A stretch of DNA of 64,000 bases. It comes from Chara braunii (lineage: Eukaryota > Plantae > Charophyceae). Positions 1 through 64,000 of the stretch are shown here, one piece after another. The notes under the pieces are model-generated. The model made no database searches, was not told where the DNA came from, and saw nothing but the letters and a program-made list of their open reading frames with translations. How positions within the stretch are numbered: the stretch's first letter is position 1; every line of letters starts with the position of its first letter. Made by a program: the position numbers and the translations under genes. The stretch covers positions 2,900,073 through 2,964,072 of the forward strand of contig BFEA01000021.1 of assembly GCA_003427395.1 (NCBI GenBank), in the 5' to 3' direction.

Positions 1-364
1 GGAGGAGGAGAGTGATTGGCGAAGAAGAAGAGCTTTCTCATTGGTTTATGCTGGTGTACATCATCTTCTTCTTCTTCTCCTAAACCTCTCTCTCCTCTCA
101 AGTTCATTCATTTCTTTTTGCAAGTTGACGGCATTGTAGTACTATCTGATGAATGTGTATCTCGAAATTGGCCAGGATCATAACAGCATAGAAGAAACCT
201 CCCTGCACAATCACTCACTGACAGAGTGAGCTGGGAAGAAGTGGTAGAAGACGATGCATGGCAGTGTCAAATAATAATCTCTCCTCCACCTCAATCTCTT
301 CTCTTGCAACTCACCTCAAATCAATAGACCACGGATCTTGATCCAGGGAGCTATGCTTACAGCA

Positions 365-366
<2 letters not shown>

Positions 367-456
<90 letters not shown>
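367..456. repeat. Compound (CT)n(CA)n microsatellite; representative of many (12698-12789, 27370-27437, 27597-27850, 29810-29961, 31479-31535, 54241-54420 and others)
   Basis: Dinucleotide runs are directly visible. Several border N-gaps. Confidence 0.95.
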
Positions 457-459
<3 letters not shown>

Positions 460-1327
460 GTCAGGCTGGTGAATCGGGAACAGTATGCGAATGTGCACTT
501 GCAAGCTCAACAGCCTCCGAAGAACAATCTGGCCTACCCTCCCCCCTCCCCTGAATGTGGCCAGGTTGCATCCCTTGCCTGTGCAGACCGAACGGATTCT
601 GATGCAGATAGTGAGGGGTGGCCCTTCAGCCGATGGGGATGAGGAGGATCAGTCGCAGGCATTGGCATGCGTCCAGATTGCACAATTGGCTCCACCCACT
701 CACAATGGGATTCATCCTAGCAGCTGGTTATTTGATCTTCCCTCTTGGCCACTACCCCCCCCCACCACCACCTCAAATGCCAGATCTGACAAAACATGGC
801 CACTAGTCTACACTACCTTCTTCCCCCGAGTACAACATACGGTCATTCACACTCATTATAGCTGTATTTAGACTGAAAGATACCCCAAATTCAGCTACCA
901 TGATCGTACTTTGTATCCCGTGGAAGCCTGTACTCTACTGCAACAGATCTTACAACAAACGAAAAACTTTGCCTGAAATGTGATTGCCCCATGGACAAAC
1001 ATCTCTCCACTAAACCTGGACCCCACACTGCAATGGGAGGAAATCTCGCCGCCGCCGCTGTTCGAAAACCCGCATATATCACAGATAGTGATGGTAATGT
1101 TAACTGTTCGAAGCCACAACTAACTCCACTAAGGGAAATGTGGAATGTGGCTGAAACAGGGAATCTGAGATCTCTACTATTGAACAACCACCTAGTATGG
1201 TCAGTTCAATGACAAATGTCTCAAGGGCATCGACATTTCCAAAAAAAAAAAAAAAAAGAGGTGATGCAAATCATGCAATACAGACATGACACGCACACCC
1301 CCCCCCCCACCCCCACCCACACAAGCC

Positions 1328-1362
1328 CTGTCTCTTATACACATCTAGATGTGTATAAGAGA
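1328..1362. other. Nextera mate-pair junction adapter (assembly contamination)
   Basis: ctgtctcttatacacatctagatgtgtataagaga, at the edge of a gap. Confidence 0.98.
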
Positions 1363-2276
1363 NNNNNNNNNNNNNNNNNNNNNNNNNNNNNNNNNNNNNN
1401 NNNNNNNNNNNNNNNNNNNNNNNNNNNNNNNNNNNNNNNNNNNNNNNNNNNNNNNNNNNNNNNNNNNNNNNNNNNNNNNNNNNNNNNNNNNNNNNNNNNN
1501 NNNNNNNNNNNNNNNNNNNNNNNNNNNNNNNNNNNNNNNNNNNNNNNNNNNNNNNNNNNNNNNNNNNNNNNNNNNNNNNNNNNNNNNNNNNNNNNNNNNN
1601 NNNNNNNNNNNNNNNNNNNNNNNNNNNNNNNNNNNNNNNNNNNNNNNNNNNNNNNNNNNNNNNNNNNNNNNNNNNNNNNNNNNNNNNNNNNNNNNNNNNN
1701 NNNNNNNNNNNNNNNNNNNNNNNNNNNNNNNNNNNNNNNNNNNNNNNNNNNNNNNNNNNNNNNNNNNNNNNNNNNNNNNNNNNNNNNNNNNNNNNNNNNN
1801 NNNNNNNNNNNNNNNNNNNNNNNNNNNNNNNNNNNNNNNNNNNNNNNNNNNNNNNNNNNNNNNNNNNNNNNNNNNNNNNNNNNNNNNNNNNNNNNNNNNN
1901 NNNNNNNNNNNNNNNNNNNNNNNNNNNNNNNNNNNNNNNNNNNNNNNNNNNNNNNNNNNNNNNNNNNNNNNNNNNNNNNNNNNNNNNNNNNNNNNNNNNN
2001 NNNNNNNNNNNNNNNNNNNNNNNNNNNNNNNNNNNNNNNNNNNNNNNNNNNNNNNNNNNNNNNNNNNNNNNNNNNNNNNNNNNNNNNNNNNNNNNNNGAC
2101 GGCCTTTAGATCTCATCATTGAACTGAACGGCCCCAGAGCAATTCAGAATGATCTTATTCTCTTCATCTGAAGGTATCTGGATTCCAACTTGAGTCTGAT
2201 TCATGTCTCAACAATTCAGGGGTGTACCACCGGAGCTAGGCCAGTCTGCCGACATGTCTAAAATCTTCGAAGGCCA

Positions 2277-2504
2277 GTACCATTACGAGCTAGCTCAATA
2301 TGCACGAGTGTTATTTTGTGAGATTACGCCTTAAAAAAAAAAAAAAAAAAAGTGAGATTACCGGGATCTTAAATGATCTAGTTGCATTAACCTTACCCAT
2401 GCTTAGCCTATGGGGGATGTAGGAGCATTAAACCCTTTTCTTTGGGCTTTTGAAGAAGGAGGAAAAAAAAAGTTAGAATTTTAATTAATGAAAGAGTTGC
2501 GGGA
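2277..2504 (+). pseudogene. nad7: Degenerate nad7 fragment (NUMT)
   Basis: Allowing for indels it reads VPLRA-QYARVLFCEIT..ILNDLVAL..THA..DVGAL.PFLWAFEE..KLEF..YERVAG, which is complex I 49-kDa subunit sequence. It has multiple frameshifts and a poly(A) insertion. Confidence 0.85.
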
Positions 2505-3779
2505 GGAAGAAGGGCGATTGCTAGTGATAGACGCCTACTGCAGGTGGAGTTGCAAAAGAAATACCCTTGGGCTTAAAGCAGAGCAGTACATGCCAGCAAT
2601 CGGCCGCGAGGCCCATTTGGAGGCCTCCCCGGCGCTCGGGGTCCTAAATTTTCGGAGAGGCTCAAAACAACAGGTTCTCCAGTTGCCTGGGGCCCATGTA
2701 CTGGTGGTTATATACGAAGATCTTTTTTCTATTTTCACAGCAATCTGCTTCGAAGACGAGATGGAAGAGAGGAGGACGACGAGAACGCGGAGAGGGAGGA
2801 GGAGGAGGAGGAGGAGATATGCAGAAGGGGGAGAGGAAGAGAAGGCGGAGGGGGAAAAGGGGAGAGGGAGGAGGAGGAGGAGGCGGAGAAGAGATGGAGG
2901 TGATGGAGGAGGAGACGACATACAGGAGGAGCAGCAGCAGCAGCACGAGGAGGAGCAGGAGGAGGAGGAGGAGGAGGAGGAGGCATGCGCAGAGATGGAG
3001 GAGATGGGGGCTGAGGAGGAGACTACAGGAGAAGCAGCAGCAGGAGGAGGAGAAAAGAAAAGAAAAGAACAGAAAAGAAGTTAACACTCTTCACTGGAAG
3101 TGAACGCACGGTTCTTATCCGTGTAACTGGACTGAAAGTTGGCCCATGTACAGCTATAAAGACCATGCATTCTACTCGGGGGAAGACTGTCGGCCCTCAC
3201 ATACTAATCGTATCCATCTGATCTGGTCGAGAATTATTGCACTCCTGATCTGTTCATCAACACTTCTGCTCGGTGACGCCACATCATCTGCTCTCATCTT
3301 GCTGAAATACTTCTGCTAGCCGGCTATGATTACCATAGCTGCCGGTGGCAGTGCTCGTTGACGTTTATATGATTATATCTTGTCTTGGTGAAATAAATTT
3401 CGGGATTTCGGGATTTTTTGTGCACGGGCGTCTGGCCTGGCTCCGTTCTGACTTCGTTGTCCTCATGTCATCATCTGCTCGGGCAGTCCGTTGCACACGT
3501 CCTTCTTCCTTTTTTTTTTCTTTTTTTTTTCTTTTTTTTTTTTCCCTTCCCTTTCCTCTCTCTGAGGGCGTGCTTACTATACTACCATCTTCCCCCAAAC
3601 CCAACCCACCGTCATCATAACTGTATCCGACCGGAAAATAGCTTGTATACATTCGCAATGACCCTGCGTTCTATCCGGTGGAAGACGAAGCACTTTTGAA
3701 GACATGTGGCGGGAAAGCCAATCCAGTCTTTTTCAGGGAAAAAGGCAAAAAACATTACGCGGCAACGCACCCAGCAACT

Positions 3780-3842
3780 CATTCAGCTCACTCGTTACAG
3801 CCATGAACTGTTAAAATGCAGACGTAAGTTCGAATCCAGACA
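3780..3842 (+). mobile_element. tRNA-derived SINE head (related copy at 5273-5320)
   Basis: A-box-like agctca...tacagc and B-box gttcgaatcc. It shares tacagccatgaac.gtt.aaatgc with the 5273 copy (ggggcacggtagctcagtgggtacagc). Confidence 0.5.
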
Positions 3843-4689
3843 GATCTAGTTGAATGAATTCCTGAATTTTTTTTTATTTTTTATTTTTTTACAAGTTGAA
3901 TGAATTTCTGAATTTAAATTACCTTGGCCCATCAGGTCCACGCAGATAATCCCGAGGGCGGCGTCCTTTTTCCTCTTTTCAGAGTTCAGGGCTATGACAT
4001 CTTTCATCTCTAAACCGACTACAACTTCTCTCTCTCTCTCTCTCNNNNNNNNNNNNNNNNNNNNNNNNNNNNNNNNNNNNNNNNNNNNNNNNNNNNNNNN
4101 NNNNNNNNNNNNNNNNNNNNNNNNNNNNNNNNNNNNNNNNNNNNNNNNNNNNNNNNNNNNNNNNNNNNNNNNNNNNNNNNNNNNNNNNNNNNNNNNNNNN
4201 NNNNNNNNNNNNNNNNNNNNNNNNNNNNNNNNNNNNNNNNNNNNNNNNNNNNNNNNNNNNNNNNCACAGACACCGCGCTCCTCATCCTCCCCTCTCTCCC
4301 TCCTCTCATCCTCCTCTCATGTCTTTGTCCCCTCTTTGTTTCACGTATCAGCCAAGAAGTTGCCTTTTTCTAAAAGGTCAGGGCTACGATCATTCATCTC
4401 TAAACCGACTACGACTTTGCTCTCTTCCTCTCTACTCTCACCGTTGTCCTCCTCCCCCTCTTGTCCCTCCTCTCATCATCCTCTCATGTCTTTGTCCCCT
4501 TTTTGTCCGCGTACATGGCATGGAGTTCTTCTTCCCACATTCTCGCTTCCCTCCTTGTAGCCCCTGCTATGATGACTCTGCTATGATAACCATGGTCATC
4601 ATTGCTTCCCATTCTATATACAGGGTTATCAGTCCGATTCCTTCGTCTTGGAGGATAAGAAGGTGGGGATGATGTAGGGACGACAAGAG

Positions 4690-5260
4690 GAGGAAGAGGG
4701 AGGAGAATCAGTAGCCCAGTGAGGAAGACGAGGAGGCGGCCATGCAAGAGGCGCCGCACAGAGGGAGGAGACGAGCTCGGACGACGACCAGGCGTCGCTT
4801 CTTGTGCGGCTGTGCGGCTGTGCGGCAATCCCGCCGTCCCGAGTCGCAACAGCGGCCGCACAATCCGACGTGAAAAAATCAATGGGACGTCCATTAAAAT
4901 TGAACGATACAGAGAATATTGCAGGTAACACGGCCCCACGCATAAATCGATAAAACAACAGAACGACGACGAGTAGTGCGATGTACGCTTGTCCCCTCTG
5001 GCTGTGGCAACGACGAGGGACTGTGAGGAGGAGGGGGAAGAGGAGGAGGAGGTAGAGGGGGAAGAGGAGGAGGAGGTATGGAAGGAGGAGCCTACCAGGA
5101 GGAGAATCAGTAGCCCAGTGAGGAAGACGCGGCGGCGGCCATGCAGGAGGCGCCGCAGGGAGGGAGGAGAAGTGCTCGGACGACGACCAGGCGTCGCTGC
5201 CTGTGCGGCTGTGCGGCAATCCCCCGCCGTCCCGTGTCGCACCAGAGGCCGCACAATCTG
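4690..5260. repeat. Direct duplication of ~165 bp
   Basis: About 4698-4868 matches 5098-5262 (ggaggagaatcagtagcccagtgaggaagacg...ggccgcacaatc). Confidence 0.85.
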
Positions 5261-6164
5261 ATGTATATCCTTGGGGCACGGTAGCTCAGTGGGTACAGCC
5301 ATGAACCGTTGAAATGCCCTGAGTTCTTTTTTTTTTTTTTCTTTCTTTTGAATCAAAGTCATTAGTTCATTGCCAAAGTGCAAACGAGGCCGGGGAACCT
5401 CACAACTCAGCCCGGAGTACTGACAGCATCAGCCAGCTTACAGGCAAAAGCCTGCGGAAAGTTAAGACTACCAACTTTCCAGAATCATAATATCCCGACT
5501 AAATTCTTCACCGGCTCAACTTACAGGCATAAGCCTGCGGAAAGTTAAGACTACCCACTTTCCAGAATCCTAATACTACGACTAAATTCCTCACCTTTAA
5601 AAAGACTGTCCAGTAACTTGAACCGGACACTTCCCAAAAAAAAAAAAAAAAAAAAGACTGTCCAGTAACTTGAACCCGACACTTCCAAAATACCAGTCTA
5701 GCACCCAAATCCGAAACCCGATCTCTTGAAACCATGGTAACTAGGACTACTGTAACGCCTGTCTCTGGACCTTGAACATTTGATCTTCAGAGGAACATTC
5801 CATAACTTCATGGCTGCACAACCGAGTAAAATGCCTACACTACGCTAATCCGGGACTAACGCGGCCCAGAGGACAAGAGTCCCAAACCTACCGACACTCT
5901 CCTAGTGGTCCACCGCGACCCTAGCTGGGACCGAGTGTCCTGGTCCCAGGGACTGAGTGCCCTGGTCCCCATGTCCGGTTCCCCCCTGTTGGTACTCCTC
6001 TACTGGCCCACTGCGGCCATCTGTAATCTGTTATCTGAGCTGGGTGAGCAACCGGGCCTCTATTCTACCACATGTCCTCCTCTAGCTACAGGGATGGCGA
6101 GTCCTCCCTTTCGCTGGTCCCTATCCTACTGAGCTCGGTCCCTCCAGGATCCACTTTGACAGCA

Positions 6165-6740
6165 CTAGTCCCTTTCTTGGGTGTACCGTTGCCAATAGGG
6201 GACTTCTTCCCCACGTGCCGTTGAACCAACGCATTTGGTGTCTGCTTCCCTTTCCGGACTTTGCCTTTCTTCTCCAGTCAACCCAGATGGCGTGTGCTTC
6301 AGACCCTGCTTGATGTATCTTTTCGTTTCGATGTCTGCGAACGGACGCCTCTGGAATCTGGATCTGTTTCTGTCACTCCATATCGTATCACATATCAGAC
6401 CTCTTACCACATGGGCAATGTAGCCCCATCCTTTGTGGCCTTTGGCATCATTCTGTAGGAATCCCAATAGCACCCATTTCTCGTTCCATTCCACTCCCTG
6501 TCCTCCCATATCCACCCAGTGGCCCTTCCACCAGTTCCAAACTCTCTTGGACGAAGGGCAGTCCCACCATAGATGTCTGGTGGACTCGAATGGCCACCTA
6601 CATCTCGTGCAGGCCAGACTTACTTTTAGACCTCTACTGGTGAGCCAGACCGCTGATGGTGAAACCATCAGCGATAGCAGCCACAAAATGCTGACCTACC
6701 TTCCGTTCGGAAGGGTGGCTAAGATCTCCCAAAGTCTTGT
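6165..6740 (-). mobile_element. Decayed L1-like LINE ORF2 3' end (zf-RVT region)
   Basis: CTRC...ESTRHLWWDCP...VWNWW and IWSDRNRSRF motifs, typical of the plant LINE C-terminal zinc finger. An in-frame stop lies upstream. Confidence 0.8.
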
Positions 6741-8199
6741 TGATCACTGTATAAGAATGAGATTGCTCATCATATTCTCTTACTTGTGGCAACATATTGA
6801 TATGCAATCACACCTTGTCGAAAAATACCTACACATTTCTCTCTCACTCTCCCTCTTCTTTGGCTCTTCAAACGCCTCCCCACGCTGGAGTCAAATGCAC
6901 ATCACGAGGCAAGTAGGTTCAGTACCCGAGCATCACTCTCTTCTCTTCACCAACTTGGTTTCTCTCTCTTTAAATTATCGCCATACGTTAAAAAAATATA
7001 TCGGTTACACGACTCTGATGGTACAAATGCGCTAGTTGAGCGGGAAGTTAACATGAAAGTCAAGAAACGCGATAGTATAGAACATTGACTTAAACATAAA
7101 ATGAAACAAATCCGTTTATTAAGATGGCGTGAGCTTAGCGAGTACACGAACCCATCACAAACTTAGTATTATATTTTGCTCAAGGTGAACAATATTTGAT
7201 CTGTTAGTACCTTCGTAATGCCTCCTCGTGTAGCTGTCGTACACCGACCAAAAAAGCCACTTGTTTTAATCGATATTAGTGCATATAAAAATCCAATGCA
7301 TCACATGACCAGAGTCACCAGACTAAATCTGACGCGTACTCCAACAAAGTATATCACTCTCCGAACCTTAGCACGACATGCACCTCGCATCCAGTGCATA
7401 GCTTGTAGGAACTGACAATGGTGAATATTCAAATCGGCGAACGATTTTTACTCAAGTAAAGATTGATAGAGCACAAACCGATTATTATATGTGTTTATCA
7501 CTTCTATCAATAATAACTTTGTCCGGGTAATGATAATTATATATTACTTAGTGCGACCACCACGCGGTAGTGATAATTGTATATGACTTAGTGCGACCAT
7601 CATGCAAACAATGACGATACTTGTATGACGACTGTGCCTAAACCGAAAACTTTGCTCGCAAGCATAAACATGTATGCCCCTCTCTTAATGATCTCAACAT
7701 AATAAACTTTTATCTTCACCCCGTTGCCCTTCCAAAGCGGCCTCCGCTTGCGGACCAACCCCAGTAAAGCTAGAGTCAGGTTCTCACAGGCCTCCGTCTC
7801 CTCACCAAGAGCTAGTAATTTCCCACCTCTCCAACCCATTCATTGAGGAGTACGAATCGCATACATAGTAGTAGGTCACAAGCGCACTCACTATTATTTT
7901 AACCTGAAAAAAACGTACTTACGTTCTATTTCACTTACCTTTGAAAAATGTGTCCTAAAAAACCATCGACTTGTTTTCTAATATAACGTATGTACGTTGT
8001 ACTCGAATACAACATACCTACATTATACTCAAAATTCTTAATTTTTTATTTTCAAAAAAAACAAAAAACTCGAAAAAAATATAAAAAAACAAAACATTTC
8101 AAAAAAATCAGAATACAACATAAGTACATTGAGAGTCACGTTGAAATTCGCAATTCGAAAAAATATAAAAATGAGAATAGTAATATTTTTTACGGCAGA

Positions 8200-8830
8200 C
8201 ACGGTTGCCAGGTCGAACGTACGGAGACCCCTAAGATGACCCCCGAACGTTCGGGTGTTCGGGGCCCGAACCCGAAGGGGTTTGGACCCCGCAAAAAAAA
8301 AATGTTTTGGTACCTAAATATTATTATTTTTTAATGAAGGTTTTTTTTTTGAGTTCCTTGTAATGTAAGGTATCTTCCTCTTAATTTTAAAGGTATTCTC
8401 TTAAGCCAGAAAATAATGAAAAATCACCAAAGATGGTGGTGTCAAACTTGCTTGCCCACTCACTAATTTGTTTTTTCTTTCTTTTCAAACCTTTTTGTTT
8501 TTCCTTTATTTTGATGCATGAAAACAATTAATATCTTTCTAAACCTTATTTGTAGGTTCTCTATCATGTAAGATACACATACATTAATTTTGTCAAATTC
8601 AAAAAAAACAAAAAAATCGCCAAAGATGGATGTGTCAAAAATGTGCTTGTCCACTTAATAATTTTATTCCCGTTTTATTTTTATTTATTATTATTATTAT
8701 TGTATTTGATTTTTATTTCAAAGTTCGTAAATAATTTAGATGTAACGTTCAGGCAAATGTTGTTCAGTTTATTCTTCTACATAACATATTTTGTTTTCAA
8801 ATGTTTTCAGTTTTTTTTTTTTTGGGGGGG

Positions 8831-8886
<56 letters not shown>

Positions 8887-8974
8887 GGTCCACGTTCGGC
8901 CGAACGGTCGAAAGTGTCGAGAGGGGGTTCCGAACGTTCGGGCGTTCGGCCCGTCCTGAACGCCAGCAACCCTG
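8200..8974. mobile_element. hAT-like MITE
   Basis: Termini cacggttgc / gcaaccctg (CAGGGTTGC type) with palindromic subterminal ccgaacgttcgg motifs at both ends. No clean TSD. Confidence 0.55.
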
Positions 8975-10499
8975 GTAGTAATGTTATTCCCTAATTTGTC
9001 CTCTTTGCCTAGGCTACTAGTCGGGCTGTTTGGGTCACCCTATTTTCTTGGACGGCCTAACCGTGCAAGGACTAGGGAAAGTCCTAACAATAAACAAAAA
9101 CAAAAAAATCGAAAAAAAAAAAAAAAAAAACTGAAAAAACTATGTTATGCATAAAATTAAACTAAACAAACGTCTTAGGATCACATCGAGTTTTTTTACC
9201 ATCTTAAAAAAAAAAAAAAGGTTTTTTTTTGCTTGGCCGGACGAGTTACCCCGGGTTACCCTAGTATCCTAACTCCTTATTACAATTATATACTTCGATG
9301 TGGTTTTTCTATTGACTTTTAAAATAAAGTTACGAATTTTGGGGGGGGGGGGTAACTCCTTTTTCTTTCTTGTTTAAGTTAGGTTTTTACATAAAGTTGA
9401 AATGTGTTTAGGGTGAAAAAGCTAAACGGGACATATTTTTTTCGATAAGTTTTTAAATCATCATAATTCGTTAATCCAGTTACAACAATTGACTAATCTT
9501 ACTTTTCTGCTCTACAATTTATGTTTGGCGAAGGTGGTGAAACTTAGATTGAAAAAATAAGGTGATGGAGTTTCAACCTTCAATTGGTCCATGCTCCACT
9601 AAGGGTTTTTTTATGATGGTTGAAATCCTTGATGTTTATGATCACTTAGAGACACTAGTAGGATGAAAGTTAATAGTATATTAAATGAGTAATGATAAAA
9701 CAAATATGAGCACTTAAACTTTGTTTCATGACTGACAAATTAACATTTAAAAAAATATATATGTTTATTTGATCCGCTTGCTTGTATCTATAACTTGATG
9801 ATATATATAATTTTTTGATATTTCGCAAACGTTCATGGTGCTCTGTTTATAACAATGTTTTAAACTATAATAGTAAGAACACTCACACCAACCAAGGAGT
9901 AAATCCTTCATAGCATTGGTACGACAATCAACGGAAACGAATGTCGAAAAGGTCATAAAGTATTACACATAATCAAGGTAGTTGTACTAAATAGTTAACC
10001 CCCTAGTATATTTCTCGACCATTTTCTCAAAGTTTCTATTTGTGTTATACCACAAATTTCGAGGATCAACAACTCGTGCAAAACGGTTGTCGATACCAAC
10101 CAAAACGAGGACTTCGATTAATTTGTTTTTTTTTTAGCGCAAAATATTTGGAGTTATGAGCAAGTATGCTTGGAAAGTAATGGTGGTTTAATTATTTTTT
10201 GACATAAGGGAAGTTCAAATAATAAAAAATAACTTACTTAATTGCATCATTATTATAATTATTTTTTTAATTTTTCTTATTTCATTTTTTCATTCCGCCC
10301 TCTTGTTCTTTTATTTACTCCCCTTGCAAAGTTTTTTACCAAACGGAAAAGGTATTCAACTTCCTTATTAACACAGCCAAAGTTACAACGAACATCAATA
10401 ATGATCTCACAGACTGCCTGTCATTGTTGGATTGTTAAATCGCACCATTCCTGCGATTCAGACTCCGAATCCTTATGACTTGACTTACCTAGCTTGTCC

Positions 10500-11700
10500 C
10501 CAATCTCCGCTCGACATTCCTTTGCCTCGTTGTTACCTGATCCGAAACGAACAGCGACTCTCGTATCAGCCAAGTCGAAGATAGCTTGAATCTTAGTAGT
10601 ATAGGTTACACCTCCGTTCCGACACAGGGGTCGAGCGTTGCCAACTCTCGTTTGGTGTTGTCCAAGTATAGCATACGCTCAATCTCTTGATCACGTATTG
10701 ACGGTTTCATCGCCGTTCGACATTTTGTTGAGATAGGTCTCGCTGTCCGCTTACTCACGCGAGTTCTTGTCCGTTGAAGTCTCTCCGAAAGTCTCACAGG
10801 TCTAATCGCTGACCTCTTGTCAGCATGTTTCACCGACGTAACCACGGGTGAACTATCCCCCACAACAACATCTTCACCTCTTCCTTTTCTCGGTAATTCA
10901 CAACTTCTCAGTCTCGTTTGTAATCTCTTCCACCTCCGGTTCGCCGACACTCCCATGTAAAGTTTCTGAAACGTCCTAAAAAACCTTCGCCTTGCCTTTT
11001 ATTTTTGAAGTCTCAATTACTTTCCGGACCTCATTCTTGATGTCATTATGTGTATGGCTCAGCCTGATCGCCATTTGTACCTCCAACGCCTTAGTCATCG
11101 CAAGTTATTCTTCTTCGCGCCGCTTCGTTTTCTCCAACTTCTTAGCCCGTCTTGCCTTAGCCTCTCGTATACGCTCCTCTCGTTTCCTCGCCTCTTCTCT
11201 TTCACGCCGTGCTTCTTCCCGTTCTTCGCATTTACGTTCCTTCTCCAGTTTCCTCGATTTCTCCAGGTCCAGAAATTCCTTCAGTGGAATCACGACGTCC
11301 CCCAGTTCTGCAATCTTAGACATCGTCTTAGAATCCAACAAGGGAGATCTTCGGAATGGTACTCCATGGCTTTGCGCAGGAAAACCTGATCTTCCCCTGT
11401 CAAAGTCTGGAGGACAGGTAAACCCGTCACGTCCAGCTTTACGTCTCGAATCAACATTACTCCAAAATCTCCAACAATCGCTCCTGTAATGTCTTGGAAC
11501 TTTGCAACCATAGCAAAGTGGTGGCAGTCGTCTCTGATAGTCGGCATCACCCGGATGTCCCTCCATTCCCATTCTCTCGATCGACCACGTTCGGATTCCT
11601 GACGGCTTGGTCTCCCTCAATCAGAGTCCTCTTGGTTATTACATTCCCGCTCTTGTAATCCATCACGTCGGCCACCACGATCATACGGATGACCTCCTGT
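10500..11700 (-). mobile_element. Decayed gag/ORF1-like remnant with CCHC zinc knuckle and charged coiled coil
   Basis: CYGCKVPRHYRSDC (CX2CX4HX4C) followed by an E/K/R-rich coiled coil. It is split across frames (ORFs 11105..11620, 11290..11550 and 10606..10956). Confidence 0.65.
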
Positions 11701-12711
11701 TGACATCGTGAATCTTCAGTTCAATACGAATTTCAACTTGATTCTTGATCTCGTCGTAGTCAAAACCAAACACTATAGTAGCAGTAACAGTAACAATAAC
11801 AGTCACAATCAAACGCGCTCACTCACACTTGGCACGTAATCCAAGTAGGTTCACACGAGCTATAGGGAGTCATCATGATCCGGTTTTTCTGTTGTAACGT
11901 ACTACTACGTGGATGTTGTTTCCTCTACATGAAACATGGATCGAGAGGTATCTTGGAGCGAAGGGCGAAATGGTTGGACAATCATAATTTCTTGAGGATT
12001 TGTCCTTGGAAGTATTCTACATTTTCTTCTCCGGTATCTCAACACACAACTACACATACATTCACATCTATGGTACACCGACTAGAGGGAGCATGGCCAC
12101 TATCTCTGTTGGTTGGCACCAAGCGTGCCCTGGGCGGCTTGTGGGGACAACCTATGACCTCCTAAATGCTGCTTGCGTGTCTGACGAACTGAGCAAGGTA
12201 CCCTTACTGGTAAGATTATGTTTCTTACAGATCATCAAAATGAAAATTTCAAAAAACAACCATGTGTTGTCTTAGAGGGGGGGGGATAGGCAAGCAATGA
12301 CAATTTGGCTGCTTCCGTGGTCAACGTTGCATTTGGGGGAAGGTTGTATTCGAGGGAAGATCGCAAGTAGACGTATTCCGGGGAAGACACACAGGGTAGA
12401 CATATTTGAGGAAATATGGCAAACAAATGTATTCGAAGAAATATGGTAGGCATAGTATTCAAGAAAACATGGCGCACAAAGGTTCTATTCATACGAGTAT
12501 TGTAGGAAGCACGCGCTCCTTCGACAATCCCCATTCATGATACAAGTGCGGGCACTGCACGACGCTTGCCCAGAAACGAGGATGGCAAAATTGTGGTTGT
12601 ACCCATGCCGAGATGACATCTCGAAATGGAAATGCAATTCCCTCTCCTCCCCATCACTGTTCTCTTCTTCCCCTTCAACTTCCTGTATGAAGGTGACGAG
12701 AGAGAGAGAGA

Positions 12712-12789
<78 letters not shown>

Positions 12790-14595
12790 NTTTTTTTTTT
12801 TTTAACCATTAAAAATTGCGATGAAAAAAAAAAACATTCCCGTCCTCGATCTCTTCCTCCTCGTTCTCCCCTTGCTGTTTGTTTTATTTTTCCTCCTCCC
12901 TCCTTGTCCTCCGTCGCCACGGCCCATTCCTCCTCCTCCTCCTCCTTCTACATGACCTTCATGTAACCAAATATCAACTAATACCATATGTGCTTTCACT
13001 GCACAAGATGCAAAAAAAAAATCCATAGCAATATTTGGCCCCTTTTTTCCTTTTTTTTTTTTTTTTTGATCATAATGGGCTGAATTGTTTTGGGGGCATC
13101 CCCTAATGGTGCGCAAAACCCACCATTTTTTTTCCCCTTTTTCCCTTTTATTTTTTTCGCCAAAAAATTGTTGTTGGGGATCCCGAACAACTCGTCCGGG
13201 GGAGATGTTTCTTGATCAAACAGTTGGCAGCCCGCATGCAGAAATTTGGAAGAATAAAACATCTAAAGTCAAAAAGGAGAAAAATCAGTTTTCAAAATTA
13301 TCTCACCGCTCCCTTATCCGAAACAATAGACATGGTTTACCATGTGCCCGTCTTTTTAGGTCCATCCTTGAAGTTACTATCAAAATCAGGTCTCGATCGC
13401 CGTACGATCTATTTGGTCAGGGCTGTGTCCCATAATTCAGGAATCACACCATCGCGATCTTACATTTTCACACTCCCGAGCCAGCTTGAGATGGTGTGGT
13501 AGGATTCGAGAGAGTCGCCCCGCAATCCAGGTCTGCACCCTACGTACACTTGATAATTCCTTGTCTTATAGAAATGCATACAACTTAAAATCTGTATTGC
13601 CAAACCTTTGCAACATCCTTATAAGCGATAAGAAATAACCGTTCGCATTTCATTTTGTGTGTTCTCGTTTTGTTGACGGGACGCGATGCAAGGAACAAAA
13701 TGTCAATCGACTATGCGAGTAAAATTTTGAACACGCAACAGCTAGTTAAAGGCACTTGGCTCACATGCATTAGGGGACCCATTATGCAGATGAGTGTCAT
13801 CCGGCCGGTTGGGTGATGTGCCAGGACCCATCATGCAGTTGAGTGTCATCCGGCCACTCTGTCTCATCCTTTTCGTAAACCTAATCCACCACGTCCGAGA
13901 AGGATGCACCAGCTCCCAAAACTTCAGATAGGCATAGGGAAAATAATAATCATCGTAATAATATAATGACACTTGGACGAAAAGAAAATGATAGAAAATC
14001 TATGGGGAAAAAAGGATAAACCTGATCATTATAAGCACGTTAAAACTCACTTTTCATGATGGAGACCTCTTTGCCATCTCTGGTAGCAAGAGCATCCCCA
14101 TAACAATCAGCCGTACATGGATCACTCGAGCTTCACTATCCAAAACCAAGCTAACTTGGGGCCAGGTCCACCCCCTATTGACGCAGGAGGGCTGCACTCT
14201 CGCTCAGAGGAAGGACTAGCAGGGTACTAATATTCTAGTCTCTAGATAAACAAGACTGGATTGAAAAGTCAACAATCCTTCACTCTGCATAGATAAACCT
14301 GGCCAATCACTTACCTCAAGCGAACCGCACCACGGAGGGTCGGGCTGTCCGGCATATAAAGTGGGTGGAGTCTCGCATGCTCTTAGAAGGGTGCTTCAGA
14401 TAGGGTTCCCTGTACGGAGAAGAAAAGGGGAAAAAAAATCATTAAGTTAAGCCACATGGCAGGTTTGATTCCCCCCTGCAACACCCCCACACCCAAGCAG
14501 ATGAAAACTACAAATCCCACAACAAAAAACAGACAAATTGACAAAGAAGAAGAGAGAAGGAAAAAAGCAAGCAAGTTAAAATGTTCCATGTTGGA

Positions 14596-14635
<40 letters not shown>

Positions 14636-17449
14636 ATATTTGCTATAAACTCAAAAAAAAAATTAGTCGTACTTTCACAACTCATCAGGGCGTTGCCAAT
14701 CAACAAAACGAGAACATACAATACAAAATGAAAAACAAATGGTTATTTCAAACTGCCTATATGAACGCTGCATTTAAAATGCAGCCACTCCTATGATGCA
14801 AGGAAATATTCACTGCACCCAAGTCGCAAATCTCGATCGCAAGGTGGCTCACTCTGGCACACCATCTCAAGCTGGACCAGGCCAAGAATGTGAGCTACAC
14901 ATGCGTGGTATGCCTAGTGATAGGTCATGCCTGAAAGCAGCACGTGAAGTCGGAGAACGGCTTTGATGAAGCAGAAGGTTAGGGTTAGGATAACGAACTT
15001 GATACGTGAAGTCAGTCCCATACCGGGTAATACCTTACTGTCAGCTTGAGATGGTGTGGCAGAGTTGGAGCCGCCCTGCAATCCGAGATCTGCGACCTGG
15101 GCGCACTCAATAATTCCTTGCATCGTGAAATCCATATTGCCAAGGCTCTGCAGCATCCATATAATCCCGACAATCTGCCCAGGACGCCTTTGACCAACGG
15201 ATGGATAAGGATTCACCACATCGCCCAGAGTTAGCAATAGCCATGAGAAAAGTGGTAGACTCTACTCAGAACAACCCTGCAATCCTAGCGGACTGTCGGT
15301 CCAAAGCCCTAACAAGAACAACAGTAAAAGTACGAGAACCTAATCTAACAAGAGTCATAAAACCCACCCTACACACCCACAGAGCCATGGACATCCAATG
15401 GCATGACCGCTACTATGGTCTCGACCCTCGCCACATCAATCCTCCTGAACACAGAGCCTAATGTGTGTGGAACTGCATGAACAACACAAGAAAACAAAAC
15501 AAAAGACAGCAACAAAACAGGACGGACTCGTCAGACCTACCCACATGCCAGGATCTGACAACCCTCTCTCTACACGCAGGTCAGCCGTATTGTTCCACGT
15601 CCACCATCTGGCGGACGTCGCATCAGTTGGCTGCAATTTCAGCGCGGTCTCCGTGCGTTAACACAAATATGACAACACAATCAATCATTTTTATATTTTC
15701 TTACTTGTACTTTCTCCTCGTACTGTTGTGTCCCCAGTGCCAAACAGTCCGTCCTGCCTCATTTTCGGTGGCTGGACCGCTCCGATTTTCTGCAGATGAT
15801 GACACATCTTCGCCTGATTCCGTGGCTCAGCAGGCGGTGGGATCCAGACACTGCAGTCTGCGGGATCCACTTCCGATGTATGTGATCTGCCACATTGTTC
15901 CGTGTGCCTCATCAGCAGTCCACCACCGCCGTGCTGCCCATCCGTTCACTGTCTGGTGCGGATGAGGTGGTGGCGTTACCTCCGTCTTTGCTGCCCATCC
16001 GCATGCCATACCTTCCGCCTGCCTTGCTTGGCTGCCATGCAGTTTGGCTGATTCTTCACGGTGCAGTCGCCGTGCTGCTGCTCCGCTTGCCCTGTTGTTC
16101 CTAGTGGTTTTTGGCGTGTGCAGTCGTGTTGCCTCGGCTGCGTTGCCTGGTGCTCCGCCAAGTCGCTGTCCACTGCTATGTACAGCTTGAGGACAGTCTG
16201 CCTTCAACATGGGTCAAGGGGCTCATGAGCCAAACGACAGGAGGTGAGTTTGCCAACTTGGGTGTCTCCAACCACGTGGTAGACAAAATGAGTCGCGCTC
16301 ATCTCTCTTCGACTACGGGAGCATCTGCTTCGCTATCGCACCAGAGAGAATAAACAGTGCAAAGGGGCAACAATTCATTTGGTAGTCGCGCATAAAATTA
16401 TCAATACGGGCACTCAGCAGTTTGAGAAGTGTTCCACCTCCTGATGAGTCGGTGCAATTCCAACGAAATAATCTCATTTTTTTTCGGTCCTTGCACTTCA
16501 TGTTTTTTTTTGGTCTTTGCAATTCCTGGGTTGTCAACGGTTCTGCCTTGTTTTGTATATAAACTTGTTTAAGATAGTGCTTTACCAAAAAACAAAAAAA
16601 AGGGAGTGTTATACCACCAGTACTTCCTAGAGTCAAACCCATTAATGCGCCACAATTTTAGGGAACGCACGGGCCACTACAGGAGCGCCCAAATTCATCC
16701 AACTAGAAACGTTTCTACTCTATTGTTTTCCGCGGCCGATAGCTGGGCCAAGTACTGGTGCTTAGTACCTTCCGAAGCACTCCTCCGGACCTTTTTTTTT
16801 TCAGGCTACCGAAGCTCTTTGTTTTGGTAGGAGGCAGCTGGTGAAAAACAGTGATACAACGTGCAACCAGTCCTTCGACGTCGGGCGACCAGTCGTGTTT
16901 TTTTTTTGCCCCTTCCCTTCTTTTCTTTTCTTTCTTTCTCTTTTTTTATGCCCTGAGTAAGGGAATTCCCGAGCACGTGTAATAGGAGGAAAGAAACCGA
17001 AGGAAAGAAAAAAGGATACAAATATTTGGCCGTGATAGTGGTCAGATACATGCTGGGATCGTACAAATGTGAATATTCCCTCAGTTAGGGTCTTTCTTGT
17101 GCACGTGGAATGCGCTCTACCTCGTTGACTAGGCACTAACGAAAAAAAAAAGAACAATAGATTTAGCCGTGATTGCGGTCCGATACACATTCTCTACAGT
17201 CCTAGCGTGATTATGATATCAAAGAGTTCGTGGAGCCAAAAACTTCCTGGAGAGGTGGAGAGGCAACATCTTCACACAAAGAATTCAGGACGACCAAAAA
17301 CTTGCATAGGACAAATAACAAGTCTGGATTCAAACCAAGATCAAAGAAGTCCTGGAGAGATGGAGAGACACAACATCTTCACACAAAGAAGCCAAAAACA
17401 GTTCGCAAGAGGAAAACGAAGGGAATCAATACAAATGAAAACTTCCTAA

Positions 17450-18350
17450 AAGATACACATTCTCACACAGGAGATGAGATTCCAACAAAAGCTCACATTT
17501 CCCGCCGATTTACAAAGCTCTGAATATAGGCTCTCATAGCTGTCACACATCCTCCGTGCACACACACACCATAAAATACTCTCGCAAAAACAATGCTGCC
17601 CTGTCAGAGAGCATGGTCAGGTGGTAGATAGGCCACCAAAAGCCCAAAGACTGCCACTCACAAAGTGCTGCCACACGGCACTCCTAGCCGCCCTTCATTG
17701 GCCCTTCTTCCTCTTCTCTACCTTTCCTACCAAATCAATGGAGTTTCTCAATTGATCGAGGACATCTCACCACAGAAGAAGGGAGGACTAATGCAGATTT
17801 GATTTGTAGGCTTTCACCTGAATCATTCATACTGCTCACTTCCACATGGAAATCCCGATACCCCTAGACACTCTCCTCCCTAGTACTCCTCACCCCCCCG
17901 CCCCATCATTCATATGAAGAAACACAACTGTCCATCCAGTGCACCAGCTCATGTGAGAACACAATATAACTCCCATCATTCATCCGAAGAAACACACAAC
18001 CTACGGAAAGCAAACCTCCCGAATTTCAAATCCCATTCCCGTGTTCCTTTCTGGGAAGTCTAATTCTTAACAGAACTCTAAACATGTAGGACTGCTCCCT
18101 TCAAGGCTGCTGTCCGATTACCAAGACCCACAATACCATCATTTGAAGGGTGCACGATCATTTACTTTCCCACCGAGCTGGTGATCCACATCCCCATCAT
18201 GCCCGGTGTGTCACCCCTATTGTCGTCACCTTCTTACTCTCAGTGAAGCACACCCTACAATGCTCCATTAACATCTCCTCCTCCTCCAGGCTCCGAACAT
18301 TCTTCAAGCTGAAATCAATGCACCCTACCAAAACGTATACCAGCACTGAA
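17450..18350 (-). mobile_element. Possible highly decayed LINE APE-endonuclease remnant
   Basis: KNVRSL...VCFTESK resembles the NVRGL...LQETK motifs, and a later VAYLPP resembles IYAP. There are many stops. Confidence 0.3.
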
Positions 18351-19544
18351 AACTGGGATACATGGCCAGTGTTCCTTCCATGCGTGTGCTTCTCAGCCAG
18401 ATCCACCTTCAAGCATGTTAGCTGCAGTTCGGCAGCCACGACGGGTTAGCTACAGGTCGGCAGCCACAGCATACCAGCACTGGAAAGGACGTCAAACCCA
18501 GAGACAGCGCCTCCCATAAGCGAACTCGGATCCTGTTCCCCTTGACATCAAGACAGGTCAGCTGCAGTTTAGCAGCCATCCTCAGCACCCAGAAAACACA
18601 TCCCTGTTACGCCTTGATAGACAGCAATATGACTATCACCGGACGAGTCCTCCCCCGCTCGGTAAACTCTCGTGTCCACACAAACTCCTCTCCCCTCCCC
18701 TCACCCACAAACTTCACTAGCAATAACCAGTGCACGACTTCAACTATCGAAAAACAATGCATGACCAGAGATATCACAGGATGATTTCCTGCAAGTTCAC
18801 AAGCACAACATTGTCCACATTGCCTTCCGCACCCACTACTGGAGTCTAACCTGCCCACTGCCACTCCCACCACTGGAACGCCACCCTGGCCACCGCCACA
18901 CCTAGGGTAAATACTCGTATTCGGATCCGGCATCGGAGTATGGCATGGGAGTGCTTTCATAACGGTGAACCTGCAGCACCTATATTGTCCGCAGCAAGAC
19001 TTTACCCAAGGGAGAGAGTAGGTGGCAGCAGCAAACTACAGCAGTACACTTCTACCAATAGGATTGTCGGATTGCCACACCACCAAAACCTTCTTTGATG
19101 CTTTCTCCTGCAGCATCCACAATCAAAACCCTCAAACGTCAGGCAAATCACTTCATACACAGCTTGGTCTCCACCCTGTCCTTGCAATAATGTCATCATC
19201 ACCATCTCTCAAAAGCCCAAAAGGAAAACCACAATGGTCGTTATTATAGCTGTTCATAGCACATAGCTCAGGAGACACTGCCTGCTGACAGAGCTCTCTG
19301 TTCTTCAAGTCAACCTTGAGCCTCCTCTGGGCAGCAACTGGCAGGAGCTCGATGCACGACACCATGATGAAGGCCACCATAACAGCAGCTTCAATGTGAG
19401 CAAACAAATCCCGAGCACCTTGACCTCAATTCAGCTGCTGCCACACGAAGAGCACATATCGAGCAAGACCATAACACCCGTACAATCAGTCGAGAGGGGA
19501 AACAATACTAAGACACACATCAGACAAAGAATGGGGGAACCGAT

Positions 19545-20001
19545 GCTCTGCAGACTTGCATACGAGACAAAGGAGTAAAACAGTACTCTGCAGACTTGTG
19601 CATTAGACAGAAAGGGTAAAACAGTGCTCTGCAGACTTGTACATTAGACAAGAAGGGGAAAACAATACTCTTGCAGACTTGTGCACTTGTGCATCAGACG
19701 GAAAGGGTGAAACAGTACTCTGCAGACTTGTGCACCAGACAGAAAGGGTAAAACAAGGAGGGTAAAACAGTACTCTGCAGACTTGACCATCAAAAACATA
19801 AAAGGGTAAAACAGTAATTTGCAGACTTGCACATCAGACAGAAAGCATAAAACAATACTGTGCACATTTGCACATCAGACAGAGGAAGGGGAGCAAGAAG
19901 GCNNNNNNNNNNNNNNNNNNNNNNNNNNNNNNNNNNNNNNNNNNNNNNNNNNNNNNNNNNNNNNNNNTTGCACATCAGACAGAGGAAGGGGAGCAAGAAG
20001 G
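19545..20001. repeat. ~37-bp minisatellite
   Basis: aaaacagtactctgcagacttg(t)gcatcagacagaaagggt, about 8-10 degenerate copies, spanning a gap. Confidence 0.85.
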
Positions 20002-20561
20002 CTTCTCTCATTCGTAAACACCAATCCCTACCAGAACAACGAAAAGGAACACGAAAACGAAATGATCAAAGCGAGATTACTGCCATGCATAGTAGTACAC
20101 ACACTGGTTCAATGCAGAACTGAGCATGTTCTGTCCGTCAACTGCCTCAAGCTATCTTCAGCCGCAACGGCCACATCCAGCGCAGGCCTGAATCCGCCCG
20201 GACCAGCCTGCAACCTTTTGGACAGACCTTCCCATTTGGAAAAGAACCATCAACACACGACATAATCGCTCGCTCGACCTTCAACCCCCTCTGCAATCGC
20301 TCGGCCTGTATCTTCCCGGACCAGTCTAAAACCTACCTATGCTGGACCTTAACTACGCATACACGTCCGTCAAAGCCATCATTCGACCTTCAACCCCTCT
20401 GCAATTGCCAGGTGCACGCGAATCATTTCACTTACATTACGTAGGAACCCCGTTAATGATAAGAACGACCGAATAACACAGCTACAACTTTGGAGCCGTG
20501 CTACCTCATCCTCACAAAGCGTATCCATTCTGTGCTACCTCATCCTCGCAAGCGTACACGT

Positions 20562-20591
20562 CTGTCTCTTATACACATCTAGATGTGTATA
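20562..20591. other. Nextera mate-pair junction adapter embedded in the contig
   Basis: ctgtctcttatacacatctagatgtgtata, flanked by duplicated tgtgctacctcatcctcgcaagcgtacacgt. Confidence 0.95.
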
Positions 20592-20945
20592 TCCGTTCTG
20601 TGCTACCTCATCCTCGCAAGCGTACACGTTTCCCTGCTCTTCAGCTGGCACCCTCTCAAGGATCATTCATGAGCGGAATTTCACAGCAGGGAATGGTATC
20701 ACCTCTGGCTTTGGATGTTTACTTCAATCTTCATGTCCCGCACGAAAGCCTCCGGAAGCACGGTATCAGCATTTGTATCGTCCGTCATTGCCTTGCCCAG
20801 CCAGCACACACGTGACGACGTGCCCAACCTACACCAACCTACAATCTGGCAATCGGCAACCCCACTATCACCCCCACAAATCGAGCTTGTGCAGAACACT
20901 GAACAGCACACACTCTCCCTGCATCCCAACAATCTACTACTTGCA

Positions 20946-21911
20946 CTAATCTCTGTGCAACAGACAACAGGTGTCGACAAGCAAACAACACAAACGTATA
21001 GCAGAATATCTCACCTTCAGTCGCTCTGGAGAAAGTAAGTTCAGTTTCATTTCAAAGCATTCCTTGCGTGCAATCCGTGCAGATAGCGTTCCTTGCGTGC
21101 CGTCCACAGAGGCACGCCGCCCTCTGCCTTGTGTGCAATCCGTGGAGGTAGCATTCGTTGTATGCTCTTCACAGAGGCACACAGCCCTCCGCTTTCCACA
21201 CATCGCACCAGGAGAATCATCCCCAGCACAGCGGGAACCGAGAGGTTCCTCGGGCAAGGGAGACTGCCTTCCTCCTTCCACTACCGCAGTAGTCTTTACA
21301 AGTCTTCGCGCCCATAGCACCAGATGGATCTGCTCAGCAGCCACCAGCATGCACGCCTCAGGATGAACTGCATTCCTTTTGGGGGGGAAACCCATAAGAA
21401 ACAGCAGCAATCGTACCATCCATTCGCACCGACGACGTCCACCCCTTCCATCAGTCAATCTCCATGCTTGCCACTCATTCGACCACATACAGAGTGCTGC
21501 TGCTGCAGACGGTGCAGGGTCCGCATTACCACAGGCTGTTTTTATCCAACGACACACCCGGTATTCATTCCCACCCTGAGCTGTCACACAGACCCGACAA
21601 GACAAAGGACGGAGATGGAGGAAGGATAACAACATCGACGAGCCAAAACCACAACAGCAATACGCAAAACAGCTCTCTTTCTCCTGCTGTTCCTCTACCT
21701 CCTCCTCCTCCTCTTTCTCCTTCACCTCTGCTTGCAGCTGGTCCTGCTGCTGTGCCAGTTCATCCTCAGCGGGGTGCACAAGGATGGCCGCGTACCACGG
21801 GAGGGGCGCCGTCATCATAATGGAAGCCGTCACCGTGCATTGTCTGATCTTCAAGATCAGGGCGCCCGACCCGGTGGCACGGAAAGACGACCCGGAGGTC
21901 CACCTCGAGTG
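20946..21911 (-). other. In-frame 321-codon open extension after the eRF1 UGA stop (candidate readthrough region)
   Basis: GAT TGA CAC TCG AGG TGG... reads HSRWTSGSSFRATGSGALI and continues in frame into the 302-aa ORF 20946..21854. The next in-frame stop is TAG at 20946-20948. Confidence 0.6.
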
Positions 21912-22568
21912 TCAATCACTATCTTCGACATCGTCCTCTCTGTCAGAAAATTCGTCGAAGGTCCTCATGTCCACCTGGTACCTCAGCAGGCCACCAATTC
22001 CACCAAACCCCCTACAAAATTGAGACCCCTCTTGTGACCTGTTTGTGACGAATTCCAGCGCACAGCCAAATCGTCTGTACTCTTCCGCAAACCATTCCAA
22101 TAGCGATTTCTTCTCCTGCACCTCCAACTCTGCAGCCGTTTCAGGATCACGGAAGTGGGACTGAACTCCCTCTTGGTCCTTACCCAGGTGCTTGATGATC
22201 AGCTCTCCGGTCACGGCATGCTTCAAAGTGTACCGGTTTATTTCCAGATTTTCCCAGACAATAAGAGTCTCAACGGCTCCCATTTCCAGGGCCTTAAGAG
22301 TGTCATCCACACCGAAGACGTACTTGCCGGTGTCCTGGCTGATTTCCTCGAAGTACTTTGCAATCAGCCTCTTCTCTTGAATAAACTTCACGTTCGACAG
22401 TATCTCCGCAGAGAGCTCGATCGCTTGATTAAACCCGTTCTCACCACCATAGGACACATCGACGACGTTAAGGATCTTTGTCCCGAGCCGCGGATCAAAC
22501 ATGTCCGATTGTGAAAGCTCCGTCTTGAAATCTGCAGACCCCGCCAAGATAAGCCCCGCAATATNCGG
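21912..22568 (-). CDS. eRF1: Eukaryotic peptide chain release factor 1, coding exon 2 (218 aa + TGA)
   Basis: Acceptor ttttgttcAG| then P(N)[26 protein letters not shown]...[12 protein letters not shown]...[19 protein letters not shown]...acidic tail, TGA. Splicing gives the conserved ATSQ|[10 protein letters not shown] junction and 440 aa in total. Intron 22569-27952 is GT-AG. Confidence 0.97.
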
Positions 22569-22991
22569 CTGAACAAAACGACAAACACAAACGNTAAGAA
22601 ANGGAAACAAGAGGGGGGGGGGGGGGGGGGGNAANAAAAANAAAAAGAAACGGAAACGAGGATCACAAGAGAGTATTTTAAACGAAAGGAAATAAAAAAA
22701 GAAATGGAGACGAGTAACCCAAGAGAGCATCCTAAACGAACGAACAGACAGAAACAGACCAAACCAGAATCACAGAGACGGACCAATCTAGCGTCTTCAC
22801 CTGAACAGAACAGCCCAGTCATTATAGCTGTATTCGGGGCAACTTTCAGTCTAGATACAGACAATCACCGGGCGTTCTATTCGGATATATCACAGAGACG
22901 GATCAAACGACTGTGATATGAGGAACGGACGAACCAGAAGAACATTGTAAAAGGGCGGACAGTTCACAAGCAGCACAAGTAGATGGAACGA

Positions 22992-23095
22992 CCATCTTCC
23001 TCGACATAGAACGTCAGGTCATTATCTCTGTATTTAGACTGAAAGTTGCCCCAAATACAGACATAATGACCGTACGTTCTATTCGGGGGAAAACG
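22992..23095. mobile_element. ~105-bp palindromic Tc1/mariner-type MITE (best copy; about 8 copies in window)
   Basis: atagaacgt..ggtcattat..ctgtattt-[agactgaaagttgcccc]-aaatacag..ataatgacc..acgttctat. Other copies are at about 815-931, 3085-3189, 3585-3688, 22792-22886, 23600-23690, 51858-51910 and 57430-57520. CAGT/ACTG termini are seen in some copies. Confidence 0.7.
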
Positions 23096-23951
23096 GGAGT
23101 ATCAAAGACGAGCAGACCAAGCCAAGTAAGCTGGTTAATTCAACAAACGGACATACCACACACGAACATAACAAAGAGTGGAAAGAGTACGCACAAGCCG
23201 AACGTCGTTTTCTCAGTTGAGAACAAAGTGCCGAACCGTTGCGTAACGCGTGGGTATCTACCAAACAGTTTGCGAAAAATCCCAAACAGTGTAGATACTC
23301 AATTTACTGTGACAGTCAAAGCTTTACGCGCTGTTTGATGAGGCCGCGTAGTATTCGGTAGTTGGTTAGGCAAAGAAAGGCTGACCTGATAAAGCAACTA
23401 CCGTCTTCAGACGAACACAAAGCAGCCTTACAGCGAAGATGTACAAACCAAATTTCCGGTCCGATACCGTCATAACGAGGGTGCGTTGTGTTCAGGGGGA
23501 AGATGGCCACAAACGAACCAACNCGATACCGTCATAACGAGGGTGCGTTGTGTTCAGGGGGAAGATGGCCACAAACGAACCAACGTTTCACTGAAGGCAT
23601 ATAAACCAACACGATAATTACGTCCGTATTTAGACTGACATTTCCCCAAGTACAGCTATTGCGAGCGTGCGTTTTTATTCGGGTGAAGGCGGTCACAAAA
23701 GCAGAGCATTTCTCCGACAAGAGACCGCAGCAGGGTTGTCCTCCGCTCCGCAGTCCCGCACAGACGAAAAGACCAGACGGCAACAGAGCATGCTACCTTG
23801 GTAGGACGTGGCAGTGCTTTACAGAAAAGACCATTTTTCAAAATACCGAATTAGTCAAAATTCTGACTGGCTATGAAAAGAGTTTTTTGAACACTCAATT
23901 GAGCGGTAATTTTCATGAGAATTCAACTCATCGCTCGAGGTTTTCTATGGA

Positions 23952-24070
23952 AAATTAACTGCAGCTCCTTTAAATTAACTGCAGCTCCTTTAAATTGACT
24001 GCAGCTCCTTTAAATTAACTTCAGCTCCTTTAAATTAAGTGCAGCTCCTTTAAATTAAGTGCAGCTCCTT
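23952..24070. repeat. 20-bp tandem repeat x6 in the eRF1 intron
   Basis: (taaattaactgcagctcctt)n. Confidence 0.95.
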
Positions 24071-25249
24071 ATCATACGTCGCCACCGAATGTACACGAAG
24101 GTTCTACTGTTAGTCACAGGTTTCTTTTTTTTCTTTCCCACTGATAACAGAAAAAAAAATGAACCTGAAGTGAGCCCTCCAACTCGAAATAAAGATGGCT
24201 AATCGAACCGGAGGAACAACACGAAAAAAAACACCGTAACAACTACTGAAGACGGAAATGAAGATCTTCGGGTAGCCACACTCGGAATGAAAAAGAATTG
24301 CACAAGTACAAAGGTCAGGACCCAATAGAGATTATGAAATTTTCTAGGTGAAGATGAACTCATCTCGCAACCAGGCCTATAGACATAAATGTACTGATTT
24401 CAGAAGTACACGTGCTCGACGAAACATGGCTCGTGTACTGATTTTGTGAAAAGAAGACACATTGACCGAAACATGCCGCGTTCCAATGACGCATGTGTTA
24501 GGAATAAGGACACAGTCAATAGATCGAAAATACAGAATCCCAGAGACTATTCATGGACACCCATCCTATAAATTTCCTGCGTTCGATCCCCGTTCCCGAC
24601 TCTGTTCCTTGCCGTTTTCCTCGAGCTACTAGAAGATTTCTACTCGAAGATTTCTACTAGAAGATTTCTAAAAACGACAAATATCCCCCCGCGTTGCAGA
24701 AAATCGCGAGTTGACACCTCCGGACTCTTTCGGGTTCGAGGCAACTCGCGCGCAAGCTTGGCGCGCAGTGCAGCCCATTCAGCCCCGAGCACAACTCCAC
24801 CTCCCGGATACTACAAGTCCACCTCCGGACCACAACAACAGCTGGCGGCGCCAACCAAAAGAAGAAAAAAAGTGCGTTGCTGGACTCGGAAAAGCTTGGC
24901 GCGCAGTGCAGCCCCTCGAGCCACAGGTGCACTTGTGGTTTGACGACAGTCGAGTGCCACTCTTCCCCCGAATAGAAGCTGACCGCGGTGCGCACTTCGA
25001 AGCGACGAACCGTCGAGCATATTTGAGCTGATCAGCTGTCCAGTATATCTAACGCGAGACCAGATGGTACGTGGACCGTGATACACCCGGCCGCAAGACA
25101 CCTCAACGACAATCGTCAGAGAGCGAGACCTGGTCATGGAGAATCTTCTGATAGCGAGACCACGGTGAATCTTCTGATTGCTTCCCTGAGGGGTGAACAA
25201 CACCCCTTGTGTTACCTGCGCAAAAAAAAAAAAAGAAAAAAAAAAGAGC

Positions 25250-25630
25250 CCTTGATGCTCCGATATCCGTCCGATAAGGAAGCCTAACTCTACCTAATTT
25301 GCCACACAGACAAAGGCGGCAGTCTTCACCCTACCAGGTGAACACCCGTACGTCATCGCTTTTTGATGCTCACGAGATAAGATAAGAACGCCTAGCTCTA
25401 CCTAATTAACCCCAGAGAAGGGCGTCAGCGTACACCCTACCAGATGAACACCCTGCCTAGCTCTACCTAATTAACCCCAGAGAAGGGCGTCAGCGTACAC
25501 CCTACCAGGTGAACACCCGTACGTCAGCGATTGATGCTCCGGAAATCAATCAGGTAAGGAGATCCAACTCTACCTAATTCACCTCAGAGACGGACGGTAG
25601 TATACACCCTACCAGGTGAACACCCCTAGG
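25250..25630. repeat. Modular tandem repeat x4 in the eRF1 intron
   Basis: Conserved blocks ttgatgctc, ctctacctaatt and caccctaccaggtgaacaccc are separated by variable linkers. Confidence 0.85.
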
Positions 25631-26349
25631 CAGAGTCCAGTCCCTGATCAAGAGACGTTACTTCTCCAAATCGTCCGGCACAATACGGTTGTCACAGTCA
25701 GAGATGAGATATTCTGATTACTCCTTACACAGACGTAAGTCCATTCTGAGACTTGCGCTCATCAAAACAAATATAAGAGGTAGTACAAACATTCGACCGT
25801 CTGGCGACTACAAACGCAGGATAGACAAGCAACGAAGCAAATATAAATCACGACACACTCCATACGTGAACGGCGCACATCCGGAGGCAGAACGCCTTAA
25901 GAGGAGAAAAGGATACCGTTGATACAGCAGTACAACGCCGACAGTAACACTGCCAATACGTTGACCTCTCAAAAACGCATTCATTCCGAACAAAACAAAA
26001 AAAAAACGCATTCATTATTACTATTCGAATAAGGGAAGCAATGAACAACCGAATATGCTCCACGTGTCCTCGTCCTAGAACCCGCACAGTTCGCCACGCA
26101 TTTCAACTGGCCGCTCTCCAGTCTCACCAGGGAGCTCACCGATCACCAAGCCTTCGCAGGTAACCACACGTACCTTGTCAACTTAGGAGGCGATGAGCGG
26201 AACACGGAACGCGAACGTATTCACGTGCAGACCAGATAGGAAGATCAACAAAGAAAAGAGTGCGGGATTCTATACACGAAGCGAAGAGGGAGAAAAAGAC
26301 TACGGGACTCAATACACGAAGCGAAAAACAGAAAAAACGGGAGAGGTCA

Positions 26350-26770
26350 GAGACGGAGAGCAACAAAGAAACTCACGAAGCGCGAGAACAGAGGAAAGGG
26401 AGAAGTACAGGGAGAGAAAACGTGTAGAGTCAAAATTTTGGGCGCACGAGAGAAATTAGAGAGCGCGAGAAGGCTGCAAGATGAGAGACGAAGAGCAACA
26501 AAGAAACTCACGAAGCGCGTGAACACAGGAAAAGAAAAATACAGGAAGAAAACGTGTGGGGTCTACATTTTGGGCGCGCGAGAGTTAGAATAGACAGCGC
26601 GAAAAAAGAAAAAGAAAAAAAAGAAAAAAAACAGACAGCGCGAGAAGACTGCAATGCAAGAGACGGAGACGAACAAAGAAACTCACGAAGCGCGAGAGCA
26701 CAGGAAAGAGAGAAGTAAAGCAAGGAAAAACATGTGGAGTAAAAATTTCGGCCGCGCGAGAAGGCTGCAA
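26350..26770. repeat. ~130-170-bp degenerate tandem repeat x3 in the eRF1 intron
   Basis: aacaaagaaactcacgaagcgcg...cgtgt..agt..aatttt.ggcgcgcgag...gcgagaaggctgcaa is repeated. Confidence 0.8.
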
Positions 26771-27366
26771 ACGAACACCGAGGAGGGCAAAGAGAAACAG
26801 GAGGGAATAAAGAAATCCAATCCAGAGGACAAAACCAAACACGGCTCACGACGAGGTACAGAAAGGGGTATAAAGACAATCACAAGGTGGAGAACATGGC
26901 AGCGAGACACGGCTATACGTTACGGAAAAGAACATCAAGGACGACAAACGACAAGATGAACGATAGGTATGTACAACACTCCCAATAATAGAGGGCTAAC
27001 GAGAGGATGATCAACAAGAACAGTAGAAACGAGGTACCGAGGTAAAGAAAAAGAGATCAAGGAGAGCGTATGGGAGCGAAGCGATCAGGAAGGCGTAAGC
27101 AACAAGAGTGCGCGACTTGGAGAATCCACGTCAAAGCGAACCCAATTTTTCGTGTGGATCACGCTCCCATACATAACCGACAAACAGAAAATAATAAAGC
27201 ACCACTAACCACGCAAGAGACGAAACGCATCATGGCGCTACCGAAAGCATCGCACATAGCGGCCACGCCCAACGCCAACTAAGAGCGTTAGCAGAAAACG
27301 CTTCCAAAGAGTAAGAGACCTACAACACCGCAATAAGCACAAATAGCAAACCCAACATGATACCAT

Positions 27367-27443
<77 letters not shown>

Positions 27444-27596
27444 CTAACTCTGGTTGCGGTTCACCGGGCAATTCCATAGAACATTATGTATGTGTCAGTG
27501 CGTGCATGGGGAACAAGGAAATCCAAAACTAGGGTGTTCCAATCTTGCCATCTCTCCCTCTACTGCGAAGATGCAAAGGCAAACTTGATCAAATCA

Positions 27597-27684
<88 letters not shown>

Positions 27685-27685
27685 N

Positions 27686-27744
<59 letters not shown>

Positions 27745-27783
27745 GCGCGCGCATGAGTGCTCAGGCTTTTGCTGTGTAGCTCC

Positions 27784-27825
<42 letters not shown>

Positions 27826-27952
27826 TCTCTCACTCACACACATACACACACATACACAGACACGTGCGCGCGATAGCACTTTTGCTCTGTTCGCGCAAGA
27901 ACGCGTGTCCTGGAGAGGTTTAAGGCTGCTTTCTGAGACTCCTTATACTGAC

Positions 27953-28618
27953 CTGACTCGTCGCTTGGTTGATGAAGAACTGAGTAGCGAGCTCCGCCGT
28001 TTTGCGGACGTAGTTGTGTCTCTTTTCCATTCTCAAACGGGCGAAACGCAGCGCTGATTGCCCTCCTCTTCCGTGCTTCTTCGGCAGCTCGACATTGAAT
28101 TTGTGGAGCACTTCCCTTGTGTTCCCGCTCAACGTGCCGAAAAGTGCGCCATTACCATCCATCACAATGAACCCAAACTTGTCATCGGACTCCAACAACT
28201 CGTTCAGCGCTTCCGTGTGAAACTTATTGTCACACAGATAAAGAGACGCGTTGATGGGTTTGAAAGGTTCAAAATCGATGGTGACCTTCTTCTCCTTCCC
28301 GTCGTCCGTCACAATCGTTCCAGTGTATATAACCAACCCGTTCGGCGGTACCTTATTGTACAGCTTAAGCCGTTGTTGCGCCGACGTAATTGCACCCAGG
28401 ACAGACTGCCTATTAACTCTGTTCTTGATGTTCGACGCCGTGCCAAATTCGTCACCCAACATCTTCGCTACTCGTACAATCTGGTCACGGGGCGGCATGA
28501 TCAAGGAAATCATGCTCGTCCCGTTGCCACGGGCCGATTCCAACCCTTTTATCAACTTCTTGATCTTCCATATCTGAATGTTCTTGTCGCTCTCCTCCTT
28601 CCCGTCGTGCTTATCCAT
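27953..28618 (-). CDS. eRF1: Eukaryotic peptide chain release factor 1, coding exon 1 (222 aa)
   Basis: [24 protein letters not shown]...GNGTSMISL (GTS)...[15 protein letters not shown]...YLCDNKF (YxCxxxF)...[11 protein letters not shown] (GGQ)...[12 protein letters not shown]. Ends at the phase-0 donor CAG|GTCAGT (GT at 27952-27951). Confidence 0.97.
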
Positions 28619-29269
28619 CTTCTCTACCTACCGGCTTCTCCCTCCCTCCCCTTCTGTTCGATCAGAAGACCGTCAATCAAGCTGCAAGTCAATCCTCCAA
28701 TCACCCGAACCAAGGAAGCAAGCAAAGAATCGTCAATGTGAATCAGCCAACGACCTCACAACCACCTCAGCCTCTCTGCTACTACGCTCCTGCGAGGCGC
28801 CGCAGTCGTCCTCGACACACCGTGAGCGCGCCCTGGACGTCCCGCGCCTCCACAAGAGAACGGTAATGGCGGCCTGGGCGAAAAGACAATGAAAACGCCG
28901 ACGGCGGCGCAGGTTAACCGAGAAGACAAGTCTCCCTCGAACTCCAATGGCCCGACAAATGGCCCTGATAAACGCCTAAGAATGCTGCTCCTTCCCTCCA
29001 GCTTGCGTCGCCGAACAGCTTCGGCTTGCGAAATCTGACGGTCCATATCCGTCCGTGCAAACCCCAATTGGCCATAACAGGCGTCGGATCGCCAACAAGC
29101 CATAGGGATCAGGCCGACTACCGGTAATGCCATGGCGTCCTAACCCTGCGTCAGCGCAGGCTGTGTTCCTCTTTTTTCCTGTGTTCCCCAAAAACAAACT
29201 CCAGGCTGTGTTCGTTCCACAAGACTTGAAACTCAAGTGCCACATTCTAGCCCCACATGCAAAACAGCA

Positions 29270-29501
29270 TGAGCATTGACTTACCGTGAGGGCACGGATG
29301 CGCAGCCTGGAGTTTGTTTTTGTTGATGTGGTTCAAAAGGGTAAGGTAGCGATTATGCTGTATGTATGTTTTGTCATGTTCGCTATACACAAAGCGAAAG
29401 AGTGTGTGTGGGGTCCCGGTTGGTGCTTTTGGTTGGTGCTTCATTCACAATGTTCATGGGACGCTGGACCCAGTTTCCAGCAGCTGGCGCTCCACAGAGA
29501 A

Positions 29502-29538
<37 letters not shown>

Positions 29539-29817
29539 CCTGCAGCATGTCAGTGGCGGGGAGCACAAGGGCAAGCGCTGACCTCCAGCAAAAAAAGAAG
29601 TAATTTTATTGGAATACAAGAGTTTCTTCTTTTCAAAATCCAGATAGAAAGGGTACACATTCTATTTGAATACAACGTGTACGTGGTCTATTCAAGGTGC
29701 TCTGCTATTCGAGAAAAGTGTACGTGTTCAATTTTTGAAATGTTCGCAGCCTGTCAGGGCAGACGCACGGGTGCGCAGCCCGTAGTTTGTTTGTTGATGT
29801 TGTTGTGCACGTGTGTG

Positions 29818-29905
<88 letters not shown>

Positions 29906-29922
29906 NNNNNNNNNNNNNNNNN

Positions 29923-29964
<42 letters not shown>

Positions 29965-31475
29965 TCAGGCGCGGCGCCATTTTGTCAAAACGCCTCGATC
30001 GATAAGGCACCACGCTCCCCAAGCACACAGGGAGACTATCACTTCGTGAACGCAGAGGGAACGGGAGCGGCCGCCGCTGCTTTTGGCCTGTTTCTATTTC
30101 GACCACAACAGGCTTCGAATTCAAACCACCACTCTACCCGACGTTGGAAATTCGGGGGACCGGTAGCACAGGTCCATGAGGGCTACCAGTAGCACAGAGT
30201 GGAGAACCGGCACAGTGGTGAATATGAAAAATGGGATGAATTTGCGCGATAAGCTATTTCGCGGTTGAGACAATTTTTTTTATTTTTTTAAACATTTTTC
30301 CTGAAAAGATCATGACCAAATCTACGGACCCTCAAATTCTCAGACTTTTTTGCGAGTTCTTATGAGCGTGAAAATTTTTTGAAATAGGGGTACTTTTCCC
30401 GTTGGCCCACAAGTTGTCGTGTGCCAAAAATGGAAAAAGTGACGAATTGGCGCGGCATTTATTTCATGATCTAAACGATTTTATTTTATTTTGTTGATAT
30501 TTTTCCTGGAAAGATCACGACCTGGCCTACCCGATATCAAATTTTCAGATCTTTTCTCCAATTATTCTGTGTAGGAAAAATCGTCAAAGTTGGCGCTCGA
30601 AAATTGTAAGATTGGACCCGCCTGCGCCTTCCGGTCGGCGCCGCCCCTAAAAACCCGCCCTAACTCAGCGGAATGCCAATTTTCAGGACCCGGCCTCCCC
30701 GACCTCCTGCGGGCAGCTACCGGTCCTCCAACGGCGAAAACTTTTCAGGATCCGGCCCCCTCGCCCTCCTGCGGGCAGCTACCGGTCCTCCAACAGCGAA
30801 AACTGCCTATTTCCCACAAATTGGACCCCCAGCAAATACACCACCCTTCATACTACCGCACCCTTTGGTGACGACGACGAAATGTCTCAGGGGTTAAAAC
30901 GCAACCCTGACGGGTTGCGAACAATGTTTTTTTTTATTTTATTATTTTTTTATTTTTTTTAATGAAAAAACTGCCCGTTTGGGAGCTAGGGGTGATGGTA
31001 TGAGCAGACGCCTCTATCTCCCATGGGGAATGTACTCAGGGAACAACATACGTATGAGACCTGTAGAGATATGACTACATCTAGCGCCCCGAGTACCCGT
31101 GCGGCAAGGCTCGTACGACTATGCTTTGGTCAAGATTGGGTAGAGTTAAGAAGGGCTCTGCGTAGTCCCGGTACAGTGGCAGTTTCTTTGGAAATAGTGG
31201 ACCGGTAGCTGCTCGTGGGACCACGCAGGGTTGGCGCAGGCCGCGGTCCTTAAGCTGCGAGTTTCAAAAAGGAAAGAGCGAGGGGGCTGGGGCGGAAAGT
31301 CCGAAACGACGCCGTGGGGGCCGCAAGTCCTTAAAATTCCAATATGAAACGGTGTGGACCCAGGCCTACAGCCTCATGCCCAGCCCACCCACTTCGGCCC
31401 AATCGGCCTAGGCACTGTTCTGGATGATTTGTCTGAATCTAGAAGCAGTTCTGAGTCAGATTCAGAAACATAGAT

Positions 31476-31535
<60 letters not shown>

Positions 31536-32268
31536 NNNNNNNNNNNNNNNNNNNNNNNNNNNNNNNNNNNNNNNNNNNNNNNNNNNNNNNNNNNNNNNNN
31601 NNNNNNNNNNNNNNNNNNNNNNNNNNNNNNNNNNNNNNNNNNNNNNNNNNNNNNNNNNNNNNNNNNNNNNNNNNNNNNNNNNNNNNNNNNNNNNNNNNNN
31701 NNNNNNNNNNNNNNNNNNNNNNNNNNNNNNNNNNNNNNNNNNNNNNNNNNNNNNNNNNNNNNNNNNNNNNNNNNNNNNNNNNNNNNNNNNNNNNNNNNNN
31801 NNNNNNNNNNNNNNNNNNNNNNNNNNNNNNNNNNNNNNNNNNNNNNNNNNNNNNNNNNNNNNNNNNNNNNNNNNNNNNNNNNNNNNNNNNNNNNNNNNNN
31901 NNNNNNNNNNNNNNNNNNNNNNNNNNNNNNNNNNNNNNNNNNNNNNNNNNNNNNNNNNNNNNNNNNNNNNNNNNNNNNNNNNNNNNNNNNNNNNNNNNNN
32001 NNNNNNNNNNNNNNNNNNNNNNNNNNNNNNNNNNNNNNNNNNNNNNNNNNNNNNNNNNNNNNNNNNNNNNNNNNNNNNNNNNNNNNNNNNNNNNNNNNNN
32101 NNNNNNNNNNNNNNNNNNNNNNNNNNNNNNNNNNNNNNNNNNNNNNNNNNNNNNNNNNNNNNNNNNNNNNNNNNNNNNNNNNNNNNNNNNNNNNNNNNNN
32201 NNNNNNNNNNNNNNNNNNNNNNNNNNNNNNNNNNNNNNNNNNNNNNNNNNNNNNNNNNNNNNNNNNNN

Positions 32269-32316
<48 letters not shown>

Positions 32317-32560
32317 CACACACATTCTCCTATCTATTGATGGGGAGCGCCACCTGCTGGACACTGGGTCCAGCGTCCCATGAACATCGTGAATAAAGCA
32401 CCAACCAGGACCCCACACACACTCTCTTCGATTTGTGTATAGTGAACATGACAAAACATACATACATCATAATCACTACCTTACCCTTCATGAACCACAT
32501 CAACAAACGAACTACGGGTTGCGCACCCGTGCCCTTACGGTAAGTCAATTTAAAGCTCAA
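29270..32560. repeat. Inverted pair of a ~260-bp repeat upstream of eRF1
   Basis: 29270-29520 is the reverse complement of 32317-32560. Partial copies occur at about 29760, 32675 and 57262. Confidence 0.8.
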
Positions 32561-33699
32561 GGACCGCGGCCTCCTCGACCTCCTACGGGCAGCTACCGGT
32601 CCTACGCGGTCCTAGCCCTTGCAAGGCCCCAAAACCTCAAAATGCCCACCCTCCCCAACGACCACCGACGTTGAAATTGACTTACCGTGTGGATACGAGT
32701 ATGCAGCCCGTAGCTTGTATATGCTTGATTGATAAAGGAGGTGTTACTGGTAAGGTTTAGAAGTATGCACTTGCAAATGCAATGCAGGTGTGTCATTTCG
32801 ACCTGCGGCCAAGGCCACGCCCTTTCCGATTCAGACTTTTTCACTTTTCCACCCTGTCTCTGCTTTGCCACCGTTTCGACCAAAACCCAACGAGCGGTCC
32901 CACGTGCAGTTACCGGTCCCGCATTTTTCAAAGAAACTACCACCACCCCCTAAACTTTCACCTTGTCGCTGCCTTGCCACTGTTTGGATCAAAACCCAGC
33001 ACGTGGTCCCACGGGCAGCTACCGGTCCCGCATTTAAAAAAAAACTGCCACCACCCCCCAAAGTGTCGTGCCTGCACCTGCCTGCATTTTTCAAATCTTC
33101 CAATGACCAAACGAGCCCGAATCAACGACCGGTATAACGAAGGACGATGCAAATGTCTCAAGGGGGAAAATGTCTTTGGGGGGGGAAACGCACCATTGAC
33201 GGACTGCGAATTTGAGTGACATTGAAATGTTATAGGGGAAAATGTTTTCACCGAACCTGAATTTCACTGCGCTTCGAGTTTTGTCGAGTCTGGGTCTCTT
33301 TGTATTTTCTTGCCTGGTACTCTCAAGGAAACTGACTTCATCACAACGGTTGCATCTAAAAAAGAAAAAGAAAAAAAGAAAAAAAACTTTTCGACGGAGT
33401 CGGATACATCCCCATGGGTACTTGTGTGAGTTTGTCCTCACTAATCGCTAAGGGCATTATACCGGCACAGTCACCTCGACGAAAGAAGGGGAAAACAAAA
33501 ATTGAAACTGCGTTTTGGGTGGGAAGGCGGGACAGATCCAAGGCCTCGCCACACTACTCCCATCTTGGACATTTTCGGGAGTGAAGCGTCATCACACAAG
33601 CTCCCGAGTTCAACCTGTCAGATTGAATTCGGGAGCTGTCAGAATGTGGTTCCCGAGAGCACTTTCAAAATCGTTTGAGCCTCCCGCCTGTAGAAAGCC

Positions 33700-36600
33700 A
33701 TGTGTTAAAAAGAATCAGTGTCGTGCATATCTGGGTTTTGCATCTCTTGTTTCAAATATGGTTTTCATGAGAGCCCTCGAGGTGTGTGTTGTCGTATTCG
33801 CTGTACACTTCAAGTAAGCATTGATTGTGCCACACTACTTCGTTGGGTTCATCGGGATGGTTGAAGATAGATGAAGACATAACTGCGTCACCTCTGGTCG
33901 ACGGTATCTTTGAGAAGAATTGTTGACTTACATCAACCGTGCGATCTTGGCAGACTGACAATCCAAACCTCTAATGGGAAGGACAATAAGCCTAAAGAAC
34001 TGAGTTGTTGTGGTCATAGAAGCCATTGTGAGTATACTATCTGTGTTTATACGGACACGCCGCTTAACGGAAACAACTTCCATAAAAGGTCGCTTTACCA
34101 GTTTTCTATGAATCAGGGAAGTATTGGAAACTCATGTATGAGTTGTCCGAGTACTTGTTTGATATCGAACTCAGACTAGTTAACTCAGAGGAAAGGGGGA
34201 GTGCGGGAGATCGAGCAATAGTAGGATACTCATGTATGAGTAACCCTGCTATTTGCCTAAATATGACTAATGATTTAATTAATTACTAACAAACTGTTCA
34301 TCCAATGGGGATTTATGTACTAACATCCCTTGTTATTAACGTCTCAGAAAGGTTCAGTCTTTGCACTTATTCGAGGTGTAGTAGGGGGCTCCTGTGAGGG
34401 TCATCGTATTCATGCGTGCATACAAATTTTTATGAGACGTTAATAAGAAGGGAAGTTAGTACAGAAATCCCCCATGCTCTTGGTTTAGTATTGGATGAAC
34501 AGTTTGTTAGTAATTAATTAAATTATTAATCATATTTAGGCAAATAGCAGGGTTACTCATACATGAGTATCCTACTATTGCTCGATCTCCCACACTCCCC
34601 TTTTCCTCTGAGTTGACTAGTCTGAGTTCGATATCAAACAAGTATTAGGACGACTCACACATGAGTTTCCTAAACTTCCCTGATTCATAGAAAACCGGTA
34701 AAGCGACCTTTTATCGAAGTTGTTTCCGTTAAGCGGGGTGATAACTCTCACAAGAGTCTTCACTTTTCTTGTCGTACATCTTTGCTTAGTCATCGTCAGG
34801 CTGTTAGTCCATACGGGCGGCGAAATAGATTAAACATAACTATCCCCCCACCTTTCAGCCTCAAGCAAGTCCTTACTTAATTAAGGTGATCGAATAACAT
34901 GCACAAGAGTATTTTGCCACCTTCTAATCACGTAAATCGTCCCAGTCTCAGAAGGCAAGCGTCACACCCACACATAGGTATTCTATCGCCTTTGACAACT
35001 GGTCCGATGGGTTAATTGTGCGGCCCGCACAAGAGTCTCCCTTAGTTGTTTCTAAATGTTAATAATCACTCCCTTCACGACGATAATTAATCTGACAGAT
35101 AGTAAGGTAGCTCACACATGAGTATCTCATTATAAACCTTTAGTTGAGTCAGTGCATACACAAGTAGCATGACGGCTCACATATGAGCCTTCATCGCACA
35201 CTTTGTTCTCCCAGTCTAAACAATCTAGGTTCCTTCTCGATTACTTTAAGTTTCTTCCTTTCTTCAGGCAGAATTTTTATTTCAATCATATAACCTTTTT
35301 ATTTTTTATACGCTTAGTCCTGAAGAAAAAACGAACAGTATGTCATACAATCATGCACGCAGTTCAATAGATGGTTGTGGTTTCTAAGGGTACACCAGAA
35401 AGGGATAGGTCACGCGTACCTTATGGTTCCCTGCCTCCAGAGTTCCTCATAAACTCCGGCAGAACTCCTGCAATCGCCCTGTTTATTGATCATGTATAGT
35501 TATTGCATTTGACTGTCCATAATTTAAAGTTGGCAAGGCCAGGATTATCTAAGTGGAAAGATACTATCAAACAAAATATACTCAACTGGATAAGTATTTG
35601 GATGGATCGTCAAGAATAAGGATGGAGGAGAATAGAGGAGGTAGGCACCATCACACAGTGTCAATGTCTCTCTCCTCTCCAACGCCCCTCATCCTCTTCA
35701 TATCTGGCCTATGATGCTCAATAATAGCAATAGCAAAATAATAACAAAAATAATAAATAATAATAATAATAATAACAAAAAAAATAGGGATAGTATCTTG
35801 TCAATGTTTTCGAATGACTGAAAAGAAGGCAAACACCTTATATTGATGTTCTTCTTATGATAAAACCCTCTCCCCGTCGCTTTCTTCTTTCATCCCCTCT
35901 TAACCTTCCCTTTTCCACTCTTCCTACTCCTTTTCCTTTTATAGTATTCCTTTTTTTTTTTTTAAATCCGCATGCGTCCCTTTGGTTTTCGCCACACTGC
36001 CCTGGGCGCATCAACTCGCTCGTTATTCCGCATGCATGTTTCACAGACCATGTGTGAGTGATTGCTGCCCTGCCTCCCTGCAAGGCAGTGTGGGCACATG
36101 CTCGCTGATCTTGGTGTCAGCCGTTTATTGCTTAGCACCCCACTGTCTGACTACGACCCACACCACTCATTATCTGCGCGTGCTTCGGCGTCTGCGCCCA
36201 GACCAATGTTTGTAGACGAGGGTTTGGTACCTTTCCTGAGTTTTCGCAGTTTGTGCTTAGGAATCACAAATTCTAAATTTGCGAGACATGACTTTTAATT
36301 TTGGTTTGTGACTTCTGCCTCTGGGATGTTGCTGTTCATCGGATGTTTGCTGGGCTTGACTTCCCAAGGCGCCCGACTGTGACTTTTTTTAGTTGGACCG
36401 ACTTTGTCTTTCTTGGCCTAGGCCCCTTGACCCTGAAGTTCAAATTTGAGGTCTAAGTCGTGGAAGTTTTTTCAAATAATAATAATAAGAAGAAGAATAA
36501 GAATAAAAATAAAAATAAAAATAAAAATAAAAATAAAAATAAAAATAAAAATATTAATAATAATAATAATCATAATAATAGTAAATGCACAGGAGAGTAA

Positions 36601-37358
36601 TGCACTGATATCCCAACAATAGAGAACCAAAGCACCGGACATGAATTTCAGAGTGAGTATACTTTCGCTACCACCGGCATACGTAATCAGAGTCCTTCCT
36701 CCTACTTGGCACTCAACACCTATACTATTTTCACGCAGCTACTACCAACTTACTAACAGGCAATACAACTGCCTTACGTCAACAGCAAAACCGAAGTACA
36801 TGGAAATATCAATCTCGGTAACCTCTTGCCAAAGTCAGGTAAGTCTCCTCACATTATTACCCTAATTTATTCTCTTTGTCTCTCTCTCTCACACCCACTT
36901 ATATATACAGACAAAGGCAGGTTGACACATATACATACGTGCATACACTCTCCGTATAGACACAGATAGTATACTCTATACACCAATTCCCGCGTATACA
37001 CACAGTGGCTTTTATGACCACAACAACTCAGTTCTTCAGGCTTATTGTCCTTCCTATTAGAGGTTTGGATTGCCAGTCTCCTAAGATCGCACGGTTGATG
37101 TAAAGTCGACCATTCTTCTCAAAGATATCGTCGACCAGAGGTGATGCGGTTACGTTCTTATCCATCAATCAAATGCATGCATGTAGACTGTCTGGTTCAA
37201 CCACCTTGATGGCCCCAACAAAGTAGGTGGCACAGTCAATGCTTACTTGAAGTGTACAGCGAATATGACAACACACACCTCGGCGGCTCTTATGAAAACC
37301 ACATTTGAAACCAGAGATGCAAAACCAAGATATGCACGACACTGATTCTTTTTACACA
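33700..37358. repeat. Outer long inverted repeat (~350-bp arms)
   Basis: 33700-34057 is the reverse complement of about 36950-37358, with indels. Confidence 0.8.
34054..34740. repeat. Foldback: ~290-bp inverted arms with ~85-bp spacer
   Basis: 34054-34346 is the reverse complement of 34433-34740 at high identity. Confidence 0.9.
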
Positions 37359-39510
37359 TTATGACACTAAATAGTTTTGGAGGCCTACTCATCAACACTC
37401 GATACTGCAGATCACAGCAACCAGACCCCAGTACACACATCAAAGGCAGGTGACTCTCCCCTTCATCCCCCTCTGTTTTTTATTTCCTCTCTCTCTTCCT
37501 TTATCTCCTCTCTGTCCCCTATAGTATTTTCACGCACGAACTCTTTCTCTTTCAGTGTTTACTTGTTTGTCTGTCCGTTTGTTCGTGTTTGCATGTCTGC
37601 TTGTATTTGTCTGCCTCTGTTCTCTCTATGTGTCTCTGTCTCTTTCTGTCTGTCACTGTTTTGTCATGACTGTTTGACTGTCTCTGTTTTGTCATGATTG
37701 TCTGTCTGTCTCTATGTGTGCGTGTGTGCCTCCCAAATCTACTTGGTGATTCCGATTCCGCTCTCCTTCTCCTCGCCAATGGTGATCTAGATCCGTGCCT
37801 TCGATCTCATGGTGACCTAGATCTCCCGCATTTCGTGCGCTTCTTTCCATGCGACATCGATAACGATGATGAAGAGTGCCTGCGCCGCCATCTTTCGACA
37901 ATGAGCGTGATCGCGCCATCTTCCCTGAAGTATTCGGTCCCTCGAGTGTTATTACTCCACAGTACAAACCACATAGATAAGATTAAAATAAGAGAGAAGT
38001 ATGAATAACAACGACACCAAAGGAGATCAATGCCGCTACGAAGAGTAAAGACAATACGACCAATTGACTTGAGATAAGTACAATACACAACAAATCTCCA
38101 CGCCCTAAAACAAGAAATGAATCTCCAAGAGCCGATCAATATACTTAAAGATAACCGTAATCGTCATGAGAGAGATAACACAACTATCCTTCGTTGTACT
38201 CACAATGCATGTTAGCGAGTAAACAGTCGCACACAAACTCCTGAAGATACTGGGACAAAAGATAATACCAACCTGACTCAGTGCCGATCTTCACGGGTGC
38301 TTCCCACACGTTCAAAGCACCGTATCTTGAGATACACACTTGCAAAATTGGACAACACGTGCGAGGTTTTACTTCCACAGCATACACGTCCAGTCCATAG
38401 CATGCAACTAATCCAGTCGCGATCACCCTTCTACCTCACTGCTCAGATAATCTTCTTAGCCATTATCTGCATATTCATACCCTACTGGTCTGAATACTTC
38501 CTATCCCTATCCCATACAGTGTTTCCTTATCATCGTCGTAACTTTGTTGCCGTACTTGCTTGCGTAGTCCTTCACGTACAGATCGTTTTGATGTTGGCGT
38601 ATTATATGCCAATGAATCTGCCGCCGTATTTCCTCCCACTTCCACCGTCGTTACAACTGCCGTTGCATGAACATTCATTAGGTGGTGTGTTCTCATTCAT
38701 TTCCTTGTTGCGTTTCTTGCTTTGTCGTTGGTATTGGAAATCGTGCAATTTTGCGTTTCCGCTTTTTTGAGCTTCAGGTGGGTTATATTTGTTCCATTTC
38801 CAGATTTTGTGTTGAATGTTTTCGGCCTCTTGTGTTTCCTTTAAAATATTAAGATATGATAAATCAACGGTCCGTGCATTAATTTCATTTTCATTTTTGT
38901 TTCTGCAAGGTATTCGACTGATACCATTTGGTTATATGTGGCGCTTACTTTGGAGTCGTAAATGTTACGTACTTTTCATATTTTGTTATTCGGGATAAAT
39001 TTACATCGCTCTTTGTTTTTAATCCACAACAAACAAACTTTACGTTGACTTGTGATTTTTGCGCATTATCTCTTATGGTTCTTTTCGGTTCATTATCCGT
39101 GTTGATTGTTTTTATCCTTCCAATGCCTTGTGTCTTCTGCTTTCAGAAATTCCAGGAACGTTCTTCGTACTTCGCTATTCTTACAGTTTGTAATGTAGGC
39201 CAGGAATGCTCACCGAGATACCTCCTAGGTTTTCTTTTTGTTCAAACCATCAGCACCAATGAATATGATTTTGTCACATGAAGGAGTTTGCATTTTGATT
39301 ACAGGTGTTATCTTATCCAATACAAAAAGAATACAAATTACTCAAATCATGCACTTTGCATCAGTTTAAGCTCCGTACACTGTAATTTCATAACCGTTGT
39401 TAGATCTTTTACATCGTACATGTTCTCCACCATTCTGCGTAGGGTTCTAATGATTGTCAGTGTTTTCGTGCTGACGAAACCGACGCTTCTGAAGTGACGA
39501 ATAGACCTGG

Positions 39511-39555
<45 letters not shown>

Positions 39556-41611
39556 GTCCAGGCAGCCATGCGTAGAGAGATGTTATTTTCATCGATAGGA
39601 TGAGCAAAATCGTAATGAATCTTGCACTAGAATATAAAAATATACACTTTCTTCCGACCACGCGCGCAGAAAGATAGAGAGAGGCTACTTCCATCGATAG
39701 GATGAGCAAATTCAGAGTTAATTTTTTGCTANNNNNNNNNNNNNNNNNNNNNNNNNNNNNNNNNNNNNNNNNNNNNNNNNNNNNNNNNNNNNNNNNNNNN
39801 NNNNNNNNNNNNNNNNNNNNNNNNNNNNNNNNNNNNNNNNNNNNNNNNNNNNNNNNNNNNNNNNNNNNNNNNNNNNNNNNNNNNNNNNNNNNNNNNNNNN
39901 NNNNNNNNNNNNNNNNNNNNNNNNNNNNNNNNNNNNNNNNNNNNNNNNNNNNNNNNNNNNNNNNNNNNNNNNNNNNNNNNNNNNNNNNNNNNNNNNNNNN
40001 NNNNNNNNNNNNNNNNNNNNNNNNNNNNNNNNNNNNNNNNNNNNNNNNNNNNNNNNNNNNNNNNNNNNNNNNNNNNNNNNNNNNNNNNNNNNNNNNNNNN
40101 NNNNNNNNNNNNNNNNNNNNNNNNNNNNNNNNNNNNNNNNNNNNNNNNNNNNNNNNNNNNNNNNNNNNNNNNNNNNNNNNNNNNNNNNNNNNNNNNNNNN
40201 NNNNNNNNNNNNNNNNNNNNNNNNNNNNNNNNNNNNNNNNNNNNNNNNNNNNNNNNNNNNNNNNNNNNNNNNNNNNNNNNNNNNNNNNNNNNNNNNNNNN
40301 NNNNNNNNNNNNNNNNNNNNNNNNNNNNNNNNNNNNNNNNNNNNNNNNNNNNNNNNNNNNNNNNNNNNNNNNNNNNNNNNNNNNNNNNNNNNNNNNNNNN
40401 NNNNNNNNNNNNNNNNNNNNNNNNNNNNNNNNNNNNNNNNNNNNNNNNNNNNNNNNNNNNNNNNNNNNNNNNNNNNNNNNNNNNNNNNNNNNNNNNNNNN
40501 NNNNNNNNNNNNNNNNNNNNNNNNNNNNNNNNNNNNNNNNNNNNNNNNNNNNNNNNNNNNNNNNNNNNNNNNNNNNNNNNNNNNNNNNNNNNNNNNNNNN
40601 NNNNNNNNNNNNNNNNNNNNNNNNNNNNNNNNNNNNNNNNNNNNNNNNNNNNNNNNNNNNNNNNNNNNNNNNNNNNNNNNCCTTTGGCTAGCTTTTTATG
40701 CTTTTATTTGACAAATTTCTCAAAAACAAAAAGTCAATGTACTATGAAGACTTGAAGGATAAAAAAGATAATAGATAAAACGCCCATTGAAATTGTTTGT
40801 AAGAAACCATTATAACTAAAGATATAAATAAAGATATATATAGTGTCGGAAAAGTTAAAATAAGGCCTCAACCATACATACCGCTATTCGTTCCTTGTGT
40901 ATGGCTAGCGAGACTAAAACCCACAAGGCGTTGCTTCGCGTGTAGTCTTTGAAGCTCCTCTTCGATCAAATTATGGTGAGCCTGCTAATTGACCAATAAA
41001 TTTGAAACTTCCAAATGTCTCCGACGTATTGCGAAGTGATTGAATTCTCATGTTGCCATGAGAGGGACTTATTTTGAGCCCACAAAATAGATTAAAAAAC
41101 TCCAATACTCATCATAGATAGGGTTCGTTCCTACCCTCTGAACCAGACGTGATAGTTTCCCATCGTGTTTTTTGTATAGTTTTCCATGAATTAGCATCTA
41201 AAAGTGCTTTACATGATGCAAATAAGTCTAGTTGGTAGTTGCTCATATATGCATCTGTTATTTATCTTTAATGAAAATTATAAAATGCTCAAAAAGCTAA
41301 AAAGTCTGTGATTTTTTCAACCAATGTGATTTATGAATTTGAAAGGTATATGGATTTTCTGAACGTCAAATTACATACGATTTGATTCATCCGGATTAGG
41401 TGTAATTACTCCAATAAAAACAACTATGATGGTTGTCGACAAAACAATATCACAATTAATTACGACTGGTGTCAATGTTGTTTTGGTGATCGCACCTAAC
41501 AACTGCTTCCTGAAAGCGGGAATTCTTTGTCAAATTTAATATAGTGAAGCTTATGGAAACCAAAAATTTATGTTCTTTCTTTTTCTAAATCATAGGTAGT
41601 GGATATAAAGC

Positions 41612-41666
<55 letters not shown>

Positions 41667-42219
41667 GCATCTTTCCGCCTTCTTCTTGCCTGTCAGTCCC
41701 CCCTTTATTTTTTTATTTTATTTTTTTTCTGTTATTGATTTTTAATCCTTTTTCAGAGTCGGTCGTTAGGAGGGGTCGGTCATTCCTTGCACCTACCCCC
41801 GTGTTAACCGGCACGTGTTTGTTTTCCTAGCAGGGAAACGTACTGGTGGGGGATGGTTTTTGTAAATGGGTGCTAGCTATCATCATCCTTCCTGAATGGT
41901 AGCTGTCTAACAGTAAGCTTTCTGATTGCTTTAGACTAACGCGTTCCTCGCTACAGGGGTGTCCATTGTCTCCTGTGTTATTCGTTCTTCAGTTAGCTCT
42001 TCAAAATAACACAAGGCGTAGCACCGAGATGCGGTGCCTGAAGCTGTCCTCCTCCCTTTAATGGAAAGGAGGAGCAATAGCTGATGACCTGACTATATAG
42101 CAAGTGAGAATATAACAGAATCGTTAGGAGCTTATTGTTCCTTGTCCGAGCCATCGACTCATTGTGATAAGTCTGTTTACGTTGTTCCACCCACCCCAAA
42201 TCTATGTCAATTGGAGAAT

Positions 42220-43130
42220 GCGACATGTGCCAGCTAACTCAGCAGATCGCTTTTTGGGCCTGCAAGTATCTTTGTCAGATTGTTCAGCTGTTGCAGGATA
42301 ACATCTCGGCGGAGAAAGTATCGGCAAGAATCGCTGGATGGGTATGCAACCACAAGCGTTCGCTATAGGGTAGGACTCTAATACTGTCAACGACAGCCTT
42401 CTTAAATACAAGCAGCATATCAGTTTTTCTTATATACTTTACTTAAATTTATGGTTCTCCCTCTCGGTTCACTGACTAGGAGAAGGAGCTTACTCGAAGA
42501 TCAAAAGGGCATCAGCCCAGTACATTCGGTAGCCGTCAGCTTTGGGAAATCGGGGATTCCAATCCAAAGTCGCTTGGGACACAATAGCATCTTCTAGAAA
42601 GTCAGGGGGCTTGGTAACTTTGGATGGCATACACCAAAATTTGGCTCTGTTGTGCAAGTGGGTGATTGCTGGCACACGGGATAACAAAACCAAATTGTGG
42701 AATGTCCTAGCAGAGTATATCCTTGTACTAGAATGGGGTTTGTCAAAGGGGGAAGATGTGTGGAAATGCATGTTCATTCCGTCCTACTCCAATAGGATAC
42801 CGACGTCCAGATTTTGGCGGGGTATTCTGTTTGCCTGGCATAAGCTTTTCCGTGGAAAGAGGCCTCAACCGACCACCAAAGTTGAGGTCTTGAACCAGAT
42901 TCTTTTCGATGATCCGCTGATTACACTGATGGACGCCCCCCCCTCTCACTGCAGATGGAAGTCCTTGCAGTTTTGGTAGGGGATGGGTGGATAAGGGGAT
43001 CATCCACATTAAAGACATTTGGGATTTAAATAAAAAAGATTGGATCTCCGCTAGGGACTTACGTCGATACCTACCTCGCGAGCACAATGTGGAGATAATT
43101 TGAGTCCGATAATAAGTGCTGTTCCGGTAA
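42220..43130 (+). mobile_element. Decayed L1-like LINE ORF2 fragment (post-RT region)
   Basis: KVAWDTIASSRKSGGL...NLALLCKW...SRFWRGILFAW matches the LINE motif VxWxxxxxPKxxGGLG..N.ALL.KW..S..W..I. Frameshifted RFLGL and GRTLIL pieces lie upstream. Confidence 0.75.
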
Positions 43131-44506
43131 TGGTTAGTAGTTAGAAAGGTTCTACTTGTGTGTTTTTGCTCTTTCACAATAACGAGTAGCTTTTTGTCAA
43201 TAGGTGGCAGTAAGGGTGAATAGAAGAAGTACGACTCAACCTGGTAAATATTTGCTAGAGTAATTTGAGATATTTGGAGGAGAGCTGGTTCTTCGGGTCC
43301 CAATTGGGTCCTGTCAAAAGCAAAGCTGGGTAATGCTCCCAGAAGGTGAAAACTGGGTAGTCTGCGAGGATCCCAGCCTCGTTGATTTGAAGTTAGGTCA
43401 CGTGTAAACATTTCGAGGCCAAAAAAAAAAAAGAAAAAAGGAAAAAAGATAAAAAGGTACGTCATTGAGTAATCAATGCTGCTCAGGGGTCATTCGGCCA
43501 GACGGAAGGAAGCGTGAGTGTGTCTTAATTGTTGTGTATAATTCCGACTTGCCGATGGAATAGGAACCGGACTGAAGCTCCCCAGAATAGAAGGAGCCTT
43601 TCTTTTTTTAAAAAAAAAAGAAAAAAAAAAGAAGGTACGTCATCTGCTGCTGTCAGACAACATCCATCAACTTTTTTTGCTGACACATCGAATCCGTCTT
43701 TATCTGTTGCTGACACATCGAATCCGAATTGTGTGCACAAGGCAAGCTTTGACCTGTCTACAAATTGGCCGTAAACAATCCGAGGGACCGACCTGCTTAA
43801 TTCCTCCTCACGGAAAATCTGACGGCTAACAGTGCCATACAACCTGGCATGAACCTGGCACTAAACTGGTCAGAATCACCACCACCAACCCCACAACCAC
43901 CACCAACCCCACAACAACCACCAACCCCACAACAATGTTGGTTCAGGCAAAGGTGATTTTCCTGGCAAGCAGCTAAGGGACGCGGCCGTGGGCACAACCA
44001 GAACCGGGACAGGCCAACCGATCCCTGGAAAGTTGTCCACAGCATGGGCCGATTTAAAAATCCACCCCTTGCGCGCTGCGCCTGCCCCTGAGTCCTGCCG
44101 CTGCACCATGATCCCTGGTTAAGACTCTGCCTTATTTTAGTGCCACCCTCCAGACCTGCCGGTCTGGTTCAGAGGCCTCTGAAGACCACTGTAACAGGCA
44201 TGGAACAACAGGCAGAGCAAGAGACGAGCATTGACCAGGCCCCATCGTGTTCCTGTACGTGTGCTACCGTTGCTGCACTAAGTGCAGGCTTCAGGCAAGG
44301 CTACTGCGCTTGCGGTTTGACGGCAGCCACTCCATGTCATCCTGTCAGTGCGAGAATTTCCTGGCATGTGAACGCGCTGGCATCTAGTCGTTTACCTAGA
44401 TCCCAGAGACACTGCTATTCGTTATTCGTGCACACCAAGCCCCTCCCTCCAAAGAGTACCAACCAAACATTCATTTACGATACCTTTTATGCACTTAAAC
44501 GAGTTA

Positions 44507-44918
44507 TAAAAGGGGTAACTACGGGGGAGTCACAAAAAAATAAAAGGGGTAACTACGGGGGAGTCACAAAAAAATAAAAGGGGTAACTACGGGGGAAGTC
44601 ACAAANAAATAAAAGGGGTAACTACGGGGAAGTCACAAAAAAATAAAAGGGGTAACTACGGGGGAGTCACAAAAACGAGTTATAATTGCACTATGGCCCT
44701 AAGGGCCAATATATTTTTTTGCAATTGCACTTCAGGCACCCTACCCACAGTTTGCAATTGCACTTCAGGGACCCTACCTAGAGTTTGCAATTGCACTTCC
44801 GGCACCCTACCTGACCAGAAAGCTGGGTTGTATACGTTGCCCGAACTGCAATTGCAAACTGTATCTTGGCCCATACTGCAACTATAACTCGTTTTTGCGA
44901 CTCCCGTGTAGTTCCCCC
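44507..44918. mobile_element. MITE with ~50-bp TIRs; left TIR amplified as a 34-bp tandem array (x5)
   Basis: ggggtaactacgggggagtcacaaaaacgagttataattgcactatggccc (44649-44699) is inverted at 44868-44918. An internal 30-bp unit is repeated three times. Confidence 0.65.
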
Positions 44919-46956
44919 CCCCTCCGAAACAAAGTCCCATGTTCTCCCAACCATTCAAGTATGACGGCACGACTTTGGAGTCCCAAATTTCTGACGTTCT
45001 GATTTACTGAGTTCACTCTCGTGGTGAATCAGTCCGAGGATGTTTTACCGGCAAGGTGGGTTAAGAGTTGTGACACCCGGGCTGAAGTCTTAACCTGGGT
45101 CAATTTGCCGTGCACCCGGGCATGCATGTCGTGCCCAGACACAGACCCGGCTGCCCGAGCTGGGTCCCGAGCAGCCCCAGCACAAAATTAAAGAAAATTA
45201 ACAAAATGAAAACGTTCTGTGAAAATGAACAAAATGAAAATGGTCTGTGAGAGCCAACGTTGTGCAGAATTGCAATGCAAACAACTTTTGGCTGAGGGTC
45301 ACCTCACAATTGCTTATTGAATCAAAGATTAACAAGAAAATAGAAAAAACAAACTAAGCCACCCTTGTTTAACGAACGTTAATCCAATTTAAGCCCGTTC
45401 AGCACAAATTATACTCCTTTTCCCCCCTTCCCCCCACCCAGTGCACAACACTGAAAGACAAAAAAGAAGCCTGGATTTGGGCTGCTGCTTCCGATGGGTG
45501 CAGAAAAGCCCCACACATGGGGGAAAAGAAAAAAAAACATCCCTCAATTCGTACGTGCCCAGGGCACCCGGGTGGCTGGACAGCGAGGCCACCCAGTCCC
45601 CATTGGACAACACTGAAAGACAAAACAGACCCTGGATTTGCGCTGCTGTCAGTGGGCGCAGAAAAGCTCCACCGATGGCGGGGGGGATTAAATAAATCCC
45701 ACAGTCCGTACACCGACGGGAAAAAGAAAGATAATCCCACAGTTTGTACACGCCCAGAGCACCCACGTGGCCGCACAGCGAGGCCACCTGGACGGGTGGT
45801 GCCCAGTTAGCAGCTCCAGGTAACCTTAGCTCTTGTCCCTGAGTTGTGTGATACAGGTTCATGAAGTGGGTCCAAGGGTTTCAACTTTCAGGCTTTCAGC
45901 TCAGAAAGTGGGTTAAAGAGTTCTGAGGGCCAAATGCATGAAGAACCTGACGCCAGGGAACTGGGGTAAACCACATGTACTTCCGAGACACTTTTCGACG
46001 GCGCTGGAAATGCCCAGCGCGGGCCGCTGCCTTTTGGCTGGTGCCGCCAGCCATTTTACTCCTGGGGCCGTCGCGAGAGCAGCGGCATGCTCTACCAGGC
46101 TCTTCCCTTCCGCTGGTGAGCCAAAGAAGTGTTATGTTTCAATTCTTCCTGGCCGAAAGTTGCGGCCGCATGCAAGCCGCGTCTTTGAAAAAAATGTCGA
46201 AGGTTGCAGCGCGGAAAACGTGCTGCCGGTTTAAGATTTGCTGCTTTGACTTTTTTTTTTTCTCCCCCCTCCCCCCGCCGCCTTTTAGAAAACAGGGGCC
46301 GACAGGGTTGGCTCCCAAAGCTATTCTCTAGGACATTGCAATGAGGACTCCTCGAGAGTCAAAACTGTTTTATTGAAGAATCAGTTTTCTAAAAGGCGGC
46401 GGGGGACGGGGACAAAAGTCAAGCTTCAATAAACTGTTTTACTAAATCTTCACTTTTGCCTGGAGAGGCTGAAAATGCTGAACCTCAGGCTGCCTCGAAG
46501 AAAACGCAGCCGCCAGAAACAAGACTGTGGCTGCTGACATCAACCACGGCAATCGCAATCTGACATAAGACCTTTTCTTTTTTGACGCACAGCCCAGGCA
46601 TAAGGCGGACTGCTACAGGACCGACATGTGGCGGGCTGGCACAGGACCGACATGTGGTGGTCCCGCGGGTGCACTGAGCGCAAAGGTGCTCTGAGAGAAA
46701 ACATGGATATTGTCGAGTAGTAACGAGTGCCCGATAATTTGTTTTGTGAGATGCAGCAAATTTCCTAATGGGGTAACTTGGGCTCGTGAGATGCCGCAAC
46801 TTCCTAATCGAGTGACTTGCGTTCTATTTGAAGTAAAAGCTGGCATGAAAAATTCAATCACCATTGAGTAGGAGATTAGCAGGGCAACTCCCTAAATTCC
46901 TAATCAACTCCTTTACGACTCTCCTCGCTGTAACGTTCTCTTTCTTGAAATTCCCT

Positions 46957-46989
<33 letters not shown>

Positions 46990-47224
46990 TTCATGAGGAC
47001 GTAACAGAAATCACCTTCTTGAAGTATTACCTTTTTTTTTTTTTTTTTTTTTTTTCCTATCCTGATTTTGTCACCACCATGCTGACTTTGTAGCATCCAG
47101 TACTTGAGAAGTAAACTCAAGGAAAACCTGGTCACACTTGGGACTTCCTTATGACTGCCACTGGCCATGATTGCGGTCAGGTTCATCAAAGAAAGCCCTG
47201 GTCTGAACACACAGCCTCGGATTC

Positions 47225-47452
47225 CTAACTCATGGTAAGAGCTTTCGATGCCATTGCCAGCGCTCCATCGATGGACTTGTTTCCACCAATGAATCCACTA
47301 GTGTGAACAAATATGCAACCAGGAATATCAGCAACCTGGGATAACTCCTCGTCTCTCAGGCTCCGCCAAGCTTCCGGCAAAGGCTTTCGACTCTCAAACT
47401 TTCCCGGACCAATAGATACTGCCTGTACTCTCCAGCTACCGCTGCGATCATC
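47225..47452 (-). CDS. MYG1: MYG1 terminal coding exon
   Basis: tgcAG|DDRSGSWRVQAV...FESRKPLPEAWRSLRDEELS...GCIFVHTSGFIGGN...ALTMS TAG. This is the typical MYG1 C-terminus. Confidence 0.95.
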   Translation of the reverse strand, partial: DDRSGSWRVQAVSIGPGKFESRKPLPEAWRSLRDEELSQVADIPGCIFVHTSGFIGGNKSIDGALAMASKALTMS

Positions 47453-47481
47453 CTGCACATCAGCAAATTCCACAACCAAAA

Positions 47482-47710
47482 ATTATACCCCAATGATACC
47501 CCTATTATACCCCTATTATACCCCAATTATACCCCAATTATACACCAATTGTCGACCAATTTTCGACCCATTATGAACCATATACCGACCAACTATCAAC
47601 CAATTATCGACAAATTATCAACCAATTATGGACTACCAATTACGGACCAATTATGGACCGGAGCCATCATGGAGCAATTATGGACCAATTATTGACTACC
47701 AATTATCGAT
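47482..47710. repeat. Degenerate 11-12-bp tandem repeat next to the last MYG1 acceptor
   Basis: (ccccaattata)n grading into (gaccaattatc/g)n. Confidence 0.75.
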
Positions 47711-48086
47711 CAGTTATTAGTACTTTCTAGTGAGTTAATTAATAAGTTATTTAATGTTATTACCAATTTGGTTAGAACACTCTTCACAGAGAGTCACATA
47801 ACGGCCCAATCCGAAAAGGCAAGGACTGGGAAAGTGAGAATGGAGGAGTGAGAGGACGCAAGTAAGGACCAGGACAGAAGCGAGCCTGAGTCCTGTTTTT
47901 GCATCTAGGGGAGGGGGTTTAGGGTTTAGACGGTGGCTTCAGTCGCCGGGGCTAGGGATAGAACATACAGGCAACGTTCAGGGCAGACAGGATTCTGCCG
48001 CGAGCAGAGGCTCGTAAGCTAAAACTGGGTAAGGCTCCTAGGGATTGTGAGGTTCCCGGGCCTTGTATTTGCCTTTGGAATAAAAA

Positions 48087-48120
<34 letters not shown>

Positions 48121-48538
48121 AGAGAGAGAACGGAGGGTGAGGGAGAGCAGACAGTCGACGGTGGAAATGGTGAACACTCTTTACAGGGTACTTAACCGTC
48201 CATTACCAAAAAAAATGGCAAGGCCTGGTAAAGAGAGGGAAGGGAGGGGAGACTTGGGAGTAAAAGAGGCAGGCAAGAGAGACTCAGGGTGTTAAACAAC
48301 CAGTTCAGACGCGCATAAGCTCCCCAAGCTACCTTCTGACTCTTCCGAGGCCGTAAGGCCTCACTTGATTGAAGCAGAGTGCTTTTCTCAAGAAAAACGA
48401 AGCAGTGATGCTAACGCTTCGTTTTCAGGAGTCCATAGAGGCCTGGCTGCCGATTTTGTTTTTCCCCTAATTGTCTCATAGGGCCCCACACGGAAGTACA
48501 CCAACGTGCATGATCACAGCCAGTGCCTGCTCTCTCTC

Positions 48539-48586
<48 letters not shown>

Positions 48587-48914
48587 CCCTCCCCCCTACA
48601 CGGCTCACGTTGGAGGTGCATGCCCAAACACAGACAGTGCACAACGCGCGTGTTTGAGGTCAGATGCACCTTCGAGCATAACTACGGCACTCGCCAAATG
48701 TAAAAAATGAGAATGAATACTCCACAGGGACAAGGAAACACACGCACATAATCTTTTCCGTTTTTGGTGAGCGCTGAATTCCGGCCCTGTCCACACATTG
48801 GCTTTCAGAAACTGGATGTTTTCTCCGTTTTCAGCGAGGCGCTTTTCTAGGTTGTTTTTCTGGGTTGTTTTTCTAGGATGTTTTCTCCGTTTTCAGCGAG
48901 GCGCTTTTCAGAAA

Positions 48915-49150
48915 CTTGTGCCCAGATACACACACGGGGGCTCGGCCGGGCATGACCCCTGGGCACGGTTCCAAGCAGCCTCAGCGCGCGCAAAAAAAAA
49001 AAAAAAAAAAAAAATCCCGGAAAAAGAAATCGTTGTGTAGAGTTGCAATGCAAACGACTTTTGGCTGTGGGTCACATCAGAATTCCTCAGTACCGGAGCT
49101 ACAAAAGAAAATAACAGAATCACACTACGGCACTCCCCTTTCAACCCCTT
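48915..49150 (+). repeat. Dispersed GC-rich-head repeat (copies at ~45110-45370, 48915-49150, 59100-59345, 61750-61990)
   Basis: Shared gggcatgacccctgggc...cagccccagcgc(A)n...ttgcaatgcaaacaacttttggctgagggtcacatcagaattcctca. Confidence 0.7.
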
Positions 49151-49325
49151 TAGGCCCTTCAAAACCAATTTATATCCCCAAGCCCACCCCTCAATTGCCA
49201 AGACACAAAAAAAAGAAAAGAGCCCGAATTTGGGGTCCTCTCAGAGAGAATGGAAAACCAGAACAAAAAGAAAAAAAAAAAGAAAAAAGAAATATATATA
49301 ATCTTATATGCATCATCAAAGTTAA

Positions 49326-49444
49326 TCAAACAGAACTGCCTGGTAAACCATAGGCAGAGAGGGACAAAAGGGAGAAGAGGACAGCAATCGAGGGGCTGTG
49401 ACAAACTGTTTTGTCGGACTTTCGCCGACTCCTCAGGAGGCTGA
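49326..49444 (-). mobile_element. Hammerhead-containing short retroelement, copy A (G12->A, 5'-truncated)
   Basis: Minus strand: CAGCCTC CTGAGGA GTCGG cgaaagt CCGAC AAAA CAGTTT, followed by the shared 3' body. Confidence 0.75.
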
Positions 49445-50467
49445 TATAGTCAAACACATATTGACAATATATATTTGTAAAGCCCTGCCAAAACACGGAC
49501 TGATAACACAGCTGATTTCTGAGTTTTGCCGCTGGAATGAATGCCTTGCTGAGATTCCCGCCTTAGAGTTTTCTATGTCTGTGTGTGCGTGCTTGCTGGT
49601 CTGCGTGCCTGTCTGAGTGCTTGTCGGCTTCAGTGTGTGTGTGGCCCGCCAGGGCACTTGTTTGTTTGGAAGGCACCGTAGGGCCGGTACTTACCTGTGG
49701 CCGTGACTTTGAGGGTTGCAGCGGGGAAAACTTTCAAGTAGCGGGGAGTAGGCCCGTGACAACTAGGGCAGCGGGAAAAACACTCTAGTAGGAGGTAGGC
49801 CGGTACCACTCAAAGTAGTGGTAGATGTGTCGCGAACCAGAGGCTGAGCAGAAGAAGAAAAAAGTTAAGAGGCCCAGTAGCAGTAGGCTAGGCCTAGGCG
49901 GGTACCAGTCCAAGTAGTCTGAGTCTAGGGCCTGTACGAGCGATATCAGAGTCTGCAATGAAAGGGAGGAGGTACCGGTTGATTGGAGACCGCACCGCCT
50001 GGAAGTCACCGCCCAAGAGGCACGTAGGCCGCTATATCTCCAGGAGGAGCGAAGTGCTCCTCATTTGCAGTATGCAAGTTTGGGCGTCATGCTGGTTGAG
50101 CGGGCGCTGGACTTCAGAGCGCTGCTGAAAGCAGCAGAGCGGCTCTACTAGCGCTGCCTGGGAGGAGGAGCGCCCGGGTGACCTCCCTGGCTATGCAGGA
50201 AGACCCCAGGTAGGAGGAGGAGGAAGAAGACTCGGGAGGAGAGTGGCAAGGTACCTGGCTATGGTGAACGCAATCTTCATCACCTTGTTAGGCGCAGCAT
50301 CTGGAAGGCCCCAGTGGGGGTTGTGCAGCAACAAGAAGGTTTCAAGGCAGAGTCAGCCATGGCGGCCTGAGTAGCAGCGGACATAGCTGCTTTGCGTTGT
50401 CTTTTGCACAACAGGGCTAGGCCCTTAGTAGTCCACCATAGTCTTGCCCTAACCTTGTGTATATATC

Positions 50468-50830
50468 ATCACAAACAGAACTGCCAGGTGAAACCGTAGG
50501 CAGAGAGAGAGAAGAGGACAACAAACGAGGGGCTGTGACAAACTGTTTCGTCCGAGTTTCACCTATCGTCACAAACAGAACTGCCTGGTAAACCGTAGGC
50601 AGAGAGAGAGAAGAGGACAACAAACGAGGGGCTGTGACAAACTGTTTTGTCGGAGTTTTGGCTGAACCCTCAACAGTCTGCAGAATCCATAGTCAAACAG
50701 AGAATATATCAAACAGAGCTGCCCGGTAAACCATAGGCAGAGAGGGAGAAGAGGACAACAAACGAGGGGCTGTGACAAACTGTTTCGTTGGAGTTTCATG
50801 GACTCATCAGGAGGCTGAACCCTTGGCGTC
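50468..50830 (-). mobile_element. Three tandem copies (B-D) of the hammerhead-containing short retroelement
   Basis: Units start at about 50468, 50568 and 50709. Copy D: GACGCC AAGG gttcag CCTC CTGATGA GTCCA tgaaact CCAAC GAAA CAGTTT. Copy C keeps the cleavage strand AGACTGTT GAGG gttcag CC but has lost the core. Confidence 0.8.
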
Positions 50831-51201
50831 AGATCCCCCTGCAGGCGTCACGCCGGGGTGCCTGGCCGGGCTGGTCGTGACAATCTTCATAGGTCCTTTT
50901 ACTTTTTGTTTTCTCGTTTTTTCTTTTTTCCGGTCCTTCACAATTGGCCATTTTCACATTGTTCAAGACGCCTTTCTGTGCTTGGCGGGCTGTGGAGAAA
51001 CGCGGCAACGTGAATGGCTGCCCTCTCTAGGTCTAGTTTTGGCCCCAACCGGGTCGCTTTTTTGTTTGCCTGCCTGAGCTGTGCCAGCCAAGACCCCGTA
51101 AGAGCCCTACTTTGGTTCGGGTGAGCTCGTGATTTACTGGTGGAAATGGAGATCACCCTCCATGGTGTGACATAATTGTCAGGTGCGAGGCAAGGTCTTA
51201 C

Positions 51202-51273
51202 CTGATAAAGGCAGTATTTGATGGAAGGGTCAACCTTCGTCTCCTGCTCCAAGTCAAAGAGATGCAATTTCCA
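51202..51273 (-). CDS. MYG1: MYG1 internal exon
   Basis: tgcAG|WKLHLFDLEQETKVDPSIKYCLYQ|GTaaga, 72 bp. Confidence 0.93.
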
Positions 51274-51692
51274 CTGCAGAGCACAAGAGGAGGACATGGC
51301 GGACATGAGCACAGATGGTTAGACATGGCAGCACCTCGCATCACACAGAAGCACAAATGGTGGAGATTCTTCTCTTCTTCTTCTTTTTTTTTGAAAAAAC
51401 AAATGGAGATTTCTTTTTAATACGGTTTCTCATTGATATCGAAGCAGCTATCATTTGCAAACTGTGAAAAATACTCTCTTAAACCACAAGTATGAGCCTC
51501 TCCTGTACGAGGAGGCCACAGGCCCCTCCTGTCTAACTCTCTCTCTCCCCCTCTCCCTCTGGACCCTCTCTCTCTCGCTCTATGATGGATCATTGTTCAT
51601 GAGGTTGATGTTGTCAGCGTCTCAAGTTGGGTTTAGGAATGAGAATAGGGAAAGAAACTCCATTCATGGCTGCATCTGTCCCTTAGTGATGG

Positions 51693-51723
<31 letters not shown>

Positions 51724-52631
51724 GGACTGTCCATGAGGTTGACGTTGTCAGCGTCTCAAGTTGGGTTTACGAATGGGAATACTGAAAAACGACTCCATTC
51801 GTGGTGGCATCTGTCCCTTAGTGACGGCATCTGTCACCCATCAAAAATCGCTACTGCTGTCTTCACCCAAATAGAACTCCCGGTCATTCTACTGTATTTG
51901 GGGTAACGCTTGCGGTAGTCATCACCCCACCATGCTGAGGCCTTAGAGGGGTGATGGCGCACAGCACGGCATCTTCATGGGAAGCAACACTGCGTCTTAA
52001 AGAACAGGATGCAGCCCACACTACCCCACACTGATCTTGTAATTAGTGCTGCCTCTCGTTCGGCACTGTTGTCCATCCATGATCCCAAAGACATGCAGTA
52101 GAGAGGTTCCAGTGACCTCTATTCTCTATTTCTGGCCATAGATTTTGATATTCTACGGTGCGAAGTGATGAGTCTGCCCTAGTAACCCTGTGAGGGATTG
52201 AAAGCACAAGAAGGATCAAGCAGCTGTGTAGCGGACTGGCGCTCCGCTGCACCAGTGGCAGACCTGACTTGTGCCTAGCAAAAAGAAATTGAAGGAAATG
52301 TGGACACGTGGCGGGCACGTTGGGAAAATTTTGGGCAGAGTTATACTTCTTGCTGAGGGCCTCGCTCCACTACAAAACATTCTACACGCATTTGGACTCT
52401 TTTCTGGACCAGGTGCATTGGGAGGAGTTCAGACAATCACGAGGTCCACATACATGTAGAGTCTTGAGTGGAGTAACGAGGCCGTTAGCGTACCTGAAAC
52501 TGTAGACACCAGTTCTCACAGAAGTTCGTACTTTGGGCTACATGCATTTGGACTCCTTTCTGGACCAGGTGCATTTTCCCTCCTAATATTGGGACAGTGG
52601 GAACTCAGGGCTACTTGGAAGGTAAGCTTAC

Positions 52632-52751
52632 CGGGCAGAACCTGTCCAATACCAGGATTTCCCCGCTCTTGTGCGCATCAAACCTCCGCTCCAGGCAGCC
52701 TGCCACAATGCTCCTTGCTGGCAACCACACTTTCCCTACTGACCGCAGACT
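52632..52751 (-). CDS. MYG1: MYG1 internal exon (not in the ORF track)
   Basis: tgcAG|SLRSVGKVWLPARSIVAGCLERRFDAHKSGEILVLDRFCP|GTaagc, 120 bp. Contains the WLPAR and SGEI..L..FCP motifs. Confidence 0.93.
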
Positions 52752-53182
52752 CTGCAGAGTATCAATTCAATTCAAGTGGAGTGGAGTGGAGTGTATTAAA
52801 CTTTCAGAAATGACGATAAGAAAAATAACAGCAACGGAAATGACGGTTGACCGTACCAAAATAGACGACCAAGGAATTTGAAACCCCTCCTCTCCAGATA
52901 CAATAAAGGCAAAATGAGGCACCACTACCTTTACCACAGTATGATCATTGATTTCACAACCATCACATGTGGCACATAATTCAATAACTGGCTGGATATC
53001 CCGAGGGGGGGGGGCAAGGGAGGGAATCTGCCCACCATCCTGGGAAACAAAAGCTGTCTTCTTTTCTAGATACAATTATTAAATTATTATTTCCATATAA
53101 ATTCTATGAATTCTGTAAACGGCACTACTCCCATCTCCTCATCAACCCATCTCCCCTCCTCTCTCTCTCTCTATATATATCG

Positions 53183-53281
53183 TCAAATAGAACTGCCCGG
53201 TAAACCGTAGGCAGAGAGGGAGAAGAGGACAACAAACGAGGGGCTGTGACAAACTGTTTCGTCGGAGTTTCACCGACTCAT
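53183..53281 (-). mobile_element. Hammerhead-containing short retroelement, copy E (truncated within CUGAUGA)
   Basis: Minus strand: ATGA GTCGG tgaaact CCGAC GAAA CAGTTT, then the shared 3' body and a (TA)n tail. Confidence 0.75.
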
Positions 53282-53561
53282 ATTCACAATATATATATTC
53301 TAGAATGTGGAATACAATAGAGAAAGACATTTCTCAATTATAAAGGAGAATTATCAATCATTGAATATATAGATACTATATAACCCCTTGCTTTTGATTC
53401 TCCATGGCAAAATCTATTTTAAGTCATTGTTCAAAAAGTTTCTACTATTCGAAAAAAATAAATAAATTATATTCATCTTTTGAATCTCAATCTAAGGAAT
53501 AAAAAGAAGTTCTTGAGGAGCTTCAAGATTAAGAAAGGAAGGACACCCACCCACCCACCCA

Positions 53562-53612
<51 letters not shown>

Positions 53613-53927
53613 TGCTCATAAACAGGGTTAGACCAGGGGACCAAACCTGTACCAAACCCCACACGAGGAGGTTCATAACCAACCGTAACTCGACCTCACC
53701 CAGGTGGCCAGCTGATACCTGTGCCTTTTCAGTTTGTGCCGCTTTTGTTCCTCTTTTTGGTTCTGTTCTTTTGGGCTGGAACTGACATTTGAAAGTACAC
53801 AATGCCAATTCGTGTTGCTTTCGTTCCTCTTTATGTTTCTGTTTTTGTTTTTCCTGCTGGGACTGACATTTGAAAGTACACAATGCTGCTTGTCCGCCAT
53901 CTGTGGGACGCCAAATCAATAATAAAC

Positions 53928-54250
53928 AATGGTAACCGGCCGGACGTCTGGACCTGAATCCAGGCGGTCCGGTTGTCTGGGTTTGGGTCCGGTGTCCGGT
54001 CCGGTAGGTTCGGATTGGGCCCAATTTTTTGAGGGGGGGCTAGGACTTGTTTTCGGGTCCTAGGTCGCCGCCCAAAAATGCCCCCGGTATTTTTTGGCCG
54101 TTTCAGGGCCCTACCGGATGCCGCCGGACGCCTCCAACAGCTCCCTCTGCTGTCGTACTACGGTGGTAGTTCATTGGAAGAGAATGGGTCCGATTCCGAA
54201 GATGAAACACTGGCTGCAAAGCGCTACAGAACATCAAGCTAGAGAGAGAG

Positions 54251-54334
<84 letters not shown>

Positions 54335-54349
54335 NNNNNNNNNNNNNNN

Positions 54350-54424
<75 letters not shown>

Positions 54425-55015
54425 TTTGGTCAGATCTGAGATCTGTATTTGATCTGGTCCTGTCCAGATCTCAGATCTGTTCTTACGCAGATCTGAATAA
54501 CTTAACAGTTTAAATTTTCAATTTCATACGAGTATGAACTAGAAACTTACTAGAAAGTCCAACTTCAAAGTTCAAAGTTCTGTTTCTTTCTGATTTTCGT
54601 ACTCTTTTTTGAAGTTTCTGGGGGATTGGTCTGTTGAGAACTGGTTTCAACTTTCAAGTGTTGTATGCGCCTTTGTGAATGTTTGTGACAGTATGAAGCT
54701 GTCAAGTTCTGAATACTGAAAGACAGTAAGTCCTAAGTTTCGTCCCGTTGCTCACAACTGCCATTCATCGTCTATATTTGAACTGACTTCATTTGTGTTT
54801 AGTACTGTCTAATGTACTAAGTTTAGCCCTGTTTATTACTCTTTTTTTTTTCAGGTCCGGACATATATTGTCTGGTGGAGTGGTCCAGACGGTCCGGGTC
54901 CGGTCCTGTTCGGTTGTCCTGTGCCTGTCCGGACTACCGGACGTCTGGACCAGTCCAGACAAATGTTTGGGCCTCGGTCCAGACATGTCCGGTTCCGGGT
55001 CCGCAGGTTTCCATG
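53928..55015. mobile_element. Non-autonomous hAT-like DNA transposon in a MYG1 intron
   Basis: Imperfect TIRs aatggtaacc / ggtttccatg, an 8-bp TSD taataaac / caataaac (7/8), and dense subterminal (G)TCCGG motifs at both ends. Confidence 0.7.
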
Positions 55016-55325
55016 CAATAAACGGTAGCTTGCTGCATGTGCAGCAGCACCTTGGTAATTTGGCTAATTTTCCTACCCCGGATGTACTGATTTACTCAAT
55101 GGCAGGATCGACCGCACAGGTTATATCAGGACACAAGGTAGTAATTTCCTCATGCCGATGAAGGATAATGCATGTGTTCTGAACTGGTCTCGAGCTTGAC
55201 GCTGGCCTACAAAGGTTCTACGAGGGATTTTGAACGCAGGCTTCAGGATGGACTTCGTCGTCAGCCTGGAACAGCTCGTGGAGCATAGGGAGAGAGGATG
55301 TTGTATACCAGACCATTCGACTCTG

Positions 55326-55396
<71 letters not shown>

Positions 55397-58300
55397 ATAC
55401 ATGCCCAGTCGGGCAATGTATATGGAGCCAAGGATCCGCAGAGTGATGAAAAGGACTAGAATGGACAATGCAATGTCAGCGAAGCATCAACAAGCAATGT
55501 ACATCCCGATACATACAAAATAGCACATTGTAGCGCAACGGAAGACTCAAAGAGATGACCTGACCTATCTGAGACTGATGTGACATCCCATCATACACCA
55601 CACGTGAGAGAGGGAGGAGGGACCGCATACACAGAAGAAAGGTCCCTCCCTGCACACGCACATGGGGGAGACACCACGGATGAGAGATGGGGGAGGAGGC
55701 GAGATGAAGATGGAGGCGAGGGAGAAACCAAGATCGTGATAGCGAAGTCCAAAAATAGTCCATTGCCGAATGCCCAATCAATTTCTGCCACAAAATATCA
55801 GATCAGATCTTCGGCGCAATGCCCGATGCAACCTCTGCCTGAAATCTCTCTCCCTCTCTCTCTGAAGAAGAAGAACAAGAACAAGAAGAACAAGAACAAG
55901 AAGAAGGAAGGAGGGAGGAGAGATGGCGACGAGGAAGAAGAAGATGTTGTCCTCCTCTCGGTCTCACATGCAGGGAACCGCCGCTGGACTGACCGTCATC
56001 GTCATCGTCATGTGCAGGTTGCTGTGCGCAGTCCCAGCTATGGTGCCAGCTAAGTCCATCGCTGCAGGTATGTGCTCTGCCTCTCTGCCTACCTACGCCT
56101 CTACCTCTACCTCCTAGTGCAGCACTGGTAGTGTTGCAGCGCCAGTCCAGCAGCGTGTCGCCCAAGAAGTGAGCTACTCGAACCGTGTGTATGCCCTGGC
56201 AGTGGCCCAGCCATATACAGCACTGGGCCGGCCGGTTTGCCTCCGTGTGCCTCTGGCCCTGCCCAAAAACGTGGGCCTCTCGAGTCTGGGTCCCGACCGG
56301 ACATCCAGACCCCGCACCTGGCCCAAAGGCCCTGCCTCCTGGTGTCCCTGGCCCAAGGCACGGCCTTGGGGACTGCAAGTCCGAAACAATGTCTGAACAG
56401 ACAAAAATAGGACAGCTAACAAATACATAAATAAATAAATGCTGTCGCAAATCCGTACCTGTGGCCTAAGGGCCGCCGTGGGCCTCCAGAGCGCGTGTCT
56501 CATGGGCACGCGGCCTGCGGGCGCCTCAGCAACCGTCGGGCCCCTGATCCAAAAGTTTATCAGCATCCTGCTGTCAGTGGTCAGCAATCAATGGCCTGTT
56601 GACTGCTCTCAATCATCTAAGGCATCATCAATGATCTTCAGTTAGGAACCTATTGTCATCCAGTCATTATCAATCATCTCTCAGATCACTATCAGTCAAT
56701 CAAGGTTTTCATCAGAGATCTGAGTTCCTCATCAATCTGATGAGTTGTAGTACTCTTCTCCGCACATGAGTACTATTACTTCGTTTCCTGTTGTTCACTC
56801 AGTCTTAACCGATCTCAACAGGATTGCTTCCAAGGATGCCTTCCACTACCAGTATGTCAGTGTTGTTGGTTTCAGACAAAGAGGAGAGAGTGCATGAACT
56901 TCAGAGGGATACAAAGCTGAGTCATAGCTTTTTTTAGTTTTTTTTCAAACAAAGCTGATTCATAGCTTCCTACTACTTTTTCAAGTCCTGCACTGTTATC
57001 CCTCCGAAATCCAGAGTAGTCACGGCTGGCAGGCGCTTTCTCAGCTCTTTTTTACTCTTTTTTCTCTGTAAAAATGACGTACTCAAGGGACGCTGGACCC
57101 GGTTTCCAGCAACAAAAGGGACAGGGGCTCTTGGGGGGAGGGAGGAACTAGGGTGTAGCAATAGGTTTCTGGCGCCGGTTCCAAGGTGGAGAGGTCCCCC
57201 CCTTCCCTGCTTCAAGTCTCTCACAAAGGACTTTTCTGACATATTCCAATTTCAGTCTGTATATGGGACGCTGGGCCCGTTTCCCAGCAGGTGATGCTCC
57301 CCACCAATAGATGGAGCCTATCCCCAGGTGCTAGTGGTGTCTGCTCAGTACCACTAACACTGGTCGGGGTGTGTTTCAAAAAAAAAAAAAAAAAAAAGCT
57401 TTGGCCCTATGCTATATGATGACTATCCTACAGTCATCCCCTGAATAAAACGTACGGTCATTATAGCTGAATTTAGACTCAAAGATATCCCAAACTCATC
57501 GATGGTTCTTACTGGGGTGATTTGGTTGACCTGGCCAAGAGGTAGATTTGAGGCAATAACGGAGACTTCTGGGTTTGTCCATCTCCAAAGAGGGATCTTC
57601 TCCAGGCCTTATCTTCCTACCTTATGGGAGGAGTTATGTGCTATGCTTGGTTTCCAAATCTTCGGCATTGGGTGCACATATTCGGAACTTATGCGCTTTA
57701 GGTGTCTCTTTGTCGCTAGGCAGACGTGGCTCAAGGCGCTCGAGATGCACGATCAAAAGAGAGATTGAGGATGAGACTTGAGAGGGATGAGTGAGGACTC
57801 TTGAGGAGTGCTGGCCATGTCTTTTCATCTGTATTTTCCTGAGATTATTATGAGTTCTCACATTCCCTCATTCATCTTGTCTTTGCTTTGATTCATTGAC
57901 ATTTCTTGATGTTATGACTTCCACTGATAATGTCACAGTTCTCGGATTCCTAAGTCTGGCAATCATGATGTGTTATACATTTTATTTTAATTCATTATTT
58001 GCATAATCGCATTTGCTGTTCCGAATCATAATCAAAGATTCCTTAGACTGGGGACCAGCGTAGATCGCAATTGAAGCGTCTCACTTGATGCCGGATGCAC
58101 ACAGCAGGAAGCGATTTGCATTGTTTATTATTCGTTTATTGCAAAAATCACTTAAAATCCTGCATGACAGCCTGTTGTCTTTCTGGTCGTCAGAAGTGGC
58201 CTGACTGGAAAAAGTGTTACACCGCGCCGATTCGTTTGTTTTTGGCGTTCAGTACGTTTCAAGGCTTGGCAAGGGAAAGGTCAAAAGTACGAATGGTTTA

Positions 58301-58481
58301 AATCACCAGCGCCTCCAAAGCCTCTTTTTACCAAGGCGAGGCGAATTCCCCCTGTGCACCTAGGGAAGGCCAACTGCCACGGCGGTGTTTTTTTAACTTT
58401 TTCCGTTCTGCTCGATGCCGATGGGGGATCCAGTGGTCTATCTCTAGGTGGCAGGTGCCAAGCATGCCCAGGAAGGTACAC

Positions 58482-58548
58482 GAGGCCAATGGGGATTGAA
58501 CCCACGACCTCCTGAATGCCACTTGCATGCCTTATCAATTGGAGGTAG
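58482..58548 (-). pseudogene. Degenerate tRNA-like sequence (3' half resembles tRNA-Ala GGC)
   Basis: tggcattcaggaggtcgtgggttcaatccccattggcctc covers the anticodon loop, variable loop, T-arm and 3' acceptor strand. The 5' acceptor strand is missing. Confidence 0.45.
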
Positions 58549-58654
58549 CAGTGTTCATTCGAAAATCATGGAATGGAACATTTTGGAGTTTTGAGTTCGC
58601 ACGTGAAAGGCACAATACGTTTTTAGCGCTTGAAAGACCCGATGCTGGCATTAC

Positions 58655-58843
58655 CTCAAGGAACTCCTGGCCTGTTAACTGCATTGCTCGCGCAAATCCC
58701 TCGTTCTCCCTCGCTTCAGTATTTTCCTCCGTCCAGTCTGGGTTGAGTCTCGACACTCTTGCTGGAAGACTGGTGCTCTCAATGTACCTTGGCTGAAGTT
58801 GCGTGTCATACTGACTTATACCGTTATCATTGGCGTCAATAGC
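58655..58843 (-). CDS. MYG1: MYG1 internal exon
   Basis: ggcAG|AIDANDNGISQYD...RVSRLNPDW...AMQLTGQEFLE|GTaatg, 189 bp. Contains the DAxDNG motif. Confidence 0.95.
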
Positions 58844-61274
58844 CTGCCAAAAGGCACACAACAAAAATTTTAAAAAACATAAATGTAAGCCTCATTAAAA
58901 AAAAAAAAAAAGAACAGAAAAAAAAACAAACAAGAGCATCTACTGAATCTATATTCTGAATTGTTGGATCTAGTGATGGAAAAACTGTGGTGCTGGTTGT
59001 AGAACCTAACACCTTTGCCTAAAATGCTCGATGTGGTTGAGCAAAAACTTGCAAAAAAAAATTCAAACAAAGAAATTTCCAAAAATGCTAGGATGATATC
59101 CCGGGCGCCCGGGTCCCAACGTCACGCCCGGTTCGACGACCGGGTGACCGGCTGGGCACGACCCCCGGACAGCCCCAGCGCAAAAAAAAAAAAGAGAAAA
59201 AGAAAAAGTTGTGTAGAATACTAGAATTGCAATACAAACAACTTTTGGCTGAGGGTCACATCAGAATTCCTCACGGAACTGAAGATAAAAAAGAAAATAA
59301 CCAAATCACACTAAGGCACCCCCCTTTAAACCACTTTAGCCCCGTTTATTATTCTGCAATGCATCTGCATAACAGACTTTTTTTTTTTCAATTTTTTGTC
59401 TTTTGTTTTGCAGGGACATTGTCTGGTCCTTGCCTGGTGAGACTGCCCTAGGGAGCCAATCTGGGCCTGGGCGCCCCATTGGTAGCCCAAAAAGAAGAAA
59501 AGAAAAAAAATATAAAGCAAAAATCAACGGATTATCAAGCAAAGCGACTGCAAAGCCCCTTTTTTATTCCCCCCAAAAAAAGGCAATTCTAGTAAATTAA
59601 TAAAAACCTTTTTTTTTAATTACCCCAAAAAAAAGCTATTCTATTAAATAAATTAAATTCATTGAATTCACTGTTCGCAGTGCGCCACGAATTCACACAG
59701 ATGCTAGAACTTTTTCTTTTGGAAAAGAAAGAATGTCCTATTCTCTCCCCATCTTTGCATGCTCTATGAATGCCTCCACAGTGCTATTGACTGGGCACAG
59801 TATCTTCGACTTTTCTTTTCTTTTTTCAAAACCTACAGGCTATCGTCCCGTCACATATTGTTCCTATGCTGCAGCTTCTTTTTTTTCTTAAATACGATTT
59901 TTTTTTTTCAATCCCCTTCCCCTTCATTATTATAAAGCCAGGCAGGAAACGGGCCTGGCGTCCCTCACAATTGTTGCACAGCTCGTCCAGCGAGTGAGTC
60001 ATCACCGGCCAGGCTCAAAGGAAGGAGGTGGTGCTGGCTTGAGCGAAAACCGTAAAGGGAGCAAATCAGCACCACAGTCTCACCGCCAACCCCTTCTAAG
60101 CACCCCCTACTCACCAAACAAACCTACTACAGCCCAGCAGAAGTTCCCAGCGAAGCAGAAGACGCCCAGGTACCAATATCCCTACTTTTGCACCTGCCAG
60201 GCGGACAAAGCAAGGGATTTGTGTCTATTTTATTTCGTATTTTTGGGGTGATCATCTCTTAAACCACCGGTACACCCGAGCCTGCAGGGGCCTTACTGCG
60301 CACAAAGCTTGACCGAACCTCCCGCAGCGCAATTGTTTTTTCTTTTCTAGCTGGCTCCACCAGCCATTGTGGTCCGGTAGACCGAGCCTCCGACATTTTC
60401 ATGTGTGACATGTTTCTTTTTCAGAAAGCCTGGGGCCGTGTACTGGCGGTTTAAACTCTTAAGCGTACACTATTACTACTGCTGAGCCTCTTGACAAACC
60501 CTGCTAGGTCACAGCTGGTTGGTTGCCGAAGATACCTTCAGCAACCCCACCCGTTACCCCTTAATTAACTCAAGTTCATGTGCACAGCACAGGGCAGCAG
60601 TGCCCAAAAGAAAGAAAAACTTAGTTCCACAAAATAGGCTCAGAGGTAGTTAAAGAAAAGAAAAGAAAAGAAAAAAGAAGAAGGATCAGACGAATTGGTG
60701 ACAGCTTAATTTGTTTTCAGGAAGCTTAATCAAGGACAAACGATGAGTTCAAAAAAAAAAAAAAAAAAAAAAAAAAAGGTACATACTACACACTGTACAC
60801 AGTACGCCGCTTTAAACCCTATTTATACCACTCTCCCCTGTTCCCCCAACACAAAACACTGGAAAACAAGAAGAGAGAGAGCCAGCACCCTTATTTATAT
60901 CCCTCTTCCCCACCCCCCAACCCAAAACACTGGAAAACAAAAAAAGAGACAGCATTCAGGCTGCGAACTTGGTGGGTGTTCTAATCCCCCTACCAGCGGT
61001 CCAGAAAGCGAAACAAACAAAAAGAACTCGTGTCTTATGAGCTGCACAGGGTGACCTGGGGAGGAGGTGCTTAGCCAGGCAAATAGCTGGATTCCAGCCT
61101 GGGCGTCCCAGATCCTCTCGCCTTCCCCCCCCTAAAAGAAGGATATATGATAGTGGAAGTAGTGTCGACTTTGTGGTGAACTACCTCTATTATTAGCTCC
61201 TTAATAACAATAAAATGGGTATCATGGGTGATTCTACTGATTCCATGGAAATCATCAACTCCTTCTGGCGTTAC

Positions 61275-61370
61275 CTCCATAAAATGTTTGTAGACAGTCA
61301 CATACACAACCTCCTGTTCTTCTGGCGTTAACGACTTGAGCTCCTTTCCCACAATCTCCCTGCCAAAATG
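61275..61370 (-). CDS. MYG1: MYG1 internal exon
   Basis: tacAG|HFGREIVGKELKSLTPEEQEVVYVTVYKHFME|GTaacg, 96 bp. Continues the [11 protein letters not shown] motif. Confidence 0.93.
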
Positions 61371-62427
61371 CTGTACATGATAAAAAGTGAATCGCCTCGA
61401 AGGATCAGTTGATTACATAAACTCGACCCACTTGAGTATCGCTTTTCAGAAGCAGAGGTCCATAAAAGGGAATTGAAATAAAACACTGTCATCCATCCAC
61501 CTTTTTTTTATTACGTTTTATTTTATTTTATTTAATAACTTTAATTTAATTATTTAGTATTTACGTTTTATTTTATTTTATTTTATTTTATTTTGAACTC
61601 TGAGAGTTTGAAAATTCTTTCTTCCTCCTTTGTGTAAGTGCTTTAGCTCCTCATATGTCAGGTCAGCCATAGCCGCTGCTGAACATCGTTGCTCACCTCT
61701 CTACACCACCCAGTAAGAACTGAATGCAACTGAACTATTCAAACCTGGGATGTTTTCCCGGGCGCCCAGGCACCAAACTTGTGCCCGGATACACGCCCGG
61801 GTGCCCGGCCGGGCATGACCCCTGGGCAGGGTTCCGAGCAGCCCCCGTTGCCCCCCTAGACAGCCAACTCTCAAAAAAAGAAAAGAGACCGGATTTGGGG
61901 TCCTCTGGGAGAGTGCTTTTTTTTGGGGGGCACGCCCGGGTACCCTGCGCCTCAGACTCCCCCGAGCATCATGCCCGGGTGCCCGGCCGGGAGTGCCAAT
62001 CTTCCTAGATTCCAACTACTTTTGCGTCTTATAAATTTTCTTTTTCAAAGTGGTATATTGAAGTTTACTATAATTTCCTATTTCTAAATGGACCTCACAA
62101 TCCAGCTCAACTTCTGTTGGACATAGAATTCCGGCAAGAGGAAAACAAAGTAGGTTAACCAAACCAACTTAACCTCGTAAGGCCGAACAAAGCTCGTTTT
62201 TACCCTGCGCAAACACAAGGCTCATTTTTGGCGAACCTCGTAACGCCGAACAAAGCGACTTCACGTGGATTAAAACCACCAGTAAGGTGGACCATCAATT
62301 GGCAAGCCTAAGTCTTTTGACGCCCGAACAAATCGCACCATTCCCCGCCAGGCCTGTACATCAAAAGTGTTGCATTGGGGTATACGGCCTATACTCTCGG
62401 TGGCCGGGGCTCGAGCTGCTCCTTCAA

Positions 62428-62700
62428 CCAACTTAACCCTGTTTCGCCCTAACTGAACCACTTAACCCTGTTCTGTTGACGTAAGAAGACAGGGCATAGA
62501 CATGACACAAAGTGGCTGAAACAACTCAACCCTGTTTTTCCCCAGCTGGCCAACATAACACTGTTTTGCCCCAGCTTGCCAACATAACCCTGTTAACTAA
62601 ACTTAAACCCTCTCTTTAGCCCCAGCTTACCAACTTAACCCTATTTTGCCCAATTTACGAACTTAACCCTGTTTTGCCTCAACTTATGAACTGAACCCTT
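62428..62700. repeat. Degenerate ~22-26-bp tandem repeat
   Basis: aacttaaccctgtttt(gccc) recurs about 8 times. Confidence 0.75.
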
Positions 62701-63113
62701 TCGCTTTGACCACCGCTACATCTGAGCCCCCTTTTTCCAATGCGGAATTTTGCTTGGCCCTGAAATTACAAACCATCATGGGGCCGATTTTGGCTGGCAC
62801 TGGGCCGGGGTGGCTGGGCAGGGCAACTGATTCTTCGACCGACTTGCAAGGGCGCAAACCCTCAGCAAGAACTGACCAGATATTAGTCAGCAGGTTGAAC
62901 AGGTGAGCTGGGTTCAGTTGGTGCTTGATGAGGAGGGAGCTGTTCCACAATAGCATTCCCTCCAAAAACATAAACAATGGCTACGACATATTCGCTTCAA
63001 GTTTACCGACAACCCAACGCAAATATCAGCACAAATTGCGCAAATTGCAATAACACACGATGCGAATCACTTGATAAGTCCAGCGGCATTTATGGCGTCG
63101 CATCATCCCATAC

Positions 63114-63260
63114 CTTGTACACGAGCCCAGCGCTGCTGAGTTTGGTAGTGAAACCATGGCCGAAGTTCTCGTGAAAGCCTCCTTGATGGTGGTCATATCT
63201 GTCCCTCTCTGGGTCATAGACTCCACCCACATCGAGAACAGTATCCAGCGTATCCAGGAT
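63114..63260 (-). CDS. MYG1: MYG1 family (UPF0160, DHH-type RNA exonuclease) internal exon, first in window
   Basis: gtAG|[49 protein letters not shown]|GTatgg. Contains the DVGG and DHHQ motifs. 147 bp, phase 0. Upstream exon(s) lie outside the window. Confidence 0.95.
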
Positions 63261-64000
63261 CTACCATGACAACAGCAACAATCAGCAGATCGGATAACAC
63301 AAATGGTGTGTGAAATGCGCATGTTCCCCACTATACTTTTTCAAGGCGGTGACACGCTCTTTCTTTTTTAGGGTGCCAGTGTGCCACCCTTTAGGGCAAA
63401 TTGCATGCCAGCACTTTTAGGGTGAAAAAAAAGGGTGAATTGGTCACTCGCTTACGTCTGATTTTTGTGAATTGACTCAGAACAAAGGAGCAATCAGATC
63501 AAAATGATATGGCAAAGACTGGCCACAAAACAACACAAATTTGCAAGGGCGCATCATCATTTCACTGCACAAGGACTCAGTATCATCATTTGCCTGCACA
63601 AGAATGCTGCACGCAAATCAAGAAATAGTCCAACTACATACAAACAAAAACAAACAAACAAAACAAAACAAAACAAAACAAAACAAACAAACAAACAAAG
63701 GATAAAAAGGGAAAAAGGACAAAAAGGGACAATGTAGGGAGTCAGCAAACTAAGAACAGGAAAATGTATCCGTGAAGGGTAAAGGCACTGACGGCATACT
63801 AACACGGGGGGACCTGATGTCCTTGAATCCCAAAATGTGAGGCAGTTTTCAGGTCACATTGGAGAGGCCCGCTACCCAAACGTACTTTTTGGTGACCCTT
63901 TCTTATGTCAGCCGCCTGCGTGGCCGCGGGAGGACCCTTTTTGAGACCACCTCCAGAGGTGGTCTCAAATTACCTTTTCGGTTTTTTCTTTCTCCGTGAG

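Follow-up and report, generated by a model that had tools for sequence, protein, structure and literature searches.

Control of the eukaryotic release factor eRF1 through readthrough of its own stop codon is a kind of system already known from seed plants and Neurospora. According to Nyiko et al. (2017; PMC5397192), a readthrough-NMD (RT-NMD) 3'UTR combines an NMD element with a stop codon in a readthrough context, the following stop being placed where it does not induce NMD. Experiments in Arabidopsis and Nicotiana have proven this three-part design for eRF1-1: readthrough partly rescues the eRF1-1 mRNA, and excess eRF1 suppresses readthrough. The C in position +4 is the key readthrough base, within the consensus CARYYA, and the plant eRF1-1 extension is unconserved and inactive. 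By the title of the study on it, the fungal erf1 of Neurospora crassa follows the same logic, readthrough together with 3'UTR intron-mediated NMD (Kurilla et al., 2020; PMID 32869294). Another parallel is offered by bacterial RF2, with its +1 frameshift, and by the recoded release factors of giant viruses (PMC5397192), which sense their own level via a leaky stop in their own mRNA. There recoding makes the functional protein, whereas in Chara normal termination does so and the role of recoding would be confined to protecting the mRNA. In the published view, autoregulation of eRF1 goes back to the seed-plant ancestor, with the fungal case as a parallel.

The window analysed here, 64,000 nucleotides of a Chara braunii contig, holds an eRF1 gene on its minus strand with two coding exons of 222 and 218 codons, i.e., 440 aa. 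Coding exon 1 (27953..28618, minus strand, ATG at 28618), delimited from the sequence, carries Pfam eRF1_1 and eRF1_2, is 97% identical to Chara vulgaris eRF1 and ends at a donor, CAG|GT at 27952, that is seen in the sequence. The coding-sequence intron of about 5.4 kb (22569..27952, minus strand) is predicted from its GT..AG boundaries and from the continuity of the protein with P0001/P0002. Exon 2 contributes a coding part (21915..22568, minus strand, 218 codons) that carries eRF1_2 and eRF1_3 and is 92% identical to C. vulgaris eRF1 (EukProt EP00244), which is the closest relative and the sister in the tree with support 100/100. The three Pfam domains and the 92-97% identity establish the gene as eRF1, the gene to which the RT-NMD class described above belongs. 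A poly-C run and single Ns stand at the coding-intron acceptor (22560-22650) and may break gene annotation; the window's own eRF1 protein was absent from the results of two protein searches. About 140 nt separate the eRF1 start from the end of an upstream ATG-initiated ORF of 125 codons (28756-29133, minus strand).

The eRF1 reading frame ends in TGA at 21914-21912 with C in position +4, followed by CACTCG (stop and context 21906..21914, minus strand), which makes it a candidate leaky stop. The context agrees with the seed-plant consensus CAATCA/CARYYA (PMC5397192) at 4 of 6 positions. A strictly angiosperm eRF1-1-like gene has CAATCA right after the stop, where Chara has CACTCG; by its anatomy the Chara gene appears to resemble an eRF1-1 RT-NMD 3'UTR while not being a strict eRF1-1-like gene. 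Folding of the sequence after the stop gave no robust stimulatory stem (z from -0.1 to -3.1, varying with the stretch folded). The first-pass annotation had described a TGA-C stop followed by 321 open in-frame codons to a TAG at 20946, and had called this the longest open stretch in the window apart from gap-spanning ORFs. Both statements are true of the DNA: the eRF1 frame is open for 321 codons up to TAG 20948-20946, the longest gap-free stop-to-stop run, the runner-up being 314 codons at 5428-4484.

Reads were mapped over 16300-22290 (5,991 letters), the 3' region of eRF1, using raw reads of a stranded oligo-dT RNA run (X24), contigs of two runs that we took by guess to be RNA (X8 and X12) and a DNA run (X1); X24, X8, and X12 come from three separate studies. 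Raw-read depth on the gene strand is 47-70x over 21911-21015 and is continuous with that of the adjacent coding part of exon 2 (44-57x, in the stretch up to 22290), and the first 299 stop-free codons of the frame (21015..21911, minus strand, 897 nt) form an exonic 3'UTR part of exon 2. Contigs are missing over about 21045-22290 in all three contig runs, a stretch covered by the raw reads and by a word index in which 99% of the words occur in at least 15 non-DNA runs. A repeat origin for this exon was rejected, as it is unique in the window apart from an internal duplication and its RNA depth is flat. Directly at the end of the 897 nt lies a GT..AG intron (19435..21014, minus strand) with a phase-0 donor and a NAGNAG acceptor (19435/19438). 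Fifteen raw X24 reads span the junction with GT..AG ends, 10 joining 21015 to 19434 and 5 joining it to 19437; contigs show both joints in X8 and one in X12. The joint was not found in DNA run X1, a weak control as the X1 contigs did not cover the donor side. Inside the intron, depth falls to about 5-10% of that in the exons.

When the spliced frame is read locally, the true next in-frame stop is found to be a TGA at 19426..19428 (minus strand), which lies 6 or 9 nt past the exon junction; the two acceptors, 3 nt apart, both preserve the frame and reach this same TGA (19428-19426). The spliced readthrough frame is thus 301-302 codons long and the predicted readthrough product 742 or 743 aa. 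Of the 20946-21911 stretch that the first-pass annotation wished to see confirmed as exonic, 21911-21015 is so, and the last 22 of the 321 codons together with the TAG are spliced out. The TAG at 20946 consequently falls as physiological end point, lying within the 3'UTR intron (21014..19435) and being used only in the roughly 5-10% of RNA that is unspliced; with it fall the isoform of about 762 aa and the "hydrophobic end" of the extension, which is encoded in intron sequence. The last exon (17490..19434, minus strand) adds a 3'UTR of about 1.9 kb with an RNA depth of 47-100x; its 3' end is approximate, with contigs ending at 17492-17519, and as far as about 17490 RNA mapping gave no further splice joint. 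A spliced 3'UTR intron, with junctions 21015-19434/19437 at 897 nt past the stop, and a next stop downstream of the last junction (the alternative being at most 50 nt upstream of it), are as in the RT-NMD class. [quoted passage not shown]

The openness of this frame is beyond chance, with P about 5e-6 to 2e-4. The exonic 897 nt contain 0, 15, and 11 stops in frames 0, 1, and 2, and the intron and last exon have an ordinary stop density in all frames. None of 20,000 dinucleotide and none of 5,000 trinucleotide shuffles was stop-free (Poisson estimates 5e-6 and 1.7e-4), and the absence of stops from one specific frame can alternatively be estimated as (2/3)^26 = 2.6e-5. The chance near e^-13 given earlier lies at the optimistic end of this range. 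Elsewhere in the window there is one run of at least 299 codons among 4,853 runs. This 314-codon run (4484-5428, minus strand) contains an internal repeat, has no Pfam match and is the best local example of a long frame without evident function.

For the extension a single homologue was found, P0121, an ORF of 249 aa from C. vulgaris that belongs to the same Trinity gene cluster as C. vulgaris eRF1. Its alignment spans extension residues 31-264 in a single frame, at 64% ungapped identity as against 92-97% for eRF1 between the two species, and it stays in one unbroken frame over 247 codons; codons 1-30 of the extension have no counterpart in P0121, so that the state of C. vulgaris there is presumed. 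The substitutions look like those of neutral DNA: a single nucleotide change suffices for 70 of the 84 differences, the differences have a mean BLOSUM score of -0.73 (-0.72 to -0.76 in neutral simulation) and the conservative fraction, 0.24, equals that of the simulation at about 0.2-0.25 changes per site. The simulation expects about 5 stops and has none in about 0.5% of runs; P0121 has none, a count to be read with the ascertainment that an ORF search can only retrieve an open homologue. The 5-7 gaps all keep the frame at the protein level, some of them in the GAG repeat, where short compensated shifts are possible. The comparison covers two species, C. vulgaris at the protein level only; for the latter, the context of the stop, the register of the ORF with the eRF1 stop and the position of the intron are presumed. 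Among 1.8 billion representatives searched with HMMER no credible homologue was found outside Chara, one hit being of low-complexity level (E 1e-3), nor was there a credible match in the word index, metagenome contigs, Pfam, or the ESM Atlas, in searches that took the gene and the readthrough product exon by exon and in pieces and were limited in length and coverage. AlphaFold on the two-sequence alignment gave a pLDDT of 34. The extension contains Cys-rich, poly-Glu, and moderately hydrophobic stretches; its neutral substitution spectrum and its lack of a family or outside homologue make it, like the extension of plant eRF1-1, an unconserved and motif-free one. The comparison of the two species suggests that selection removes stops and frameshifts but lets the peptide drift, and there is independent support for the proposal of the first-pass annotation that freedom from stops, not the peptide, is what is selected.

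The end of the frame appears to have a history of its own. A 65-nt tandem duplication (21062..21195, minus strand) is present as copies 21195-21127 and 21130-21062, 80% alike, and has altered the reading frame of the last 34 codons. The tail of the C. vulgaris ORF can be aligned with either copy, and its last residues, together with its stop, correspond to copy 2 read in a different frame; the stop is homologous to an out-of-frame TGA in Chara (21052..21054, minus strand) 37 nt before the donor. The simplest history would start from an ancestral single copy that ended 37 nt ahead of the junction, a layout shared with land plants, after which the duplication shifted the frame. A duplication of this kind could be tolerated, since the new frame continues for 34 codons across the junction and meets a stop immediately past it. 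The chance of such a tolerated outcome alone is about 1 in 4, and the new ending past the junction is consistent with readthrough-NMD autoregulation rather than decisive for it. Endings 37 nt before the junction (presumed for C. vulgaris) and 6-9 nt after it would both fit the 50-nt NMD rule.

It is likely, in our judgement, that the eRF1 mRNA of Chara carries an intronic RT-NMD 3'UTR by which eRF1 is autoregulated. In the proposed circuit splicing of the 3'UTR intron, as observed in RNA, puts an exon junction 897 nt past the stop, and by plant NMD rules the junction complex would render termination at the TGA NMD-inducing. The UGA-C context suggests that part of the ribosomes may read through, more of them at low eRF1. 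Given the anatomy, a readthrough ribosome would meet 299 stop-free codons, cross the junction and halt 6-9 nt past it, at a stop with no junction downstream. Its passage would remove the junction complex, the mRNA would escape NMD and more of the normal 440-aa eRF1 would be made; abundant eRF1 would suppress readthrough and lead to mRNA decay. Readthrough, NMD sensitivity, and feedback on the eRF1 level are thus predictions for Chara. The tail of 300 aa would be a by-product, and selection would act on a path to the junction free of stops and frameshifts. The equivalence to the plant and Neurospora circuits that the first-pass annotation drew is borne out for the 3'UTR intron, the next stop past the junction and the kept open frame, and has to be corrected for the end point, the isoform and the hydrophobic end.

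Several points would count against the circuit. In moss, distant junctions trigger NMD less well (PMC6009662), which may tell against a junction at 897 nt. 3'UTR junctions, not UTR length, predict NMD in moss (PMC6009662), so the 1.9 kb of UTR after the next stop would be tolerable; in tobacco and Arabidopsis long 3'UTRs likewise trigger NMD (PMC5397192) and the 1.9 kb could stay NMD-inducing. CACTCG is not the CAATCA that seed plants conserve so highly, folding gave no robust stimulatory stem, and the sampled copies of the Zygnematophyceae clade, liverwort, moss, and lycophyte have no C in +4; these points also appear to weigh against it.

Other explanations of the open frame share much of this evidence. 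It is quite unlikely that the frame is kept for its protein, as a functional C-terminally extended eRF1 of 742 aa that might be membrane-anchored or inhibitory. Such an isoform would accord with a frame open in two species, with the moderately hydrophobic segments and with Trp and Cys being kept slightly better than under neutrality (18 of 23, against about 14 +/- 2.4); it is at odds with a substitution spectrum indistinguishable from neutral, with the replacement of at least 35 C-terminal residues through a frameshift and with the failure to find a homologue outside Chara among the 1.8 billion representatives, a credible Pfam match, or an Atlas hit. The plant extension is non-functional (PMC5397192), and the fold prediction from two sequences is uninformative. 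The same lack of constraint counts against a reading in which readthrough occurs with another outcome: the tail would serve as a degron or make ribosomes stall, or the main effect of the ribosome would be to clear a long-UTR signal, so that the feedback would differ in route or sign. Hydrophobic readthrough tails are known to trigger decay in animals, and the Chara tail, with its hydrophobic, Cys-rich, and poly-Glu stretches, is much longer than land plants need (next stop 93-411 nt). That the frame ends exactly at the junction here, and presumably within 50 nt of it in C. vulgaris, is predicted by the junction model only, and an outcome of this other sort is unlikely.

A ribosome might also clear the junction complex with the main stop never being read through, if the downstream ORF were re-initiated at its own AUG (21818). 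A Met-Met pair stands at about the same place in both species and the C. vulgaris ORF was called from that Met, although a Met start is an artefact of ORF calling. Re-initiation leaves unexplained the match to the eRF1 frame, the 30 open codons before the AUG and the UGA-C (jointly about 1 in 100 by rough estimate), RNA depth is continuous from the coding sequence with no separate start, and we regard this route as distinctly improbable. Finally, a G-rich 3'UTR or a captured coding fragment may happen to be open next to an ordinary 3'UTR intron. Long open runs do occur in this genome, as the 314 codons at 5428-4484 show, the exon has 56% GC, and P0121 could be found only as an ORF. Yet the two other frames of the exon have a normal stop density (15 and 11 stops) and the shuffles keep composition; about 20% nucleotide divergence with no stop and with only frame-keeping gaps is not expected of a relic, no donor protein was found among the 1.8 billion representatives, and the gene is precisely the one known for such a design. 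Chance or a relic is accordingly very unlikely, and readthrough-NMD autoregulation is the reading we prefer.

Compared with seed-plant eRF1-1 (PMC5397192), Chara shares the eRF1 gene, the C after the stop, a spliced 3'UTR intron more than 50 nt past the stop, a next stop outside the position for junction-NMD, and an extension not conserved as protein. It differs in lineage, a charophyte alga instead of a seed plant, in context (CACTCG vs CAATCA), and in the distance from stop to junction (897 nt vs 130 nt in Arabidopsis). The next stop lies past the junction in Chara and before it in seed-plant eRF1-1, and 1.9 kb of UTR remains in Chara. Fetched plant-like loci were surveyed for their next stop; the rows are related by kinship, paralogues are sampled in part, and L062-L087, mostly at 66-73% identity and not clearly plant, were kept outside. 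In land-plant copies with C in +4 the next stop follows at 93-411 nt (median 186, n=20), in the other copies at 6-240 nt (median 51, n=23); with 903 nt Chara is at more than twice the longest surveyed plant copy. Two fern copies are, on sequence alone, candidates for an Arabidopsis-type layout with a non-CAATCA context and a GTAAGT donor-like site about 25 nt after the next stop: Ceratopteris eRF1 (L003 5315-5440; TGA-CACCTT, next stop +93, donor-like site +121) and a second fern copy (L029; TGA-CGCCAG, next stop +105, donor-like site about +133). Among the copies sampled, C in +4 is absent from two Closterium genes, one Riccia gene, one Selaginella gene, and the Sphagnum copies, as well as from RNA contigs of 4-5 further proteins of the Coleochaete/Zygnematophyceae clade. 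Selaginella eRF1 (L001 5315-5460) has a likely small 3'UTR intron 66 nt past a TAG-G stop, possibly an NMD element with no leaky context.

What is new in the present case is that the lineage is charophyte, that the frame has twice the length of that in any plant copy of the survey and that the context is not CAATCA. Paper searches gave no report on readthrough of Chara eRF1; an earlier mention of algae or ferns is possible in Fig. S10 of Nyiko et al. (2017), on evolution across Plantae. We lean, with some reserve, towards a circuit that predates land plants or arose independently in Charophyceae, and in which about 300 stop-free codons serve purely as a ribosome runway to clear an exon junction complex nearly 1 kb off; this long frame, evolving neutrally, would have no function other than being translated. 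If true, the charophyte case and the two fern copies would point to an origin in early streptophytes with several losses, or to another independent origin. The locus would then be an unusually clean natural test of the distance past a stop at which a junction still triggers NMD in the green lineage, and of whether selection can hold 300 codons open with no selection on the peptide. It also cautions against taking every long conserved ORF in a 3'UTR for a protein-coding gene.

Some features of the window concern the assembly. No Rfam family was found in the window at gathering thresholds. High-copy short repeats at 16650-16760 and 16437-16474 are abundant in DNA and also turn up in RNA, on either strand. 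At 1328-1362 and 20562-20595 the assembly contains Nextera mate-pair junction adapter sequence, the latter within the 3'UTR intron, where the DNA run skips 68 letters (20527-20596) and the stretch is therefore an assembly artefact. A 72-nt skip with non-splice ends (20545-20618), seen in three RNA runs and not in the DNA run, probably reflects variation between alleles or strains at a short tandem repeat of the intron. A gap of 65 Ns (19868-20002) is flanked by the same 35 nt on both sides, and 100 letters are false because DNA and RNA runs join 19867 to 19968. The real 3'UTR intron is about 1.41 kb long, not 1.58 kb.
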